Below, piece by piece: positions 1 to 64,000 of a stretch of DNA of 64,000 nt. Each line of letters begins with the position of its first letter. The first letter of the stretch is position 1. A program made the position numbers and the translations under genes. The notes beneath the pieces were generated by a model. It saw nothing but the letters and a program-made list of their open reading frames with translations, did no database searches and was not told where the DNA came from. The stretch lies in sequence record NC_019406.1; one strand, given 5' to 3'.

Positions 1-354
1 GGCCCCGACCCCGAGCGCTCATCTACATTTGGTGCCAATTTCGACATCACCCCATAGATGTGGGGCAAATCTCGGGCTCTAGACACCTGGGATTCTGCGG
101 GGCGCGTTAACCATGTTTGTTTACGTTACTGCGCGCCCGACCGGTAACCCTAATTCGTAGTCTTAAAATCCCCGAGTTTACCTGGAGTATGGCCCAGCAC
201 TACCCGGTCAGACTGCTCCGGTATGGCTGCGAGATCAGCGCGTCGACAGCCTCCTCGACCTGTCTGCGCGCTGACAGCCGCCGGCGCCTGCCCTCAAACC
301 TACGGACCTCCGTCACCAAACCTACGGAGTCCGCCGATCGAGGTCCGCAGGTTG

Positions 355-490
355 GGGACCCTTCAAAATTCACCCTGGGGACCCTTCGAAATTCATGGGC
401 CAGGGACCCTGGAAATTTTACCGGGGGACCCTTCGAAATTCTGCCTCCGGGGACCCTGGGAAATTCTGGAGCCAGGGACCCTGGAAAATT
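355..490 (+). repeat. Six copies of GGGACCCT-N3-AAATT-like 16-mer, period 22-25 bp
   Basis: Copies start at 355, 378, 403, 425, 450, 475. Confidence 0.9.
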
Positions 491-739
491 CACCCAGATT
501 TCCGGCCCGAATCGCCTCCCATTTAAGCCCAACCCTCAGATCGGCAGAAATATCGGCGATTTTACCCCATTTTGGGCCTAAAATCCCTTAAAAATCAGCC
601 TTTTAGCTCCATTTCAACATCGGCAGCGCCCGCTCCGCGCCCTGCCTGACTGTAGTCATCCTTCAACGCAAATGTGACTCACCGACCTGTCGCCACAATT
701 CCTCCCATCTTTTCAACATGTTACAGAGTCACATCTCAA

Positions 740-875
740 ATCCGGCCACGCCCAGCCCGATCCGGTCATCCGGCCAGACCTTAATCCGGACATATCCGGA
801 CAGAGCCCCATCCCAGAAACCTCAATGAAATCAACACGACCACCTTGCCAAACGTGACTATCCGGACATATCCGG
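740..875 (+). repeat. ATCCGG(A/C/T) repeated 7 times
   Basis: ATCCGG at 740, 760, 768, 784, 794, 860, 870. Confidence 0.75.
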
Positions 876-929
876 CCACGCAAACGTGACTCTCACCATA
901 TTGCTGCACCGCAACATAATCCCAGCCCG

Positions 930-978
930 TACAACCCATTTCGGTTGTATTTCGACCTCACAACCGATTTTGGTTGTA
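930..978. promoter_or_regulatory. Two operator-like palindromes ACAACC-N6-GGTTGT
   Basis: 931-948 and 960-977, 29 bp apart. Confidence 0.55.
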
Positions 979-1374
979 TCGGCCCAGACACATCCCTCCT
1001 CTCCTGTCAATCCCACCTACCTGCGACCTCCTCGCAGTCCTGAATTGGCAGAAACGAGACTGTGTCGCCGGCGCCGCGCCCCTGCGTTATCGTGCCACGC
1101 TTGCCAGCCCGCCAGGATCGTGCCCTACTGTCTCTCGGGAGCCGGTCTCCCTGGCCTGCACGTCGTAGACGCTAGTCGGTACCCCCTCACCCAGCCCGAG
1201 GGCATTCCAGACGCTAGTCCGCCGCTCGCAGGCGGCTTCGATCGCTCTCTCCCAAGGCGATCGAGGTCAGGCCGGCTCCTATCCCACCTCCAGGAGCCCA
1301 AAACAGGGTCAGGAGCCCGGATTAGCCCGATTCTGGGCTAAAAACGCCTCAAATCGGCCGAAAAACACGACAAA

Positions 1375-1516
1375 ACGCCATTTCATTCGCAAAACTCGAC
1401 GCGATTCCATTAATTTGACGCGACGCCATTCCATTTCGCCGACTCGACATGACGCGATTCCATTCCGGCGACTCGACATGACGCCATTTCATTTTCTTGA
1501 CGCGACGCCATTCCAT
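1375..1516 (+). repeat. Six copies of ACGC(C/G)ATT(C/T)CAT
   Basis: Starts 1375, 1399, 1423, 1452, 1481, 1505 (spacing 24/24/29/29/24). Confidence 0.9.
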
Positions 1517-1547
1517 CCCGCCGGCTCCAGACCACCGCCCAGGTCGA

Positions 1548-1786
1548 TTAGGGTAAACGTCAGGCCCGTTAACCACGTTCGTTAGGGTTACCGGTCCAGG
1601 TAAGGTTACGAATTAGGGTAAACAGGGCGTTAGGGTTAATGCCCCGTTAGGGTTAACACCGCGATGCACACTAACACTACTACTGTTAGGGTTAACGCCA
1701 CTGTTAGGGTTACGAATTAGGGTTAACGCGCCCGGCCGGTATTACTCGGCACTACCCGGTAATACCTAATGGCCATTAGGGTTAAC
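1548..1786 (+). repeat. Nine copies of TTAGGGT(T/A)A(A)C
   Basis: Starts 1548, 1582, 1613, 1630, 1647, 1686, 1704, 1717, 1776. Confidence 0.9.
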
Positions 1787-1794
1787 GCCCTGCG

Positions 1795-1868
1795 AGCGCG
1801 CAGCCCCGCCGTTGCGCCCCTACGGTTCGAAGAGCCCGGCCCCTGCCGGGTCCCGCCCGGCTACATCT
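1795..1868 (-). ncRNA. Candidate ~80-nt structured RNA, copy A
   Basis: Lies downstream of the minus-strand promoter at 1881-1904. Core GGGCTCTTCGAACCGTAGGGGCGCAACGGCGGGGCTGCGCG is shared with copies B-D. No ORF. Confidence 0.6.
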
Positions 1869-1931
1869 ACACCTTAGCCTCTATTTCTTAACAAACCGTA
1901 AACGCCGGGCAGTTTCCCGCCCGGCGCCGGC

Positions 1932-2186
1932 TTAGTCGTCAGATTGCGCGGCTAGGCCATAATCGCAGTCATCCCACAACCAAGAGAGGATGTAATCCGG
2001 GTTCTTGTTCGGGTGCGCGGCCTCTTGCGCCTCTAGCTCTTCGCGGAAGGTCGCCGCGTCGTCACCTTGGAGCCAAACAGACGTTTGGGCGATCTTGTTT
2101 CGCAGGGTGTACGCCGCGCCGTTGCCATAGCTGTCTAGGGCGTAACGGGTACCTTCCATAATCCGAATCGGGCCTGAAAAAGCCAT
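1932..2186 (-). CDS. Hypothetical early protein (84 aa)
   Basis: ORF with upstream hairpin and AAGGTG SD-like site. Confidence 0.7.
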   Translation of the reverse strand: MAFSGPIRIMEGTRYALDSYGNGAAYTLRNKIAQTSVWLQGDDAATFREELEAQEAAHPNKNPDYILSWLWDDCDYGLAAQSDD

Positions 2187-2292
2187 GGATTCACCTTGGA
2201 GAGCGCGCCGGGCGTCTCCGCCCGGCGCTAGGGGTTACCAAAGCGCCCAAAGGATGAGCGCGGCGAGAATGAGGGGCGTTAGCTTGATCAAG

Positions 2293-2619
2293 CTACAGCC
2301 CCAAGGTGTGCGGGACGCCCCAAACGGCCGCCGCGTTGCGCGGGCGGGCGTCCAGAGCGAGGCGCCACCGGTAGAGGTATTCTCGCGCCGCCGCTTGTTC
2401 GGGCGTCCGGCCGTGTCCGATTCGCTCCGCCATGCGGGTTGCGGTATCGGCGCCGGGAACCTTACGAAGAGGCCCGACGATCATAGCTGCGAACAATTCG
2501 CAAGCTTGCTTGATGTCGTTGGCGCGGTCGTTCTGGACGTATCGCAGGAACTGCACAAGGGTCAGGCGAATAGGGCGCCCGAACTCGCGCGATTGCTGCA
2601 CGTCAGATGCAGGGTACAT
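2293..2619 (-). CDS. Hypothetical early protein (108 aa)
   Basis: Downstream of promoter 2680-2702 (-), GAGG SD. Confidence 0.75.
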   Translation of the reverse strand: MYPASDVQQSREFGRPIRLTLVQFLRYVQNDRANDIKQACELFAAMIVGPLRKVPGADTATRMAERIGHGRTPEQAAAREYLYRWRLALDARPRNAAAVWGVPHTLGL

Positions 2620-2789
2620 GATGCCTCACGATGTCAAAGAGCGCGGCGGGGTTGTCCGCCGACCCGCTCAATCTCGCATCTATTTCTTAACAAGACGTTA
2701 ACGGCCGAATCTTTTTCGTGTTTACGATTTGTTAAGAAATCGGCTCTAGTGTCTCACGTGTCGGCGCATCCCGCGCCCTGGAGTCTCGC

Positions 2790-2996
2790 ATGTCTCAAGA
2801 CAGCATGAAGATACCCCGCGACACGTTCGCCGTGTTCTGGTCCCTGCCCGGTGACGTGATGCAGTTTCACGGCGACATGAAACGGGCGCTGTATCCGACC
2901 GCCCGCGCCGCCGCTGAAGCCTTCCGCGCCATGTTCCCCCGCAACGTGGTCAAGAGCGTCCGCGACGCGTCCGGCCGCTTCCTGGCCTTCAAGTAG
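2790..2996 (+). CDS. Hypothetical early protein (68 aa)
   Basis: Promoter + GGCGCATCCCGCGCC hairpin + GGAG SD. Confidence 0.8.
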   Translation: MSQDSMKIPRDTFAVFWSLPGDVMQFHGDMKRALYPTARAAAEAFRAMFPRNVVKSVRDASGRFLAFK

Positions 2997-3005
2997 GAGT
3001 CGCCC

Positions 3006-3296
3006 GTGTCGCACGTCTATGACATCGAATATACCGACACGTTCGCCGGAGAGGCGAATTACTCATGGGTTCGCCGGGCAACCGTGACCATGCCGGAGCT
3101 AACCCATTATGGGTATGACGGCGGGACGAACTACGCCAAGGCGAACAAGGTGTTTAATCGCGAACTCATGAAGCGCGCCAAGGCCGCCATGGGCTTGACG
3201 GGCGTTAAGGGCGTCACCTCGACGCACGGCGACACCCTGGAGTTTCGCCCCTACAGGTCCGCGACGGTCCTTTTCGCCAACTATCGCGACGCCTAA
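3006..3296 (+). CDS. Hypothetical early protein (96 aa)
   Basis: AGGAG SD, GTG start, phage-like codon use. Confidence 0.8.
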   Translation: MSHVYDIEYTDTFAGEANYSWVRRATVTMPELTHYGYDGGTNYAKANKVFNRELMKRAKAAMGLTGVKGVTSTHGDTLEFRPYRSATVLFANYRDA

Positions 3297-3354
3297 GGCG
3301 GAGCCCGGCGCCCTCCAGCGCCGGGCGAACGCTTGCCCAGCCCGTTAACCATGT

Positions 3355-3430
3355 TTTTGAAAAACGCGCATCCCCGCCGTAGCGCCCCTACGGTTCGAAG
3401 AGCCCGGCCCCGCCGGTCCCGCCGGCTACA
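3355..3430 (-). ncRNA. Candidate ~80-nt structured RNA, copy B
   Basis: Downstream of promoter 3449-3469 (-), same core sequence, ends in a T-run. Confidence 0.6.
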
Positions 3431-3557
3431 GGTCCAATCTAGCGCCCATTCCTTAACAAACCGTAAACGCGATAAAGAATCTCGCGTTTACCTTTTGTTA
3501 AGAAATAGGGTCTAGGGTGTCTTTGTGGCGGGACGGTCCCGCCCTGGAGATGAACCG

Positions 3558-3956
3558 ATGAACGAAGCTCAGACCAACGCCGCCGCCTCGATCCGCGCGA
3601 CCGGTGAAACCATTCTGGCCAAGATCGAAGCCGCCCGCGCCAGCGTCGCCGCGAACCCGCACCTCGCCGGGCAATTCTACCTTGTCGGCGACACGGGCGG
3701 CGGACTCGTCGTCAACACCGATGGCGGCGCCGGCTACCGCTTCGGCGGCATGTTCTCCGAAACGGTGATCGCGTTCCCCGCCGACGCCAAGGAAGAGGCT
3801 TACCGCCTCGCCGCGCACTGGAATCGCCGCCTCTCGCCTAAGGAACGGGCCGCCCGCTGCACCGTCACCGTCCAGACCCGCGAGGAGGCTTGGACCGCCC
3901 TCGAAAAGTCCTGGCGCGAGACGTTCGCCATGATCGAAGCCGCCAAGGTCGCCTAA
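3558..3956 (+). CDS. Hypothetical early protein (132 aa)
   Basis: Promoter + GGCGGGACGGTCCCGCC hairpin + GGAG; start moved to ATG 3558. Confidence 0.8.
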   Translation: MNEAQTNAAASIRATGETILAKIEAARASVAANPHLAGQFYLVGDTGGGLVVNTDGGAGYRFGGMFSETVIAFPADAKEEAYRLAAHWNRRLSPKERAARCTVTVQTREEAWTALEKSWRETFAMIEAAKVA

Positions 3957-4057
3957 GGCGAGCGCCCCGGCCGAAAAAGCCGGGGCGTTTACCTCTTGTT
4001 AAGAAATATCCTCTAGGTTCATCTTGTCGGCGCATCCCGCGCCCTGGAGCAAGTCAC

Positions 4058-4438
4058 ATGGCTTATCGTGGAAAGTACCCCGAGCGCGTGAAATCGTGCG
4101 TCGAAATCGGCCCGAACGATCACATGCTTAAAGGCCCCCTGGCCTTGATGCTCCTGAACGACGGCCGCCGCTTCCACATCCGGACCCGGAACAAGTACCA
4201 CGCCGGTTACGCGATTTGCGGCGAGGAATTCGCCCAGATCAAGCGCGGCGGCTGGTACGACATCGAGCCGGCGCCGGAAGAGCCCAAGCCCGCCCGCAAG
4301 CCTCGCCTGTATTTCGAATATTACGGCGTCACTGTCTGGCGCAACACGTCGCCGGGCTTCGCCCTCCGCTGGAGCGGCGGCGGGTACGCGGCCGATACCC
4401 AAGAGGGAATCCGCCGGCTGATCCGTGAGGGGCGATGA
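4058..4438 (+). CDS. Hypothetical early protein (126 aa)
   Basis: Cassette leader + GGAG; start moved to ATG 4058. Confidence 0.8.
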   Translation: MAYRGKYPERVKSCVEIGPNDHMLKGPLALMLLNDGRRFHIRTRNKYHAGYAICGEEFAQIKRGGWYDIEPAPEEPKPARKPRLYFEYYGVTVWRNTSPGFALRWSGGGYAADTQEGIRRLIREGR

Positions 4439-4722
4439 GCAACGCCGCCCGCGCGGAACGCTGGATAGGCCACGTTGAGAAAGGAGTCGGCCGCGCCCTC
4501 GAAAGGGCGGCGCGGTCCCGGCCCTTCGCTATCGAGGCGGAGGCCGCCCCGTTCCTGGCGACCTTCAAGCGGCAGGCCGCCGGACATGCGCAGCGCGCCC
4601 AGACCCTGGCCCTAGCTGGCGACCGCGCCGGCGCCTTGGTCGAGGCGCGACACGCGGAACGGTGCGCCGCGAACCACGCGAGAATTTTGGAGGCCGTCGA
4701 CTCCGTCTTAACCGCTTGTTAA
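4435..4722 (+). CDS. Hypothetical Ala-rich early protein (95 aa)
   Basis: ATGA overlap with upstream gene; stop lies inside the next promoter box. Confidence 0.7.
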   Translation: MSNAARAERWIGHVEKGVGRALERAARSRPFAIEAEAAPFLATFKRQAAGHAQRAQTLALAGDRAGALVEARHAERCAANHARILEAVDSVLTAC

Positions 4723-4778
4723 GCAATAGGCGGTAGGTTGCTCTTGTGGCGGGACGGTCCCGCCCTGGAGAACCTGAG

Positions 4779-5045
4779 ATGAGCACTCTTCCCGTTCGGA
4801 CCCTGGAGCAAATCGGCCATCTGACTTGGGTGGCCACGCGCCGGGGCGGCGGCTTCGATGCCGCGTTCGCCGATAGTGACGACGCCATCCGCCACGCCAT
4901 GGCGACCGGCGGCGCCCTAGGTCACACCCTGCTAGGCTGGATTGACATGTTCAGCCCTTCCGCGACGTTCGAAGCGAACCAAGCGCAGGTTGTGGCCTTC
5001 CTTGATCGCGGCGACGAATTCGACCGCGTGATGAGCGAAGCCTAA
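4779..5045 (+). CDS. Hypothetical early protein (88 aa)
   Basis: Cassette leader + GGAG. Confidence 0.75.
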   Translation: MSTLPVRTLEQIGHLTWVATRRGGGFDAAFADSDDAIRHAMATGGALGHTLLGWIDMFSPSATFEANQAQVVAFLDRGDEFDRVMSEA

Positions 5046-5114
5046 GGCGAGCGCCCCGGCCGAAAAGCCGGGGCGTTTACCTCTTGTTAAGAAATAGCCT
5101 CTAAGGTGATCACG

Positions 5115-5185
5115 TACCCGGCGGGACCGGGCGGGCCGGGCTCTTCGAACCGTAGGGGCGCAACGGCGGGGCTGCGCGTTTTTCA
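5115..5185 (+). ncRNA. Candidate ~80-nt structured RNA, copy C
   Basis: Downstream of promoter 5076-5108, same core, ends in TTTTT. Confidence 0.6.
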
Positions 5186-5278
5186 GCGCCCCGAAAAAGT
5201 TTCCCGCGTTAACTTCTTGTTAAGAAATAGGCGGTAGGTTGCTCTTGTGGCGGGACGGTCCCGCCGGAGAAAAACGAC

Positions 5279-5716
5279 ATGACGACGCAAGCCGCCCTCG
5301 CCGCCCGCCTGGACCGCGCCGCCCGGATCATCCGGGGCGAAGTCCCGGCCTCCAAGCGCAAAGAGCGCAAGGCCCGCCGCGCGTTTCAGCGCGCCCTCGC
5401 CGGAATGGACATTCCGACCTATGTCGCGTGGCTGAACGATCCGGCCGACACCCTCCGCCTCACGGATGACGTGGAGCATTGGGCGTCGTTCGGGATTACG
5501 AACGCCCTTCAACTCGGCGACTATCTGAACGGGTGCGTTCGCCGGGAAATCGAAAAGGACTCGCGCTGGAGCGGGTACGAAGACGAGGCCGACGACTTCG
5601 GCGGCTTCGGGGGCGATGATGACGGCGAGGGCTACAGCTTCGACCGCGACCGCGCCGCAGGGATCGCCGCCGACAAGGCCAAGCGCGACGCCATGCACGA
5701 AGACACCCCTTTTTAA
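5279..5716 (+). CDS. Hypothetical early protein (145 aa, acidic C-terminus)
   Basis: Cassette leader + GGAG. Confidence 0.8.
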   Translation: MTTQAALAARLDRAARIIRGEVPASKRKERKARRAFQRALAGMDIPTYVAWLNDPADTLRLTDDVEHWASFGITNALQLGDYLNGCVRREIEKDSRWSGYEDEADDFGGFGGDDDGEGYSFDRDRAAGIAADKAKRDAMHEDTPF

Positions 5717-5767
5717 CCCCCTAGGGCGGCGGATCGGCCGCCGCCCGCCTCTCTGGAGCGCAAGCCC

Positions 5768-6202
5768 ATGACCCGCCACATTCTCGCCCTCACGACTCCG
5801 GAATATGACGCCGTTCTAGCGGCCGTCCGCGTCGTCTCGTTCGCCCTGGAACGCGGCCAAGAAACCGCCGACGTAGCCGGCGACTTTCTCGACATCGCGA
5901 CCAATGGCGGCGAACACGCTTACGCCAGCCCGGCCGACATCGGCGCCCGTCTGGGCGACCTCGCCGACTCGTGGCAAGCGAACCCGGACACGCCCGGAAC
6001 CGGGGCGAACCCGGTGCAAGTCATCATCGCTTCGCACGGCGGGGACGTGATCGCCGCCGCCCGTGGTCTGGGCTACATCATCCGCAAGGATGCGGCCGGG
6101 CGCTACTATCCCGCCCAAGACCTCGAATCGGCGTCGCGCCACGGCTACCACGACACCCGCGAAGCCGCCGCCCGCCTTGTCGTGGAAAGCGCTTTTCTTT
6201 AA
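5768..6202 (+). CDS. Hypothetical early protein (144 aa)
   Basis: GGGCGGCGGATCGGCCGCCGCCC leader + GGAG. Confidence 0.8.
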   Translation: MTRHILALTTPEYDAVLAAVRVVSFALERGQETADVAGDFLDIATNGGEHAYASPADIGARLGDLADSWQANPDTPGTGANPVQVIIASHGGDVIAAARGLGYIIRKDAAGRYYPAQDLESASRHGYHDTREAAARLVVESAFL

Positions 6203-6283
6203 CCTCTTGTTAAGAAATAGAGGCTAGAAGGAAAGCACGGGCGGCGGATCGGCCGCCGCCCACATCCCCTGGAGCGCAAGCCC

Positions 6284-6864
6284 ATGTCGCAACGCTACCG
6301 TCTCGCCGACCAAATCAAGGTTGCGAACGACGTTTCAAAGCTGCTCTATGCAGCCGCCGAAGCGCTGGAGCCGAACAATCAGAACGTGACGCCGCAAGCG
6401 CGCGCCGAACTCCGCGAAAGCTGATCGGCGCGAGCGCCGGCGCCCTGACGCACAAGCCGCCGGCTGAAGTCCTGAAAACCCTCGTTTGGGTTGTCGAGTT
6501 GGCGCAAGATCGCGCCACCGGCTCGGACTTTAATTCGTCTCAAGAGGCCCTGGACGAACACGACGCCCTAGCCTTCGTCGCCGACTGGCTGGAGGCGCAA
6601 GGCGAAGACGTGAGCCCGATTCGGATGGCGCAACCGTCCGCCGAACGCCTCGCGGCCCTTCGCCAATTCGCCGCCGACGAGGAAGCCGAGCGCGCCGCCC
6701 TGGAGCGCACGCAAGGGCGATTCGTCGTCGTTCACGGTGTCGCCGGTTCGCCCATGGGCGACCGCCTCCCCGGCCGCTTCGAAACCTACGACGAGGCCGA
6801 AGACGCGGCGGAGCCCTACCGCAAGCCGGGGACGTGGGCCTATGTTGACGAGTTAGCCTCGTGA
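6284..6864 (+). pseudogene. Early gene split by an apparent 1-nt deletion near 6417-6420 (46 aa + ~147 aa)
   Basis: ATG 6284 after a full cassette leader stops at TGA 6424, while the -1 frame continues open to 6864. Confidence 0.55.
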
Positions 6865-7033
6865 GCGCGCGCCCCTACGTCACAACGGCCCGTTGCCCCG
6901 ATGGCGTCTTTTACGGCGCCGCCTGGAGGGCGGACGGAACCCTAATCGCCATGTCAGAACCCAAGGCTTCGCGCTCCGCCGCGCGTCGCTGGGCTCTGGC
7001 GCAACTCTAAACCCCTCAGGACAAGGAGTCCGC

Positions 7034-7270
7034 ATGACCACGACCGACAAGACCCCGACCACGCGCCGCAAGCTGGCGACCGTGCAACGCGAGCAAGACG
7101 CCAAGGCCGCGCCCAAGAAAGCGCCCGTCAAGGCCAAGGCCGCCCCGGCTCCGAAGGAAGCCGCGCCCAAGGCCACCCGCAAGACCAAGACCCCGCCGCC
7201 GGCCGCGCCGCGTCCGAAGGTCCGGGGCCTGAAAGCCGCCCTGTTCGGCGGCGCGTTCAACCGCCTGTAA
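7034..7270 (+). CDS. Lys/Ala/Pro-rich basic protein, histone-H1-like composition (78 aa)
   Basis: AAGGAG SD; KAAPKKAPVKAKAAPAPK repeats. Confidence 0.75.
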   Translation: MTTTDKTPTTRRKLATVQREQDAKAAPKKAPVKAKAAPAPKEAAPKATRKTKTPPPAAPRPKVRGLKAALFGGAFNRL

Positions 7271-7364
7271 AAACTTCCGGGCGTTTACCTCTTGTTAAGA
7301 AATAGGAGGTAGGTTCTAGTCACGGGCGGCGGATCGGCCGCCGCCCAAACTCACGGGAGGCCAC

Positions 7365-8066
7365 ATGGCCCGCAAACTGACTCTCTCGCTGCTCTCGAAC
7401 CCCGATTTGAGCATGGCGAACGTTACGACCGCCTCGCAACGTATCGAGGACTGGTCGACGGTCCTTTACGGTGACGAGGACGGCCGGGGCGAAACGGCTG
7501 ATATCGTCATGCCACCGGTCACGTACGGCGCCATCAATGACCACGCCGCCGACCTGCTGACCGAAGCGCAAAAGCGCACCGCCGACCGCTCGCCGGATCG
7601 TGAGGCGCCCCGCGACCTCGCCGACCGTTTCGAGGAAACCGAAGGTTTCCACGAATGGAAAGAATCGTTTTCGCCGATGATGAATTTCGTTTGGCCGGTG
7701 TGCCTGCCCTATCGCACCGACGCGGAACAAGTCGCCGCCCTGCTGCAAGAATTCTGCCCCGTCATGACTCTGGTCAGCTTCGGCGATGGCTCGCCGTTCT
7801 GCGAAGAGGAACACGGCTTCGCCCTCTCGGGCGGCGGAATGAACCTCGCCGACCAAATCGCGACGGCCTATCTCTGCGCCGGCGTCGTCCCGCCCTCCGA
7901 ACTGCTGGAATCGCTCGCCGGCGTCATCGGCGATTATCAGCGGAACAAGGTCGGGCCGGTCCTGCGCAAGGCCTATCAGCGGGCCGCCGAATACCACGCG
8001 CACCGGGTCAAGGCGATCCGCCGCGAAGCCGCCCGCGTCTTCGCCAAGCCCAAGACCGAAGGCTAA
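7365..8066 (+). CDS. Hypothetical early protein (233 aa)
   Basis: Cassette leader + GGAGG SD. Confidence 0.85.
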   Translation: MARKLTLSLLSNPDLSMANVTTASQRIEDWSTVLYGDEDGRGETADIVMPPVTYGAINDHAADLLTEAQKRTADRSPDREAPRDLADRFEETEGFHEWKESFSPMMNFVWPVCLPYRTDAEQVAALLQEFCPVMTLVSFGDGSPFCEEEHGFALSGGGMNLADQIATAYLCAGVVPPSELLESLAGVIGDYQRNKVGPVLRKAYQRAAEYHAHRVKAIRREAARVFAKPKTEG

Positions 8067-8129
8067 GCCCTGGAGGCCCGGCGCACCCCGCCGGGCCTTT
8101 AGCGTGTCTGGCGCGTTAACCATGTTCCG

Positions 8130-8203
8130 AAATTGCGGGCAGGTTCGCCGTAGTGCCCCTGCCGTCCGAAGAGCCCCGCCGCGCCCGATCCTGCCGGGCC
8201 ATG
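8130..8203 (-). ncRNA. Candidate ~80-nt structured RNA, copy D (diverged, compensatory changes)
   Basis: Downstream of promoter 8219-8242 (-); core GGGCTCTTCGGACGGCAGGGGCACTACGGCGAACCTGCCCG. Confidence 0.55.
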
Positions 8204-8330
8204 GGTACACCCTAGCCCCTATTCCTTAACAAACCGTAAACGTGAAAAAGAATCTCGCGTTAACCTCTTGTTAAGAAATAGACGGTAGGTTCATCCCTGC
8301 CGGCGCATCCCGCGCCCCTGGAGAACGCAC

Positions 8331-8978
8331 ATGGCCCGCACGGTCACTAAGCAAGTTTTCGAGTATGACGAACTGACCCCCGCCGCCCAAGAAAAGGCGC
8401 GCGACTGGTTCCGCGACATGCAAGACCGCTCCGGCGATAACAGTTTCGCCGAACCGGTCTTGGAGGAAGTCGCGCGCATCGCCGACATGCTCGGAATCGC
8501 CCTCAAGATCGACCGCGACGGCGAGCCGGCGATTCTCTGGTCGGGCTTCTACAGCCAAGGCGACGGCGCCAGCTTCGAGGGCCGTTACGCGGCCCCGGAA
8601 AAGCCGGCCCTGGAGGCGATCAAGGCCGAATTCCCTTCGGAACTCAAGCTGCACGCCATCGCGGCCGAACTGGACGCCTTCCAAGATCGCCGCCGCCGCC
8701 GACTGGTCGCGGACATCACCCGCAACGGCCGGACGAACTACGTACACCCCTACACCGTCGATATTGACGTTTTCGTCACCGACGACGACGGCGAGGAGTC
8801 GAACGTAGACGACACGACCGAAAAGGCTATCGCGGCCGAACTGCGCAACTTCATGGACTGGATTTGGCGCCAACTCATGGCCGCCTATGAGGCGGAGCGC
8901 GAAGACGACGCTATTGCCGACAATATCCGGGCCAATGAATACGAATTCGAGGCGGACGGCCGCCGGACCCGCGACTAA
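8331..8978 (+). CDS. Conserved phage protein with SGFYSQGDGASF and NEYEF motifs (family often labelled antitoxin-like; function unverified)
   Basis: Motifs recalled from a widespread phage family; cassette leader + GGAG. Confidence 0.7.
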   Translation: MARTVTKQVFEYDELTPAAQEKARDWFRDMQDRSGDNSFAEPVLEEVARIADMLGIALKIDRDGEPAILWSGFYSQGDGASFEGRYAAPEKPALEAIKAEFPSELKLHAIAAELDAFQDRRRRRLVADITRNGRTNYVHPYTVDIDVFVTDDDGEESNVDDTTEKAIAAELRNFMDWIWRQLMAAYEAEREDDAIADNIRANEYEFEADGRRTRD

Positions 8979-9028
8979 CGCAACCGGGCGGACTTCACGG
9001 CCCGCCCAAGCCCTGGAAAGGCCCTGAA

Positions 9029-9472
9029 ATGAACATGGCTCGCAAGGAACAAGCCGGAAGCTACCAAATCGGGATTTGGGGCGTCGAGAGGATCGGCCGG
9101 GGCGTCTGGGAAGCCCGCGCCAACGGCCCCGGCACGCTAGGCGACGGCTCGCCGCAAACCTTCCCTTCGCTGGGCGCCGCACACCTCGCCTTGACTGGCG
9201 AGCCCATGAGCGAAAGGCCCGTCAAGCCGGCCGCCGCTCCGAAGCCCCCGCGCCTGCCGTGGTCTGACCTCAAGGTCGCCTATGGGCTGGACAACCCGGA
9301 CCGCTTTTGGCGCGCCCTGGACGCCGGCAAGCTGGACCTCCCCGCCGGCTGGACCGTGAACGAGACGGATTGCAGCGGTTGCCGGTGCGTCGTCGTCTTC
9401 CGGGTCGAAACCCTGCCAACGGTCGAGGATGGCCGGAAGGTCGCGAAGATCGTTCGCCGCTTCGGTCGCTAG
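9029..9472 (+). CDS. Hypothetical early protein (147 aa)
   Basis: ORF fills the gap between cassettes. Confidence 0.7.
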   Translation: MNMARKEQAGSYQIGIWGVERIGRGVWEARANGPGTLGDGSPQTFPSLGAAHLALTGEPMSERPVKPAAAPKPPRLPWSDLKVAYGLDNPDRFWRALDAGKLDLPAGWTVNETDCSGCRCVVVFRVETLPTVEDGRKVAKIVRRFGR

Positions 9473-9534
9473 TAACCTTTTGTTAAGAAATGGCCTGTAA
9501 GGTCACATCATCGACCCCTCGGGAGACACCCGCC

Positions 9535-10104
9535 ATGATGAACAATCCGCACTCGCTCGCGATCCTCAAAATCGCGAACCGCATCCTTCCGCTGACGCAC
9601 CTGCACGCCACGGAACAACGCCGCCCGGCTATCGACATCATCGGCGACCTGTACAAGGTCGCGGACGACATCGACAAGGAAGCCGCGCCGGCCGTCACCC
9701 TGCCCGCCGGTAACGAGACGCTGGCCAAGCTGGGCGCCGCCGTCGCGCTGGCTCGCCTGGAACTCGAAAGCGCCTATCAGCGGACCGAAAGCCTTAGCGA
9801 GCGTCACCGCCTCGCGCCGCTCATCGCGACGATGTCGGAAGCGCTCAAGGCGTACCGCGCCGACCCGGCGACGCCCAAGGCCCCGGCCGCGCCGCTTCCG
9901 CACGCCTTCGCGACGATCCCGGACGGTTCGGCCCTGGAGCGCGCCACGGCCGCCGGAATCGCGATCTTTCAGGCCGAAGGCTCGACGTTCTACACGCCCG
10001 GCCCGTCCGCCAACTTCACCCGCGACGACTGGCGCGGCCCGTACTACGGCGCGGCCGAAGCCGCCCGCGCCGCCCTGGCCGAACGCTCCGGCAAGGCGGC
10101 CTAG
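9535..10104 (+). CDS. Hypothetical early protein (189 aa)
   Basis: Promoter 9472 + GGGAG SD. Confidence 0.8.
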   Translation: MMNNPHSLAILKIANRILPLTHLHATEQRRPAIDIIGDLYKVADDIDKEAAPAVTLPAGNETLAKLGAAVALARLELESAYQRTESLSERHRLAPLIATMSEALKAYRADPATPKAPAAPLPHAFATIPDGSALERATAAGIAIFQAEGSTFYTPGPSANFTRDDWRGPYYGAAEAARAALAERSGKAA

Positions 10105-10107
10105 CCT

Positions 10108-10605
10108 ATGCCGTACATCCCTGACGAACATTTCGCCTATTGCGTGGAGCAAGCCGCGCCTTCGCCCTGGATGCACCTCGTTCGCGGCGCGCTCAAGCTC
10201 TACGACGCCGGCCACGGCTCCAAGTCGTGGCAAGCGGTCCACGGGCGGCAAGCCATCGGCGAAGCTATGGTTGCGCTCAACGGCGCGCCCCTGGCGTTCT
10301 TCGGCGGCCTGACTCGTGACGAGTCTTACCGCTACAAGGGTGACGACCGCCCGGCGTCGGAAGTCCCGGACGCTCTGGAGACGCTCGCCGCGCTCCTCGC
10401 GCCTCTGGAGCAAGCGCCGGAGGAAGTGGCGGACCTCGTCGCCAAGATCGCCGCCGCGCAAGCCATCATCGACGAGGACGACGCCAAAACGTCGCAACTC
10501 GACATGATGAACGGCCACGAACGGGCGCACGTCGAGTGCGACCTGTACCGGGCAAAGCTCGCCCTGGCGAACCTTCAACTTCAAGCCATCCGCAAGGAAG
10601 CCTAA
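10108..10605 (+). CDS. Hypothetical early protein (165 aa)
   Basis: Operon-like 3-nt gap, phage codon use. Confidence 0.8.
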   Translation: MPYIPDEHFAYCVEQAAPSPWMHLVRGALKLYDAGHGSKSWQAVHGRQAIGEAMVALNGAPLAFFGGLTRDESYRYKGDDRPASEVPDALETLAALLAPLEQAPEEVADLVAKIAAAQAIIDEDDAKTSQLDMMNGHERAHVECDLYRAKLALANLQLQAIRKEA

Positions 10606-10608
10606 CCG

Positions 10609-11079
10609 ATGAGCTACGACACGAAAACGCTCGCCGCGCAAACGATCATCGACGCGCACACCGCCGGCCGTGGCCTGGAGGATGACCAGAGCCGGGCAAC
10701 CGACCTCTACCACGTTCTCGACTCGCTGCTGACGTGGTGCGACTTCCACCGCGTGGATTTCGACGCCACGCTTTCGGAACTTCGCGCCGACCTCGCCAGC
10801 GACAAGCCGACCGAAACCGCTAAGACGGTCGCGGTAACGCTGGACAAAAGCGACGCCGTGGAAGTCCTGGCGCGCTTCTACACGATTGCGGAAGCGGAGG
10901 CCTATCTAGCCGGCCCCGGTATCGACGCCGAAGCCCTCCACGCGGGGCGCTACGGTATCGACGCGCCGCACGGGCTGGGCCATGACTCCGAAGCCGTCCC
11001 GCTGGCGCGCAAGCTGGGCTATCTGGGCAAGGATTGCCCGGCCGCCGCCTTCGCCTTCCTCTCGACTCGGGAGCCCTAG
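10609..11079 (+). CDS. Hypothetical early protein (156 aa)
   Basis: AAGGAAG SD, 3-nt gap. Confidence 0.8.
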   Translation: MSYDTKTLAAQTIIDAHTAGRGLEDDQSRATDLYHVLDSLLTWCDFHRVDFDATLSELRADLASDKPTETAKTVAVTLDKSDAVEVLARFYTIAEAEAYLAGPGIDAEALHAGRYGIDAPHGLGHDSEAVPLARKLGYLGKDCPAAAFAFLSTREP

Positions 11080-11082
11080 CCC

Positions 11083-11523
11083 ATGACCAAGCGCAAAGCG
11101 TGGCCCGCCCCGAACCTCTTCGCCCGCTACAGCGTCGCCGGCCTCGCCGACGCGGACAAGATCGCCCGCCGGCCGTCCCTGGCCTGCATCCGGCATTTCG
11201 TCCGGGAAGCCGCCAAAGCCAAGGCGGACGCCGCCGCCCGCCTCGCTGATCAAAAGTGGATGCGGGACGCCTCGGACATGGCGCAAAGCTGGACCCGCGA
11301 CACGGCGAGCCGGAGCATTCACGCCATCGCCCGGAAGGCCCTGGAATATGCCCGAATGCGGGCGTTCCTGACTGTCTCGCCGGAGCGGGCCGGCTCCTAC
11401 GCGCCCGCCGGCTGGCCTATCGACCGCCCGGCCCGTGACCAGTGGCAAGCGCTCAACCCGCCGCCGGCCCGTGACTACGACTCGTTGATCGGCCGCGCCT
11501 CTCGCGCCGCCGGCTGGCCCTAA
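11083..11523 (+). CDS. Hypothetical early protein (146 aa)
   Basis: GGGAG SD. Confidence 0.75.
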   Translation: MTKRKAWPAPNLFARYSVAGLADADKIARRPSLACIRHFVREAAKAKADAAARLADQKWMRDASDMAQSWTRDTASRSIHAIARKALEYARMRAFLTVSPERAGSYAPAGWPIDRPARDQWQALNPPPARDYDSLIGRASRAAGWP

Positions 11524-11539
11524 CCGGAGGAACCCGCCC

Positions 11540-11827
11540 ATGGCTGACCTGATCAAGCTCAACCCCGAACCCGCCAACATGACCGCCGTCAAGCTCGGCG
11601 CCGTCACCCTGTATTTCAGCTATCAGACCCTTGTCGGGTTCACGTGTCCGCATCTGGGCACGGTGTCCAATCCGGACGGCAAGGGCTACGGCCGAACGAC
11701 CGCCGGACATATGACGAAATTCGGCCTTTCCGGCGCTCGGACCACGGCGACGGAGTCCGATTTCCAGACCCTGGCGCTTCGCGCCGTTCAAGGCCACGTC
11801 CGCGACATCGGCGGCCTGTTGACCTAG
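11540..11827 (+). CDS. Hypothetical early protein (95 aa)
   Basis: GGAGG SD. Confidence 0.8.
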   Translation: MADLIKLNPEPANMTAVKLGAVTLYFSYQTLVGFTCPHLGTVSNPDGKGYGRTTAGHMTKFGLSGARTTATESDFQTLALRAVQGHVRDIGGLLT

Positions 11828-11840
11828 CCGGCCCCGTACA

Positions 11841-11942
11841 AGAGTCACGTTTCGGGCCTAACCTGACTCCCAAGGAGTCACATTTTCGCCGAACCCTGAC
11901 TCTGCCACGATTTCCCGTCACGTTTCAGACCTAACGTGACTC
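11841..11942. promoter_or_regulatory. Cluster of five GANTC sites embedded in GAGTCACGTTT-like motifs
   Basis: GANTC at 11842, 11865, 11875, 11898, 11938. Confidence 0.7.
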
Positions 11943-11975
11943 ATCCGATTTTCTCAGTAGAAACAAGGAGTTAAC

Positions 11976-12050
11976 TTGCGCTTCATCGAACACGTGTTGG
12001 AAGGTTCGGGCCTCATCTTCGCCATCGTGATTCTTTTTCTGCTGCATTAA
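11976..12050 (+). CDS. Small hydrophobic peptide MRFIEHVLEGSGLIFAIVILFLLH (24 aa)
   Basis: AAGGAG SD 5 nt before TTG; below the ORF-track cutoff. Confidence 0.5.
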   Translation: MRFIEHVLEGSGLIFAIVILFLLH

Positions 12051-12132
12051 CCTCTTGTTAAGAAATAGGGGTTAGGTCTAGAGGGGTCAGGCGCACACCG
12101 CGCCGGCCCCTCTTTCTGTTGGAGCGCAGACA

Positions 12133-12624
12133 ATGCCCGACTACAAGACGAACGATCCCAAGGGCTACATGGGCGACCCCCGCCGGGGCGCCGCCATGGG
12201 CCGCCCGACCTATGCGCCGGACGCCGCCGGCTGGACCGTGGAAGGCCTGGAAACGGCCGCCGCCCTCGAAGAGGACCGCGCCCGGATCGCCGAAGAGCAA
12301 CGCGAGAACCGCCCCGGCGACGGCTACAAGCGCCAGTGCTGGGAAGCCGCCGCCGCGTCGTTCCGCAAGGAAGCCGAACGCCTCCGTTCGCTCATCCCGG
12401 CCGCCCGCGCCATGCTCGCCGCCTCGCCGAAGATCACCCTTCAACGCGTCCGCCTGGACTCGGGCGGCTACGACTCGAACGGAACCTATTTCGGGCATGA
12501 CCTCCCCCTGTATTGGGCGGCGGACGAGTCCGGCGACTATGACGCGACGTTCCGCGCCGCCGACCGCAACGCGGCGAAGGCCATCGTTCGCGAGACGTAC
12601 CCCGGCGCCCGCTTCCACAACTAG
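12133..12624 (+). CDS. Hypothetical early protein (163 aa; RLDSGGYD..G.YFG motif)
   Basis: Cassette leader + GGAG. Confidence 0.85.
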   Translation: MPDYKTNDPKGYMGDPRRGAAMGRPTYAPDAAGWTVEGLETAAALEEDRARIAEEQRENRPGDGYKRQCWEAAAASFRKEAERLRSLIPAARAMLAASPKITLQRVRLDSGGYDSNGTYFGHDLPLYWAADESGDYDATFRAADRNAAKAIVRETYPGARFHN

Positions 12625-12701
12625 CTGGCGTTAAGGGGTTGTTAAGAAATAGCCGGTAGGTTCATCCCTACCGGCGCACCCCGCGCCCTGGAGAAAATCG
12701 G

Positions 12702-13550
12702 ATGACCTCGCAACTCTGCATCGCCGACGAAAACGCCGCCCTGGATTTCCTGGCGCGCGCTGTCCCCGCCCTCTGTGACGCCGGCATAATGCCGCCGACG
12801 CTGGATATCCTGGACTCGCTCGCCGCCAATCCGAACGCATACGGCCTTAGCCGCGTCCCGACCCTGGCGCCCCTCGCCGCCGAATGGGCGGGGCCGTATC
12901 AGACGCAAGCGAACGACGGCGAAGGCCCGACCACGGTCCGGGCTCTGATCGTCGCCGCGCTGGGCGCCGATGAGTCCGGCAACTTCGATATCGGGTTCCG
13001 CACCTACGCCGTGAACGACACGGAACACTGGAATCTTGCCGGGACTCCTCTTGAGGGCGTGCCGGCCTATAGCCTGTATTTGATCCGCGAAGGCGAGCAA
13101 ACTTACATGTGCTCGCTCACGCCATCGAGCTACGCCTATGGGATTCAGAACGTGTTCCTCTATCCCGATCAAGAGGGCTTGCCGGCTGTCAATGAGTACG
13201 GGCAAACGGCGGTTGAAGCGTACATGGACGCTGAAAACCCCGAATATGAGGCCGTCGAAGATACCTATTTCGGGTATATGGGCGACCGCGAAGCCCTGGA
13301 CCGCCGCGAAGCCGAAGAGGGCGACGTTTCGGAGCGCCTTAGCTTCGATAAGTCGGTTTTCCGTGTGGACCTCTCCACGCTGGACGGGTTCGCCGCGTCG
13401 CCGGCCAATCCCCGCGAAACGACCGCGTTCGCCGACTTCGAAACCCTCGCCGCCGCCTTCTACAAGGCCGCGTGCGACTCGGCTTGGGAGGACGCGAAGG
13501 AATACGTTAGCGGCAACGCTACGGAACCGCGCATTTTAACGGGTTGTTAA
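12702..13550 (+). CDS. Hypothetical acidic early protein (282 aa)
   Basis: Cassette leader + GGAG. Confidence 0.85.
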   Translation: MTSQLCIADENAALDFLARAVPALCDAGIMPPTLDILDSLAANPNAYGLSRVPTLAPLAAEWAGPYQTQANDGEGPTTVRALIVAALGADESGNFDIGFRTYAVNDTEHWNLAGTPLEGVPAYSLYLIREGEQTYMCSLTPSSYAYGIQNVFLYPDQEGLPAVNEYGQTAVEAYMDAENPEYEAVEDTYFGYMGDREALDRREAEEGDVSERLSFDKSVFRVDLSTLDGFAASPANPRETTAFADFETLAAAFYKAACDSAWEDAKEYVSGNATEPRILTGC

Positions 13551-13613
13551 GAAATAGCCTGTAGGTTCTCCCATGGGCGGCGGATCGGCCGCCGCCCTAC
13601 CGGAGCGCCTAAC

Positions 13614-13826
13614 ATGGCTTTCTCGACCGCCGCCCTTAACGCTCACGTCGCCGAAGTGGCGGAATGTGAGTCCGACCTGAACGAAGCCTTTGAGGCTTTC
13701 GACCGGGGCGAAGCGCCCGACCGTGGCGACTGCGATTATGCGTTTCTGAAGCTGGAAACGGCGGAAATGCACCTCGCGCAATTCCTGGCGCCGGTCCTGG
13801 CGTCGCCGATCTTCGTTCACGCCTAG
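13614..13826 (+). CDS. Hypothetical early protein (70 aa)
   Basis: Cassette leader + GGAG. Confidence 0.75.
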   Translation: MAFSTAALNAHVAEVAECESDLNEAFEAFDRGEAPDRGDCDYAFLKLETAEMHLAQFLAPVLASPIFVHA

Positions 13827-13837
13827 GAGGGCCTGAC

Positions 13838-14053
13838 ATGTCCAAGCGTCCCGATTTCACCGGCCGCCTTCCCGTCCGCGACGACGTGCAAACGGTGACG
13901 TGTCACCGGCCGCCGACGCGCTCGGAAATCAGCTTTGGTCACGGCGCGACGCATTACCGGGATTTCCCGGTTGCGGCCGTGTGCTGGGCCGGAACCCGAT
14001 TCAAGAAAACGTGGTTCGTCGCCGACGACGGACTCCGTTATTACACGTCTTAA
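13838..14053 (+). CDS. Hypothetical early protein (71 aa)
   Basis: AGGAGG SD. Confidence 0.8.
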   Translation: MSKRPDFTGRLPVRDDVQTVTCHRPPTRSEISFGHGATHYRDFPVAAVCWAGTRFKKTWFVADDGLRYYTS

Positions 14054-14130
14054 CCTCTTGTTAAGAAATAGGCCCTATGGTCTATTTCGAGGGCGGCGGA
14101 TCGGCCGCCGCCCGAACCGGAGTAGACGAG

Positions 14131-14562
14131 ATGTCCGCCCGCTTTCAAACCGCCGCCGCCGCCCGTCAATTCATGCTCGGCGGTAACGCCGTGGTCACGC
14201 TGCAAAGCGAAAAGACCGGCGCGCGCTTCACCTACAAAATCAAGGCCGCCCCTGACGGCGCGGTGTCGTTCGTTAAGCTCCTGACGGGTCAGGACAACGA
14301 ATCGGATTACGCCTATATCGGGTTGATCCGGGGCGCTCAATTCGCCCGGACGGCTAAGGCCCGCGTCACCGCCGACGCCCCTAGCGTCAAGGCCCTGGAA
14401 TGGGCCTGGAAGGCGCTTAGCGCGGATCGCCTCCCCGATACCCTGGCGATCTTCCATGAGGGCCGTTGCGGGCGCTGCAATCGCCTCCTGACGGTCCCCG
14501 AGTCCATCGAGTCGGGCTTCGGTCCCGAATGCGCCGGCCGCGTCCTGCGCCAAGCCGCCTAA
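14131..14562 (+). CDS. DUF6011-like Zn-ribbon protein (143 aa)
   Basis: C-terminal HEGRCGRCNRLLTVPESIESGFGPEC matches the DUF6011 pattern. Confidence 0.75.
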   Translation: MSARFQTAAAARQFMLGGNAVVTLQSEKTGARFTYKIKAAPDGAVSFVKLLTGQDNESDYAYIGLIRGAQFARTAKARVTADAPSVKALEWAWKALSADRLPDTLAIFHEGRCGRCNRLLTVPESIESGFGPECAGRVLRQAA

Positions 14563-14609
14563 CCCTCAACGGGCGGGCCTCGCGCCCGCCCAAGCCCTGG
14601 AGTCCGCTC

Positions 14610-14840
14610 ATGGCCTATTACCCGCCCGTCAAAGGTCAAGTTCACCGTTTTCGCGATTCGGTCTGCCTGTACGTCGGGACCGGCGAGACGGTTTACGTCT
14701 CGGCCGCCGACGCCCGCAAGATCGCCCGCGCCCTGAACCGCGCCGCCAAGTCCTGCACCTCGGAGCCGTTCGCCCAAAGCTCCGGCCTGACGTTCTCGTT
14801 CTCGTTCGCGGACGGCCGCGAAAAAGACCTCCCGCGTTAA
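14610..14840 (+). CDS. Hypothetical early protein (76 aa)
   Basis: GGAG SD. Confidence 0.75.
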   Translation: MAYYPPVKGQVHRFRDSVCLYVGTGETVYVSAADARKIARALNRAAKSCTSEPFAQSSGLTFSFSFADGREKDLPR

Positions 14841-14918
14841 CTTGTTGTTAAGAAATGCCGTCTAGGGTGACGGCATGGGGCGGCGGATCGGCCGCCGCCC
14901 TAGCTGGAGCGAAAGCCC

Positions 14919-15218
14919 ATGACCAAGACCAAGCGTCCCGCCGGCTACTACTCGAAAGCCGCCCGTGAAGCCCGCGCCCTGGCTCGCCAGCGCCGCGCCG
15001 CCGCCCGCCTCAACTGGTCGGATGAAAAGCGCGTCAAGATGGCCGCCAAGTCCGCCAAGTTCTTCGCCAAACACGCGGCCCGCGCCGCCCTGGCGGGTAA
15101 CGAAAAGGAAACCCGCCGCCTATCGGTTCACATGACCCGATTCGACAACGTGCGCCGCGCGCTCGGCGCCGTCCTGGCGGTCCGCGCCGCTCGCTTCCGC
15201 ATCGAGGCCGCCGCTTAA
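14919..15218 (+). CDS. Basic Ala/Arg-rich early protein (99 aa)
   Basis: Cassette leader + GGAG. Confidence 0.75.
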   Translation: MTKTKRPAGYYSKAAREARALARQRRAAARLNWSDEKRVKMAAKSAKFFAKHAARAALAGNEKETRRLSVHMTRFDNVRRALGAVLAVRAARFRIEAAA

Positions 15219-15248
15219 GGCGGCCTCACAACCTCGAAAGGACAACCC

Positions 15249-15446
15249 TTGAAACACGCCGCCGACGTTCTCGCTATCGCCGCTGTCTGCGCTTTCCTCG
15301 GCTTCCTCGCGTGGAATAACGCGCATCCGCCCATGATCGCCGTGGGCCTGGACTGTCGGGGCGAAGCCGTCCGCGTCTACGGCGCCGACGACGCCCCGGA
15401 AGCCTCCAAGGTCTGCCGGACCGTGGAAATCCACAAGGCCCCCTAG
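15249..15446 (+). CDS. Small membrane-anchored protein (65 aa)
   Basis: AAGGA SD; N-terminal hydrophobic segment. Confidence 0.65.
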   Translation: MKHAADVLAIAAVCAFLGFLAWNNAHPPMIAVGLDCRGEAVRVYGADDAPEASKVCRTVEIHKAP

Positions 15447-15539
15447 AAAGTTCGGCCTCTTAACTTCTTGTTAAGAAATGGCCTCTAGAGTGACTACATG
15501 GGCGGCGGATCGGCCGCCGCCCGAACCGGGAAAACCAAG

Positions 15540-15920
15540 ATGACCCGTCAAGCTAAGCCCTTCGCTCACCTCAAGGCCAAGAGCGAAACCAAGGCGCAAG
15601 CCCTGCTCCGCCTTTCCGAGTTCTCGCGCTTCGGTGCGATGGCGCAACTGTTCATCATCAACGCGCTGAATCACAAGTTCGGCGACCTGGAATATGTCGG
15701 TCGCGAGACGAACACGGACAAGCTCAAGCAAGCCCTTAAGTTCGCGCCGTCTATGACTATCGAGGCCATCGAGAAAGAGGCCGCCGGAGTCGCTGGCGCT
15801 GGCCTGGAAGGGGTCCGCGAGTCCTTCGCCCAGAAAGGCGCAAGCGGCTTCATCAACCCCGATGCGTGGCATGGGGTTGCGGTGGAAATCAAAACCGCCC
15901 TCGACGCCGCCAAGGCCTAA
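15540..15920 (+). CDS. Hypothetical early protein (126 aa)
   Basis: Cassette leader. Confidence 0.75.
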   Translation: MTRQAKPFAHLKAKSETKAQALLRLSEFSRFGAMAQLFIINALNHKFGDLEYVGRETNTDKLKQALKFAPSMTIEAIEKEAAGVAGAGLEGVRESFAQKGASGFINPDAWHGVAVEIKTALDAAKA

Positions 15921-15994
15921 CCCCTGACCCTGTAGCGTAACGGGGCGGCGGATCGGCCGCCGCCCCTAACCCCCTAGGACTGGAGTCCTTCGCA

Positions 15995-16189
15995 ATGTCC
16001 CGTTCGTTCCGTCACTCCCCCGCCTTCGAAGATACCCGCGCCGAATTCGCGGCCCGGAAAAACGCCCGTGAAGCCCGCAAGGCGGAATTCCGTGCGCTGG
16101 GCTTCGAAGAGGCCGAAGCCCTGGCCGTGCGTCCCCTGCATCGCCCCTACAAGGGCCGGAATCGGTCGGTCCTGGACATCGACGCCTAG
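15995..16189 (+). CDS. Hypothetical early protein (64 aa)
   Basis: Hairpin leader + GGAG. Confidence 0.7.
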   Translation: MSRSFRHSPAFEDTRAEFAARKNAREARKAEFRALGFEEAEALAVRPLHRPYKGRNRSVLDIDA

Positions 16190-16284
16190 GCCCGGAAACG
16201 GCCCGCCTAGAGCCCCTACAGAAGGCCCGCCCTAATCGGCGGGCCTTTACTGTTTGGTAAGACCTTCCCCGCTAGAGTGTGCGT

Positions 16285-16497
16285 ATGGACAAGCCCGCCC
16301 TCTTCGAAGTGATCACGCGCCACGCCGACGGATCGGCTACCCGTGGGATCGTCCCCGCCGCTCTGGTCAAGACGGCTTACGCGCAAGCCTTGCGCAAGGC
16401 CTGGAAAGCCAAGGCGGGCGACCTCGTGTCCGTCTACCCCTACGGGGTGGCCCTGCCGAACACGCCCGCCAATGTCGAAAGACTTTTCACGCTTTAA
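16285..16497 (+). CDS. Hypothetical early protein (70 aa), possibly leaderless
   Basis: ATG lies ~7 nt after the TAGAGT -10 element, with no SD. Confidence 0.65.
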   Translation: MDKPALFEVITRHADGSATRGIVPAALVKTAYAQALRKAWKAKAGDLVSVYPYGVALPNTPANVERLFTL

Positions 16498-16558
16498 CCT
16501 CTTGTTAAGAAATACCCTCTAGGGTAGGCACATGGGCAAGGCCCTAGGAGACAAAGCG

Positions 16559-16768
16559 ATGACCCTGCATCACACCCTTATGACCGCTCTGGACACCGCC
16601 CAGATGAACGGCGCGCAAGCCGATCCGCTTCACGCGGACATCCGCCGCGCCCTGCGCCTCGCCCAGATGGCGGGCGTTACCCTGGACACGGCCGAAGAGG
16701 TCGCCGCCGCCGTCCTGCGCATGAAGGTTGCGCAGCAACAGGCCCGCCGCCGCTCGCGCCGGGCCTAA
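16559..16768 (+). CDS. Hypothetical early protein (69 aa)
   Basis: Promoter 16494 + AGGAG. Confidence 0.75.
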   Translation: MTLHHTLMTALDTAQMNGAQADPLHADIRRALRLAQMAGVTLDTAEEVAAAVLRMKVAQQQARRRSRRA

Positions 16769-16869
16769 GGAAGAAAGTTGAAGGCGTTTACCTCTTGTTA
16801 AGAAATAGGGGGTATGGTCTTCACATGGGCGGCGGACTTCCCCGCCGCCCTCACCTCGGAGCCCCTGCC

Positions 16870-17082
16870 ATGTTCCCCCGTAACGTCGCGATCGCCGAAG
16901 CCGCTCAGTTCTCGCAAGTGTCGATGGCTGATTACCGTGAGCACGTCGCCGAAGAGCGTCACGCGATGCGCGTGAAGCTGGCGAAGCAAGCCAAGCTTAA
17001 GGCGGACATCAAGGCGGGCGCGTTCGCCTTCGCCCTGGCCTTCGTGGCTGCTGGCGTGGTCCTCGCTCTGGGCGTGTTCTAG
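16870..17082 (+). CDS. Early protein with C-terminal TM helix (70 aa)
   Basis: Cassette leader + GGAG; hydrophobic C-terminus. Confidence 0.75.
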   Translation: MFPRNVAIAEAAQFSQVSMADYREHVAEERHAMRVKLAKQAKLKADIKAGAFAFALAFVAAGVVLALGVF

Positions 17083-17403
17083 AGGGAGTGGGTCGCCCTC
17101 GGCGAGAGTCGAGGGTACCTGAAAGAATCCATCCGGACCCCTTGACAAAATCGGGGGGCCGGGGGAGGGTCGAGTTTCAAAATGGGACACCCAGGGACCC
17201 AAGGCCGGGGTGGGTTGTTAACCATTTTTCCGGGGCGCCTAGTGTAGTGACCGCGTTTTGATGTGCGGGTCAATGGCGTCAGAGATTTCGAAAAATTTCT
17301 CAGAGGAGTAGGGGACCCAGGCCAGCGGCTTTTGGATTCGAAAACACGAATCTGGCTGACCGAAATTTTATTTCTGTAAAATAGGGGTCAATAAGCTCAA
17401 ACG

Positions 17404-17438
17404 AAAAAGCCCGGCGGTGATCGGCACCGCCGGGCTTT
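17404..17438. terminator. Intrinsic terminator, probably ending the minus-strand capsid-paralog transcript
   Basis: AAAAAGCCCGGCGGTG-ATCGG-CACCGCCGGGCTTT. Confidence 0.75.
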
Positions 17439-17494
17439 CGTGAACGAAACTCGCGCTCCGCTCAGCCTGAACAAGACCATAAACCACAGCCCGA

Positions 17495-18460
17495 TCAGGC
17501 CGTCAAGCGAGCCCCGGTAAGACCCGACAGGCGCACTCCGGCGCGACCGCTCATCACGCCCAGGGCGACCAGCCATTCGTAGCGCGTACGCTGCACCGGA
17601 ATGTGCTCGACGTAGCCCAGGTCATCCACCTGGACCGAACCGTTCTGGAGTCCGGTGACGCCGTGCTTGCCGATATTCAGTACGTAGGCATCCGTTTCCA
17701 AGATGGCTGGCTTACCTTCCAGGCGGTAATCGACGATCACGGTGACCGTGTTGTCCTCGTCGGCGGTGGTGTAGCGATAGGTGCCCTTAGTGCGCTTGAG
17801 CAGCCGACGCTTCTTCATGGCGTCGCGCATTTCGACCGAAACGAGAAGGTAGTTGGGATCGTCGACCATGGCGATTGCTTGGTCCAGGACAGTACGGCTG
17901 AGCACGCCGTTGACTTGGAAGTGCTGACCGCCCACGAAGCGCTGACGCAGCCCATCGGCGACGCGCGGATCGACGTCCGAGTCACCGTTCACTAGTGAGT
18001 TGGTCAGGTAGTAGGCCTTCTCACGCAGGTACATGCGGCGCTGCGCCGGCACGATCGCTTCGCCGTGAGTCTTGATGAGGGCCTTGTCGACGTCGCAGTC
18101 GCCGCCGGCGATTTTCAGGACTTCAACAGTGGGGTTGACCACGCCGACTCCGCTATTCATGGTCTCGGGGCGGCCCTTGAAGGCGATTCCAGGCAGCCAG
18201 CCCTCTTGGATATAGGTGAAGCTACCTCCCGCAATGTCGAGCCAGGGCAGCGCGCGCATCAGTTCGGATTCGGACAGATATTGGACGGCTTCAGCGTAGA
18301 GGTCGCCCGGCTTATCCTTAGCGGACCAGGGCGTACCGGCTTGCGCCGTGATGTTGGTGGTATCCATGGCCGGCGAAGCGGCAGCTTGGGTCGCAACGTT
18401 GAGCGCGGGAACGGCGACGAACAGGCCCAGCAGGGACTTAAAGAAGTTACGACGTTGCAC
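17495..18460 (-). CDS. Major capsid protein paralog (HK97-type) with N-terminal twin-arginine signal peptide (321 aa)
   Basis: AGGAG SD 6 nt before GTG 18460 gives MQRRNFFKSLLGLFVAVPALNVATQAAA. The body shares blocks with 39756-40688: GVGVVN, VEVLKI.GGD.DVDKALIKTHG, YVLNIG..GV.GLQNG, RTR.EWL, VMSGRA. Confidence 0.85.
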   Translation of the reverse strand: MQRRNFFKSLLGLFVAVPALNVATQAAASPAMDTTNITAQAGTPWSAKDKPGDLYAEAVQYLSESELMRALPWLDIAGGSFTYIQEGWLPGIAFKGRPETMNSGVGVVNPTVEVLKIAGGDCDVDKALIKTHGEAIVPAQRRMYLREKAYYLTNSLVNGDSDVDPRVADGLRQRFVGGQHFQVNGVLSRTVLDQAIAMVDDPNYLLVSVEMRDAMKKRRLLKRTKGTYRYTTADEDNTVTVIVDYRLEGKPAILETDAYVLNIGKHGVTGLQNGSVQVDDLGYVEHIPVQRTRYEWLVALGVMSGRAGVRLSGLTGARLTA

Positions 18461-18533
18461 CTGAATCTCCTGATTGATGGAACGGCTCAGGTTGTATCGC
18501 GTGCCAGTATGGCTGTCCATACATCGCGAGTGA

Positions 18534-19175
18534 TTAAGGAGTCCGATAGATCGCGGTCTTCTCGACATCCACGCGATAGCCCGGCATCGGGCCGATCTTC
18601 CGCTTCCCATCCATACGGATGCCGCCAAAGCGGTCACCGCGCGTGCTGTCGTACGGCGCCGGCGTCTCCGCCGCACCAACGCCCACTTCGTACCAGCCCT
18701 GGTCGGCCGTCTCGACCAGCAGGGTCGCGTGAGCCAACCCGATGCCGGGGCTCCACATCATCAGGATCATTCGGTCGCCGCCCTGCCCGGCCTTGTGGAG
18801 CCGCTCGGCCAGGGTGAGCGCGTAATCCTCGCAGTCGCCGCACAGGGTGTCATTGTCCCAGAAGTCCGCGTTGCCGATGCGCAGCTTGTCATCGCGGTAC
18901 TCGAACTTCTTGCGCATCTCCAGGTCGATCGAGATCACATCGGTCGATGCGAGCGCCTTGCCCGGCCCGCCGGCGCAGATCAACGCCTTCGGCGCACGTC
19001 GACAGAAGTACGCTAGCTCGTAAATGTTGATCGCTGCAACTCGCGCGGGCGAAATGGTCGAATTGACCGCGCCGCCGCGTACCGCGCCAATTAAAGGGAT
19101 TTCAGGGCACTGCGACGCGGCCGGCGAGCAGGACAGCAGGGCAAGGCAGGCGAGGAGTCCGGCGAGAATACGCAT
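18534..19175 (-). CDS. Predicted lipoprotein, transglutaminase-like cysteine protease (BTLCP / peptidase C93 / LapG-like)
   Basis: Signal MRILAGLLACLALLS-C (lipobox); catalytic-type motifs GDCEDYAL and HATLLV. Confidence 0.75.
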   Translation of the reverse strand: MRILAGLLACLALLSCSPAASQCPEIPLIGAVRGGAVNSTISPARVAAINIYELAYFCRRAPKALICAGGPGKALASTDVISIDLEMRKKFEYRDDKLRIGNADFWDNDTLCGDCEDYALTLAERLHKAGQGGDRMILMMWSPGIGLAHATLLVETADQGWYEVGVGAAETPAPYDSTRGDRFGGIRMDGKRKIGPMPGYRVDVEKTAIYRTP

Positions 19176-19240
19176 GACAGGAAGTCCGGCAGGAGAATGC
19201 CAGGAATCCTGTCACCATCAAACGTGACTCGCAAGTAATG

Positions 19241-19467
19241 AAAAACCCCGCCGAGACGCGGACGCCATCCCAGCGGGGTTCCTTCCCATCCTTGACTGGA
19301 GAGGGTCAAGAACGCCGCCGTTCTAGGCAACGCCTTGAGAAACGTCAAGCTGCGAAAGGAAAAGCCCGCCAGCGCGACATGGGGGGAGCGCTGACGGGCT
19401 AGGCGGTCCAGCGCGGTGGGGCCGACGCCGGAGACTTCTATAGAACAGGCGTCGAGATGCCTGTCAA
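19241..19467 (-). ncRNA. Candidate small RNA / attenuated leader: sigma70-like promoter followed by two terminator-type hairpins
   Basis: TTGACA at 19467-19462 with CTATAG -10; hairpins 19360-19400 and 19241-19280 end in T-runs on the minus strand. Confidence 0.45.
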
Positions 19468-19597
19468 CATGCGACCATGTCATCGCGCATAGAAAAAGCC
19501 CGGCGCTCTGGGTTTGCGCGCCGGGCCTCAACACTTGCTGCACAGGGAAGGCCCCTAGGTCTTAGGCCACCCTGAAGTCCTCTGGTGAAATCAAGAG

Positions 19598-19609
19598 CTA
19601 AGCGCGCAT
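19598..19609 (-). other. Three-codon minigene ATG CGC GCT TAG with perfect SD, inside a ~170-nt transcription unit
   Basis: AGGAGG 5 nt upstream; promoter TTGACA-N17-TAGCGT at 19696-19668; terminator 19493-19526. Confidence 0.45.
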
Positions 19610-19813
19610 GACAGCCTCCTGTGACGAGTTTCTGGGAAATCCCTCAGGTTTCCTGTGTGAAGTCTTCACGCTAGAGATGCCCTTAGAAGGTGTCAACCAG
19701 AAAAGCACGTGGGGTTCAAAAATCCTGGCATTTCAACCTCAGCGTTAACATGTCTTATTTCGTGGCGCTCGATTTTTAGCTTGACAGCGTGACTGGCACG
19801 TTCCCGAGCAACG

Positions 19814-19850
19814 TGCCAGTTTTCTTGACATGCCCTGTTAACCATGTCAT
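19814..19850 (+). promoter_or_regulatory. Portal promoter candidate TGCCAG-N5-TTGACA with TTAACCAT CtrA half-site
   Basis: Same architecture at 30406, 38510, 41861, 42951, 58709. Confidence 0.6.
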
Positions 19851-19956
19851 CCGTGGCGTCGATCAGGGCCGCGTGCCCTGGTTCCCTCCTTCGTCATAAG
19901 CCTTGGGCGGGGTCCGTGAGTAGAGTTTTGGACCTCGCCCACTTTTTCAAAAGAAC

Positions 19957-21942
19957 ATGGCTGGTCTTTCACCCAACTCCGCGAACATTCGACGCACGAA
20001 GCGTGGCGCTCAACAGTTCACGCACCTCGTGGTCCATCCGGAGTACGAGTATTATCGTCCGGATTGGGCGAAGATTCGCGACGCCATCGCCGGCGAACGC
20101 GAGATCAAGGCTCAGGGTGTCAAGTACCTGAAGGCCCCGAAGGGCTTTGACGACGAAGACTACGCGAACTACCTCGATCGCGCCGCCTTCTACAACATGA
20201 CGTCGCAGACGCAGGCCGGCATGGTCGGTCAGATTTTCCGCCGTCCGCCCGTCATCCGTAACCTCCCCAACACGGGCGCGATCACGGGCCGTGATGCCGA
20301 AGGTGGTGTCCAGGTCGTGGCGCCGGCGTCGATCGGCAAGCTACTCACTCAGCTTCAACGCTTCGCCAAGGACGGCACGTCCCACCAGGGTTTCGCCAAG
20401 ACGGTCGCGCTGGAGCAGGTGGCGATGGGCCGTTTCGGCGCCCTGGTCGATGTGGCTCCAAGCAGCGATCCCACCGCGCCGGCGAAGTCCTACACGGTCG
20501 GCTACGCCGCCGAGAACATCGTCGACTGGACCGTAGAGGACGTCGACGGTTTCTACGTCCCGACCCGCATTCTGCTGCGTGAGTTCGAGCGCGTGGATGA
20601 GCACGCCACGCCGTCGCAGCAAAATCCCTGGATCGGACGCGAAGGCAGCGAGACTGCCCAGCGCACGAGTGGCGGTCGCCGCGCCGGCCTCGCGGAACGC
20701 CAGGGCTCGGCCCGTGCTGACGCGCTGGCTCGCCCGTCGCGCTTCACCAGCAGCTACACCTTCCGCACGATCTACCGCGAACTGATCCTGGAACTCCAGA
20801 AGGACGGCAGCCGGGTCTACAAGCAGTTCGTCTACGTCGAGGACCCGCTGGGCCAAGCCCGCGACGTCTACACTCCCATGGTGCGCGGGCGCACCCTCCC
20901 CTTCATCCCCTTCGTGTTCTTCGGCTCCATGTCGAACGCGGCCGACTGCGAAAAGCCGCCGCTGCTCGACATCGTCGAATTGAACCTGAAGCACTATCGC
21001 ACCTACGCCGAACTGGAGCACGGCCGCTTCTTCACGGCGCTGCCCACCTACTATGCACCCGAACTCGACGACTCCGACGCCTCGGAATATCACATTGGTC
21101 CGGGCCGGGTCTGGGTTGTCGACAAGGAGAGCGGCATCCCCGGCATCATCGAGTTCAAGGGCGAGGGTCTGAAGACCCTGGAGCGCGCCCTGAACGAGAA
21201 GGAGCAGCAGATCGCCGCGATCGGCGGACGCCTGATGCCCGGCATGTCCAAGTCGGTCTCCGAGTCGGACAACCAATCGGCGCTGCGTGAAGCCAACGAG
21301 CAGTCGCTGCTTCTGAACGTCATCATGGCGCTCGAAGACGGCATGACCTCGGTCGTTCGTTACTGGCTAATGTTCCGCGACATCCCGCTGACCGACACCG
21401 CGACGCTCCGCTACGAGATCGACGCGACCTTCCTGACGACGGCCCTGGACGCCCGCGCCCTGCGCGCGATCCAGCAACTCTACGAAGGTGGCCTGCTGCC
21501 GATCGACGCTCTGTACGAGAACTTCGTCAAGAACGGCATCATCCCATCGACCCAGACGCTGGAAGAATTCACGATCAAGATGAACGATCCGAAGTCGTTC
21601 ATTGGTCAGCCGGACGCGATCGCGATGCGTCGTGGCTACGTCAGCCGCCAGCAGGAACTGGATCAGCAGCGCGCGGCCCGCGACGCCGACTTCCAGCAGC
21701 AGGAACTGGAGCAGGCCGAGCGCCATCTGGAGATCGACGAGGAGAAGCTGCGCATCTCCGCCAAGGTCGGTTCGACCAGCGTGGCCGCGAGCCGCAAGTT
21801 GGGCGATCCCGAGCAAGCCAAGCCGTCCAAGGCCGAGCAGGCTCAGATCGACGCCCAGCAGAAGCAGGCCGCCGCCAAGCCTGTCACGCCCACCCCCGGC
21901 ACCGTCCAACGCGGCCGTCCGCCGCAAAATGGAGCGAGCTAA
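19957..21942 (+). CDS. Portal protein (DUF4055-type)
   Basis: PDWAKIRDAIAGE...YLDRAAFYN motif, 661 aa, position upstream of head genes. Confidence 0.85.
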   Translation: MAGLSPNSANIRRTKRGAQQFTHLVVHPEYEYYRPDWAKIRDAIAGEREIKAQGVKYLKAPKGFDDEDYANYLDRAAFYNMTSQTQAGMVGQIFRRPPVIRNLPNTGAITGRDAEGGVQVVAPASIGKLLTQLQRFAKDGTSHQGFAKTVALEQVAMGRFGALVDVAPSSDPTAPAKSYTVGYAAENIVDWTVEDVDGFYVPTRILLREFERVDEHATPSQQNPWIGREGSETAQRTSGGRRAGLAERQGSARADALARPSRFTSSYTFRTIYRELILELQKDGSRVYKQFVYVEDPLGQARDVYTPMVRGRTLPFIPFVFFGSMSNAADCEKPPLLDIVELNLKHYRTYAELEHGRFFTALPTYYAPELDDSDASEYHIGPGRVWVVDKESGIPGIIEFKGEGLKTLERALNEKEQQIAAIGGRLMPGMSKSVSESDNQSALREANEQSLLLNVIMALEDGMTSVVRYWLMFRDIPLTDTATLRYEIDATFLTTALDARALRAIQQLYEGGLLPIDALYENFVKNGIIPSTQTLEEFTIKMNDPKSFIGQPDAIAMRRGYVSRQQELDQQRAARDADFQQQELEQAERHLEIDEEKLRISAKVGSTSVAASRKLGDPEQAKPSKAEQAQIDAQQKQAAAKPVTPTPGTVQRGRPPQNGAS

Positions 21943-22337
21943 TGATTCTCCCGACTCACGATGAGGCCATTTTCCGTCCGGATCGTCAGGAGACGATCGC
22001 TGCTGCTCATGAACTTCTGGCGGGTGACCAGACGGTGGTCGAACTCATCTACCGTAAGGTCGCTGACTTGTGGACGGATACGAAGCAGGCTGCGCATGCC
22101 TTCAGTGATGCCGAGTATCGACGCGCGCGTGCTCGGGCTGCCCTGGAAGAAGCACAGGCAGAATACGACGAAGCGTCCAAGGCATTTTCCGCAGCCAAGG
22201 ATGCTTCGATCCAAACCATGCGTGACGCCGGCGTCATCATGCACCTCGCGCGCATCGCCTCTCTGGGCGGCAGCGAAGTTTCCTGGATGGTCTACAACCG
22301 CGAGTTCCGCCCTGATCCGGTGAAGGACGAAGCCTGA
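21942..22337 (+). CDS. Hypothetical protein (131 aa)
   Basis: TAATG coupling to portal. Confidence 0.75.
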   Translation: MILPTHDEAIFRPDRQETIAAAHELLAGDQTVVELIYRKVADLWTDTKQAAHAFSDAEYRRARARAALEEAQAEYDEASKAFSAAKDASIQTMRDAGVIMHLARIASLGGSEVSWMVYNREFRPDPVKDEA

Positions 22338-22462
22338 TGGCCCTCACCCTCAACGACGCAGCGTCCATGTCGCCCGGCGGCCAGCCGGGCAGCAAGACCT
22401 GCAAGCCCATGCCCGGCGGCAAGCCGCCGATGAAGCGCTCCAAGCCTGGAAAGAAGAAGTGA
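22337..22462 (+). CDS. Small basic protein (41 aa)
   Basis: TGATG coupling; MALTLNDAAS...KPGKKK. Confidence 0.5.
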   Translation: MALTLNDAASMSPGGQPGSKTCKPMPGGKPPMKRSKPGKKK

Positions 22463-22755
22463 CCGACAAGACCGAAACCGCCGAGACGACTGAAGTCGTC
22501 CTCACGCCGCCCGAACTGCTCGCCCTGGAGTGGCTGAAGACGTTCCACAAGGACACCGGCGCCGAGTGGTCGACCGAGGCGCAATGGCGCGCTTACGCCG
22601 ACCGCCCGACCATCACTCCGGACGCCAACCGCGCGCGCGGCTTCCGCATCCCGCCGATGCTGGAGAAGGGCGTCATCGAGATGACCACCGCCAACATCCA
22701 CATCGCCCGGTACGGCGTGCAGCCCGATCCGGTCGCGCTGTACCGTCCGGTCTAG
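22459..22755 (+). CDS. Hypothetical protein (98 aa)
   Basis: GTGA overlap. Confidence 0.7.
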   Translation: MTDKTETAETTEVVLTPPELLALEWLKTFHKDTGAEWSTEAQWRAYADRPTITPDANRARGFRIPPMLEKGVIEMTTANIHIARYGVQPDPVALYRPV

Positions 22756-22777
22756 TTTCAGTACCCAGCGTATCGCC

Positions 22778-22975
22778 ATGTCACGTCGTTACTCCGATCT
22801 CGATGACCTGATCCAAGACCTGGATTCGAACGGGTCACTATCCGACGACCCGTTCGGCATCGCCGGCTTCGACGACGATGATCTTGCCCTGCTCGGCCAC
22901 GTGTCCCCCGACGCGCCACGCCGAGCCCCCAAGAAGCCCGCCGCTCCTAAGCGCGGGCGTCCGAAGAAGGACTAG
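22778..22975 (+). CDS. Acidic/basic bipartite small protein (65 aa)
   Basis: ORF track; codon use. Confidence 0.65.
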   Translation: MSRRYSDLDDLIQDLDSNGSLSDDPFGIAGFDDDDLALLGHVSPDAPRRAPKKPAAPKRGRPKKD

Positions 22976-22980
22976 CCCCG

Positions 22981-23319
22981 ATGCACTATGCTGTGGCTGA
23001 AGCCGACTACGATCGCTGGATCGAAACCAAGGTCGCCGAGGCCCGCGCTGAACTGGAACTCGGTCTGGGCATCCCCTCCGAGGTGGTGGAAGCCTACTTC
23101 GCCGGCCGCCGCGCCAAGGCGGACCACCAGACGGCGATCGATCTGGCTACGCAGAAGCGCACCGACGACTTGCGCGCCATCGCGCTGCGTCAGGCCGTCG
23201 ACGCCCAGGCCGGCAAGTTCGAACGCGACGGAGACGCGCTGGACGCCTCCTACGTCATCCAATCCGCCCGACAGTTCTACGCCTTCCTGTCCGGCGATAC
23301 CCCGACCTCTGAAGGCTAA
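22981..23319 (+). CDS. Protein with N-terminal PaaA2-like antitoxin motif (112 aa)
   Basis: YDRWIETKVAEARAELELGLGIPSEVVEAYFAGRRA resembles the YDAWFRAKV...IPHEEV antitoxin pattern. Confidence 0.5.
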   Translation: MHYAVAEADYDRWIETKVAEARAELELGLGIPSEVVEAYFAGRRAKADHQTAIDLATQKRTDDLRAIALRQAVDAQAGKFERDGDALDASYVIQSARQFYAFLSGDTPTSEG

Positions 23320-23330
23320 AGGAGCTTCCC

Positions 23331-23992
23331 GTGGAAGAGTTCTTCAACAACGCTGTGACCCAGGTCAAGACCGTCGTCAACCAGACCAAGACGGCCGCGA
23401 TCATCATCTTCGTCGCCGGCCTGCTGACCGGCTGCGTCTTCGGCTAAGCCGATGGCCCGAACCGACGAACGTCGCCGAGATTTCGGAGCCGGCGCCATCT
23501 TCATGGCGGTGATCGAGTTCCTCTGCGACGTCGTCGGTTCACTCGCCGAGTCCTGCTGGGGTGATTGATGGACTTTGAGTACCGGGGCCGCCGGCCCGAA
23601 GACGCGTTCATGTCGTGGGTCTGGCATCATCCTCGTGTGGCGTTGGCTGTGGCCTTCGGCATCATGAGCGGTATCCCGGCGCTCGTAGGGTTCCTGATGG
23701 GGCTCGCACTATGAGCGGCTTTCCCTTTCCCCTGCCGATCCTCCTCGTGAGGATCAACATGTACGAGACCGACTTCGCCGAAGTGCTGGAGGGCACCCTG
23801 GTTGAGACGGTCGAAGCGTTCGACACGGAAGCTCTCCGAGACTCCTACGAGGCGGTGATGATCGCCTGGAGCCATTACGCCGCGCACGACGACAGCGTGA
23901 TGAAGGAAGATACCCGGCGCCGCCTTGTCGACTGGATCAACCTGACTGTCTGCCCGCGCATCGCACGGGGGCGACTGCCCATTTGGCTGTGA
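23331..23992 (+). CDS. Run of four short coupled ORFs (23331-23447, 23452-23568, 23568-23714, 23711-23992), two with TM helices
   Basis: Start/stop overlaps; hydrophobic segments IIIFVAGLLTGC and ALAVAFGIMSGIPALVGFLMGLAL. Confidence 0.55.
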
Positions 23993-23995
23993 CGA

Positions 23996-25048
23996 ATGAC
24001 CGACTCCTACAACTCCACGCCCGGCGCGGATTTCTACGAAGACCATCCTATCCTGGGCGGCGGCGTCCCTGAACCGGCATCCACCGTTCATTATGTGTCG
24101 ACGCCCAACGCGGACGCGTTTTGCAAGACGACCGGGACACTCGTGTCGAACGAAGCCGCCGGCGACGCCTGGGCGGCGGCCCATTCCATCATCGACAGCT
24201 TCGTGAGTCAGGACACGACGACCACGGTCGTCAACGAATATGTGCCGGCCATGCTGCGTACGGACGAAGCGGTCATCCCGCTGTCGCGCGAGCGCACGAT
24301 CCTCCTGGAATCCACTTCCGACCTCATGAAGGAGCGTGACGCAATGCGCGCGGCCTCCAACGAGTCCTCGGCCGAAATCGCACGGCTTGAAGCGCGGCTC
24401 GTCGACCTCGTGGACAAGAACGCCCGCTACAGCCACGCGCTGCGTGCCTCCACAAAGGAGTTGAATGAAGCGAAGACCACGTTGGCGGAGCGCGACGCGG
24501 CATACCACGCCGCTTTGTTCGACGCTCGCGACGCCCGCTTCACCCTGGGCGCCCTGCGACGCACGCTGACCGAAAAGGAGAACGAGCAGTTCGAAGAAGG
24601 CCTGCGACATCTCCACGTCGCGGAAGCCAACGAGCGCGACATCGAAGATGCGGAGCGTGAGAACGCACATCTTCAGACCGAGATGTCCAAGCAGCGTGCG
24701 GAATTCACGGCGCGTTACAAGGCGACCAATCAGCAAATCGACGCCCTGCTGACTACGATCGCTAACGCCGGAGTCGACCACGCCACGCTCGTCGCTGACG
24801 TCCACACGCAGATCGGCATTATGTTGGAGGCGGGCAAGATCGAAAGCGACTATCACCGCAACCGCAACGAGATGGAGCGCAACAAGCAGACCATCTTCCG
24901 CGCCAAGCAGATCGCTGCCGAACATGCCCTTTCCGGCCGCGCCCTGATCTGCGCTGCCTTCGCGCGCTCTCCCGAACTGCCGAGCAAGCCGAAGCTGACG
25001 GTCGACGAGAAGCTGGCCCTAGCCAACCTTCAGTCCATGGAGGAATAA
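23996..25048 (+). CDS. Coiled-coil hypothetical protein (350 aa)
   Basis: Heptad-rich central region. Confidence 0.8.
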   Translation: MTDSYNSTPGADFYEDHPILGGGVPEPASTVHYVSTPNADAFCKTTGTLVSNEAAGDAWAAAHSIIDSFVSQDTTTTVVNEYVPAMLRTDEAVIPLSRERTILLESTSDLMKERDAMRAASNESSAEIARLEARLVDLVDKNARYSHALRASTKELNEAKTTLAERDAAYHAALFDARDARFTLGALRRTLTEKENEQFEEGLRHLHVAEANERDIEDAERENAHLQTEMSKQRAEFTARYKATNQQIDALLTTIANAGVDHATLVADVHTQIGIMLEAGKIESDYHRNRNEMERNKQTIFRAKQIAAEHALSGRALICAAFARSPELPSKPKLTVDEKLALANLQSMEE

Positions 25049-25600
25049 ATGACCGACGTCCCTACCAAGCGTCCGATCACCGTCACCGTTACGAGCACCG
25101 AACCCGGCGCTGGCAAGACCACGCTGATCGCTCTGATCGGTCACGCGCTGCACAACACCGGCCACAGCGTGAAGGTGCCTCCTCAGAGCGCTGGCCCGCT
25201 GCATACTCGCAGCCTCGAAGAATTTTTCGACGTGACGTTCCTGGAGTCCGAAGGCCCGATCTATACGCCGCGCCAACTGGAATGGGAAATCGCGCGCCGC
25301 GTCGACGACATGAAGGCGGCCCATGACGCGAAGATCGCTGAGTTCCGGCAGGCCAACATCGAACTGCTGAAGCGCCTCGAAGATCAGCGCCACGAAATCG
25401 AGGCGACCATCGTGAAGCGTACCGAGGCGATGCGCCAATCGTACGAGCAGCGCTTGGAAGCGATGTCGGCGGAAACGCATGAACTGCGTCGCGCCGAGTC
25501 GTTCGCCAGCAACGATGCCCAGCAGGCCCGCAACGCCCTGGCCGAGACCGCCATCATCATCGCGGGTCTGCATCAAGACCGCCGCCTTCAGAAGGGTTGA
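25049..25600 (+). CDS. Protein with P-loop-like N-terminus and coiled coil (183 aa)
   Basis: STEPGAGKTT; GGAGG SD. Confidence 0.75.
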   Translation: MTDVPTKRPITVTVTSTEPGAGKTTLIALIGHALHNTGHSVKVPPQSAGPLHTRSLEEFFDVTFLESEGPIYTPRQLEWEIARRVDDMKAAHDAKIAEFRQANIELLKRLEDQRHEIEATIVKRTEAMRQSYEQRLEAMSAETHELRRAESFASNDAQQARNALAETAIIIAGLHQDRRLQKG

Positions 25601-25602
25601 TC

Positions 25603-26286
25603 ATGCCCGAAGTTCTTTCGCCAGAATCATACGCCTCGATCCAGGAACTGGCGCGCGACGCTCAGCGTGATCTGCAAGCCGCGCAGGATCAGTTGAAGGT
25701 TAAGGCGCGTGAGGTGCGCCTGAAGCTGTGGGCCGTCTCGGATGCGGAGTCCGACGCAAAGCGCCTGATCGCCGATGCGGAGCGCGCTCACCTGAACGCC
25801 AAGCAGGATTTCCGCGCCTATCAAGCCCACGCCGAAAAGATGGCCGATCGCGTCCACAAGTTGAACGACCTGATCCGGCAGAACAACATCGATCAGCATC
25901 CTCACAAGGCTTCTGCTCTGAATTGGGCCGAAGCCCATCCCGAGTACACCCTGGACCTGACGCAATCCTACAAGGTGCTGGTCAACCGCGCCGGCCGCTA
26001 CATCGGCGAGGTCTCCTGCATTCGCCCCCACGTCGACACGTGGACCTTCCTCTTCGCGCCCTATCGCTGCGTCGAGATGAAGGCGATCGGTCCGTTCGAA
26101 TACCTCGAAGACGCGCTGGATGCCGCGACGACCGTCACTCCGTACGAGCCTGACATCCACACGGACGCTGCGTTCGGCGCCGGCGTCGCGGACAAGGCGT
26201 TTCTGCCTCCCGTCTACAGCCCGACGTTTGAGCAGGCCGGCATCGACAACAACAACGCGGCCTGCGCAGTCGCAGAGGGAGCCTAA
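25603..26286 (+). CDS. Hypothetical protein (227 aa)
   Basis: Operon-like spacing. Confidence 0.8.
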   Translation: MPEVLSPESYASIQELARDAQRDLQAAQDQLKVKAREVRLKLWAVSDAESDAKRLIADAERAHLNAKQDFRAYQAHAEKMADRVHKLNDLIRQNNIDQHPHKASALNWAEAHPEYTLDLTQSYKVLVNRAGRYIGEVSCIRPHVDTWTFLFAPYRCVEMKAIGPFEYLEDALDAATTVTPYEPDIHTDAAFGAGVADKAFLPPVYSPTFEQAGIDNNNAACAVAEGA

Positions 26287-26288
26287 TC

Positions 26289-26810
26289 ATGTGCGTAGTT
26301 TCCGCAGTCATGGACTACGGCCAGCAACTCTGGCCTCAGCCGCAAAAGCCCTGGATGACTCCGCTGGTCCCGGACATCCCGATCGACATCGCGCCGGACA
26401 AGCCGCTCACCCTGAAGGATTTCGCCAAGAAGGAGGAGGGTCGCCTGCCGACGGCTGCTGAGATCAAGGCGTTCAAGAAGCTGGTCGATGCGGCCGAGCG
26501 CTTCGACGCGATCGCCAACCAGCCGCACTGCGAGGACCCGGAGAAGATCAAGCTGCTCCAGCGCCTCGAAGAGCGACTGGCTCGCATCGAGGCCGCAGTC
26601 GGTGCTCCTGGTCCGGACGATCTGATTCAGGTCCACGCCCACACGCTGGAAGCTGCCCGCGTGTTCTACAGCTACCTGACCAGCAGTATCTCCGCCCACG
26701 TCGACTTCTCTGTCGTGTCGGCCGGCGTCCTTCAATCCCATCCTGAGGCGGATGTCGTGGAAGCCGAGCGTCGCGCTCGTGCTGCCTACGATCTCCTGCA
26801 CGAGGTTTAA
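26289..26810 (+). CDS. Hypothetical protein (173 aa; MCVVSAVMDYG N-terminus)
   Basis: GAGGGAG SD. Confidence 0.8.
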   Translation: MCVVSAVMDYGQQLWPQPQKPWMTPLVPDIPIDIAPDKPLTLKDFAKKEEGRLPTAAEIKAFKKLVDAAERFDAIANQPHCEDPEKIKLLQRLEERLARIEAAVGAPGPDDLIQVHAHTLEAARVFYSYLTSSISAHVDFSVVSAGVLQSHPEADVVEAERRARAAYDLLHEV

Positions 26811-26813
26811 GCC

Positions 26814-27671
26814 ATGACCCAGCGCAATATGGGCAGCTATATTTACGAGCCGATGGCGATCCGTCCGCATCTGCTGGATGCCGTCTTCGCGCGCGTCCAA
26901 TCAGGCGAGCCGTTCTCGCCCCTGGACCTGAGCAACGCCTACCGCGCCGCCGATACTGCTGAGATGCGCGAGCACATTCAGCGCACCTTCGGCGACGCCT
27001 CCAACCTGCACACCTACGAGAACGGGGCCTCGCTCGCCGACGTCAGTCGCATCATGCTGGCCCTGCGCCAGTCGGGCGCGATCTGCCAGGACTTCTCGGC
27101 TGGTAAGGGTCGCGTGCTCTGGAAGTTGGAGACGGAATGGCACGGTGATCACGGGACGATCAGCGTGCCGGTCTATCAGACTGTTTCCGAACGCCTGGGA
27201 CAAGCGCGCAAGATGCTCGAAGCCCAGCCGGTCGGCAAGAAGGCGCCGGGCCAGGACTTCAATGCGCTGGAGGCGCACGTCATCGCGCATGCTGAGCAGC
27301 ACGGTTTTCTGGAGCCCGAGGACTGGAGGCTGAGTCCGGAGACCGGTAACTCGGAAGGCTACGGCAGCTATTTCCGTAGCATCAACGAATGTGCGCCTCG
27401 GGTAGACGCGCCCAAGCGCTCCCGCTCCTTCATCGGCCGCATCGTCAATTCGGTGAAGGACTATGTCACCGAGTCGATGCAGGTGATCAACTTCAACTTG
27501 CGCGGCACTGCCGATCTGCCGGTGACCGAGATTATGAAGGCCTCTCCCGAGGACAAGCTGCGCTGGGCCAATCGACATGCGCCCGGCGAAGACATTCCGA
27601 TCGAGAATCGCAAGAACTACTACCGCCCGAACCTGCGCCCCTCCATCATCCTCCGCATCCCGGTCGGCTGA
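26814..27671 (+). CDS. Hypothetical protein (285 aa)
   Basis: GAGG SD. Confidence 0.8.
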   Translation: MTQRNMGSYIYEPMAIRPHLLDAVFARVQSGEPFSPLDLSNAYRAADTAEMREHIQRTFGDASNLHTYENGASLADVSRIMLALRQSGAICQDFSAGKGRVLWKLETEWHGDHGTISVPVYQTVSERLGQARKMLEAQPVGKKAPGQDFNALEAHVIAHAEQHGFLEPEDWRLSPETGNSEGYGSYFRSINECAPRVDAPKRSRSFIGRIVNSVKDYVTESMQVINFNLRGTADLPVTEIMKASPEDKLRWANRHAPGEDIPIENRKNYYRPNLRPSIILRIPVG

Positions 27672-27898
27672 TGGCGCGCCGACCCACCCGAAGTGAGCAG
27701 GAGTGCGACGCGTTTCGCGACCTGCTCACCAAGGGCTTCTACGTCGTCAACGCCGACGGCGAGGTCAACGCACCGGGCGAACTCGAAGCCGCCCTCGCCG
27801 CGACCAAGCTCTGGCGGAGCGAACTGTGGAAAGCCTTCCGCTCCCTGGATGATCAATTGAACCCCGTCCGGAAATTCGAAAGAACTGGTCAGCCATGA
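27671..27898 (+). CDS. Hypothetical protein (75 aa)
   Basis: TGATG coupling. Confidence 0.65.
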   Translation: MARRPTRSEQECDAFRDLLTKGFYVVNADGEVNAPGELEAALAATKLWRSELWKAFRSLDDQLNPVRKFERTGQP

Positions 27899-28191
27899 AG
27901 GTTCTGTCGGTATTCGTCGCCACCTACAACGAGCGTGGCCTTGAAAAGTTCAAGATGGCCGGCGTGCGTCCGCAGGGTAAGCAGTTGGTCTTCTTCGAGG
28001 AAAGCGAGAAGACGGCGTCGATGTTCTTTCGCCTCTATACCCGGAACCTCTACGCGATTGAACTCAGCAAGAGCGAGTTCAGCCTGTACCAGCCCAATCC
28101 GACGCCGCCTTCTTCGCTCGGCTTCCTGAGCGATCTGGACGAAACCCAAAATCTCAGCCTCAACCCTGGCCTCGCCGACGGGAGCATCTGA
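27895..28191 (+). CDS. Hypothetical protein (98 aa)
   Basis: ATGA overlap. Confidence 0.7.
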   Translation: MKVLSVFVATYNERGLEKFKMAGVRPQGKQLVFFEESEKTASMFFRLYTRNLYAIELSKSEFSLYQPNPTPPSSLGFLSDLDETQNLSLNPGLADGSI

Positions 28192-28430
28192 TGAACACGA
28201 ACGGTCTCCAGCGCTTCACCCTGAGCGAGATGCAAAACCGCCAGAACGTCCTGGACAAGGCGCGTCTCGACCCGGTGCTGATCCAGGGTCACTACACCGA
28301 CTACGTCCTGATGTCGAAGCAGGAGTACGAGTCGCTCATCAAGGCTCCCGTGCCCGAGCCGCGCATCGGCTCTCCCGATCTCGACATCCTGATCCCCGCG
28401 CTCGCCAAGATGGCCCAGGTCGGCCGGTAG
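28191..28430 (+). CDS. Phd/YefM-like antitoxin-fold protein (79 aa)
   Basis: FTLSEMQNRQNVLDKARLDPVLIQGH..DYVLMSKQEYESL follows the Phd pattern. Confidence 0.6.
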   Translation: MNTNGLQRFTLSEMQNRQNVLDKARLDPVLIQGHYTDYVLMSKQEYESLIKAPVPEPRIGSPDLDILIPALAKMAQVGR

Positions 28431-28438
28431 GAGGAGTC

Positions 28439-28741
28439 ATGTTTGACGTAGAGCAGGACGAAATCCACGTCTCCGAACACGCGGACCTGCGGGTGCGCAA
28501 GCGCATGGGCATCCCTCGCAAGGCCGTCGACCGAATGGTGACCAAGGCGCTCGCCGACGGCGCCAGCCACTCCGCCTTCAGCGGCTCGATGAAGCGCTAT
28601 CTGGACCACGTCTATCTGAAGGAAGGGCGGGCGAACAACATGAAGGTCCACGCCGGCTACCTCTTCCTGTTCGCCGGCTCGACCCTGATCACCTGCTGGC
28701 CGCTGCCTCCGAAGTATCGAAACACGAAGCCCCGCGCATGA
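28439..28741 (+). CDS. Possible RelE/BECR-like RNase-fold protein (100 aa)
   Basis: HVSEHADLRVRKRMGI N-terminus and C-terminal LITCW strand; AGGAGGAG SD. Confidence 0.45.
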   Translation: MFDVEQDEIHVSEHADLRVRKRMGIPRKAVDRMVTKALADGASHSAFSGSMKRYLDHVYLKEGRANNMKVHAGYLFLFAGSTLITCWPLPPKYRNTKPRA

Positions 28742-29163
28742 CGACCATTGCCTACCGCTCAGGAATTTTGGCCGCCGACAGCCTCGTCACGAACGGAAGT
28801 TCGCGGGCATCGACGACCGCGCGCAAGATTCGCCGCATCGGCAAGGCGCTGATCGCGGGCTGCGGCTATATCGGCGAATTGGAAGCGTTCGTCGATTGGG
28901 TCGCCGGCGGCATGGAGGGTAAGGACCCACTGCGCGGTGGCGAGACGTCCTGCATGTTGATCGTCAAGGGACAACCGCCTGTGATGTTCGGCGCGACCGG
29001 TCCATGGCCCTTCACCACCGATTATATGGCGATGGGCTCGGGCGAAGACTTCGCTTTCGGCGCCATGCACGCCGGAGCGACCGCCGAACAGGCCGTCGCT
29101 GCCGCCATCGCACACGATGTCTATTCCGGCGGCCCGATCGTCACCCTGAAGTTGCGAGATTAA
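28738..29163 (+). CDS. Ntn-hydrolase (proteasome-beta/HslV-like) peptidase (141 aa)
   Basis: N-terminal MTTIAY..GILAADS, then K, and MGSGEDFAFGAM. Confidence 0.75.
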   Translation: MTTIAYRSGILAADSLVTNGSSRASTTARKIRRIGKALIAGCGYIGELEAFVDWVAGGMEGKDPLRGGETSCMLIVKGQPPVMFGATGPWPFTTDYMAMGSGEDFAFGAMHAGATAEQAVAAAIAHDVYSGGPIVTLKLRD

Positions 29164-29411
29164 TGATGACCGTCCCGTGGGACCCCCGCGCCAAGCCGAA
29201 GCGCGTCGGCGACGAACGCGAATTCCTCTCATCGCGCGAATATATCGCTGAGTTCGAACGTCGGGATCGTACTCCTGAACCCGAAGGTACGCCCGAGCGT
29301 GAGGAACAAATCGTCCGCATCGCAAAGCGTATCCTGCCCGGCGCATTGCGTAAGGCGTCGCGCGATCAGGTTCTGACGCAACACCGTCTCTTCATGTCGG
29401 GGGTCATGTGA
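29163..29411 (+). CDS. Hypothetical protein (82 aa)
   Basis: TAATG coupling. Confidence 0.65.
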   Translation: MMTVPWDPRAKPKRVGDEREFLSSREYIAEFERRDRTPEPEGTPEREEQIVRIAKRILPGALRKASRDQVLTQHRLFMSGVM

Positions 29412-29866
29412 AGGTTCAATTCCTGACCGAGCAGGAGCACCGACTGCGCCTGCGCGCCGCTCATCCGCGCTGGAAGACCCAGACCAAGACGCATGATCCG
29501 GAGAACGGGATCGAAGGCAACTGCACGCAGGCGGCTTTTGCTTCGCTGCTGGGCATGGAGCTTGAAGAGGTTCCGGACTTCAACACCCTGCACCAGGGCG
29601 ACGAGCACGCCGGCGCGTTTTGGCATCACCTCTACTCGTGGTGCCGTGAGCAGGGCTGGCTACTTCAGATGCGGCCGGCGAACCACGTGCCTGATATCCT
29701 CTATCTCGCGGACGGGCCGTCTCCGCGTGGCGTAGGTCACTTCGTCATCATGAAGGAAGGTGAAATCTTCCACGATCCGCATCCGTCGCGCGCCGGCATC
29801 CTGGAGGTCAAGCACACCTGGATGCTGTTGCCGGTTGATCCGGCGGAAATGAAAAAGGTCGCCTGA
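29408..29866 (+). CDS. Conserved phage protein (GNCTQAAFASLL, HFVI, HDPHP motifs; possible papain-like fold)
   Basis: Cys/His/Asp motif pattern. Confidence 0.6.
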   Translation: MKVQFLTEQEHRLRLRAAHPRWKTQTKTHDPENGIEGNCTQAAFASLLGMELEEVPDFNTLHQGDEHAGAFWHHLYSWCREQGWLLQMRPANHVPDILYLADGPSPRGVGHFVIMKEGEIFHDPHPSRAGILEVKHTWMLLPVDPAEMKKVA

Positions 29867-30006
29867 TGAACGAGGACTTGCTGCTCTACAGCCTGTACGG
29901 CGCAACGATCATGCTCATCGCGGTCCTGCGTTTCGAGATGTGGAAGTGGTGGAAGCGGGGAGCCCGCCTGACCGAAGACCAAGTCGATTCAGTCCTCTGT
30001 AACTAA
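29866..30006 (+). CDS. Small membrane protein (46 aa)
   Basis: TGATG coupling; hydrophobic N-terminal half. Confidence 0.5.
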   Translation: MNEDLLLYSLYGATIMLIAVLRFEMWKWWKRGARLTEDQVDSVLCN

Positions 30007-30374
30007 CGACCGGGTGATCAGGGTCTCGACTCCTGATCACCCGGCCGCCGGCGGCATGCCGAAGGCGTCCGCATGACCGTGATGTAGCCTCACCAGTTCC
30101 ATCACTTTGGGGTATTGACCCCGCGATCGTCACGCAACCGCACCCAGCTTTGGCTACACGAGGGTATTGGGCTCCCCCGAGGCGACCGACCTCCGCCAAC
30201 CTAAACGAGGGCCTTGTCCGGCGGCTCCGTCCGGTTCTCTCTAAGATTTACGTCCTGGAGAAAACGCAGGACGGGTGACGCGGACTTCGTGCTCACCCCG
30301 TGCCCCGTTAGAAACGGGATCGGTAGTGCGACGTCCACGGACCGTCTATAGCCAAGCCCGCAGAGGCCTGTCAA
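30005..30374 (-). ncRNA. Candidate ~330-nt structured RNA with its own sigma70 promoter
   Basis: TTGACA(30374-30369)-N18-TATAGA(30350-30345); many hairpins; 13-bp terminal stem 30010-30044; no credible ORF. Confidence 0.5.
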
Positions 30375-30499
30375 CTCCTGGGTTCAAAATTTAATGACCG
30401 CCCGGCGCCAGGATTATTGACACCCGGCGCCAGCATGGTTAACAGTTCCGTCGTTCCAGGCGCCAGCCATATTGGCGCCGCCCCCGACGGAGCGAAGGC

Positions 30500-31669
30500 G
30501 TGACCGCCAACATCGACGATTATATCGAACAGCAGGAAGCGGCGATCGAGGCGCAGTTCGCCGGCCGTGACTTGCAGTTCGAACACAACCGCGTCTGGAT
30601 GACCCCCGGACAACTCGAACGCGCCGCTTATCGCCTGACCATGAAGACCCGTGTCGGTGGCGCGACGCGCGACGAGAAGGCGCGCGGCATCTCCGATTAC
30701 GGCACCGACGCCGCATGCGTCGCCGACGCCTATCTCAAGATGATGCGCGATGACCGCTCCGCGATGGAACTGATCCGCCGCGCGGCGAAGCACATCGAGA
30801 CCCGCGAGGAGCGTCCGCGCGTCGACCTGTCCAAGCTGAAGATGCTGCCAACGATCCAGTTGGCGTCGGGTCGCTACTTCGACTTCATCAATCCTGACAG
30901 CACGCCGCTGGAGATCGACGATCTCGCCGCCGGTCTGTCGCGTATCTGCCGCTACACCGGCCAACTCGCGATCGACGAAGACGCGGTGTACACCGTCGCC
31001 CAGCACAGCGTCCTGGCGAGCGAGAACTGCGGCCCCGACTGCGATCCTTACGAAGCCCTGATGCACGATCGCGCCGAGAGCGTGATGAACGACATGGCCT
31101 CGCCGCTGAAGCAGCTTCTCCCTGACTACAAGGAGATCGAGGACCGCGTCGAGACGTCGACCGGCGCCTACTACGGGGTCGAGCACCCGATGTCAGCCGG
31201 CTGCAAGGCGATCGACCTGCGCATGCTCGCCACCGAGAAGCGCGATCTGATGCCGCACATCGAGGGCGACACGACCTGGGCCGGCATCGAGAACATCGAG
31301 CCGCTGCCGTTCAAGATCGTGCCGTGGTCGCCGTCGGAAGCGCGCCATCGTTTCCTGCATCGCTTTCACTGGCTGACCACCGGCCGTCTGCCCAAGCCGA
31401 CCGACCGCTACGCGCGTCCGCACGAGAACGCCCCGGCTGATTACGTCGAAGCGCTGCGTAAGGCCTGGGGCTTCTCGCCAGCGCACGCGCCGCTTGAGCA
31501 GCGCGCGACCACCGTCATCACGTCCGCGATGTGGTCTCAATTGATCGGGGCGCTGGTCGGCGCCAAGGGGCCGAGCATTCCCCTGGATCACGGCCTCAAG
31601 ATGCAGGTTCGTCCGATCGACGACACCCAGGATGTCGGTTCGGTCCTCCGCCCGGACGCCGCTGCATGA
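30500..31669 (+). CDS. HD-domain phosphohydrolase (YfbR/DatZ-like 5'-nucleotidase) with N-terminal extension
   Basis: IQLASGRYFDF, SRICRYTGQ, VAQHS, ALMHD.AE, DLRMLATEKRDL. Confidence 0.85.
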   Translation: MTANIDDYIEQQEAAIEAQFAGRDLQFEHNRVWMTPGQLERAAYRLTMKTRVGGATRDEKARGISDYGTDAACVADAYLKMMRDDRSAMELIRRAAKHIETREERPRVDLSKLKMLPTIQLASGRYFDFINPDSTPLEIDDLAAGLSRICRYTGQLAIDEDAVYTVAQHSVLASENCGPDCDPYEALMHDRAESVMNDMASPLKQLLPDYKEIEDRVETSTGAYYGVEHPMSAGCKAIDLRMLATEKRDLMPHIEGDTTWAGIENIEPLPFKIVPWSPSEARHRFLHRFHWLTTGRLPKPTDRYARPHENAPADYVEALRKAWGFSPAHAPLEQRATTVITSAMWSQLIGALVGAKGPSIPLDHGLKMQVRPIDDTQDVGSVLRPDAAA

Positions 31670-32031
31670 CCGCGCTGTTCATCCCGAATGATCGCTTGAG
31701 CCTCAGCTACGTGGCGGAGGACGGCCGCGTCGTTCGCCTGAATGACGTCCAGATGGAGACCGTTAGTTCTGCCTCGGGCACCACGGCGCCGACTTTCGAA
31801 GACGTCTCAAAGACGATCGAAGTCACCGGAACGCTTACGGCGACCTTCCATGTCGATCCGCCGTGGAAGTGCGAACTCCTCTGGGCGACTCACAACCTGC
31901 TCGCCCATCCCATTTCCGAGATCACGCACTGGCTGGCCTACATCCCCGGCCTGAAGTTCCTGCGCGATCTCGGCCTAAAGTTTCACGACATTACGGTCCC
32001 GCGCCACGCGTGGGGTACCGGCCGAGGATAA
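31666..32031 (+). CDS. Hypothetical protein (121 aa)
   Basis: ATGA overlap. Confidence 0.7.
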   Translation: MTALFIPNDRLSLSYVAEDGRVVRLNDVQMETVSSASGTTAPTFEDVSKTIEVTGTLTATFHVDPPWKCELLWATHNLLAHPISEITHWLAYIPGLKFLRDLGLKFHDITVPRHAWGTGRG

Positions 32032-32034
32032 GAC

Positions 32035-32331
32035 ATGCTGAGTGCCAAGGAAGCCCTGACGCTGATGCCGAGCAGCGATCCCAATCCCTACCTGGATGCG
32101 ATTGAGCAGCGCATCCGTGAAGCTGCTGCTGCCGGCCACGGCAAGGTGATGATCCACAACGTGCTGCCGGTCGCCCTGGCGGGCGCGTGGTGCTGCGGGC
32201 GTCCCGGCCCACTCGCCAAGAAGATCGAGGATGCCCTGAAGAAGGTCGGCTATCAGCTTGCCTACGACAGTGGCGGTCATCACGGCCCCGGCTTCGTCGG
32301 CATCATGTGGGCCGCCGAAGAGGAAAAGTAG
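32035..32331 (+). CDS. Hypothetical protein (98 aa)
   Basis: GAGG SD. Confidence 0.75.
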   Translation: MLSAKEALTLMPSSDPNPYLDAIEQRIREAAAAGHGKVMIHNVLPVALAGAWCCGRPGPLAKKIEDALKKVGYQLAYDSGGHHGPGFVGIMWAAEEEK

Positions 32332-32332
32332 G

Positions 32333-32806
32333 ATGACCTACGGCTACTGCCCTATCTGCGGCGATCACGGAGTGGCGCGCCAGCGTCGACCCAATGGTGA
32401 CGACACGTGCGTTAACAACCACACCTATCCGAGCAAGACGGCGCTGCCTATGCAGCCGCTGACGACTCGGCCTCAGGCGACGCAGACGGAGTGGATGGCA
32501 GGCCTGAGCGAGTCCTACCCCGAGCTTTTCGCCGGCCCGCTCGCGATCGCGGTCTCTTCGCAACATGAGGCGGACGCCCTGCGCGAGATGCTCAACGGCG
32601 CCAAGGGTCCTGCTGACCAGGGCATCATGGTGATTCCGTTCGGCGGCTCGGTCCTCTCCTTCTCGCCCGGCGGCACCGCCCTGCTGCGCGGCTACGTCTC
32701 CATCCCGCCGAATGGCGGCCCGATTACTCGCCAAGCCTTTGAGGCCTGGATCGAGAAGGCGATCGCGCCGTACCTCGCGCCTAACGCTTCCCGGCTGGTC
32801 CTGTGA
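32333..32806 (+). CDS. Zn-ribbon-containing protein (157 aa)
   Basis: YGYCPICG...R.R..NG.DTC.NNH motif. Confidence 0.7.
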   Translation: MTYGYCPICGDHGVARQRRPNGDDTCVNNHTYPSKTALPMQPLTTRPQATQTEWMAGLSESYPELFAGPLAIAVSSQHEADALREMLNGAKGPADQGIMVIPFGGSVLSFSPGGTALLRGYVSIPPNGGPITRQAFEAWIEKAIAPYLAPNASRLVL

Positions 32807-33111
32807 TCGTTCTGCACCAGAAGTACAACGGCCGTCTGGTCTACCTCCAGCCGGACCAGATCAAGGCCGTCGAACATCGGGGCAACGGCGATACGGCCGT
32901 AATTGTCGAAGGCATCGACGACACTTCGCCGTGGATCGTGACCGAGACGCCCGAGGAGATCGCGAAGCTTCTGATGGGCTGGAAGTGGCGCCCGCACTTC
33001 CTCAACGAAACGATTCGCGACGGCGCGGTGATCACCGCCCTCCGTCTCGACCCGAAGACCAAGGGGCTGGTTCCGACCTACGCCCATCTGCACCTGGAGC
33101 AAGTCCATTGA
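32803..33111 (+). CDS. FlbD/SwrD-family (PF06289-like) domain protein 1
   Basis: MIVLHQKYNGRLVYLQPDQIKAVE...VTETPEEI. Confidence 0.6.
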   Translation: MIVLHQKYNGRLVYLQPDQIKAVEHRGNGDTAVIVEGIDDTSPWIVTETPEEIAKLLMGWKWRPHFLNETIRDGAVITALRLDPKTKGLVPTYAHLHLEQVH

Positions 33112-33428
33112 TCCGCCTGACCGATTTCTCCGCCGCCGATCCTTACCTCTACGTGGACCCGCGTCGCATCGTCTATGTCGAGACAATCAAGGGTGCTGAG
33201 GACGAGCCAGAACGTCTGACGACGATCCATTTGGACGGCGCGGACCACACGCTGCAAGTTCGCGAAACGCCTACCGAGGTTCTTCGACTGAAGACGGGCT
33301 GGGAAAATCGCGTGCAAATGGTCGATATGCCGGCGGCCGATCTCCACAAGCTGATCGCGGCGGCGCTGGTCGCCGACACGGACGACGGCGTGCCCGAGTT
33401 GCAGTATCTGGTGGGATGGGCCGACTAA
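33108..33428 (+). CDS. FlbD/SwrD-family-like domain protein 2
   Basis: MIRLT...LYVDPRRIVYVE...LQVRETPTEV. Confidence 0.55.
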   Translation: MIRLTDFSAADPYLYVDPRRIVYVETIKGAEDEPERLTTIHLDGADHTLQVRETPTEVLRLKTGWENRVQMVDMPAADLHKLIAAALVADTDDGVPELQYLVGWAD

Positions 33429-33835
33429 TGATCCGCCTCACCCTGACCGATGGCCGCTTCATCTACCTCGCGCCCGAACACATCACCCAGGTCGGCTCGT
33501 ATGGCGACAAGACCTACGTCACGACTGTCGAACATCCCGACGGTCCGACCGGCATCGTCGAGGACCCATTCGACATCGCGCGCCTGAAGGCCGCCTGGGA
33601 ATTGCGCTATCACGCGCCTGAGATCGCCGGCGACCTACCCGTCGCGGTTTACATGGACCGCAGCGATCCCGAGAATCCGTCGATCCAGTTTCTGTGCTGC
33701 GCCATCACGCGCAAGCTCCGCGAACAGCGCGCTGGTGCGCGTCCGCAGAACGGAACGATGCCGCCCGTCAACTTTACGGGCATCTTCGACGAAATCTTCG
33801 GCGCCGCCTTCCCGCACGACCCGGACAAGCGCTGA
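33428..33835 (+). CDS. FlbD/SwrD-family-like domain protein 3
   Basis: MIRLTLTDGRFIYLAPEHITQV...IVEDPFDI. Confidence 0.55.
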   Translation: MIRLTLTDGRFIYLAPEHITQVGSYGDKTYVTTVEHPDGPTGIVEDPFDIARLKAAWELRYHAPEIAGDLPVAVYMDRSDPENPSIQFLCCAITRKLREQRAGARPQNGTMPPVNFTGIFDEIFGAAFPHDPDKR

Positions 33836-34050
33836 TGCCCGATCTGGAAGAGCACCTGCGCATCCTCAAGCGCGCGTTCAAGGATTTCCACGAACGTAAC
33901 ACCGTCTGCCGCGCGGACGGTTGCGATGGGGGCTACGTGGTGCTCGACCAGGAAGACATCGACTGGTTCACCCAAGAGCCGCGCGCTTCGCACTGCCCCA
34001 AGTGCAAGGGTACGGGCTTCGTCCCTCGCCAAATGGAGTTGCCGCTGTGA
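33835..34050 (+). CDS. Small DnaJ-type Zn-finger protein (71 aa)
   Basis: C..DGCDGGY and CPKCKGTG. Confidence 0.65.
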   Translation: MPDLEEHLRILKRAFKDFHERNTVCRADGCDGGYVVLDQEDIDWFTQEPRASHCPKCKGTGFVPRQMELPL

Positions 34051-34208
34051 TCCAGGAACCTCGTCCGCTGCTGGGGCTGGTGCTCGCCGCCACTTTCCTC
34101 GCGTTGTTCGCCATCCTCACCTACCCGCTGCGCCTCATGAACGTGCTGCCCAGCGAGACCGCTTGGGGCGCCCGCGCCTCCGACATCTTCGACGAAGAAG
34201 GCCTCTGA
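34047..34208 (+). CDS. Small membrane protein (53 aa)
   Basis: GTGA overlap; TM segment. Confidence 0.55.
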   Translation: MIQEPRPLLGLVLAATFLALFAILTYPLRLMNVLPSETAWGARASDIFDEEGL

Positions 34209-35137
34209 TGCCCAACAAGCCCGACATCTGCCTCTACCATCATCCGTGCTCGGACGGCATGACCGCCGCCTGGGCGATCTGGACGCGTTGGCCCGACATC
34301 GAATTCCTCGGCGTCAACTACAACCAGCCTGTCCCGGACCTCACGGGCAAGCACGTTCTGCTGGTCGACTTCAGCTATAAGCATGACGTTCTGGTTCAGA
34401 TCGCGGCGATCGCCGCCTCGGTCACGATCCTGGACCACCACAAGTCGGCCTACGAAGACCTCCAACCACTGCTGGACTCCGGCGTTGTCCAGGGCGAATT
34501 CGACATGGCGCGGTCCGGCGCCCAGATGGCGTGGGATTACGTCTGGCCGGCGGAGGTCGAGAACCCGTTCGATCGTGAGCACTTCCAGTATCGCAACTAC
34601 GTCGTCGAGGACGGCGAGTATCGTCGCGGCATCGGCTACGTCCCGTATCTCGTCAAGTACGTGCAGGACCGCGACCTCTGGACTTGGGGTCTGCCGGATT
34701 CCAAGGAAGTCAGCGCCTACATCCAGACCAAGGCGCTGACGCTCCAGGCCTGGGACAAGCTCGCGCACGAACTCGAAGACAGCATCGGCTACGACCGCGC
34801 CGTCGAGGTGGGCGCGATCCTGCTTCGTAAGCAGGAATCCGAGATCGCCGGCGCCTTGAAGTCGACGAAGCGTCGTATGCGTATCGCGGACTATGATGTT
34901 CCGGTCGCCAACGTGCCCTACATCTGGGCGTCCGAGGCCGGCAACATCCTGTGCAAGGGTGAGCCCTTCGCTGCGACCTACATCGACACGGCCGACGGCC
35001 GTTCGTTCTCGCTTCGCTCGGACAAGGAAGACCCGAACGCCGTCGATGTCAGCGCGATCGCGGCCTACTATGGCGGAGGCGGTCACGCGAACGCCTCGGG
35101 CTTCCGTGCGCCGATCGGCTGGGAGGGGCGCTCGTGA
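34208..35137 (+). CDS. DHH/DHHA1 phosphoesterase (NrnB-like oligoribonuclease)
   Basis: YHHPCSDG, LVDFS, ILDHH, DRDLW, GGGGHANASGF. Confidence 0.85.
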   Translation: MPNKPDICLYHHPCSDGMTAAWAIWTRWPDIEFLGVNYNQPVPDLTGKHVLLVDFSYKHDVLVQIAAIAASVTILDHHKSAYEDLQPLLDSGVVQGEFDMARSGAQMAWDYVWPAEVENPFDREHFQYRNYVVEDGEYRRGIGYVPYLVKYVQDRDLWTWGLPDSKEVSAYIQTKALTLQAWDKLAHELEDSIGYDRAVEVGAILLRKQESEIAGALKSTKRRMRIADYDVPVANVPYIWASEAGNILCKGEPFAATYIDTADGRSFSLRSDKEDPNAVDVSAIAAYYGGGGHANASGFRAPIGWEGRS

Positions 35138-35463
35138 GTCGCGAACTCTACTACGTCACCTATGAGGCTAACGACGAACTGATTTTCCTCGTGGGCACCG
35201 AAGACGCCGACGAAGCCGAAGCGTGGCGTGAATGGGTTGAGAGCATCTCCGACGTGGAGGTGTTCGCCGACGTACGCAGCGTTCGGATCGACGACGAGAT
35301 TGACGACACCGCGTTTGCGCTGATCTGCGACGACGATGATGAGCTTTATCTGTTCGAGTCGCTGGAGTCCGCCCGCACCTTCATCTCGAATGAGAACCTG
35401 AGCGGTGCGATCACGAAGGGGATCAAGTTCGGGGTTCGAACTTTCATGGAGCGTCCGCTGTGA
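35134..35463 (+). CDS. Acidic hypothetical protein (109 aa)
   Basis: GTGA overlap. Confidence 0.7.
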   Translation: MSRELYYVTYEANDELIFLVGTEDADEAEAWREWVESISDVEVFADVRSVRIDDEIDDTAFALICDDDDELYLFESLESARTFISNENLSGAITKGIKFGVRTFMERPL

Positions 35464-35714
35464 ATTCTTCCCGAATGGACAACTTCGGACAAGCGCTGAC
35501 GATGCTCTGGGGCTTTGCGGTCTTCGGCATGTTCGCGGCTTTCTGTCTTTTCGGCATCCTGGCCGGCATTATCGTCGCGGCGCCTTGGGCGCTCTACTAT
35601 CACGATCCGACGATCGTGCTTTGGCCCGCGACGGCCGGCATGGTCCTGATGATGATCTGGGCGGCGTGGCAGATGTTCCAGCCGCGCATCCCCAACCCTT
35701 TCCGTAAGCGCTGA
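35460..35714 (+). CDS. Membrane protein, 2 TM (84 aa)
   Basis: Two hydrophobic stretches. Confidence 0.7.
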   Translation: MNSSRMDNFGQALTMLWGFAVFGMFAAFCLFGILAGIIVAAPWALYYHDPTIVLWPATAGMVLMMIWAAWQMFQPRIPNPFRKR

Positions 35715-35727
35715 AGGAGCCCTCAGC

Positions 35728-35982
35728 ATGACTCTGCAATACCTGTCCCCCGAGTTGCTCGCGCAACTCGAACTCGATGATCTTCGCGACATCTCCCTCG
35801 GCCACGCCAGCATCGAACTGTTGGAATTCAAGGGTGACGGTCTGAACATGATGCGCAAGCAGCGCGACGAAAAGCGCGCCGCCGGCGAGAACACCGTGCG
35901 CCTGGACGCCGAGATCGAGTACGCCGAACGCATGACGGCCGGACCGATCTTCTACATCAACCGACAGGCGGCTGCGGCGTGA
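35728..35982 (+). CDS. Hypothetical protein (84 aa)
   Basis: AAGGAG SD. Confidence 0.75.
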   Translation: MTLQYLSPELLAQLELDDLRDISLGHASIELLEFKGDGLNMMRKQRDEKRAAGENTVRLDAEIEYAERMTAGPIFYINRQAAAA

Positions 35983-36197
35983 GGATCGCTTACGAACTCC
36001 GCCAGCAGCATGACGAGATGGGCAACGCTGCCCATCTCCTCTCGCCGGGCGATGCCGAGCGCATCAACCAGGGCGGATATCGTCGTGTCGCAGGTGGATG
36101 CACCTGCGATTGCGGCAAACTCTACTACGACCATCCGCCCGTCCTGGGCGCGCTGTGGCTAACCCGCCTGTGCGGCGGAGAGATCGTGAAGCTGTAA
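35979..36197 (+). CDS. Cys-rich small protein (72 aa)
   Basis: CTCDCGKLY.DH...LCGG. Confidence 0.7.
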   Translation: MRIAYELRQQHDEMGNAAHLLSPGDAERINQGGYRRVAGGCTCDCGKLYYDHPPVLGALWLTRLCGGEIVKL

Positions 36198-36409
36198 TGG
36201 ACAGGTGGATCGTCTTGACCAAGGACCCTTGGCGCAACGGACAGCCAGGGCCGATTTATGTCGAGGGAACTCCCAAGTCCGAGCGGCTGGGATTACGGCA
36301 AAATCGGCGTTTTGCAGCGCCACTCGCTCAAGCGGACGCTCAAAAACTGGCTGACGATCTGAATAGGTGCCTGGACACGGGCCAACATTATGAGATCGAG
36401 CCCGCTTGA
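36197..36409 (+). CDS. Hypothetical protein (70 aa)
   Basis: TAATG coupling. Confidence 0.6.
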   Translation: MDRWIVLTKDPWRNGQPGPIYVEGTPKSERLGLRQNRRFAAPLAQADAQKLADDLNRCLDTGQHYEIEPA

Positions 36410-36867
36410 TGCCCAAGCTGATCACCTGCTCGTACTGCGGCGGTAGCGGCCTCGAAGAATTCTTCGGCGAGATGCCCGTCGCGTTCGGAACTTGCACCAA
36501 CTGCGCCGGCACCGGCAAGACGGAGTCACGTTACGTGGAATCCCTGACCTACGAATCCTACATTGCTGACGCCAAGAAGCGCGGCGCGTCCATGAAGGCG
36601 CCGGGCTCTCTGATCTTCCCCAAGGATATGCCGCCAATCGCCAAGGTGGCTGACAACGGTGTTGATGTCGTCATCGACGAGGCTGCGACCCGCGCCCGCT
36701 ATTGGGGCGAGGACACCAAGACGATTGCGGATTGCGAAGCGAAGTTCGACATTCCGATGAACTTCGCCGGTGAACCCGACATCTCTGGCCATGCCGATTT
36801 CTCGACAGGCTTCGACGACGAGGGTAAGGTGTCCTCCCCTGAAGAAGATCAGGACACCCGCATCTAG
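36409..36867 (+). CDS. Protein with N-terminal CxxCxGxG Zn finger (152 aa)
   Basis: CSYCGGSG and CTNCAGTG. Confidence 0.7.
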   Translation: MPKLITCSYCGGSGLEEFFGEMPVAFGTCTNCAGTGKTESRYVESLTYESYIADAKKRGASMKAPGSLIFPKDMPPIAKVADNGVDVVIDEAATRARYWGEDTKTIADCEAKFDIPMNFAGEPDISGHADFSTGFDDEGKVSSPEEDQDTRI

Positions 36868-36913
36868 GCAAAGACCTGGAGCGATATGACGAAGGACTCA
36901 CCAGTGGAGTCCT

Positions 36914-37186
36914 ATGAGCCCTTCCCGTCGAAAGGCGTTGCGCGAAGCAGTCGAGCACTGCGGCGTCTCTAAGATCGAGGTCGAAGCTTGCCAACGCGAA
37001 TACGCGTTGGCGCACGACGCCTATAACGCCCTCGTCACCGAGAACCCGCCGAAGAAGCGCTCAGGTACGACCATCGAGAACATGCGCCGGCACGCCTTGG
37101 CGGCATACGAAGCGCTGCTCGATGCGATGCGAGTCCACTCCGACAATCTGGCCCACATCGCGGCCCTGCGAGGGACTTCGTTCTGA
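36914..37186 (+). CDS. Hypothetical protein (90 aa)
   Basis: GGAG SD. Confidence 0.65.
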   Translation: MSPSRRKALREAVEHCGVSKIEVEACQREYALAHDAYNALVTENPPKKRSGTTIENMRRHALAAYEALLDAMRVHSDNLAHIAALRGTSF

Positions 37187-37482
37187 TGTACGTCATGAAG
37201 CGCGACGCGCTCGCTTCGCCCCTGGAGCGTTGGTCGATCGAGAACACCTCGGAGTTCCGTCGCGGCCTGCTGCAACTTCCCAGCGAAGACTACCTGAATC
37301 CGTCGGCGATCGACATGATCCGTGTCGTTCGCGACAAGCCGGACCGCAGCACCGGTGAAGTTCTCACCAAGGTCCACATCGAGTGCAAGGGCTCCTGGTT
37401 CTCGACGATCTTCGACGAGGTCGATGAAGCGCGCGGTTTTGCCCGCACGGTCTGCAACTTCCGCGACGAGTACCACCGCTAA
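37186..37482 (+). CDS. Hypothetical protein (98 aa)
   Basis: TGATG coupling. Confidence 0.7.
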   Translation: MYVMKRDALASPLERWSIENTSEFRRGLLQLPSEDYLNPSAIDMIRVVRDKPDRSTGEVLTKVHIECKGSWFSTIFDEVDEARGFARTVCNFRDEYHR

Positions 37483-37952
37483 TGCGCTACTTCCTGGACA
37501 CCGAATTCAACGGCTTCGGCGGCTGCATTCTCAGCCTCGCCCTGGTCGCGCAGAACGGCGCATCGCTCTATCTCGTCTGGCCAACGAACGACATGCCTGA
37601 GGACCCTGATCCCTGGGTCCTCCAGAACGTCATCCCGCTCATGGACAAGGTGCCGGATAACGTCCGTACGATCGAAGTCCGTCGCGGCACGGACGATGCT
37701 GCCCGTCATATCGCCGAGTTCCTGCGCGGTGACCCGGCGCCCGAGATCGTGACCGATTGGCCTGACGACATCCGCTATTTCTGCGAGACGGTCATTACCG
37801 GCCCCGGACAGATGATCGCGATCCCGCGCCTCGCCTTCCAGATGCTCCGCGTCGATGCGTACCCGACCACGCTCGCCGGCGCGGTGCAGCATAATGCGTT
37901 CTGGGATGCCTGGGCACTCCACACGCTGCTGACACCCAATGGCGTCCGCTAA
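37482..37952 (+). CDS. DEDDh 3'-5' exonuclease (156 aa)
   Basis: YFLDTEF, WPDD, HNAFWDA. Confidence 0.8.
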   Translation: MRYFLDTEFNGFGGCILSLALVAQNGASLYLVWPTNDMPEDPDPWVLQNVIPLMDKVPDNVRTIEVRRGTDDAARHIAEFLRGDPAPEIVTDWPDDIRYFCETVITGPGQMIAIPRLAFQMLRVDAYPTTLAGAVQHNAFWDAWALHTLLTPNGVR

Positions 37953-38478
37953 GCGGCGGTCCGCCCCGAGGACCACCAAGAACACCATCTCCCGCCGCCG
38001 GCCGCGACGCCGAAAGGCTTCGACGACCAAGAAGACCCCCGTGTCCTACAACCACCGCACCCATCCGGCGAAGATTCATCGCCCGGCTCCGGGCCACTGC
38101 CGATGGTGCCATCAGCCGATCTATCGCGTGGATGGAACGATCAATCGCCGGCGCTCATGGTGTAGCAAGACCTGCGTGGGTCATTACTTGCTGCGTACGG
38201 ATTCCAAGATGATGCGGCAGCACATTTTCTTCCGTGATCAAGGTGTTTGTGCGAAGTGTGGAAAGGAGCACAAGTACAACAACGCGGATTGGGAAGCTGA
38301 TCACGCTCAGCCCTTGTTCCTAGCCTTTGGCGATCCTTCATTCTGGGAGCCTGAGAACGTACAAATTCTCTGCACTACTCCATGTCACAAGGAGAAGTCC
38401 GCTGAGGATCGTCGCAAGTATGGGTTCGTACTCAAGATGGCGAAGGGGCCTAAGTCTGCGCAAAATCGGTCCGGTTAG
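37939..38478 (+). CDS. HNH endonuclease
   Basis: RDQGVCAKCG, WEADH, NVQILC..CH.EKS; lower GC than neighbours; start uncertain. Confidence 0.8.
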   Translation: MASAKRRSAPRTTKNTISRRRPRRRKASTTKKTPVSYNHRTHPAKIHRPAPGHCRWCHQPIYRVDGTINRRRSWCSKTCVGHYLLRTDSKMMRQHIFFRDQGVCAKCGKEHKYNNADWEADHAQPLFLAFGDPSFWEPENVQILCTTPCHKEKSAEDRRKYGFVLKMAKGPKSAQNRSG

Positions 38479-38509
38479 CACAGCCATACTGGCAAGTAAA
38501 CTACCAAAC

Positions 38510-38549
38510 TGCCAGAATTCTTGACATTAACCATGGATTTTGCTAGAAC
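38510..38549 (+). promoter_or_regulatory. Head-operon promoter TTGACA-N17-TAGAAC with TTAACCAT in the spacer
   Basis: TGCCAGAATTC TTGACA TTAACCATGGATTTTGC TAGAAC. Confidence 0.75.
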
Positions 38550-38672
38550 CTGCGACATCCCGACTAGGTAGCCGGCTCTCCCCAGGGCTTGTTGCCGCAC
38601 CATCCATTCTCGCGACGCGACGGGTCGTCACGCCTAGTCCCAGGGTCTGGGATAACAGAGAGACAAGTTTCT

Positions 38673-39458
38673 ATGCCGATTTTCCAGTTCGATACGCTCG
38701 AACAGATTCCTGAGGCGCTCCGCAGCTACGCGAAGTCCGAGGGCGAGAAGGTTCAGATCAATCTCGTTCCCGAAGACAAGCTGGCTGAGTTCCGCCAAAA
38801 CAACACCGACCTTCTGAAGGAGCGCGACGCTCTGAAGAAGGAAGTCGAGCTTTACAAGCCGATCGTGGGTGAAGACCCCAACGCGCTGCAAGCCGAACTG
38901 GTGGAACTGCGAGCGACGGCCCAGCGCGTCAAGGACGGCACGCTGACCGACAGCAAGGCCATCGAGCAAGAAGTCGTGCGCCGTACCGAGGACATGAAGA
39001 AGTCCCTGGAAGAGCAGATTCGTCAGGCCCAGAAGGAAGGCGCCAACTGGCGCGCCAAGGCCACCGACATCGAAGCTGTTCACAAGCGCACCCTGGTCAA
39101 TTCGGCGATCAAGGACGCCCTGATCGACCCGGAACTCGGCGTGCAGCCGTACGCCTATCCGGACATCCTGGCCCGCGCGACCAACGTCTGGCGCGCCCAG
39201 GACAACGGTCAAGTCCTGGCCTTCCAGGGCGACCTGCAACTCTACGGTTCGGACGGCGGCTCGCCGCTGACTCCGAAGGAATGGATCGTGAAGCTTCGCG
39301 ACGAGGCCCCGCACTACTTCAAGGGCACTCAAGGCGGCGGCGCCGGCGGCGACACCACGCAGCGCGGTCAGTTCGGCAAGACCCAGCAGGAACTGCGCAG
39401 CATGCGCGGCGCCGACAAGCTGGCTCTGGCCAACGGAGCGAAGCCGGCCTCGCTGTAG
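38673..39458 (+). CDS. Capsid scaffolding protein (261 aa)
   Basis: Coiled-coil, immediately upstream of MCP; start moved to ATG 38673. Confidence 0.7.
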   Translation: MPIFQFDTLEQIPEALRSYAKSEGEKVQINLVPEDKLAEFRQNNTDLLKERDALKKEVELYKPIVGEDPNALQAELVELRATAQRVKDGTLTDSKAIEQEVVRRTEDMKKSLEEQIRQAQKEGANWRAKATDIEAVHKRTLVNSAIKDALIDPELGVQPYAYPDILARATNVWRAQDNGQVLAFQGDLQLYGSDGGSPLTPKEWIVKLRDEAPHYFKGTQGGGAGGDTTQRGQFGKTQQELRSMRGADKLALANGAKPASL

Positions 39459-39619
39459 GCCGGTTGGGGGCAGCCCCTCTCGCCTGAGGGGTGCTAGGCC
39501 GGGCGGGCCTAACTTAAGCGCCGGGGTTTCTTGGGGCGGTTCCCACCAAAAACCGTCCTACCAGTTTCGCCCATAAGGGCATCGCGTCGAGCGCCGATCC
39601 TGGCGATCCGCATCCAGAA

Positions 39620-39653
39620 TTAGAGTCACGTTTCCTCCGAAACGTGACTCTAA
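39620..39653. promoter_or_regulatory. Perfect 15-bp inverted repeat TTAGAGTCACGTTTC-ctcc-GAAACGTGACTCTAA
   Basis: Upstream of MCP; a 12-bp-arm twin is at 48758-48786. Confidence 0.8.
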
Positions 39654-39755
39654 CAAAATTCCCTCGGGTGTCGTCGGACGATCCGAGGGGGAGCCCGAGG
39701 CGGGGGCCGCCTCCTCAAACCTGTCCGGCATGAAACCAACTAAGGGAAAGCTCTA

Positions 39756-40688
39756 ATGGCTGCCTTGACTCTGCTCGAAGCCTCTGATCTGGCGATGGGC
39801 AACGATGAGGTGAAGCGTTCGGCAATCATCGAACTCTTCGCCTACCCGGACCTGCTGAAGGTGCTGCCGTTCATGGACGTGCCCGGCGGTTCGTACACCT
39901 ACACGCAAGAAGGCGCCCTGCCCGGCGTGGCCTTCCGTGGCTTCAACGAAGCCTACACCAACGGCGTCGGCGTCGTGAACTCGCAAGTCGAAGTTCTGAA
40001 GATCGTCGGTGGCGACCTGGACGTCGACAAGGCCCTCATCAAGACCCACGGCGCGGACATCCGTACCCGTCAGGAAAAGATGAAGGTCAAGGCTCTGTCG
40101 CTGTTCCTGGCCGGCAAGATCATCAACGGTGACTCCGAGCAGGACCCGCGCGAATTCGACGGTCTGCGCAAGCGCATCGTCGGCTCGCAGCGTATCCCGG
40201 CCGGCAACACCAACGGTGGCGACGCGCTGTCGCTGCAAATCCTGGACGAAGCCATCGACGCCGTCGAAGGTGCGACCCACCTCGTCATGTCGAAGCGCAT
40301 GCGCAACCTGCTGTCGGCCGCCAGCCGTCAGACCTCGGTCGCGGGCTTCATCACCTGGGACAAGACCGAGTTCGGCGAGCGCATCGCCTACTACAACGAC
40401 CTGCCCATCTTGGTCACCGACTACGACGACAAGAACGTCCAAGTCATCGACTTCAACGAAGCCTGCCCCGGCGGCGGTACCACCGGTACCTCGATCTACG
40501 TCCTGAACATCGGCGACAGCGGCGTGATCGGCCTCCAGAACGGCGTCATGGAAGTTGACGACCTCGGTCAGGTCAACGACAAGCCGGTGTACCGCACCCG
40601 CATCGAATGGCTGATCAGCCTCGCCGTCATGAGCGGCCGTGCTGCGGCCCGCGTGTGGGGCATCAAGAAGGCTCCGGTCGTCGCGTAA
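39756..40688 (+). CDS. Major capsid protein (HK97 fold, 310 aa)
   Basis: Strong SD (AAGGGA), high-expression codon use, follows the scaffold; LPGVAFRGFNE and GGDLDVDKALI motifs. Confidence 0.9.
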   Translation: MAALTLLEASDLAMGNDEVKRSAIIELFAYPDLLKVLPFMDVPGGSYTYTQEGALPGVAFRGFNEAYTNGVGVVNSQVEVLKIVGGDLDVDKALIKTHGADIRTRQEKMKVKALSLFLAGKIINGDSEQDPREFDGLRKRIVGSQRIPAGNTNGGDALSLQILDEAIDAVEGATHLVMSKRMRNLLSAASRQTSVAGFITWDKTEFGERIAYYNDLPILVTDYDDKNVQVIDFNEACPGGGTTGTSIYVLNIGDSGVIGLQNGVMEVDDLGQVNDKPVYRTRIEWLISLAVMSGRAAARVWGIKKAPVVA

Positions 40689-40770
40689 GTGACGGCCTAA
40701 GGGCTGGTCCTTCGGGGCCAGCCTGAGCCTCCTCCCCACCTCACACCACCTTTTCTAAGGGCATCTGAAG

Positions 40771-41250
40771 ATGAACTCCAAGATCAAGCACCAGTACGAC
40801 GCGCTTCTGGCGCTGCGTTCGCTGACCGACCGTGCGACTGCCGTGACCGCCGATGGCGCCGGTGGTGGTTACGTCGATCTGCACCACCTCCTGCCCGAAG
40901 GCACCCCCGGCGAGCCGGGCGCCCTGGGCGATGTCGCTGGCCTGTTCGGTCAGCGTCCGTTCGACGTCGTGATCCAAGTCGACGCGATCGACACCACGTC
41001 GGGTTCGGAAACCTACACCCTGAAGCTGCAAACGGTCGACGCCAACAAGGCCAACCCGACCGACGTGCCCTTCGGCGGTGCGGTCATCACGTCGGCTCTG
41101 GTCGGCGAACCGCTGGTCGTCAAGATCGACCCGGCCGTTCTGAAGCTGGCCGACGCGGATGCCGCGTACCTGCGCATCTTCGCCGACGTCGGCGGCGCCA
41201 CGCCGTCGATCACCTACTACGCGTTCGCTGCGCCGAACAGCCGCGCCTAA
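40771..41250 (+). CDS. Second capsid-associated / decoration protein (159 aa)
   Basis: Directly after MCP, same codon bias, followed by a terminator. Confidence 0.6.
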   Translation: MNSKIKHQYDALLALRSLTDRATAVTADGAGGGYVDLHHLLPEGTPGEPGALGDVAGLFGQRPFDVVIQVDAIDTTSGSETYTLKLQTVDANKANPTDVPFGGAVITSALVGEPLVVKIDPAVLKLADADAAYLRIFADVGGATPSITYYAFAAPNSRA

Positions 41251-41279
41251 GTAGGCAGGTCGGGCTCAGGCTCAACCAG

Positions 41280-41310
41280 AGGCCCGGATCGAAAGGTCCG
41301 GGCCTTTTCT
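41280..41310 (+). terminator. Intrinsic terminator of the capsid operon
   Basis: AGGCCCGGATC-GAAA-GGTCCGGGCCT-TTT. Confidence 0.85.
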
Positions 41311-41343
41311 TTACTACCTACTTTACTGACCTCGGGTTTAGGA

Positions 41344-41775
41344 TCAATCGTCCTCGTCTTCCGTGTCGTCCGCCATCGCTTCGACCAACGGGATCAGGTT
41401 GTCGCGATGCAGCGTGTGCCAGACGTAGGCGTCGTCCTCGGTCTTCAGCAGCACGTACAGGTACTGCTCTGCGAACTCGCGCTGCACAGCGTTCACATCG
41501 ACGAGCACCCGAGGCGCGACGCCGCTCTCGCCGCGATCGCGGCCGTATGCGACGGTCCAGCCCTTCGTCGGATTGTTGAAGTCGTGCTTCTCGCCGACCT
41601 CTTCGTTGATGACGCTGAGGTCGCCCAGGGCAGCCAGTTTTCGCGCCTTTTCGACGTCCGAGTAGTGGTCCAGCAACGTCTGACCGTTGCCCTCATAATA
41701 GCCGTCCCAATGGACGTAGATGAAGAGGAAGGAGCCGTCTTCCTGCTGGACGGCGACGTTGCTGCGAGTGGCCAT
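41344..41775 (-). CDS. Conserved phage protein with HWDGY motif (143 aa)
   Basis: MATRS...IYVHWDGY; start moved to ATG 41775. Confidence 0.75.
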   Translation of the reverse strand: MATRSNVAVQQEDGSFLFIYVHWDGYYEGNGQTLLDHYSDVEKARKLAALGDLSVINEEVGEKHDFNNPTKGWTVAYGRDRGESGVAPRVLVDVNAVQREFAEQYLYVLLKTEDDAYVWHTLHRDNLIPLVEAMADDTEDEDD

Positions 41776-41960
41776 GAGGGAACCCCGGTTAACTATGCCT
41801 TCAGCCATAATCGGTTTATCCCTTGATGCAAGCGAAATGTCTGCCCTGCTTGCGCCAGAGTGCCAGGAATCTTGACACTTTGGGTTAACCATGCCACAAG
41901 AAACGGGCTTGCGGCGCATGGTTGCCGCCCTTTCTGAATTTCCTCCGCCGCAGGAACCAC

Positions 41961-42467
41961 ATGAGCGAATCCGTCATCATTTACGGGCCGAACGGCCCCG
42001 AACGTCACTCGCCGGCCAACGCCCGCGATCTCGTCTACACCGGCCTCTATAGCTGGGCTGAATTTTTCAAGACCACGCCGACCGCCATCGCGCCGTTCGC
42101 GCGCCTCGACGTCCCCTCGGGCAGCCTGACCCAGGACGTGCTGGACAAGGCGATCGTGAAGGAAGAAGGCGGCGCTTCGGGAGCGGCTTCGAGCGCCGCT
42201 GCTGCCCTGGCTGCTCAGCAGGCCCAGATGCAAGCGGCCCTGCTCCAACAGCAAGCCCTGGCTCAGGCCGCTGCCCAGGCCCAAGCGGCTGCTGCTGCCG
42301 CCGCGCCGGCTCCGGCCGTGGAAATCCCGGACTTCAGCAAGCCGGTCGAAGTCGACGCCTCGGACCTGGACGATGACGGCGATGTCGCCGAAGCTGAAGT
42401 CGTCGCCGACGAAGAAATCGCCACGCCGACCCCGCGTGGTCGTGGCCGTCCGCGCAAGAACGCCTAA
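41961..42467 (+). CDS. Ala/Gln-rich protein with basic RGRGRP tail (168 aa)
   Basis: AGGA SD; related to 58757-59038. Confidence 0.75.
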   Translation: MSESVIIYGPNGPERHSPANARDLVYTGLYSWAEFFKTTPTAIAPFARLDVPSGSLTQDVLDKAIVKEEGGASGAASSAAAALAAQQAQMQAALLQQQALAQAAAQAQAAAAAAAPAPAVEIPDFSKPVEVDASDLDDDGDVAEAEVVADEEIATPTPRGRGRPRKNA

Positions 42468-42475
42468 GTCGGCGT

Positions 42476-42637
42476 CGACCCTGCATCAACCTCAGGGTCG
42501 TTAAATATGAGGCAGGGTCAACCCCTGTAGGTCCGCGCTAGCGCCGTATTCCGAGGCCGCACCTGTAAGAGGGCCGTATCGGAAGGTCTCGGAGCGGGAG
42601 ATATTGAAAGGCCCCGAACTCACGTTCGGGGCCTTTT
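42476..42637 (+). ncRNA. Candidate pseudoknotted RNA followed by a terminator
   Basis: CGACCC/GGGTCG stem with loop CCTCA pairing TGAGG; loop TTCCGA (42549) complementary to TCGGAA (42579); terminator 42607-42637. Confidence 0.35.
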
Positions 42638-42642
42638 GATTC

Positions 42643-42894
42643 TCAGAAACGACTGAACTTGCCGGGGTAGAAGGCCTGATGGTTGATGCGCCTTTCCCGG
42701 ATCAGCAGCGCGAAGATGCGGCCCCGCCCTCGGTACCGGCGCTTCCACTTGTAGCGATGGACGAAGCGCGTCGCGCCCGGCCCGACGCCAAGCTTGGCGG
42801 TCCCGGTTCGGACACCCCAGAGCGGCGACTTGTTCACGGTACTGCGATAGATGTGAATTTGGCGATCGGTCTGGAAGTAGAGATCGCCGTTCAT
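42643..42894 (-). CDS. Basic hypothetical protein (83 aa)
   Basis: GAGG SD before ATG 42894; weak support. Confidence 0.4.
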   Translation of the reverse strand: MNGDLYFQTDRQIHIYRSTVNKSPLWGVRTGTAKLGVGPGATRFVHRYKWKRRYRGRGRIFALLIRERRINHQAFYPGKFSRF

Positions 42895-43013
42895 GCCTCG
42901 GTAAAGGCGGGATTTGCCGGGGAAACGGCGCATACGCGGACCTTCCGAACTGCCAGGAATCTTGACATCTGAGCCAATCCGTGACAGAAGTCAAGGGCTA
43001 ATTTTAGCCCCTC

Positions 43014-43412
43014 TTGGCGGAATTTTCGGTGCCCAACCTCTCCTACTTTTCGCACGACAACATGATCGCGCAGTTTGGTCCGAACCAGACTTTCGCGGTG
43101 CTCGTTGACGCGCCGAACCCGGATGGCACCGGGCTGGTCGAGCCCAACGAGGCCTGGGGCTACGCGCGTCAAGCGATCGACTTCGAAGCCACGCGATCGA
43201 CCTCGGAGTCGGGCGTGACGGTGCTGCGCAACACCAACAACGTGGTCTTCGGCCCGGCGGTCACCGCCGACTGGCCGATGGTCCAATGGTTCGCTGTCTT
43301 CGACGAAAACGACAACATGATCTACTATGGTCGTTTGCGAACTGCACGTACGACTAAGCTGGGCGAAGTCACGGCGTTCCCGATCGAAGACATCGAAATT
43401 CGCCTTCGGTAA
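43014..43412 (+). CDS. Virion structural protein of fibre modules (132 aa)
   Basis: GYARQAIDF, NTNNVVF, W..V..FAVFD...N.IYYG pattern common in tail-fibre loci. Confidence 0.65.
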   Translation: MAEFSVPNLSYFSHDNMIAQFGPNQTFAVLVDAPNPDGTGLVEPNEAWGYARQAIDFEATRSTSESGVTVLRNTNNVVFGPAVTADWPMVQWFAVFDENDNMIYYGRLRTARTTKLGEVTAFPIEDIEIRLR

Positions 43413-43418
43413 GCGCTG

Positions 43419-45299
43419 ATGGCGAAGCGAGTCAGCATCACGCTCGACGTGGCGACGGATGTAGATTCGCGTCACGGCCTGGGCATGACCGCAGGTCTTC
43501 CGCCGGAGATCGAAGGCGGCACCATGGGTATCATGGATGCTGTCGTTGGCGCGGCGGTCGACGGTGGCGGGATCGTCGTCGTTCCTGGAACGATCGAAGA
43601 CCTCGTCGACGTCGAGATCAATCCGTCGACCTTGGCAGACGGCGATGTTCTGGTCTGGCGCGAGGCGCGTTGGGTCAACGAGCCTCAATCGGGCGGCGGT
43701 CCGGGCGGTAACGGTTTCCAGATTCCGCTTGGCCCGGTCGAGACGGCTGGTGACGGGTCCTGGTTGCCGGGCGCGGTTCCCCTGGCGGACGATATGGCGG
43801 TCAGTGAAGGCATCGACCGCATCAATGAAGTTCTTGGCAAGCTGGTCCCCACCCAGCCACCCGAATTCCCGAACGGCGGCCTTTCGCTGTCGAATACCGG
43901 AGGCTCCTCGCCGCGACTAGCGACGGGCGTGACCGATAATACGGGTGATACGCCCTACGCGCCGGGAGGCAGCGTTACGCGTGTCCCATCGGCGGGCGTG
44001 TCGAGCTTCGCCTTCAATGACGTGGGTCCGGGCGACAGCGGTACGGTGTCTGTTTGGATGAACGATGTCGAGGTCGCCAGCCGCGCCCTGACCGGCTCCG
44101 GCGACAACGGCATCTACAATGGTCTTCAGATCGCCGACCAGAAGGACTACCCGACTGCGCAGCCGGGCTTTTGGAAGTCGATCGACGTCTCGCTCAACGG
44201 CGTCCCTGCGGATGTCGGCGTAAACAAGGTCCAGGTGGTTCACTCGGCCGCCGGCCAGACCGCCGAAGTCTATTTCGTGCGCGACGGCATGACCGCGTCG
44301 CCGGTGGTTTCCGGCGGCAGCGTGGCTGAAGCTACCCAGGGCACGCTCGCCTATTCGTCGGGCGTGCCTCACTACGGTTCAGGCGCGTCGCTCACGGTGG
44401 GCGGATCGTTCACGAACCTGTCGGGCGAGACCTACTACGGCGGCTCGGACATCTTCACGGTGTCGGGTGAGAACGGCGTCATCAGCGGCCAGTCGTACGA
44501 CTATAGCACGCTCGGGATCACGGTTCCGCCGGTGCGCCAGAAGACCAGCGCGACCGCGATCACTCCGGTGACCGTGAGCGTGAACGGAAACGTCCATGCG
44601 GTGGGCCGTGTCCAGGGGGCCGCGCGCAACGTGAACGGCACGGGCTCGGCTGTCCTGGCATCGACGATGGTGCTGGTCAAGCGCGGCGCGGCGCCGGCCG
44701 GCAAGGTGGATGAGATGTCGGTGCCCGTGACGGGCATGGGTAGCGTCCCCAACGGCGATAACGCCGTGTCGGTGATGTTGGGAGACGGCGATACGCCGGC
44801 GGGAGCCGCGACGGCCTGGGACCCGACGGCGCTGCTGCCGACCTATTCTGCTTCGGTTGTGGCGGGCGTGCTCAAGCACGACCAGATCGACTATACCGCC
44901 GGCTACCTGCCGCAGGGACCCAACTATTCGGTGGGTCGCTCGGGACCTCAGTACCGCACTTGGTCGTTCAAGCGCGCCTCGCGCTCGACGTTCCGGATCA
45001 CGGTTACCGGTTCCTATGCAGGCTGCTGGATCAAGCTGCCGGGCGTGTCGGATTCCCAGCCGAACGCCCCGAATGGCTGGTGGAACGCCTTCGCCGCATA
45101 TGACGGCGCCGGTATCCCTGGCGAAGCTGGCGACCCCGCCGCCGGCTGCGCGCTCGGCTCCGTGATGAACGGTGGTTCGGGCACGTTCACGATCACCTTC
45201 GGCACGCAGTCCTCGACCAACGCGACCGGCAATGAAGTCCTCATCCGCTTCCGGCTGAACGCCGGCCAACAAATCACCGCGCTGGCGTACAGCAACTAG
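43419..45299 (+). CDS. Beta-rich virion protein (626 aa), paralog of the C-terminal part of 45308-47620
   Basis: Shared blocks DGSW.PGAVP, ADQKDYP...PGFWKSIDVSLNG, GCWIKLPGVSD.QPNAPNGWWNAF. Confidence 0.85.
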   Translation: MAKRVSITLDVATDVDSRHGLGMTAGLPPEIEGGTMGIMDAVVGAAVDGGGIVVVPGTIEDLVDVEINPSTLADGDVLVWREARWVNEPQSGGGPGGNGFQIPLGPVETAGDGSWLPGAVPLADDMAVSEGIDRINEVLGKLVPTQPPEFPNGGLSLSNTGGSSPRLATGVTDNTGDTPYAPGGSVTRVPSAGVSSFAFNDVGPGDSGTVSVWMNDVEVASRALTGSGDNGIYNGLQIADQKDYPTAQPGFWKSIDVSLNGVPADVGVNKVQVVHSAAGQTAEVYFVRDGMTASPVVSGGSVAEATQGTLAYSSGVPHYGSGASLTVGGSFTNLSGETYYGGSDIFTVSGENGVISGQSYDYSTLGITVPPVRQKTSATAITPVTVSVNGNVHAVGRVQGAARNVNGTGSAVLASTMVLVKRGAAPAGKVDEMSVPVTGMGSVPNGDNAVSVMLGDGDTPAGAATAWDPTALLPTYSASVVAGVLKHDQIDYTAGYLPQGPNYSVGRSGPQYRTWSFKRASRSTFRITVTGSYAGCWIKLPGVSDSQPNAPNGWWNAFAAYDGAGIPGEAGDPAAGCALGSVMNGGSGTFTITFGTQSSTNATGNEVLIRFRLNAGQQITALAYSN

Positions 45300-45307
45300 G
45301 TCCAACG

Positions 45308-47620
45308 ATGCCCATCACCACTGACGAAAAGGTCGACTTCCTGTTCAAGCAGGCTGGCTTCGGTGTCGCCAAGACCGAAACGGCCGCGAACAAGACTGGC
45401 TCGAACGAAACCATCCCGTTCCCGCAGGTGGTCTTCCCGGACTCGGTCTGGAAGGAGTCCAACCTCATTCCGCCGTCGGCGCCGGTGTCGTCGGGGGGCG
45501 TTATCGAGGCGTGGACCGGCGCGAACCGCATCCGTGCGACGACCGACCCGACTTCGACTCCGAATCTGACGTGGCTGGCGACTGAAGTCTTCGGAACGCC
45601 CGCCTCGCGTCTGTCGGGCTTCGTGCCGCCGACTTTCGGCTCCAGCTACGCCGTCAAGGTGTATATCGGCGACCCCAACGTGGGTCCGGCCGCGCGTATC
45701 TTCCCCGACACCACGGGCGAGGAATGGGTGTTCAACTACACCTCGGGCGTGCTCATGTTCATGGGCAACAGCATCCCCGCCGCTAAGACCGCCACGATCG
45801 GTTCCGGATCGGTGACGGTCGCCGCCAACGGCATTTACCTCGAACTCTACCAGTACGTCGGCGCGGTCGGCGTGGGCGATGAAGGCGTCGCCAACGGTTA
45901 CGAACTGCCCCTGGGCGGCACCAGCGCCTGGACCGGTGCCGTGCCGCTGGACGACAACACGAGCATCTCCGAGGCCATCGACTTGATCAACAACAAGCTG
46001 GGCGACGTGGCCTCGGACACGCCGGCCGACGGCTTCCATCTCGTCCTGGGCGACGTCACGGTGGACGGCGATGGTTCCTGGTCGCCGGGCGCCGTTCCGT
46101 TCACCAACAACATGCCCGTCAGCGAAGGCATGGATCGCCTCAACGAAGTGCTCGCCAAGCTGATCCCGGCAACGCCGCCGGATTTCCCGAACGGCACGCT
46201 GTCGATCTCGAACACGGCTGGTTCTTCGCCGCGTCTGGCGACGGGCGTCACCGATAATTCGGGTGGCGGTTCGGGCTACGTCGATGGTGGCGCTGTTACC
46301 CGCATCACCGCTGCTGGCATCAACAGCAACACGTTCAACGACGTGGGTCCGGGCGATGTGGGCACGGTCGCGGCGTTCCTGAACGGCGTCGCCACCGCCA
46401 CGCACGCGCTCACGGGTACGGGCGACAACGGGACCTATTCGGGGCTCGTGATTGCCGACCAGAAGGACTACCCCGTCTCGACGCCGGGCTTCTGGAAGTC
46501 GATCGACGTCTCGCTCAACGGGTTCGCGGCTCCGATCGGTATCAACAAGGCCCGTATCTCGCACGGCGGCGCCGGCCAAACCAACGACGTCTTTTTCGTT
46601 CGTGATGCCCTCACGGCAACGCCCGCGATCACTTCGCCCTCGGTCGTCCAGGCCGGCGCGGGCACCCTGGCTTATTCCTCGGGGGTCCCGCACTACGGGA
46701 CCGGCGCGACGCTGACGGTCAACCTGTCGTATTCGAATCTGTCGGGCGAGACCTACTATGGTGGTTCCGACCCCATCACGATCACGGGCACGAACAGCAT
46801 CATCGGCTCGCAGGCGTTCGATTATCCGGCGCTCGGCATCACCACGCCGATCCCGCGCCAGACGACCGCCGCCACGGCGATCACCGCGATCACCGTCAAT
46901 GTGAATCCGACGAACGTCCACAATGTTGGTGTCATCCAGGGCGTCGCCAAGAACGTCAACGGCTCCAGCACGACGACCACGCTGTCGACCACGAACGTCC
47001 TGGTCAAGGCCGGGTCTGCCGGCTCGCGCATCGACGAGATGAGCGTTCCGGTTTCGGGCCTGGGTTCGTCGCCGAACACCAACAACGCCGTCTCGGTGGT
47101 GATGGCAGGCGGCGATACGCCGGCGGGCGCGCCGTCGGCCTGGACGACGTCGACGCAGGTCCAGACCTACGACGCCACGGTCGTCGCTGGCGTACTGAAG
47201 CACGACCAGACCGACTACACCAACTACATGCCGTCCGGCCCGAACTATTCGTCGGGTCGCACGGGTTCGCAGTACCGCACCTTCTCGTTCAACCGTGCGG
47301 CGCGCTCGACCTTCAAGATCACGATCGCGGGCTCCTACGCCGGCTGCTGGATCAAGCTGCCGGGCGTCTCGGATACGCAGCCCAATGCTCCGAACGGTTG
47401 GTGGAACGCATTCCAGGCCTACGACGGCGCCGGCGTTCCGGGCGAAGCCGGCGATACCGCCAACGGCTGCGCGCTGGGCGGCGTCATGTCGGGCGGCTCT
47501 GGCACCTTCACGATCACGTTCGGCACGGAATCGTCGACGAACGCGACCGGCAATCAAATCCTGGTCCGCCTCAAGCTGAACGCGGGCCAGCAAGTCACGG
47601 CACTCTCCTTCTCGAACTAA
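45308..47620 (+). CDS. Beta-rich virion protein (770 aa), two-module
   Basis: N-terminal module paralogous to 47622-48317, C-terminal module paralogous to 43419-45299. Confidence 0.85.
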   Translation: MPITTDEKVDFLFKQAGFGVAKTETAANKTGSNETIPFPQVVFPDSVWKESNLIPPSAPVSSGGVIEAWTGANRIRATTDPTSTPNLTWLATEVFGTPASRLSGFVPPTFGSSYAVKVYIGDPNVGPAARIFPDTTGEEWVFNYTSGVLMFMGNSIPAAKTATIGSGSVTVAANGIYLELYQYVGAVGVGDEGVANGYELPLGGTSAWTGAVPLDDNTSISEAIDLINNKLGDVASDTPADGFHLVLGDVTVDGDGSWSPGAVPFTNNMPVSEGMDRLNEVLAKLIPATPPDFPNGTLSISNTAGSSPRLATGVTDNSGGGSGYVDGGAVTRITAAGINSNTFNDVGPGDVGTVAAFLNGVATATHALTGTGDNGTYSGLVIADQKDYPVSTPGFWKSIDVSLNGFAAPIGINKARISHGGAGQTNDVFFVRDALTATPAITSPSVVQAGAGTLAYSSGVPHYGTGATLTVNLSYSNLSGETYYGGSDPITITGTNSIIGSQAFDYPALGITTPIPRQTTAATAITAITVNVNPTNVHNVGVIQGVAKNVNGSSTTTTLSTTNVLVKAGSAGSRIDEMSVPVSGLGSSPNTNNAVSVVMAGGDTPAGAPSAWTTSTQVQTYDATVVAGVLKHDQTDYTNYMPSGPNYSSGRTGSQYRTFSFNRAARSTFKITIAGSYAGCWIKLPGVSDTQPNAPNGWWNAFQAYDGAGVPGEAGDTANGCALGGVMSGGSGTFTITFGTESSTNATGNQILVRLKLNAGQQVTALSFSN

Positions 47621-47621
47621 G

Positions 47622-48317
47622 ATGGCAATCTCGATCAACGAAATCGTCGACGCCCTCCAGAAGAAGATTCTGAGCGGCAAGACCAAGACCGGCAAGTCGA
47701 CCGACAAGTTCCCCTCGAACGAGTCGATCTCCTCGCCGCTCGTGGTCTTCCCGGACAACATCTGGAAGGACGCTGCTTCGGTGCCGGCCTCGCCGCCGGC
47801 GTCGACGAATTCGTTGGTCACGGTCTATGCGGGCGCCTCGCGTATCCGGATGACGGCCGACCCCACCTCGGCTCCAAACGAGACGTGGCTGGCGACGTCG
47901 ACCTACAACAATCCGGCCACGCGCCTGACGGACTTCTTGGACACGAACTTCGGCACTGGCTACGCCGTTCGCGTCTTCATCGGCGACCCCAACGGGGGAC
48001 CCGCCGCGCGTATTTTCCCCGACACGACCGGGGAAGAATGGACCTTCGATTACGTGGCGGGCGTGCTGAACTTCCCGACCGCCGTACCGGGATCGAAGAC
48101 TGCAACCGTGGGTTCCGGGACCGTCAGCGTGGCGGGCAACGGCATCTACATCGAGGTCTACCGCTACACGGGCGAAAAGGGCGTGGGTGGCGGTGGCGTT
48201 CAACCTGGGGACCTGGGGACCATGGCCACTCAGGACTCCGATGCGGTCGCGATCACCGGGGGTGACATCGCCAACGTAACCTTCTCCAACGTCACCATCG
48301 ACGGTGGCACTTTCTAA
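47622..48317 (+). CDS. Virion protein (231 aa), paralog of the N-terminal module of 45308-47620
   Basis: Shared ARIFPDTTGEEW.F.Y..GVL and TADPTS.PN.TWLAT. Confidence 0.85.
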   Translation: MAISINEIVDALQKKILSGKTKTGKSTDKFPSNESISSPLVVFPDNIWKDAASVPASPPASTNSLVTVYAGASRIRMTADPTSAPNETWLATSTYNNPATRLTDFLDTNFGTGYAVRVFIGDPNGGPAARIFPDTTGEEWTFDYVAGVLNFPTAVPGSKTATVGSGTVSVAGNGIYIEVYRYTGEKGVGGGGVQPGDLGTMATQDSDAVAITGGDIANVTFSNVTIDGGTF

Positions 48318-48329
48318 AGGGCAAAGCCG

Positions 48330-48752
48330 ATGGCTTCTATCGTCTACAACTCCATGCTCGACGATCTCGTCAAGGGCAACATCAACTTCGGGTCCGACTC
48401 GTTCAAGGTCATGCTGGTCACCAGCACCTATACCGCGAACAAGGACACGCACATGAAGCGGTCCGACGTCACGGCTGGCGAAGTCACGGGCACCGGCTAC
48501 ACCGCCGGCGGCCAAGCCACGACCGTGACCTGCACCAAGGACACTTCGTTCGACCGTGAAGACCTCACGTTCTCGACCGTGACCTGGACGTCCGCGACGA
48601 TCACCGCCAATGCGGCGGTCATCTACAAGTCGCGTAACGGCGCGGCTTCGGCTGACGAACTCGTGGCCTACGTCGACTTCGGTCAGAACGTCTCGTCCAC
48701 GAACGCTAACTTCGCGGTCAGCTTCTCCAGCCCGCTGCGCTTCCAGAACTAA
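48330..48752 (+). CDS. Virion structural protein (140 aa)
   Basis: IN.GSD.FKVML.TS.YT.N.DTH and GTGYTAGG pattern seen next to fibre genes. Confidence 0.7.
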   Translation: MASIVYNSMLDDLVKGNINFGSDSFKVMLVTSTYTANKDTHMKRSDVTAGEVTGTGYTAGGQATTVTCTKDTSFDREDLTFSTVTWTSATITANAAVIYKSRNGAASADELVAYVDFGQNVSSTNANFAVSFSSPLRFQN

Positions 48753-48757
48753 TCGAG

Positions 48758-48786
48758 GAGTCACGTTTCCTTGTGAAACGTGACTC
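48758..48786. promoter_or_regulatory. Inverted repeat GAGTCACGTTTC-cttgt-GAAACGTGACTC
   Basis: Same arms as 39620-39653. Confidence 0.8.
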
Positions 48787-48839
48787 TTTCGTTTACTATG
48801 CCGGCTTTCCCACAACGCTGATCGAAGCGCCCCTGACTC

Positions 48840-51800
48840 GTGGCTAATCTCGACCTGAATACGCCTGTCTCCGTCGCCTACTCGGGCGGCGTGGAAACGT
48901 ATGTCGCGACGTCCGCCGGTCAGGTTACCGTCCACATGTGGGGTGGTGCGGGCGCCGGCGGCTACTACTCGGGTGGATCGGGTAATACGGACCGGCGCGG
49001 TGGGGCCGGTGGCTATGCAACCGTTCGTTTCTTCGTCAAGCCCGGCGATATCCTGTCGACCGAAGTGGGACAGGGCGGTCAAGTCGCTACTGGCTCGGGT
49101 GCGACCGTCACCTCGGGTGGTAATGGTGGCTGGCCTGATGGTGGGTTCGGCGGCAAGTCATCGTCAAATACCGGCATCGGGTTCGGCGGCGGCGGCGGCT
49201 CAACCCGCCTCTACAAGAACGGTGAACTCGTTGCGGTCGCCGGCGGCGGCGGCGGTGCGACCGGCTTCTACTATGGGGGCAACGGCGGCGGCGTGTCCGG
49301 TTGGGCGTCTACTGACGCCTCTTCGGGTGGCGGCGGCACGCAAACGGCTGGCGGGGCTACCGGCACGGGCGTAACCGGCATGGCCGGTTCTTATTTCCAG
49401 GGTGGTTTGGGCGCGGCTGTACAAGCCACGGCGGCGCCAACGGCGGGGGCCGGCGGCGGCGGAGGCTATTACGGTGGTGGTTCGAACGGCGGAGCCTCGG
49501 GCGCGCACGGCTCCGGCGGTGGAGGCTCGGGCTACATCAACTCGAATGGTCAATATAATGGGGCGTTGAAGGCCGGTCAGAACAACACCGGTATTCCCTA
49601 TGATGTTTCGGGGGTTCGCGGATCGGGTATTGCGGAGGGCGGTACTGGCCCCACGGCGGCAAATAGCTGGAATCTGATCACGCCCGGTGGCAACGGCCAA
49701 CTCTACATGACGTTGGCTGATCCGTCTGCGACGGCGACCACGTTCCCGACCTCGGGCACGACCACGCTCAGCTACACCGGATCGCGCCTCGTCTACGTCG
49801 CCACGCAGTTGATGTCGGTTGACTTCGAGATGTGGGGCGGAGGTGGCTCCGGCGGCTTCTACACGTCTGGCGGCAATTCCGGCGTGAAGGGTGGCGCAGG
49901 TGGCTACACCAAGCTGACGCGTATCTTCTATCCCGGCGACATCGTCGAGATCGAGGTTGCCCAGGGTGGGCAGGCTCCCACCTCTCCTGGCGGCCTGAAC
50001 ATCGGTGGCGTGGGCGGTTGGCCCAATGGGGGCGATGGTGGACGTCCAACGACCACTACCAACAACATGGGCGGCGGTGGCGGCTCGTCCAACATTTTCG
50101 TCAACGGCCGGCTTCTGGCCGTGGCTGCGGGCGGCGGCGGCTCGACGGGCTTCTATAACGGCGGCAATGGCGGCGGACGCTATGGCCTAGCCGATGCTGC
50201 GACCACCAACAGTGGCAACGGCGGCACCTGGGCGCTTGTCGGTACGGGCTTGAACCGAGCCTACCTCCTGCTGGGCGGGCATGGTTCGCCCAACGAAACG
50301 CGTGACGTCGCGATCTCTACGGCTGGCGCAGGCGGTGGCGGTGGTTATTGGGGCGGTGGCGGCGCGCGCGGTGGGGCGAATACCCATGGCGCGGGCGGCG
50401 GCGGCTGCGGCTATCACAGCGGCGACAACACCTACAACCGCGACATGCAGATCGGCGTGGCGCAATCGGGTAATCCGTATTCCACGGCGGCCCGTCCGGC
50501 TGGCGTAGGCCAAGGCGGCGTCAGTGGCACGACGGCCGGCACGACGACGAATGGCGGCGACGGCGCGATCGTTTTTACCGTCACGCCCATCACGCCCACT
50601 ACCCTTCCGACCGACAAGACGGCGCTGAGTTTCACGGGCGCGCCTGTCCACTACATCGCTGACAGCTACGGCGCCATGAGCGTCAAGGCGTGGGCCGCAG
50701 GCGGCGGCGGCGGCACGAAGGCGACGGGTACCGCGCCTCGCGGCGGCGGCGGCGGTTTCGCCCAAATCCCTACGGTCAAGATCAAGCCGGGCGACATCAT
50801 CACGTGTGTGGTCGGCGAAGGTGGTCGTGGCCAGCCCTCTGGCACCCTAGGTGGGCGAGGCGGATACCCCAATGGCGAAGGCGGTAATGCCGCTGATGCG
50901 ACCGGCGGCAGCGGCGGCGGTGGCGGCTCCTCGCACGTCTATCTGAATGGCGAACTCATTTTGGTGGCCGGCGGTGGTGGCGGCGGCTCGATCTCGTTCG
51001 GCGGCGCCTCCGGGGGCCAGCCGTCCTATGCGCCCAGCAGCAACAGCTTCGAAACCCATGGCTCCAGCCTCAACTTGGCAGGCTGGGCGCCTCAACGCGC
51101 GTTGGAAGGTAACAACCGTGCGACCTTCATGCTGGGAGGTATGGGTCAGATCGATGGCAATCTGACCATCGATACGCCCAACAGCCTGTGCGGCGGCGGC
51201 GGCGGCGGCGGTTATTACGGCGGGGCTGGCTCTGTCCCGCTCAACTCGCGCTTCTACGGCGGCGGCGCTGGAACGACCTACATTCATCCGTCTTACGTGG
51301 GTTCGGCGATCGTCGCCACGGTCAGCGGTTCGAACACGACTGACGCCGATTGGGTGTCCGGCATCAGCGTCGCCGGTCAAGGCTCGAACACGGTCGGCAG
51401 TTCTACGCTGATCGGCGGCAACGGTCGCATCGTTATCGACTTCGACATTCCCGCGACTCTGAATGAGAGCGCGACGACGGCTGTTCCGGTCCAGAGCAAC
51501 GTGCAGACCTACATGGTCGGCAGCGATGGCGATCTGGTTCTGAACGCCTGGGGCGGCGGCGGTGGCGGCTCGACTGTGCCTTCGGGCGGCGGCGGTGAGC
51601 GCGGTGGCGGCGGAGGCTACGCGGCCGGCACTGTGACCGTCAAGAAGGGCCAGATCATCAAGTTCTACAATGGTCGTGGCGGCGGCGGGGCGACCTATAC
51701 GAGTGGTACGGCGACCGCTATGGTCGGCTCGGGTGGCCTCGGCGGCTGGCCCGACGGTGGTAACGGCGGTCTGAATACCTCCTGCATCAGCGGCGGCGGT

Positions 51801-54800
51801 GGCGGCTCGTCGCGCATCTACATCGACGATGTCCTTATGTTTGTCGCCGGCGCCGGCGGCGGTGTGGGCGCGGGGTCGACGACCACTACTCCGGGGGGCG
51901 GCGGTGGTACGACGGGCGGCAACTCGGACGCGCCTTCCGGTCAAAATAATGGCGGTCTGCAATACATCGGGGGTCGTAACTCTAACCGCACGACGGATAC
52001 GACCTCGGCCGGCGGCCTTTTCAAGGGTGGACACGGATACATCACCGGGGGCTCCATTACGGTCAGTGCCACTACGTCTGGCGCCGGCGGTGGTGGTGGC
52101 CTCTTCGGTGGTTCGGGGTCGGGCGGCTCATCGAGCTACATTGGGGGTGCCGGCGGCTCGGGCTTCATCGCAGACGGTTACGGCGTCACGCCGGCCGATC
52201 CGTATCGACCTTATGTCGGGCTCCAGTGGAGTTTCGAATCGGGCTCGTTTATCGATGACGGGCGCACGACCGAAGTCACCTTGCTCGACACCGCGCCCAC
52301 GTTGACGACGACGGGGCCGAAGTACGGCACCGCGTGCGCAAACATCAATAACGGTCACGTGACCGCCAATATCCCGGTGATCGGCACCCAGGACTTTACC
52401 CTGGAGGGTTGGTTTAATCCGACGACGCTGGCGACCGGGGTCATGATGATCATCGGCAACAACAGCATCAACGGGCTGTCGTTGCACTATTATCCCTCGG
52501 CGACGGTCCTGGCCCTGCGCTACAACAACACGGCCGGCGACGGTTCGGCTGACTATAAGTACACCGACACGAATCGCGCTGCCGGTGTGTGGGCGCACTA
52601 TGCCGTCACCCGTGACGCCAACGGGACGCGCGTCTACAAGGACGGTAAGCTCGTCACTAATGTGACCGGCGTCGCGGTCACCAACATCACCGCCACGACC
52701 CTGACCCTCGGCAACTACAATGCCGGCACGGGCGCTTCTACGCGATTCACTGGCAAGATCGATGAAGTTCGTTTGACGGTTGGCGTTTCCCGCTACAAGC
52801 AGAACTTCAACCCTCAGCCGTTCCAGAACAAGTTCTCTCAAATCCCTGCGGTGACTACGCTCACGCAAGGCTCGAACGGCGCGACGGGCCAGCCCGCAGG
52901 TACCGCCGTGTCTGGTTATCTGTCTGGACGAGGCGTCGGCGCTCAAACCACCCAATCCTTGGCCAGTGGCGTCAACGGCGGCGACGGGCAGATCAACTAC
53001 TTCCTTCAGACCTCGACTGTGGCGGCGACGGGGTCGATCGGCACGATTACGATGTCGGCGCCGGATGCTGTGGCAGGTGCCTTTTACCCGCTGACCGCGC
53101 CCGGCACCAAGATCGTTGAGAACTACTCGGGGCAGCGCGTCAACTATCAGGCGACCGCAGCCGGGACCACGCGCGTACTCGTCGAGATGTGGGGCGCAGG
53201 CGGCGGCGGCGTTTCCAGCAACAACACGAACGGTGGTGGCGGAGGTGGTTATACCTCCTACGAGGTCGACCTTAATCAAGGCGACATCATCAGCGTCCAG
53301 GCTGCTTCGGGCGGTCAGGGCGGCAATTCCGCCAACACCGTCGCGGCCATCAATGCGGGAGGTTACCCCGATGGCGGGGCCGGCTGGGCTCCTGCGTTCA
53401 CCGCTTTCAATGGCGGCGCCGGTGGCGGCTCTCGCCTTTACGTGCGCGCTGTCCTCGCGGCCGTCGCGGGCGGCGGCGGTGGCGGCGCCTATGGTTCGGT
53501 CGGCTATCAGTATTTTGGCGGCCCTGGCGGCGGGACCTCTGGTGGCAATAGCGACGCCACGGGCGGGGGTACGCAGACCGCTGGTGGCGGTAGCTCGGGT
53601 AACGGGCTTCCGGGCAGCTTCCTTCAGGGCGGCGCGGGCGGCACTACGCAGCGTATCGCCGGCAATGGCCCTGGCGGCGGTGGTGGCTACTATGGTGGTG
53701 GCGCGGGCGGCGCCAACACGGGCGGCGGCGGCGGCTCCGGCTACGTCAACACGGCTATTGCCGGATTCCGCGCAGGCTCGACGCAGGCTGGTTCCGGCTT
53801 CCAGGCCGCTGGGCAATCGTCTCCGAATTACGTAGCGGGTATTGGTCGTGGCACGACCGGCCAAGGCCCGCAAATCGGTGGCAACGGCCTTATCGTCATC
53901 ACGAATATCACGCCGACGCCGGCGGCGACGTCTGGCGACCTCGGACCGGACATCACCACCACGCCGATTACGTCGTTTGGTCTCCAGATCGGCCTGCCGG
54001 TCTCCAAGCCGAATGCGACGGTGACGATCGAGCCTCCGGTTGGCTATTACGGCTTCCCCGGCTTCCCGACGATGCAGCCGTTTGATCATGCGATCAATCT
54101 GCTGCCGGTCGAATCCAACCCGACCAGCAACGCGCTGGTCATCGTGCCGATCAACGACAGCCAGTCGATCCATCTGTCGCCGCCCTTGAACGCACCTCTG
54201 GTGGTTCCGGCGGAAGGTACGGGCGAATTGCCTACGGTGACGGTGACCGCGCCGGATGGCTCGGTGCCCAACAGTGCGACCGGCGACCTGGGCACGGCGA
54301 TCACGCTGACGCCGGTCGAGGCGACCACCGACGTTGTCCCGCCGGTCGAGACCTCGGGCGATGTCGGCACGATCACGATCGAACCGCTTCTGGGCGACGG
54401 ATCGATCAACTACAACGGATATGCGGGCGGCAACGTCGGTACTGTCACGCTGACGCCGCCTAATGGGTCGGCCGATCCCGGCAGCCCCCACGTCATCGAA
54501 GACATGCCGCCGGCTATCGTGGTCTCGCCGCCTGCGGCCTCGCTGACGATTCCGGCGACGACGTCTGGCGGCCTGGGGCCGGCGGTCGTATTGACTCCGG
54601 CGGAAGCCTTCACGGGCATCGAGGGCAACCCGCTGGCCGTCTTGCCCGAAATTCAGGTGGTCGGTCCCCTCGTGTCGGTCAACACGAGCACGGGTGACGA
54701 TGTCCAGGTCTTCGCTGATCCTGGTCAGATTTTCGTTCGTCCTCCGCTTGGAGATGGCCTCGAAATCACGGAGGCCAACTATGTCGACGGCTTGTCGTCG

Positions 54801-57092
54801 CCGCTGGTTCTGACGTTCAGCGCACCGGAAGGCTCTGCACGCGGCGATGTCCAGGGCAGCGATTTCCTGCCGACCATTTGGACGTCGGCAGTGGATTCGT
54901 TTGTCCAGGTAGAAGGCACGGTAGTCGGCTACACGGGCGACTTCATCATTCTGACGTCGCCGCCGCTGCCGGTCTACGACTCAGCCGCCAATCTGTCGGT
55001 CGCGATGCCGTCGGCGATCGTCATCAACGGCGCTGATGGCGATCCGTCCTTCGATATCACGCTGCCGTTGCCCGGCCCGATCTCGCTGACCAGCCTGGAG
55101 GGTGTGGCTCAGGGCGGCTACGGCGCGCAACTGCCACCTCCGATCCTGATCACGCCTCCGGAACCGGCGATCTTCGGCAACGCATCCGGCTCGCCCGGCA
55201 CTGTCCAGGTCACCCCGCCGGTCTCGTTTGTTGAGACGCCCGCATTCGCTTCGGGCGGCTTGCCGACCGTGACGCTGTCTCCTCCTTTGGGCAATGCCCT
55301 GGGCGGTGTGGCTGCGGGCACCTCTGGTAGTCTGCCGACGATCGCGATCGTCGCGCCCGAAGGTGGGAACGTCGCTGAAGCTGCCGTCAATGCCAACCTG
55401 ACGACCGTCTTCCTGAATGCTCCGGTTCCGCTGCCGCAGGCTAGCGTGGCGATCTCCGGCCCGAGCAACACGATCAACGTCTTGACGCCGGCGGGTTCGG
55501 CGCGCGTCTCTACGTCTACGTCTGGCGATGTTGGCGTTATTACGATCGTCACGCCTGAGGGCATCGGCTACCTCTATGAAGAGGGCTTTGCGTCAGGTTC
55601 GGTGGGCACTGTTACCGTGACGCCGCCGGCGCCAGCCGTTACGGCTGCGGCCAATAAGTCTGCGGCCCTGCCGACTGTCGTGGTCACGCCGCCTGATGCG
55701 TTGCCGATCGTTCCTGGCGAACCTGTCGTGAGCATCGGCACGGTGGTTGTGACCCCGCCCGAGGGCATGGGCTTCCCGGACACTGTCACGGGTACCGGCG
55801 ACATCGGTACGGTCGTTCTGACTTCGCCGGCCGGTACGGGCATGGTGCCCGCCCTGGTCACGGGTCCCATGGCGGCGGCGATTGCCGTCTCGCCGCCGGC
55901 TATCACGCGTGTGAACGTTTCGGGCGACATCGGCTTGATCACGGTCACGCCGCCTTCGCCGGCGCAAGTCTCGGGCGAAGTCAATCTGTCGCGTCCGATC
56001 AATCTGACGATCAGCCTGACGGCGCCAGACGGCCTGGGCTACCCGGTCATTCCCGGCGACGCGTCGGGCGGCCTGGGACCGGCAATCACGATCACCGCCA
56101 GCGACGGTACGGCGCAGGGCGAGTACAACATGATCGTCCCGCTGTCGACGATCCCGGTTAGTGCGCCCGAAGCACTGGCTCAAGGCGATGCACTGGCTGT
56201 GCAGCAGGGCGAATTGCCTGTCGTGATCAGTCCGCCGGCGGGCGAATACTATCGTGAAGCCTCGGTCATCCTGGGGTTGCCTACGATCTACATCTTCGCG
56301 CCTAACGCGACGGTTGATGCCGATGACAAGACTGCGGCGGTGACGCCGGAACTGCCTGTCATCTACATCGAGGGCGTGGACGGGTACGCCGAGGTGCCGG
56401 TCGTGGATGGCACGGCGCGCATTCAGTTCCTCCGCTCGATGACTCCCGGCGCTGTCCCCGCGTCGCTGGAAGCGCGTGAAATCGCGTTCAATGAAATCGA
56501 CGGCATCATGTACTCCCGCGACGGCTCTGGCGTTCTGCGCCCGACGCCGTGGGGTACGCTGCGCCGCGAAAGCATCCCGGCCTCCATCGGGACGGTCGGT
56601 CAAACCTATCGCGCCGATGGATCGTGGGCAGCGCCGCAGCCGGTTTACGACGCCTTTGTTCAGGGTGTGCCGGCTTCGGGTGTTCGCGTCGCGTTGGGCG
56701 AAACCTTCGTGGGCCAATCGACGCGCACGCCGACTTCGGGAACGCCTTACTACAGCCCGTTCTTCGTGCCTCGCACCGTGTCCATTTCCAGTTTGGCAGT
56801 CGACATCCAGTCGGCCGACATGGGCGTCGCTCAGGTCGCGATCTGGACTATGGATACGGACCGAGTCCTGGGTCAAGCCTTGGTCTCGGCAACCGTCCCG
56901 ACCACCGCCTCGGGTGTGCAGTCGGCAGCGTCGACGTCGGTTGTGTTGCAGCCGGGCTGGTATGCTGCCTCCTTGACCTACCTTGGCCTGGGCGCACCTG
57001 TTTTCCGCGTCATGGAAGGCCCCGCCCAGATCGCTACCGATTTCACGACCCAACAGGGAACGCCGGCCTACGTGCTGGCGAACCTCCAATGA
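48840..57092 (+). CDS. Giant fibre/filament protein (2750 aa): five Gly-rich domains, LamG/ConA lectin domain, long Pro/Thr/Val repeat stalk
   Basis: Repeated (M/A)WG.GG.GG starts; DFTLEGWFNP...W.HYAVTR...F.G.IDEVR; repeats such as SGD.GT(I/V)T(L/V)TPP.G. Confidence 0.85.
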   Translation: MANLDLNTPVSVAYSGGVETYVATSAGQVTVHMWGGAGAGGYYSGGSGNTDRRGGAGGYATVRFFVKPGDILSTEVGQGGQVATGSGATVTSGGNGGWPDGGFGGKSSSNTGIGFGGGGGSTRLYKNGELVAVAGGGGGATGFYYGGNGGGVSGWASTDASSGGGGTQTAGGATGTGVTGMAGSYFQGGLGAAVQATAAPTAGAGGGGGYYGGGSNGGASGAHGSGGGGSGYINSNGQYNGALKAGQNNTGIPYDVSGVRGSGIAEGGTGPTAANSWNLITPGGNGQLYMTLADPSATATTFPTSGTTTLSYTGSRLVYVATQLMSVDFEMWGGGGSGGFYTSGGNSGVKGGAGGYTKLTRIFYPGDIVEIEVAQGGQAPTSPGGLNIGGVGGWPNGGDGGRPTTTTNNMGGGGGSSNIFVNGRLLAVAAGGGGSTGFYNGGNGGGRYGLADAATTNSGNGGTWALVGTGLNRAYLLLGGHGSPNETRDVAISTAGAGGGGGYWGGGGARGGANTHGAGGGGCGYHSGDNTYNRDMQIGVAQSGNPYSTAARPAGVGQGGVSGTTAGTTTNGGDGAIVFTVTPITPTTLPTDKTALSFTGAPVHYIADSYGAMSVKAWAAGGGGGTKATGTAPRGGGGGFAQIPTVKIKPGDIITCVVGEGGRGQPSGTLGGRGGYPNGEGGNAADATGGSGGGGGSSHVYLNGELILVAGGGGGGSISFGGASGGQPSYAPSSNSFETHGSSLNLAGWAPQRALEGNNRATFMLGGMGQIDGNLTIDTPNSLCGGGGGGGYYGGAGSVPLNSRFYGGGAGTTYIHPSYVGSAIVATVSGSNTTDADWVSGISVAGQGSNTVGSSTLIGGNGRIVIDFDIPATLNESATTAVPVQSNVQTYMVGSDGDLVLNAWGGGGGGSTVPSGGGGERGGGGGYAAGTVTVKKGQIIKFYNGRGGGGATYTSGTATAMVGSGGLGGWPDGGNGGLNTSCISGGGGGSSRIYIDDVLMFVAGAGGGVGAGSTTTTPGGGGGTTGGNSDAPSGQNNGGLQYIGGRNSNRTTDTTSAGGLFKGGHGYITGGSITVSATTSGAGGGGGLFGGSGSGGSSSYIGGAGGSGFIADGYGVTPADPYRPYVGLQWSFESGSFIDDGRTTEVTLLDTAPTLTTTGPKYGTACANINNGHVTANIPVIGTQDFTLEGWFNPTTLATGVMMIIGNNSINGLSLHYYPSATVLALRYNNTAGDGSADYKYTDTNRAAGVWAHYAVTRDANGTRVYKDGKLVTNVTGVAVTNITATTLTLGNYNAGTGASTRFTGKIDEVRLTVGVSRYKQNFNPQPFQNKFSQIPAVTTLTQGSNGATGQPAGTAVSGYLSGRGVGAQTTQSLASGVNGGDGQINYFLQTSTVAATGSIGTITMSAPDAVAGAFYPLTAPGTKIVENYSGQRVNYQATAAGTTRVLVEMWGAGGGGVSSNNTNGGGGGGYTSYEVDLNQGDIISVQAASGGQGGNSANTVAAINAGGYPDGGAGWAPAFTAFNGGAGGGSRLYVRAVLAAVAGGGGGGAYGSVGYQYFGGPGGGTSGGNSDATGGGTQTAGGGSSGNGLPGSFLQGGAGGTTQRIAGNGPGGGGGYYGGGAGGANTGGGGGSGYVNTAIAGFRAGSTQAGSGFQAAGQSSPNYVAGIGRGTTGQGPQIGGNGLIVITNITPTPAATSGDLGPDITTTPITSFGLQIGLPVSKPNATVTIEPPVGYYGFPGFPTMQPFDHAINLLPVESNPTSNALVIVPINDSQSIHLSPPLNAPLVVPAEGTGELPTVTVTAPDGSVPNSATGDLGTAITLTPVEATTDVVPPVETSGDVGTITIEPLLGDGSINYNGYAGGNVGTVTLTPPNGSADPGSPHVIEDMPPAIVVSPPAASLTIPATTSGGLGPAVVLTPAEAFTGIEGNPLAVLPEIQVVGPLVSVNTSTGDDVQVFADPGQIFVRPPLGDGLEITEANYVDGLSSPLVLTFSAPEGSARGDVQGSDFLPTIWTSAVDSFVQVEGTVVGYTGDFIILTSPPLPVYDSAANLSVAMPSAIVINGADGDPSFDITLPLPGPISLTSLEGVAQGGYGAQLPPPILITPPEPAIFGNASGSPGTVQVTPPVSFVETPAFASGGLPTVTLSPPLGNALGGVAAGTSGSLPTIAIVAPEGGNVAEAAVNANLTTVFLNAPVPLPQASVAISGPSNTINVLTPAGSARVSTSTSGDVGVITIVTPEGIGYLYEEGFASGSVGTVTVTPPAPAVTAAANKSAALPTVVVTPPDALPIVPGEPVVSIGTVVVTPPEGMGFPDTVTGTGDIGTVVLTSPAGTGMVPALVTGPMAAAIAVSPPAITRVNVSGDIGLITVTPPSPAQVSGEVNLSRPINLTISLTAPDGLGYPVIPGDASGGLGPAITITASDGTAQGEYNMIVPLSTIPVSAPEALAQGDALAVQQGELPVVISPPAGEYYREASVILGLPTIYIFAPNATVDADDKTAAVTPELPVIYIEGVDGYAEVPVVDGTARIQFLRSMTPGAVPASLEAREIAFNEIDGIMYSRDGSGVLRPTPWGTLRRESIPASIGTVGQTYRADGSWAAPQPVYDAFVQGVPASGVRVALGETFVGQSTRTPTSGTPYYSPFFVPRTVSISSLAVDIQSADMGVAQVAIWTMDTDRVLGQALVSATVPTTASGVQSAASTSVVLQPGWYAASLTYLGLGAPVFRVMEGPAQIATDFTTQQGTPAYVLANLQ

Positions 57093-57766
57093 CCGACGTA
57101 ACCACGCCCAACACCATCTTCGCCAAGGCTCTGAAGATTAACGGAGGCGCAGGCGCGCCGACGTCCCTGGAGGATGGCGAACTCTACATCGACGAGGTGG
57201 CGCGCAAGCTCTATGTCAAGACCGCTTCCGGCTTGAATGCAACGCCGCTGGACGTGATGGGCTATCCCTCTACGATCGGGGTCGACGCTGAGTACGTGTT
57301 GGTCAAGTCCGATACGGGTTCGGAATGGCGCGAACTGAGCGCCGGCGGCGGCGGTTTCGAGCCGGACGCCGAGCCTTGGCATATCCCAGGGCTTGCTCCC
57401 GCTTCGATGGGTAGCCTGACGTTTCCGGCCGCGTCGGGCCAGACGAGCCTCATGCGCTTGGGTAAGGCAGGCTTGTTGGTCGGCACGCGCGTACGAGCGA
57501 CGTTCGGGACTGGTTCGCTCACTATGACGATTTATGAGTACGATGGATCGTTGGGCGCCCAGGTCTACACGCACACCTACGCGATCGCCGGGGCCGGCGT
57601 CTACACGTTCGCGCCCAACTTCCCCTTCGATGCCGGCGAATACGCCATCGTCTTCACCTGCCTGTCCTCGATCATTGTGGAGGTGGTCCAAGGCTATACG
57701 GTCTGGAGCGACGCTCTTCAGGCCCATCCTGTTTCGCTTCAGGTGAACTATGTCAATTCAGAATAA
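57089..57766 (+). CDS. Fibre-associated protein (225 aa)
   Basis: ATGA overlap; PTSLEDGELYIDE..RKLY motif shared with the giant protein C-terminus. Confidence 0.75.
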   Translation: MTDVTTPNTIFAKALKINGGAGAPTSLEDGELYIDEVARKLYVKTASGLNATPLDVMGYPSTIGVDAEYVLVKSDTGSEWRELSAGGGGFEPDAEPWHIPGLAPASMGSLTFPAASGQTSLMRLGKAGLLVGTRVRATFGTGSLTMTIYEYDGSLGAQVYTHTYAIAGAGVYTFAPNFPFDAGEYAIVFTCLSSIIVEVVQGYTVWSDALQAHPVSLQVNYVNSE

Positions 57767-58517
57767 GCACTCGGACACCGAGAACTCGCTGCCGAACCTT
57801 GTGCTGGGGCAGATCGCCGTCAACACCCATGACGAGGTGCTGTGGGTGCGTTCTGGTGGTCGACGTACGCCAATCCACTTGCCTTCGGTCCAACGAGCCA
57901 TGCCTTATGATGGGCAATCTGGCGCCCCACTCGTTTCGACGGGCAGCGGCTCGCAATGGGACCCACAACTGGCCCCTGTCGCGGTTGTGGATGATGCGAT
58001 CAAGGTTGACCTGCCGCCGGCGGCCGGCTTCATGGGCGTGCCCGGTGTCCAGATCAGTGGCCTTGGACCGGACCGAACCTTGCCCGTAAATTCCGTGCAG
58101 ATCGAGCCGTTTCAGGTTCGATCGGATCAGATCACGGTGACGTCCATGGCTTTCGCCGTGCGTACGGCCGGCGCAGGCGCGGTTCGTATGGGGATTTTCG
58201 ACGCGGACGACAATCGTCTCTTGAATCAGCTTTTCAGCACGCCCGCTCAAGGCGTTAACTCATTCAACTTCAACTTGGTCCTGCCCCGAGGGCACTATCG
58301 TGCTCAACTGTGGAATGCCACCGCCACGGACTTTGCGGTGGCAACCGGCATCCAGACGGATCAAGGCTGGCGGGTGGTTGGTTCGGATTTGCAGTTCGTG
58401 CGCAGCAGCGAAGGCTCCGTCAACCAGAGTAGCGGCTTGGTGCCGATCGCCGGCACGCCGCGTTTGTCCCTGGTGCCCGGCGTCGACAAGACGATGCTGA
58501 TGCGCTGGCATCTCTAA
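57750..58517 (+). CDS. Fibre-associated protein (255 aa)
   Basis: PNLVLGQIAVNT.DE.LW motif; PF.V...I.V..MA domain shared with the giant protein C-terminus. Confidence 0.8.
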   Translation: MSIQNKHSDTENSLPNLVLGQIAVNTHDEVLWVRSGGRRTPIHLPSVQRAMPYDGQSGAPLVSTGSGSQWDPQLAPVAVVDDAIKVDLPPAAGFMGVPGVQISGLGPDRTLPVNSVQIEPFQVRSDQITVTSMAFAVRTAGAGAVRMGIFDADDNRLLNQLFSTPAQGVNSFNFNLVLPRGHYRAQLWNATATDFAVATGIQTDQGWRVVGSDLQFVRSSEGSVNQSSGLVPIAGTPRLSLVPGVDKTMLMRWHL

Positions 58518-58520
58518 ACG

Positions 58521-58562
58521 AAAAACGCCGCCCCATGCGTGATCCTAGGGCGGCGTTTCTTC
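58521..58562 (+). terminator. Intrinsic terminator ending the fibre module
   Basis: AAACGCCGCCC...GGGCGGCGTTTCTT. Confidence 0.75.
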
Positions 58563-58756
58563 CGATTTGGGCTCCCTGTACGGCCGAGAACCTCGCCTGA
58601 GTTAATCACACCGTTGGCGCGTCCTTTCCTTCGTCTGTTGCGTTGATGTCGCCGATTGGTCGACGATCAAGACGTAGCCAGTGGGGCGCCGTCTGTCAAC
58701 TCTTGGCGCGCCGGTTTTCTTGACACTGTAGGTTGCTTCGGCTACCCTTCACGATC

Positions 58757-59038
58757 ATGTCTACTGAACGAGTCTATTCGCCGGATAACGAGCCGTTCGA
58801 CGTCACGCCGAACCGCGCCGCGTACCTGCGTCTGGAACGTGGTTGGACCAAGACTCCCTTCGAGCGCGTCGCTGTGCCTGAAGTGACCCCCGCGCCGGTG
58901 TTCGACGCGGATGCGGAAATCGAAATCGAACCCATCGCCGCGCCGGCTCCCGCGCGCGGGCGAGGTCGTCGGCGCCGGGCTGTAGAAGCCGTGCCGGCAG
59001 ACGTGATCGCTGATCACGACGAAAGCTGGCGTAGCTAG
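58757..59038 (+). CDS. Small protein with basic RGRGRRRR tail (93 aa)
   Basis: After promoter CGCCGG-N5-TTGACA at 58709; related to 41961-42467. Confidence 0.65.
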   Translation: MSTERVYSPDNEPFDVTPNRAAYLRLERGWTKTPFERVAVPEVTPAPVFDADAEIEIEPIAAPAPARGRGRRRRAVEAVPADVIADHDESWRS

Positions 59039-59191
59039 TTCTACCGCGCTCGGCGCGCACCCTCACATCAAACCTGATCGTGTCGACGGTACCCTTGTGT
59101 CGTCTTTGGCTCAAGTATTCGTACTTCTGAGAGCGGAACTTTATTGCTTGTCGCACAGTAATAAGCCCTTGAAAATAAATAGAAAAAGATA

Positions 59192-59220
59192 TTGACCGCA
59201 CACTTCGCAGTGTGTATAAG
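59192..59220 (+). promoter_or_regulatory. Strong sigma70 promoter for the tRNA array, with AT-rich UP element
   Basis: TTGACC-N17-TATAAG preceded by AAAATAAATAGAAAAAGATA. Confidence 0.85.
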
Positions 59221-59239
59221 GTCTTCATCGAAAGTGAAT

Positions 59240-59325
59240 ACGGGAATTCCAGAGCGGTCAAATGGGCTGGTCTCCAAAACCAGCGGCGCAAGCCTTCGGG
59301 GGTTCGAATCCCTCTTCCCGTGCCA
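59240..59325 (+). tRNA. trnW: tRNA-Trp(CCA) with a long variable arm
   Basis: ACGGGAA/TTCCCGT-G-CCA; CTGGT-CTCCAAA-ACCAG; extra arm GGC-GCAA-GCC. Confidence 0.85.
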
Positions 59326-59335
59326 CCTCTAATAC

Positions 59336-59412
59336 GCGTCTATAGTATATTGGTCTGATTACCCTTCGTTGCCAACGAAGAGAGGCGGGTTCGATTCCCG
59401 CTAGACGCTCCA
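59336..59412 (+). tRNA. trnG: tRNA-Gly(GCC)
   Basis: GCGTCTA/TAGACGC-T-CCA; CTTCG-TTGCCAA-CGAAG. Confidence 0.95.
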
Positions 59413-59416
59413 ATTC

Positions 59417-59490
59417 GCGTCCGTAGCTCAATGGTAGAGCAATGGGCTTCCACCCCGTGGTCGTGGGTTCGATCCCCACCGGACGCTCCA
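59417..59490 (+). tRNA. trnG: tRNA-Gly(TCC)
   Basis: GCGTCCG/CGGACGC-T-CCA; loop CTTCCAC. Confidence 0.95.
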
Positions 59491-60054
59491 GCTTTTCTTG
59501 CAAGCTGCCAGAAATCCTGTCACCATTCTTTCGTGAACCGGGAAGCCCCTCTGTTCCTCTCTCCGCCCTGGCCGTGCGGATGACGTACATGCGCTCCCGC
59601 CTCTGCTCCCCGCGCCTGTCTTCGGACGGGAAGGCCATATGCCCACAAGGGCGCGCAGGAGTCGTGCGAAGAGGGCGTTGGCGCCGGGCCAGCAGGAGAA
59701 GGCGTTAGGAGCGTCACCCGGCATTTACATCGTTATGGAGCTAGGCATGCACCCCTATTCGCCTCCCACCGATATCGGCCGCACGATCGCCGGCCACGAA
59801 GTCCATCACCTCACCGCTGACTGCCCTCGCAATCACTCGCGCCGCGCCGCCAAGAGGCTACGCCACGCGGCCCGTCAGTACGATCGCCAACTTATTTGTC
59901 AGGAGGTAGCCAATTTTCTTGACGCCTCCCTCGCGGCCTGATACAAGCGCATCATTATGACGTACCTGATGTCCCTTTACGAACGAGAGGCCCGCCTGGG
60001 CCGAGATACGACCGCCGCTTAATTGCGGCTTTCGTGTCGATGGCCCTTGCTTAT

Positions 60055-60133
60055 GGGGCCTTCGTCTAAACTGGACTAAGGATAGCCGGCTTTCACCCGG
60101 CAGATGCGGGTTCGAACCCCGTAGGCCCTTCCA
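60055..60133 (+). tRNA. trnE: tRNA-Glu(TTC)
   Basis: GCCGG-CTTTCAC-CCGGC; TTCGAAC T-loop; CCA. Confidence 0.9.
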
Positions 60134-60148
60134 AGCCATCCTCACTCA

Positions 60149-60223
60149 GGTGCGTTCGTATATCGGTTAATACACCGGACTGTCGATCCGGGAAGACGGG
60201 TTCGACTCCCGTACGCACCGCCA
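60149..60223 (+). tRNA. trnD: tRNA-Asp(GTC)
   Basis: GGTGCGT/ACGCACC-G-CCA; CCGGA-CTGTCGA-TCCGG. Confidence 0.95.
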
Positions 60224-60236
60224 AGGTTTCGCTGAA

Positions 60237-60383
60237 ATGCCCCTGCAACAAGGCTCCAGCCAAGCAGTCGTTTCGCATAACATCGCCAAGCTGATCGCCG
60301 AGGGTCACTCTCACGATCAGGCTGTCGCCATCGCGCTCGCTCAGGCAAAGCGCAAGAAGTCGCGTAAGACGCGGCGCAAGTAG
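60237..60383 (+). CDS. Small basic conserved phage protein (48 aa)
   Basis: MPLQQGSSQAVVSHNIAKLIAEGHSHDQAVAIAL matches the widespread MPLKKGKS..ISENI...QAVAIAL family. Confidence 0.75.
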   Translation: MPLQQGSSQAVVSHNIAKLIAEGHSHDQAVAIALAQAKRKKSRKTRRK

Positions 60384-60501
60384 GATCAAGATGCCCGCCG
60401 GCTAACCTCTCTCCTGATGAACGATTTCCAGGAAGGAGGACCCCAAATGGTCTCTCTGTCAGAGCCTGCCTGCTTCTCTGGATCGTCCAGGAGGAGCCAG
60501 C

Positions 60502-60699
60502 ATGGCCCACAATATCCAGCGCGCGAAGCGCATGCTGTCGCTGTCGAACGCGGCACTTCTTCAGGTCATCGCGGGCAAGACGCTCGCGTCGGCCTCCGCC
60601 CGCTTTGAATTGAAGCGTCGCGGCTACGAAGCCGTCCTCACCAAGAAGGGAGGATGGCACTTGGCCCCCATCACTCCCCACAACGAGCCGGCGCTTTAG
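60502..60699 (+). CDS. Hypothetical protein (65 aa)
   Basis: AGGAGGAG SD; hairpin after the stop. Confidence 0.7.
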   Translation: MAHNIQRAKRMLSLSNAALLQVIAGKTLASASARFELKRRGYEAVLTKKGGWHLAPITPHNEPAL

Positions 60700-60714
60700 C
60701 GCCGGCTCTTGAGA

Positions 60715-61165
60715 TCACGCCGCCCCGATGGCGTGACCCCGAGCACGCGCCCGATCGCGTGCGGATCGCGCCTGGAAGCCCCCGCCCAGGCGCAAGCGCG
60801 GTGCCCGTCCACCGCGTCCCCGTTTTGGAGTGGTCAAGCTCCAAACGATTGCGTCCCTTCTTGACTATGTTCGGCGGCCGACATAACGTCGTTCGTAATG
60901 CGGCTGCGCTTCGGCGCGGGCTAAAGGCAGTTCTGGGGGAAGACGGCCCTCGACGTCTTCGGGCGTCTTGCTAGTCGTCTGGACAAACGGGCTGGTGAGG
61001 GGGCGACCGCACTCGACCTCTCCGGTGAGTGACCACCCACAAGTCGCAGGTTCAATTTTCTACTTGCACCGTTCGCGCGGCGTAGCTAGAAGATCGACGT
61101 GGGCCGCCGGGGAGCGGCCTGTCGTGGTTTCGGCCACACAAAGCCCCACCCGGCTCTCCCTACGA
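60715..61165 (+). ncRNA. Candidate large multi-hairpin RNA within the tRNA array
   Basis: At least nine hairpins; the first four have CCC-containing loops; no SD-supported ORF. Confidence 0.45.
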
Positions 61166-61498
61166 ATTTTTCTTTGACAGTATTCTTGACACCCGTCTCG
61201 AACTGTGAGAGAAGCAAATCCTCAACGGGCCACAGCGCCCACGTTTTCGCCTTGGATCAGAAGATGACCTTCTCGACGCATAAGCCGAGCACTTTGAAGC
61301 CCGCCACCGGCGCGGCCTCGCTCGCCCATGCGTCCCTTCTGACGCCGGCGACGAGCAAGCCGTCGCTATCACGGTCGCTCTAGGACTCCAGTAGTCCTCT
61401 TCAGAAGCGGCCGGATCACCGCCGCTTCTGCTCTCCACGCTTACACCCCAAAGCACAGCAGACGCGGCCCCTCCAACTCGGGGTTCGTTAACCATCAT

Positions 61499-61576
61499 CT
61501 GCGTGTAGCTCAGTCTGGTTAGAGCGCTCGGTCCGGAGCCGAGGGGTCGTAGGTTCAAATCCTGCTACGCAGACCA
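61499..61576 (+). tRNA. trnP: tRNA-Pro(CGG)
   Basis: CTGCGTG/TACGCAG-A-CCA; CTCGG-TCCGGAG-CCGAG. Confidence 0.9.
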
Positions 61577-61583
61577 AATCAGT

Positions 61584-61658
61584 CAGAGTCTGGCCGAGCG
61601 GCTAGGCACCGGTTTTGGGAACCGGACGAGGCGGGTTCAACTCCTGCGGCTCTGACCA
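61584..61658 (+). tRNA. trnP: tRNA-Pro(TGG)
   Basis: CCGGT-TTTGGGA-ACCGG; CCA. Confidence 0.9.
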
Positions 61659-61659
61659 T

Positions 61660-61736
61660 CAGTGTGTGGCGCAGTTTGGTAGCGCGCTTGCTCGGGATGC
61701 AAGAGGTCGCAGGTTCAAATCCTGCTACACTGACCA
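61660..61736 (+). tRNA. trnP: tRNA-Pro(GGG)
   Basis: CTTGC-TCGGGAT-GCAAG; CCA. Confidence 0.9.
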
Positions 61737-61742
61737 GTTTAA

Positions 61743-61815
61743 GCTGTCGCGTGTGGATTCACGCCGGCCCCTTGGTATGGGGCAGTAGAAGGTTCAATTC
61801 CTTCCGGCAGCACCA
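61743..61815 (+). tRNA. trnT: tRNA-Thr(GGT), atypical D-arm junction
   Basis: GCCCC-TTGGTAT-GGGGC; D stem directly abuts the acceptor stem. Confidence 0.8.
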
Positions 61816-61820
61816 AGTTC

Positions 61821-61890
61821 GCCGATGCTTCAGGGAAGAAGTGTCTTTCGTAGTGACGCCAGGAGGGTTCGAGTCCTTCCATCGGCACCA
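61821..61890 (+). tRNA. tRNA-Thr(CGT)-like, 70 nt, 3-nt D loop
   Basis: GCCGATG/CATCGGC-A-CCA; TGTCT-TTCGTAG-TGACG (U31.U39 mismatch). Confidence 0.6.
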
Positions 61891-61931
61891 GTTTTAATTC
61901 TTGATCCGAGGAGATCAAATGTAGACAAAAT

Positions 61932-62012
61932 GGATCGTGAGCTTAATTCCGGGTGGCCGGGACCGTCCTCTTAAGTCGAGAGCAAGTGGTTCGACTCCAC
62001 CACGATCCTCCA
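61932..62012 (+). tRNA. tRNA-Lys(CTT)-like with expanded D region and weak anticodon stem
   Basis: GGATCGT/ACGATCC-T-CCA; loop CTCTTAA; canonical T loop. Confidence 0.5.
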
Positions 62013-62018
62013 AAACAT

Positions 62019-62108
62019 GGGTGAGTTCTCCGAGCGGTCGAAGGGGAGTGACTCTTAATCACTTGGACGAAAGTCCCACCGTGGGTTCGAATCCCACCTC
62101 ACCCTCCA
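62019..62108 (+). tRNA. trnK: tRNA-Lys(CTT) with a long variable arm, U73
   Basis: GGGTGAG/CTCACCC-T-CCA; AGTGA-CTCTTAA-TCACT; extra arm GGAC-GAAA-GTCC. Confidence 0.85.
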
Positions 62109-62114
62109 ATTTAT

Positions 62115-62202
62115 CCCGGTGTGACGAAGTTTGGTAGACGTGCGAGTTTCAGATACTCGTGTCCGAGAGGGCGGGGAGGTTCGAATCCTCTCACCGGGAC
62201 CA
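62115..62202 (+). tRNA. trnL: tRNA-Leu(CAG)
   Basis: CGAGT-TTCAGAT-ACTCG; long V arm; CCA. Confidence 0.9.
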
Positions 62203-62209
62203 AATTAAT

Positions 62210-62296
62210 GCCCAACTGGTCGGAATGGCAGACGCAGGATACTCAAAATATCCGGACCGCAAGGTCGTCCCGGTTCAAGTCCGGGGTTGGGCACCA
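62210..62296 (+). tRNA. trnL: tRNA-Leu(CAA)
   Basis: GGATA-CTCAAAA-TATCC; CCA. Confidence 0.95.
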
Positions 62297-62303
62297 AGTT
62301 TAA

Positions 62304-62391
62304 CGCAGCGTGGCGGAGTCTGGTAGACGCGCCATCTTGAGAGGGTGGTGTCCGAAAGGGCGGGGAGGTTCGAATCCTCTCGCTGCGACCA
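62304..62391 (+). tRNA. trnL: tRNA-Leu(GAG)
   Basis: CCATC-TTGAGAG-GGTGG; CCA. Confidence 0.9.
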
Positions 62392-62399
62392 AGTTCTGA

Positions 62400-62474
62400 T
62401 CTGGTGTAGTCGAGTGGTTAAGACGCCGCATTGTGGATGCGGAGGCTCTGGTTCAATCCCAGGCACCAGTACCA
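62400..62474 (+). tRNA. trnH: tRNA-His(GTG), no G-1, U72/A73
   Basis: CCGCA-TTGTGGA-TGCGG; 3' end CACCAGT-A-CCA. Confidence 0.9.
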
Positions 62475-62478
62475 ATAC

Positions 62479-62553
62479 GGGGATGTAGCTCAGGGGTAGA
62501 GCGGCTGTTTTGCAAGCAGCGGGTCGGGGGTTCGAATCCCTCCATCTCCACCA
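62479..62553 (+). tRNA. trnA: tRNA-Ala(TGC)
   Basis: G3.U70 present; loop TTTGCAA. Confidence 0.95.
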
Positions 62554-62558
62554 ACAAC

Positions 62559-62631
62559 GGGGTATGCGCAGGGTCCGCAGGCATCCTTTGCAAGGAAGCT
62601 GAGGTGGGTTCGAGTCCCACATACTCCACCA
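62559..62631 (+). tRNA. trnA: tRNA-Ala(TGC) second copy, atypical D-arm junction
   Basis: G3.U70 present; D stem GCG/CGC abuts the acceptor stem. Confidence 0.75.
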
Positions 62632-62632
62632 C

Positions 62633-62722
62633 GGATGGTGAACCGGTCAGGCGCGCCGGGGCGGTTTCGAAAGCCGAGCGGACCTTCACGGGTTTGGGGA
62701 TCATGCCCTCCGCCATCCGCCA
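62633..62722 (+). tRNA. trnS: tRNA-Ser(CGA), non-canonical T loop ATCATGC
   Basis: GGATGGT/GCCATCC-G-CCA; loop TTCGAAA; long V arm. Confidence 0.8.
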
Positions 62723-62726
62723 ACAT

Positions 62727-62816
62727 GGAGAGCGAACCGGACAGCCGCGCCGGGACCGATTGGAAATCGCGTCGGACCTTCACGGGTCTGGGGATGGTGT
62801 CCTCCGTTCTCCGCCA
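62727..62816 (+). tRNA. trnS: tRNA-Ser(GGA), non-canonical T loop ATGGTGT
   Basis: GGAGAGC/GTTCTCC-G-CCA; loop TTGGAAA; long V arm. Confidence 0.8.
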
Positions 62817-62820
62817 ACAA

Positions 62821-62908
62821 GGATGTATGGCTGAGAGGCTGAAAGCGCCCGTCTTGAAAACGGGTCGACCGCAAGGTCGCGGGAGTTCGAATCTCTCTAC
62901 ATCCGCCA
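62821..62908 (+). tRNA. trnS: tRNA-Ser(TGA), canonical
   Basis: CCCGT-CTTGAAA-ACGGG; TTCGAAT; G73-CCA. Confidence 0.95.
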
Positions 62909-62979
62909 AATGAGGGTCACGACCTCTCTCGCCTGTCGTGAGCAAATTCAGGGAGGATCGCCCTGGAGCCCGTGTAATT

Positions 62980-63067
62980 GGAGAACAAATCGGCCGGCGG
63001 CCGAGACCGATTGCTAATCGAGTCGGACCTTCACGGGTCTGGGGATGGTGCCCTCTGTTCTCCGCCA
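62980..63067 (+). tRNA. trnS: tRNA-Ser(GCT), non-canonical T loop ATGGTGC
   Basis: GGAGAAC/GTTCTCC-G-CCA; loop TTGCTAA; long V arm. Confidence 0.8.
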
Positions 63068-63096
63068 TATTCAACCGCGAGCAAGGGAGCCGCAAC

Positions 63097-63318
63097 ATGA
63101 CGACGATGACGCAATGCCGACTGGAACGCAATGGCGCGGTCCAAGTCGCCTGGATCGAGTCGAAGTTCGCTAAGCCGACGAAGGTCGTCAAGATCAAGGT
63201 CGACGGCGAATGGGAAGACGGGTGGGTGGTCGCCAAGACCGGCACGACCCTACCGGCCGAAACGGTCCAGAAGCGCGAGCGGGACTTCAAGTCACACCGC
63301 CGCGCCACCGACGTGTAA
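63097..63318 (+). CDS. Hypothetical protein (73 aa)
   Basis: AAGGGAG SD before ATG 63097. Confidence 0.75.
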   Translation: MTTMTQCRLERNGAVQVAWIESKFAKPTKVVKIKVDGEWEDGWVVAKTGTTLPAETVQKRERDFKSHRRATDV

Positions 63319-63321
63319 GGG

Positions 63322-63355
63322 AAACGCCCCGGTTGCGAGACCGGGGCGTTCTTTT
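63322..63355. terminator. Bidirectional intrinsic terminator
   Basis: AAACGCCCCGG-TTGCGAGA-CCGGGGCGTTCTTTT between convergent genes. Confidence 0.8.
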
Positions 63356-63356
63356 G

Positions 63357-63809
63357 TTAGGCCGTCACGCCGTCAGTAGCGGCGATGACCAGCCATTGAG
63401 TACCGGTCCAGCGCAGGATCACCATCGTGGGCGGCGTAGGCACATGCGCGCCCACCACTCCGAGCGGATTGAATGGTAGGAAAGTCAATTCCTGGTACTG
63501 CTGCGCGTTCCATTGGAACGGCTTGCCCGGCGCCGTCTCCGCCAGATTGAGCGTTTCTGAAAGCGCTCGCAACTTGAACGTGGCTCGATTGGCGGTGTTC
63601 GTGCCAGATTCGAACTGAGACGGCAGCGGCAGTAGACGGACGACAATCTCGTCACCGGGCGATTCGCCCGGCGCGAGCCAGCCGTACAGCGTGACGTCGC
63701 TGTTATGCTCCAGGCGGATATCCACCTGACGCTCGTCGTTGCGGTTGATCACCGGGGCCACGGCGTAATTGGTCGCGGCCTGCGGAATTGAGATCAAGGT
63801 AGCAGACAT
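63357..63809 (-). CDS. Hypothetical protein (150 aa), lower GC
   Basis: AAGGA SD before ATG 63809. Confidence 0.7.
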   Translation of the reverse strand: MSATLISIPQAATNYAVAPVINRNDERQVDIRLEHNSDVTLYGWLAPGESPGDEIVVRLLPLPSQFESGTNTANRATFKLRALSETLNLAETAPGKPFQWNAQQYQELTFLPFNPLGVVGAHVPTPPTMVILRWTGTQWLVIAATDGVTA

Positions 63810-64000
63810 ATGGTATTCCTTGGTTTGATGGAACCAGACAACGTCGTCCGGCTCAGCTTGTGTAGCGAACATAACCGGAACATGCAAGACCAGAATGGAC
63901 AGAAATTCTGGCGACGCTAAACTGCGCCCATGACTTACCCGATCGCGCCGACCGCCTTTCCTGAGAACCCGTTCAACCCGGCATGGGTAGCTCGCGATTT

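Follow-up and report, generated by a model that had tools for sequence, protein, structure and literature searches.

The 3′ end of a tRNA gene array in Caulobacter phage CcrColossus raises the question of whether serine tRNA genes with altered D-loop and T-loop identities are functional tRNAs and, if so, whether the altered elbow is a disguise. The window analysed here comprises bases 1-64000 of the phage genome (NC_019406 / JX100810, 279,967 bp), and the array occupies positions 59240..63067 of its plus strand, the strand that carries the four Ser tRNA genes described below. The initial annotation had noted that three of four Ser tRNA genes have the T loops ATCATGC, ATGGTGT and ATGGTGC and that scanners might fail on them; sequences and coordinates agree with our reading, and ARAGORN, Rfam (E up to 10) and the RefSeq record do miss all three. 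ARAGORN called 15 tRNAs in the window, among which the sole tRNA-Ser is the UGA gene (62821-62908), with no call for the CGA, GGA and GCU genes. In the region scanned, Rfam returned the same tRNA set as ARAGORN and had no match at the three genes, either over 4.9 kb (E up to 1) or over 461 bases (E up to 10), and no model of the Rfam tRNA clan, which we take to include tRNA-Sec, matched them over the 461 bases at the latter threshold. The RefSeq record has no feature at their positions. We attribute the failure of the standard tRNA finders to the 8/4 cloverleaf of these genes and, in two of them, to a flipped 19:56 corner pair.

Cloverleaf architecture of the three genes

A covariance model (R1) built from nine orthologues in CcrColossus, CcrPW and CcrRogue scored the three CcrColossus genes at 93-106 bits, as compared with no more than 36 bits for ordinary tRNAs in the same loci. 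The unannotated (8/4) tRNA-Ser(CGA) gene lies at 62633..62722 (96.9 bits). Its predicted acceptor stem (62633-62640 / 62711-62718) is followed on the 5′ side by an AA linker and then by the D stem (62643-62646 / 62656-62659), which encloses the D loop UCAGGCGCG, G18 and G19 being at 62650 and 62651, respectively. The anticodon is at 62668-62670, the T stem at 62696-62699 / 62707-62710, the T loop AUCAUGC (A54, U55, C56, U58) at 62700-62706, G73 at 62719 and CCA at 62720-62722; 27 of 29 modelled pairs form, and the two non-pairs are in the outer anticodon stem. In the likewise unannotated (8/4) tRNA-Ser(GGA) gene (62727..62816; 106.4 bits), all 29 pairs form. In its D loop, ACAGCCGCG, positions 62744 and 62745 are G18 and C19, respectively; the anticodon is at 62762-62764, the T loop AUGGUGU (A54, U55, G56 at 62796, U58) is at 62794-62800, and G73-CCA forms the 3′ end. 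The third unannotated gene, (8/4) tRNA-Ser(GCU), occupies 62980..63067 (92.6 bits) and has a 6-bp D stem with the loop GGC (D-loop sequence CCGGCGG, G at 62997 and C at 62998), the anticodon at 63013-63015, the T loop AUGGUGC at 63045-63051 with G56 at 63047, G73 at 63064 and CCA at 63065-63067. That G73 and CCA are common to all three genes, as first annotated, can be read directly in the sequence.

The remaining Ser isoacceptor, the canonical 7/5 tRNA-Ser(UGA) at 62821..62908 (found by ARAGORN, 57.7 bits with the Rfam tRNA model, annotated in RefSeq), belongs to the context of the locus and lies outside the anomaly. Neighbouring tRNAs of the array are 1-9 nt apart. The gaps are 1 nt upstream of the CGA gene, 4 nt downstream of it and 4 nt downstream of the GGA gene, and this tight spacing matches the rest of the array, which contains further irregular tRNA-like genes.

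A normal 7/5 cloverleaf had been assumed for the three genes at the outset; covariation gives instead an 8-bp acceptor stem and a 4-bp T stem, which together make the usual 12 bp. The eighth acceptor pair is G:C in the CGA and GGA genes and A:U in the GCU gene, the T stem is GGGG/CCUC in all three, and the linker between acceptor stem and D stem is a 2-nt AA throughout. The D arm has a 4-bp stem and then a C:G pair that closes a tetraloop (AGGC or AGCC, with C20). A mismatch and a bulge lie between the two in the CGA and GGA genes, and a clean 6-bp D stem is found only in the CGA gene of CcrPW and the GCU gene of CcrColossus. The anticodon stem is 6 bp long, and its 3′ strand carries one bulged base. 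The variable arm forms a covarying 6-bp helix capped by a tetraloop, and neither side of it has a spacer; the arm first described as CGGACC-TTCACG-GGT(C/T)TG stands, except that its first C belongs to the outermost anticodon-stem pair.

This 8/4 cloverleaf fits the nine orthologues (CcrColossus; CcrPW, L025; CcrRogue, L043) with 27-29 of 29 pairs formed. Among 121 distinct relatives, standard pairs fill 92.9% of the cells versus 70.5% in shuffles, none of which (0/500) reached the observed value, and sliding the 3′ partners by 1-3 columns lowered pairing to 37-49%. Changes on both sides were seen at 31 of the 32 pairs. The eighth acceptor pair is GC in 62 relatives, CG in 29, AU in 20 and UA in 9; pairing in the T stem is 99.8% over its four pairs, each with both-side changes; the outermost anticodon-stem pair is GC in 61, CG in 31, AU in 14 and UA in 4; and the pair closing the D tetraloop is CG in 110 of the 121. 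What the 7/5 reading would number as position 49 is occupied by a conserved U, the partner of the G at the base of the variable arm. On this comparative evidence the 8/4 fold is established and, judged by sequence and predicted fold, the three genes are members of the (8/4) tRNA-Ser, or allo-tRNA, family.

Two other foldings were considered and rejected. In the 7/5 reading, position 49 would oppose 65 as U:C, and nucleotide 8 pairs and covaries with 65; the three genes also have no RF00005 match (E up to 10, 461 bases), T loops other than UUCRANY and, in two of the three, C19. A 5-bp T stem with a 5-nt loop, in which 54 pairs with 60, fits the GGA gene only, and these positions are non-complementary in the common T loops (A..C, U..U, A..A). 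Single-sequence folding returned the 8/4 cloverleaf as the minimum-energy structure of the GCU gene (z-score −2.76). The minimum-energy folds of the CGA (z-score −0.24) and GGA (−1.23) genes are not cloverleaves; with two of the three folds alternative and their z-scores weak, thermodynamic folding alone is uninformative here. The same array also contains a tRNA-His gene at 62400-62474, for which pairing of 65 with 49 or 8 is ambiguous in a five-sequence alignment.

Scans of viral contigs with exact motifs (a 15-mer of the variable arm and the AUGGUGY T arm) recovered only CcrColossus and CcrPW, all other matches falling outside any tRNA context in unrelated sequence, most of it coding. We therefore used a pattern in which the D stem, T stem and CCA were fixed and both loops were free. 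It detected 52 viral, at least 120 metagenomic and 106 genome-contig loci, a sample biased by the pattern itself, since each locus had to contain at least one gene whose D stem reads CCGG and whose T stem reads GGGG/CCUC. With the covariance model, 137 members were then identified among the viral and reference loci, along with 188 in the first 100 of the at least 120 metagenomic loci; in ten reference loci the model gave 29 matches at 66-109 bits, and one phiCbK gene scored 46 bits. Members occur in the Caulobacter phages CcrColossus, CcrPW, CcrRogue, CcrBL10, BL57 and phiCbK, as well as in Mesorhizobium phage Cp1R7A-A1, Bacteriophage DSS3_MAL1, Phaeobacter phage MD18 and Rhodobacter phage RcXuper, and in these named phages they are almost all unannotated. 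On genome contigs they sit in densely packed tRNA arrays (8 kb holds 6-23 tRNAs in the four that were checked) from Verrucomicrobiota, Xanthobacteraceae and other Alphaproteobacteria, and Roseibium. In syntenic slots, the Ser tRNAs are canonical 7/5 in phiCbK and 8/4 in CcrRogue and CcrColossus, which points to turnover of structural type.

Covariation of the elbow pairs

A structural scanner yielded 408 distinct class II 8/4 sequences with Ser anticodons among the matches listed. For 402 sequences from the matches listed, mutual information was computed across the D-loop and T-loop positions, with nucleotides 4 and 5 after the 4-bp D stem taken by a fixed rule as positions 18 and 19. The highest values were obtained for 18:55 (0.85 bit) and 54:58 (0.68 bit). 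The predominant states of 18:55 are A:G (219) and G:U (164), and those of 54:58 are A:U (173), U:A (110), A:A (61), G:G (33) and A:G (17). The covariation of 19:56 and 54:58 for which the initial annotation had suggested testing homologues is present at both pairs in the 402 sequences. The change from U54-A58 to A54-U58 that it described is also real, but it is no special swap: A54:U58, with 173 of 402 sequences, is the commonest 54:58 state in the family sample and no oddity of CcrColossus. The CGA orthologues alone have U..A at 54..58 in CcrPW, A..A in CcrRogue, CcrBL10 and BL57, and A..U in CcrColossus; the T loops of CcrPW (UUCAAGU) and CcrColossus (AUCAUGC) thus differ at 54/58 as U..A versus A..U. 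Many phage members retain a fully canonical UUCRANY loop. Shared neighbours inflate a nearest-neighbour count of state switches, which was used only qualitatively.

A54:U58 and U54:A58 are not isosteric in reverse-Hoogsteen geometry, and we therefore only infer the exact T-loop fold. The assignments of 18:55, 19:56 and 54:58 as elbow pairs are likewise inferred from covariation. Two of them, 18:55 and 19:56, are backed by cryo-EM of an allo-tRNA derivative, whose D tetraloop still makes G18:U55 and G19:C56 (PMC9561287).

The pair 19:56 is far more uniform, with G:C in 387 of the 402 sequences, C:G in 6, A:U in 1 and scattered singletons. Its mutual information of 0.13 bit is more than half of the small entropy there and compares with a shuffle maximum of 0.036. 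C19:G56 is carried by the GGA and GCU genes of CcrColossus, the same two genes of CcrPW, the GCU gene of BL57 and one gene on the contig L052. In the flip genes of CcrColossus and CcrPW, AGCC (GGC in the CcrColossus GCU gene) accompanies an AUGGUGY T loop. Among the GGA and GCU orthologues of CcrRogue and CcrBL10, the D loop AGGC accompanies UUCGAGU or UUCAAGC, the GGA genes of both phages having UUCGAGU. These unflipped orthologues, with AGGC and C56, bear out the initial claim that the exchange of G19-C56 for C19-G56 is a genuine compensatory swap. Neither C19:C56 nor G19:G56 was found in the Caulobacter phage set. Among the sequences compared, the predicted C19:G56 flip is rare, and every well-formed member that has it shows the compensating change.

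One could ask at this point whether the genes are simply decaying pseudogenes of ordinary tRNA-Ser, with elbow swaps that arose by chance. Such a reading would account for the failure of scanners to detect the three genes, and the GCU copy of BL57 does carry one acceptor mismatch. However, compensatory change keeps every stem across phage genera that are about 19% identical in DNA (Gill et al., PMC3556154), and the half-changed combinations C19:C56 and G19:G56 are absent from the Caulobacter phage set; we regard decay as extremely improbable.

The D and T arms that bear the flip are near-identical across five Caulobacter phage genes, which suggests a single origin of the Caulobacter phage flip followed by spread through duplication or gene conversion. 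In CcrPW, the GGA gene has its whole acceptor stem in common with the GCU gene. The GCU gene of BL57 has a CcrRogue-like acceptor and anticodon arm, yet both C19 and G56, and the CcrColossus GCU gene, despite its remodelled D arm, still presents a C opposite G56; both observations argue for selection on the 19:56 pair. The carrier at L052:10334-10420, which has ACAGCCGUG and the T loop UUGAAGU and is otherwise canonical at 54:58 and 18:55, lies on an unrelated, lower-GC, marine-type viral contig (an identical copy is found on L096), and one metagenomic member (L118:529) has A19:U56. Independent flip events are few: two are certain, the L052 contig having acquired its flip separately from the Caulobacter phages, and that of the BL57 GCU gene may be a third.

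Role of the genes and of their elbow

The explanation that we favour, with a probability of roughly 0.75, is that the three genes encode functional (8/4) Ser isoacceptors and that their elbow reflects tolerated compensatory drift and no purpose-built disguise. The tRNAs would be co-transcribed with the rest of the phage array, processed out of it, charged by the host SerRS via the long variable arm and G73, and used by EF-Tu through the 12-bp acceptor/T helix. They would then decode UCG (CGA gene), UCC/UCU (GGA gene) and AGC/AGU (GCU gene). The Ser codons in the ORFs of the window are UCG (45%), AGC (21%), UCC (19%), UCU (7%), UCA (4%) and AGU (4%); the 8/4 anticodons match the commonest Ser codons of the phage, and the canonical UGA tRNA matches the rarest, UCA, at 4%. 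According to Mukai et al. (PMC5389517), (8/4) allo-tRNAs are serylated in E. coli by way of the variable arm and G73 and insert Ser there. The biology of the CcrColossus locus is probably ordinary, namely the supply of Ser tRNA for phage translation.

An alternative is that these are tRNA-like RNAs that act outside translation as decoys, regulators or processing punctuation in the array. The same 2017 text describes some allo-tRNA groups (with a UAU anticodon) and irregular polycistronic tRNAs as inactive in E. coli assays (PMC5389517), and the window array has the other irregular tRNA-like genes mentioned above. In contrast, Ser anticodons are near-exclusive in the family: among the matches listed, one is present in 300 of the 301 distinct class II sequences whose 8/4 structure is perfect (GCU 93, CGA 89, GGA 81, UGA 37). 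A complete isoacceptor set (CGA, GGA, UGA, GCU) recurs inside single loci, and the anticodons match the top Ser codons of the phage. G73, CCA and the 12-bp acceptor/T helix for EF-Tu are also conserved; G73 and CCA predominate in the family sample, and G73 is present in 474 of 735 scanner hits among the matches listed, a set that includes false positives. A role outside translation is, therefore, highly unlikely.

For functional isoacceptors, the corner of the L would still be formed by 54:58 within the T loop and by 18:55 and 19:56, which link the D tetraloop to the T loop. The bases themselves would have drifted by compensated changes, with A54:U58 for U54:A58 and, in the GGA and GCU genes, C19:G56 for G19:C56. 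A flipped 19:56 pair, being Watson-Crick, would retain the flat outer stacking face of the elbow, and RNase P, the ribosomal L1 stalk and uL5, which stack on this face, should still work. The m5U54 methyltransferase (TrmA) requires U54, and the pseudouridine-55 synthase (TruB) requires C56. A54 and G56 would, accordingly to these textbook requirements, remove determinants of m5U54 and pseudouridine-55 formation.

This loss of determinants also fits another hypothesis, in which the altered elbow, or even the 8/4 body in its entirety, would let phage-encoded tRNA-Ser evade tRNA-Ser-depleting host nucleases, a phage enzyme that degrades host tRNAs, or T-loop-dependent modification or quality control. 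That the elbow may be invisible to modifiers or defence nucleases, as the initial annotation proposed, is a plausible idea. In the arrays only the Ser (arguably also the His) tRNAs are aberrant, the others being detected by ARAGORN, and the turnover between 7/5 slots in phiCbK and 8/4 slots in CcrRogue and CcrColossus could be viewed in the same light. Moreover, a retron is known whose HNH nuclease causes the loss of all four tRNA-Ser species in E. coli, and related systems are overcome by phage tRNAs (PMC12475279); in the one case tested, however, the tRNA-Ser of phage T5 did not escape the retron nuclease (PMC12475279). The same elbow variants are common in bacterial genome-contig arrays (Verrucomicrobiota, Xanthobacteraceae, Roseibium), which makes the variation appear inherent to the 8/4 scaffold and not a device particular to this phage. 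Many phage members, as noted, keep the canonical UUCRANY loop. Nor is a nuclease or defence gene linked to the locus among the adjoining ORFs: gp098, gp099 and gp100 have no link to tRNA metabolism, and the sole Pfam match is an FkbM-type methyltransferase. We think that evasion is unlikely, and equally so its more explicit form, in which the 8/4 elbows (A54:U58, A18:G55 and rarely C19:G56) act in counter-defence while remaining usable by SerRS, EF-Tu and the ribosome. The tRNAs, borne on mobile arrays in phages and on bacterial genome contigs, would then go unrecognized by host nucleases directed at tRNA-Ser and by modification and surveillance enzymes that depend on the T loop. If this were true, then the C19:G56 pair of CcrColossus would be the most extreme escape step.

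Whatever has shaped the elbow, the genome of CcrColossus has at least three more tRNA genes than published. The genome paper counted 28 tRNAs and stated that CcrRogue has no tRNA-Ser (PMC3556154); CcrRogue has three 8/4 tRNA-Ser genes (L043:3578-3667, 3672-3761 and 3766-3856). The same annotation blind spot was seen in every phage and tRNA array examined. Surveys of phage tRNA content and codon usage based on ARAGORN, tRNAscan or Rfam thus count too few Ser decoders. The 8/4 family also amounts to a natural mutational scan of the tRNA elbow that provides comparative evidence for 18:55, 19:56 and 54:58. The replacements tolerated (A:G at 18:55; A:U, A:A and G:G at 54:58; C:G and A:U at 19:56) are useful for orthogonal tRNA design, and the family makes it possible to separate elbow readers that depend on base identity from those that depend on shape alone.

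Comparison with known systems

The tRNA class has been known since 2017, and the three CcrColossus genes are new, unannotated members of it. The main text of Mukai et al. reports (8/4) tRNA-Ser in tRNA clusters of alphaproteobacterial phages, with adjoining 8/4 tRNA-His that lacks G-1 and has A73 (PMC5389517). Base identities of the T and D loops go unmentioned in that main text and in a later review and a design study. The C19:G56 flip, A18:G55 and A54:U58 are unreported in the texts searched, which for the 2017 paper means its main text; within this scope, we found no text describing the elbow covariation, above all the natural, compensated C19:G56 flip. With the (8/4) allo-tRNAs, as characterized in these texts, the genes share the 8-bp acceptor and 4-bp T stem, the long variable arm, G73, Ser anticodons, the longer anticodon stem, a D stem with a tetraloop ending in Y20, and a nearby tRNA-His without G-1 and with A73, which in CcrColossus is the gene at 62400-62474. 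They differ in that most of the genes here have a D stem of 4 bp plus 1 bp with a mismatch or bulge rather than a clean 6-bp helix.

Bacterial tRNA-Sec (selC, 8/5) likewise has an 8-bp acceptor stem, a 6-bp anticodon stem, a long variable arm, a D stem with a 4-nt loop and G73, and it is charged by SerRS. However, it has a 13-bp helix and a UCA anticodon, whereas the genes described here have 12 bp and Ser sense anticodons.

At the level of the T loop, many relatives share A54, A58 and A60 with eukaryotic initiator tRNA-Met (AUCGAGA, AUCAAGA; 61 sequences with A54:A58), and A54 of the yeast initiator tRNA makes a Hoogsteen pair of the purine-purine type with A58 (PMC7912444). The CcrColossus genes, in contrast, have U58, are elongator-type class II tRNAs and belong to a bacterial virus, and this is a resemblance that implies no homology. 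Lastly, tRNA-Pyl and metazoan mitochondrial tRNAs are functional without G18-G19 and the T-psi-C consensus (PMC7609411). Those tRNAs replace or lose the contacts joining D loop and T loop, whereas in the 8/4 genes the three contacts appear to be kept and their identities exchanged with compensation.

Serine tRNA genes in the Caulobacter phages

According to the genome paper, CcrRogue lacks tRNA-Ser (PMC3556154). Contrary to this published absence, we found three unannotated tRNA-Ser genes of the 8/4 type (8-bp acceptor and 4-bp T stem) in this phage (L043:3578-3667, 3672-3761 and 3766-3856), with CGA, GGA and GCU anticodons. The Ser slots lie 3′ of a tRNA-Ala-like gene and are syntenic among the phages compared, which include CcrColossus (window:62633-63067), CcrRogue (L043:3578-3856) and phiCbK (L050:1578-1848). 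Whereas the phiCbK slots carry canonical 7/5 tRNA-Ser (CGA, GGA), the same slots in CcrRogue, CcrBL10, BL57, CcrColossus and CcrPW are occupied by genes of the 8/4 type; the GCU gene of phiCbK is 8/4-like. Because the two structural types are found at syntenic positions, the gene comparison indicates that one type of Ser tRNA was substituted for the other at the same sites as this Caulobacter phage subfamily evolved.

Within the CcrColossus array, a 71-nt spacer on the plus strand separates tRNA-Ser(UGA) from tRNA-Ser(GCU) (62909-62979). This spacer, which CcrPW shares in conserved form, could fold into two hairpins, each with a 7-nt loop; its fold z-score is approximately 0. Possible interpretations are a processing element and the remnant of a tRNA.

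Elbow and stem pairs of the 8/4 tRNA-Ser family

The strongest covariation among loop positions was seen at 18:55, both in the alignment of 121 distinct 8/4 tRNA-Ser sequences (columns 21:97) and in the 402 scanned sequences. This pair flips as a unit, being G18:U55 in 164 of the scanned sequences and A18:G55 in 219, with C18:G55 rare. The presence of G55 excludes pseudouridine at that position. Three wobble pairs are conserved in the alignment: a G·U at the second T-stem pair (105/121; pair 93:106), a U·G at acceptor pair 7 (82/121; pair 8:109) and a G·U at the base of the variable arm (117/121; pair 52:91). These wobbles may serve as recognition elements or as elements that tune EF-Tu binding.

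Genome contigs from Verrucomicrobiota and Alphaproteobacteria (L221-L326) also commonly carry genes for 8/4 tRNA-Ser with non-canonical elbows, examples being Chthoniobacter flavus Ellin428 (L240), Akkermansia MAGs (L273, L281), an uncultured alphaproteobacterium (L283) and Roseibium sp. (L233). All four contigs run through ARAGORN (L240, L273, L281 and L283) carry dense arrays of 6-23 tRNAs per 8 kb, in which the program missed the Ser genes and detected the remaining tRNAs.

The lower-GC viral contig that carries an independent C19:G56 tRNA-Ser (L052) also encodes a UAU-anticodon tRNA of 94 nt (4858-4951) and a CUA-anticodon tRNA (661-736), labelled tRNA-Pyl by ARAGORN and hence a possible amber suppressor.

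Irregular tRNA genes elsewhere in the array

Several alphaproteobacterial phages share genes of 87-91 nt, called as tRNA-Lys (CUU or UUU) or tRNA-Asn, whose class II bodies include a long variable arm. The CcrColossus copy (62019-62108, plus strand) has U73, and further copies are present in CcrRogue (L043:2885-3066), phiCbK (L050:960-1143) and two other comparison loci (L049:148-235 and 2643-2730; L046:655-742 and 976-1160). To our knowledge, a class II body is non-standard for tRNA-Lys and tRNA-Asn of bacteria.

The following genes are also on the plus strand. A second tRNA-Ala(UGC)-like gene with an aberrant D arm (62559-62631; Rfam 24 bits, under the gathering score) is not annotated in CcrColossus, and ARAGORN detects its orthologues in CcrPW, CcrRogue and phiCbK. 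A degenerate tRNA (61821-61890; 21 bits) is annotated as pseudo tRNA-OTHER. The tRNA-His (62400-62474) has A73, a U1·U72 mismatch and no G-1; it can be drawn as 8/4 with the T stem CUGG/CCAG, and a five-sequence alignment does not separate this drawing from 7/5. Mukai et al. (PMC5389517) report 8/4 tRNA-His from alphaproteobacterial phages.

Finally, an unannotated tRNA-like gene (61932-62012), matched by neither ARAGORN nor Rfam, combines an 8-bp acceptor stem and U73-CCA with a 4-bp T stem, a canonical UUCGACU T loop and a 6-bp D stem closed by a GUGG tetraloop, and has neither a long variable arm nor a clear anticodon. Its 7-nt linker between acceptor and D stem resembles that of the 'E-loop' irregular tRNAs described by Mukai et al. 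(PMC5389517).
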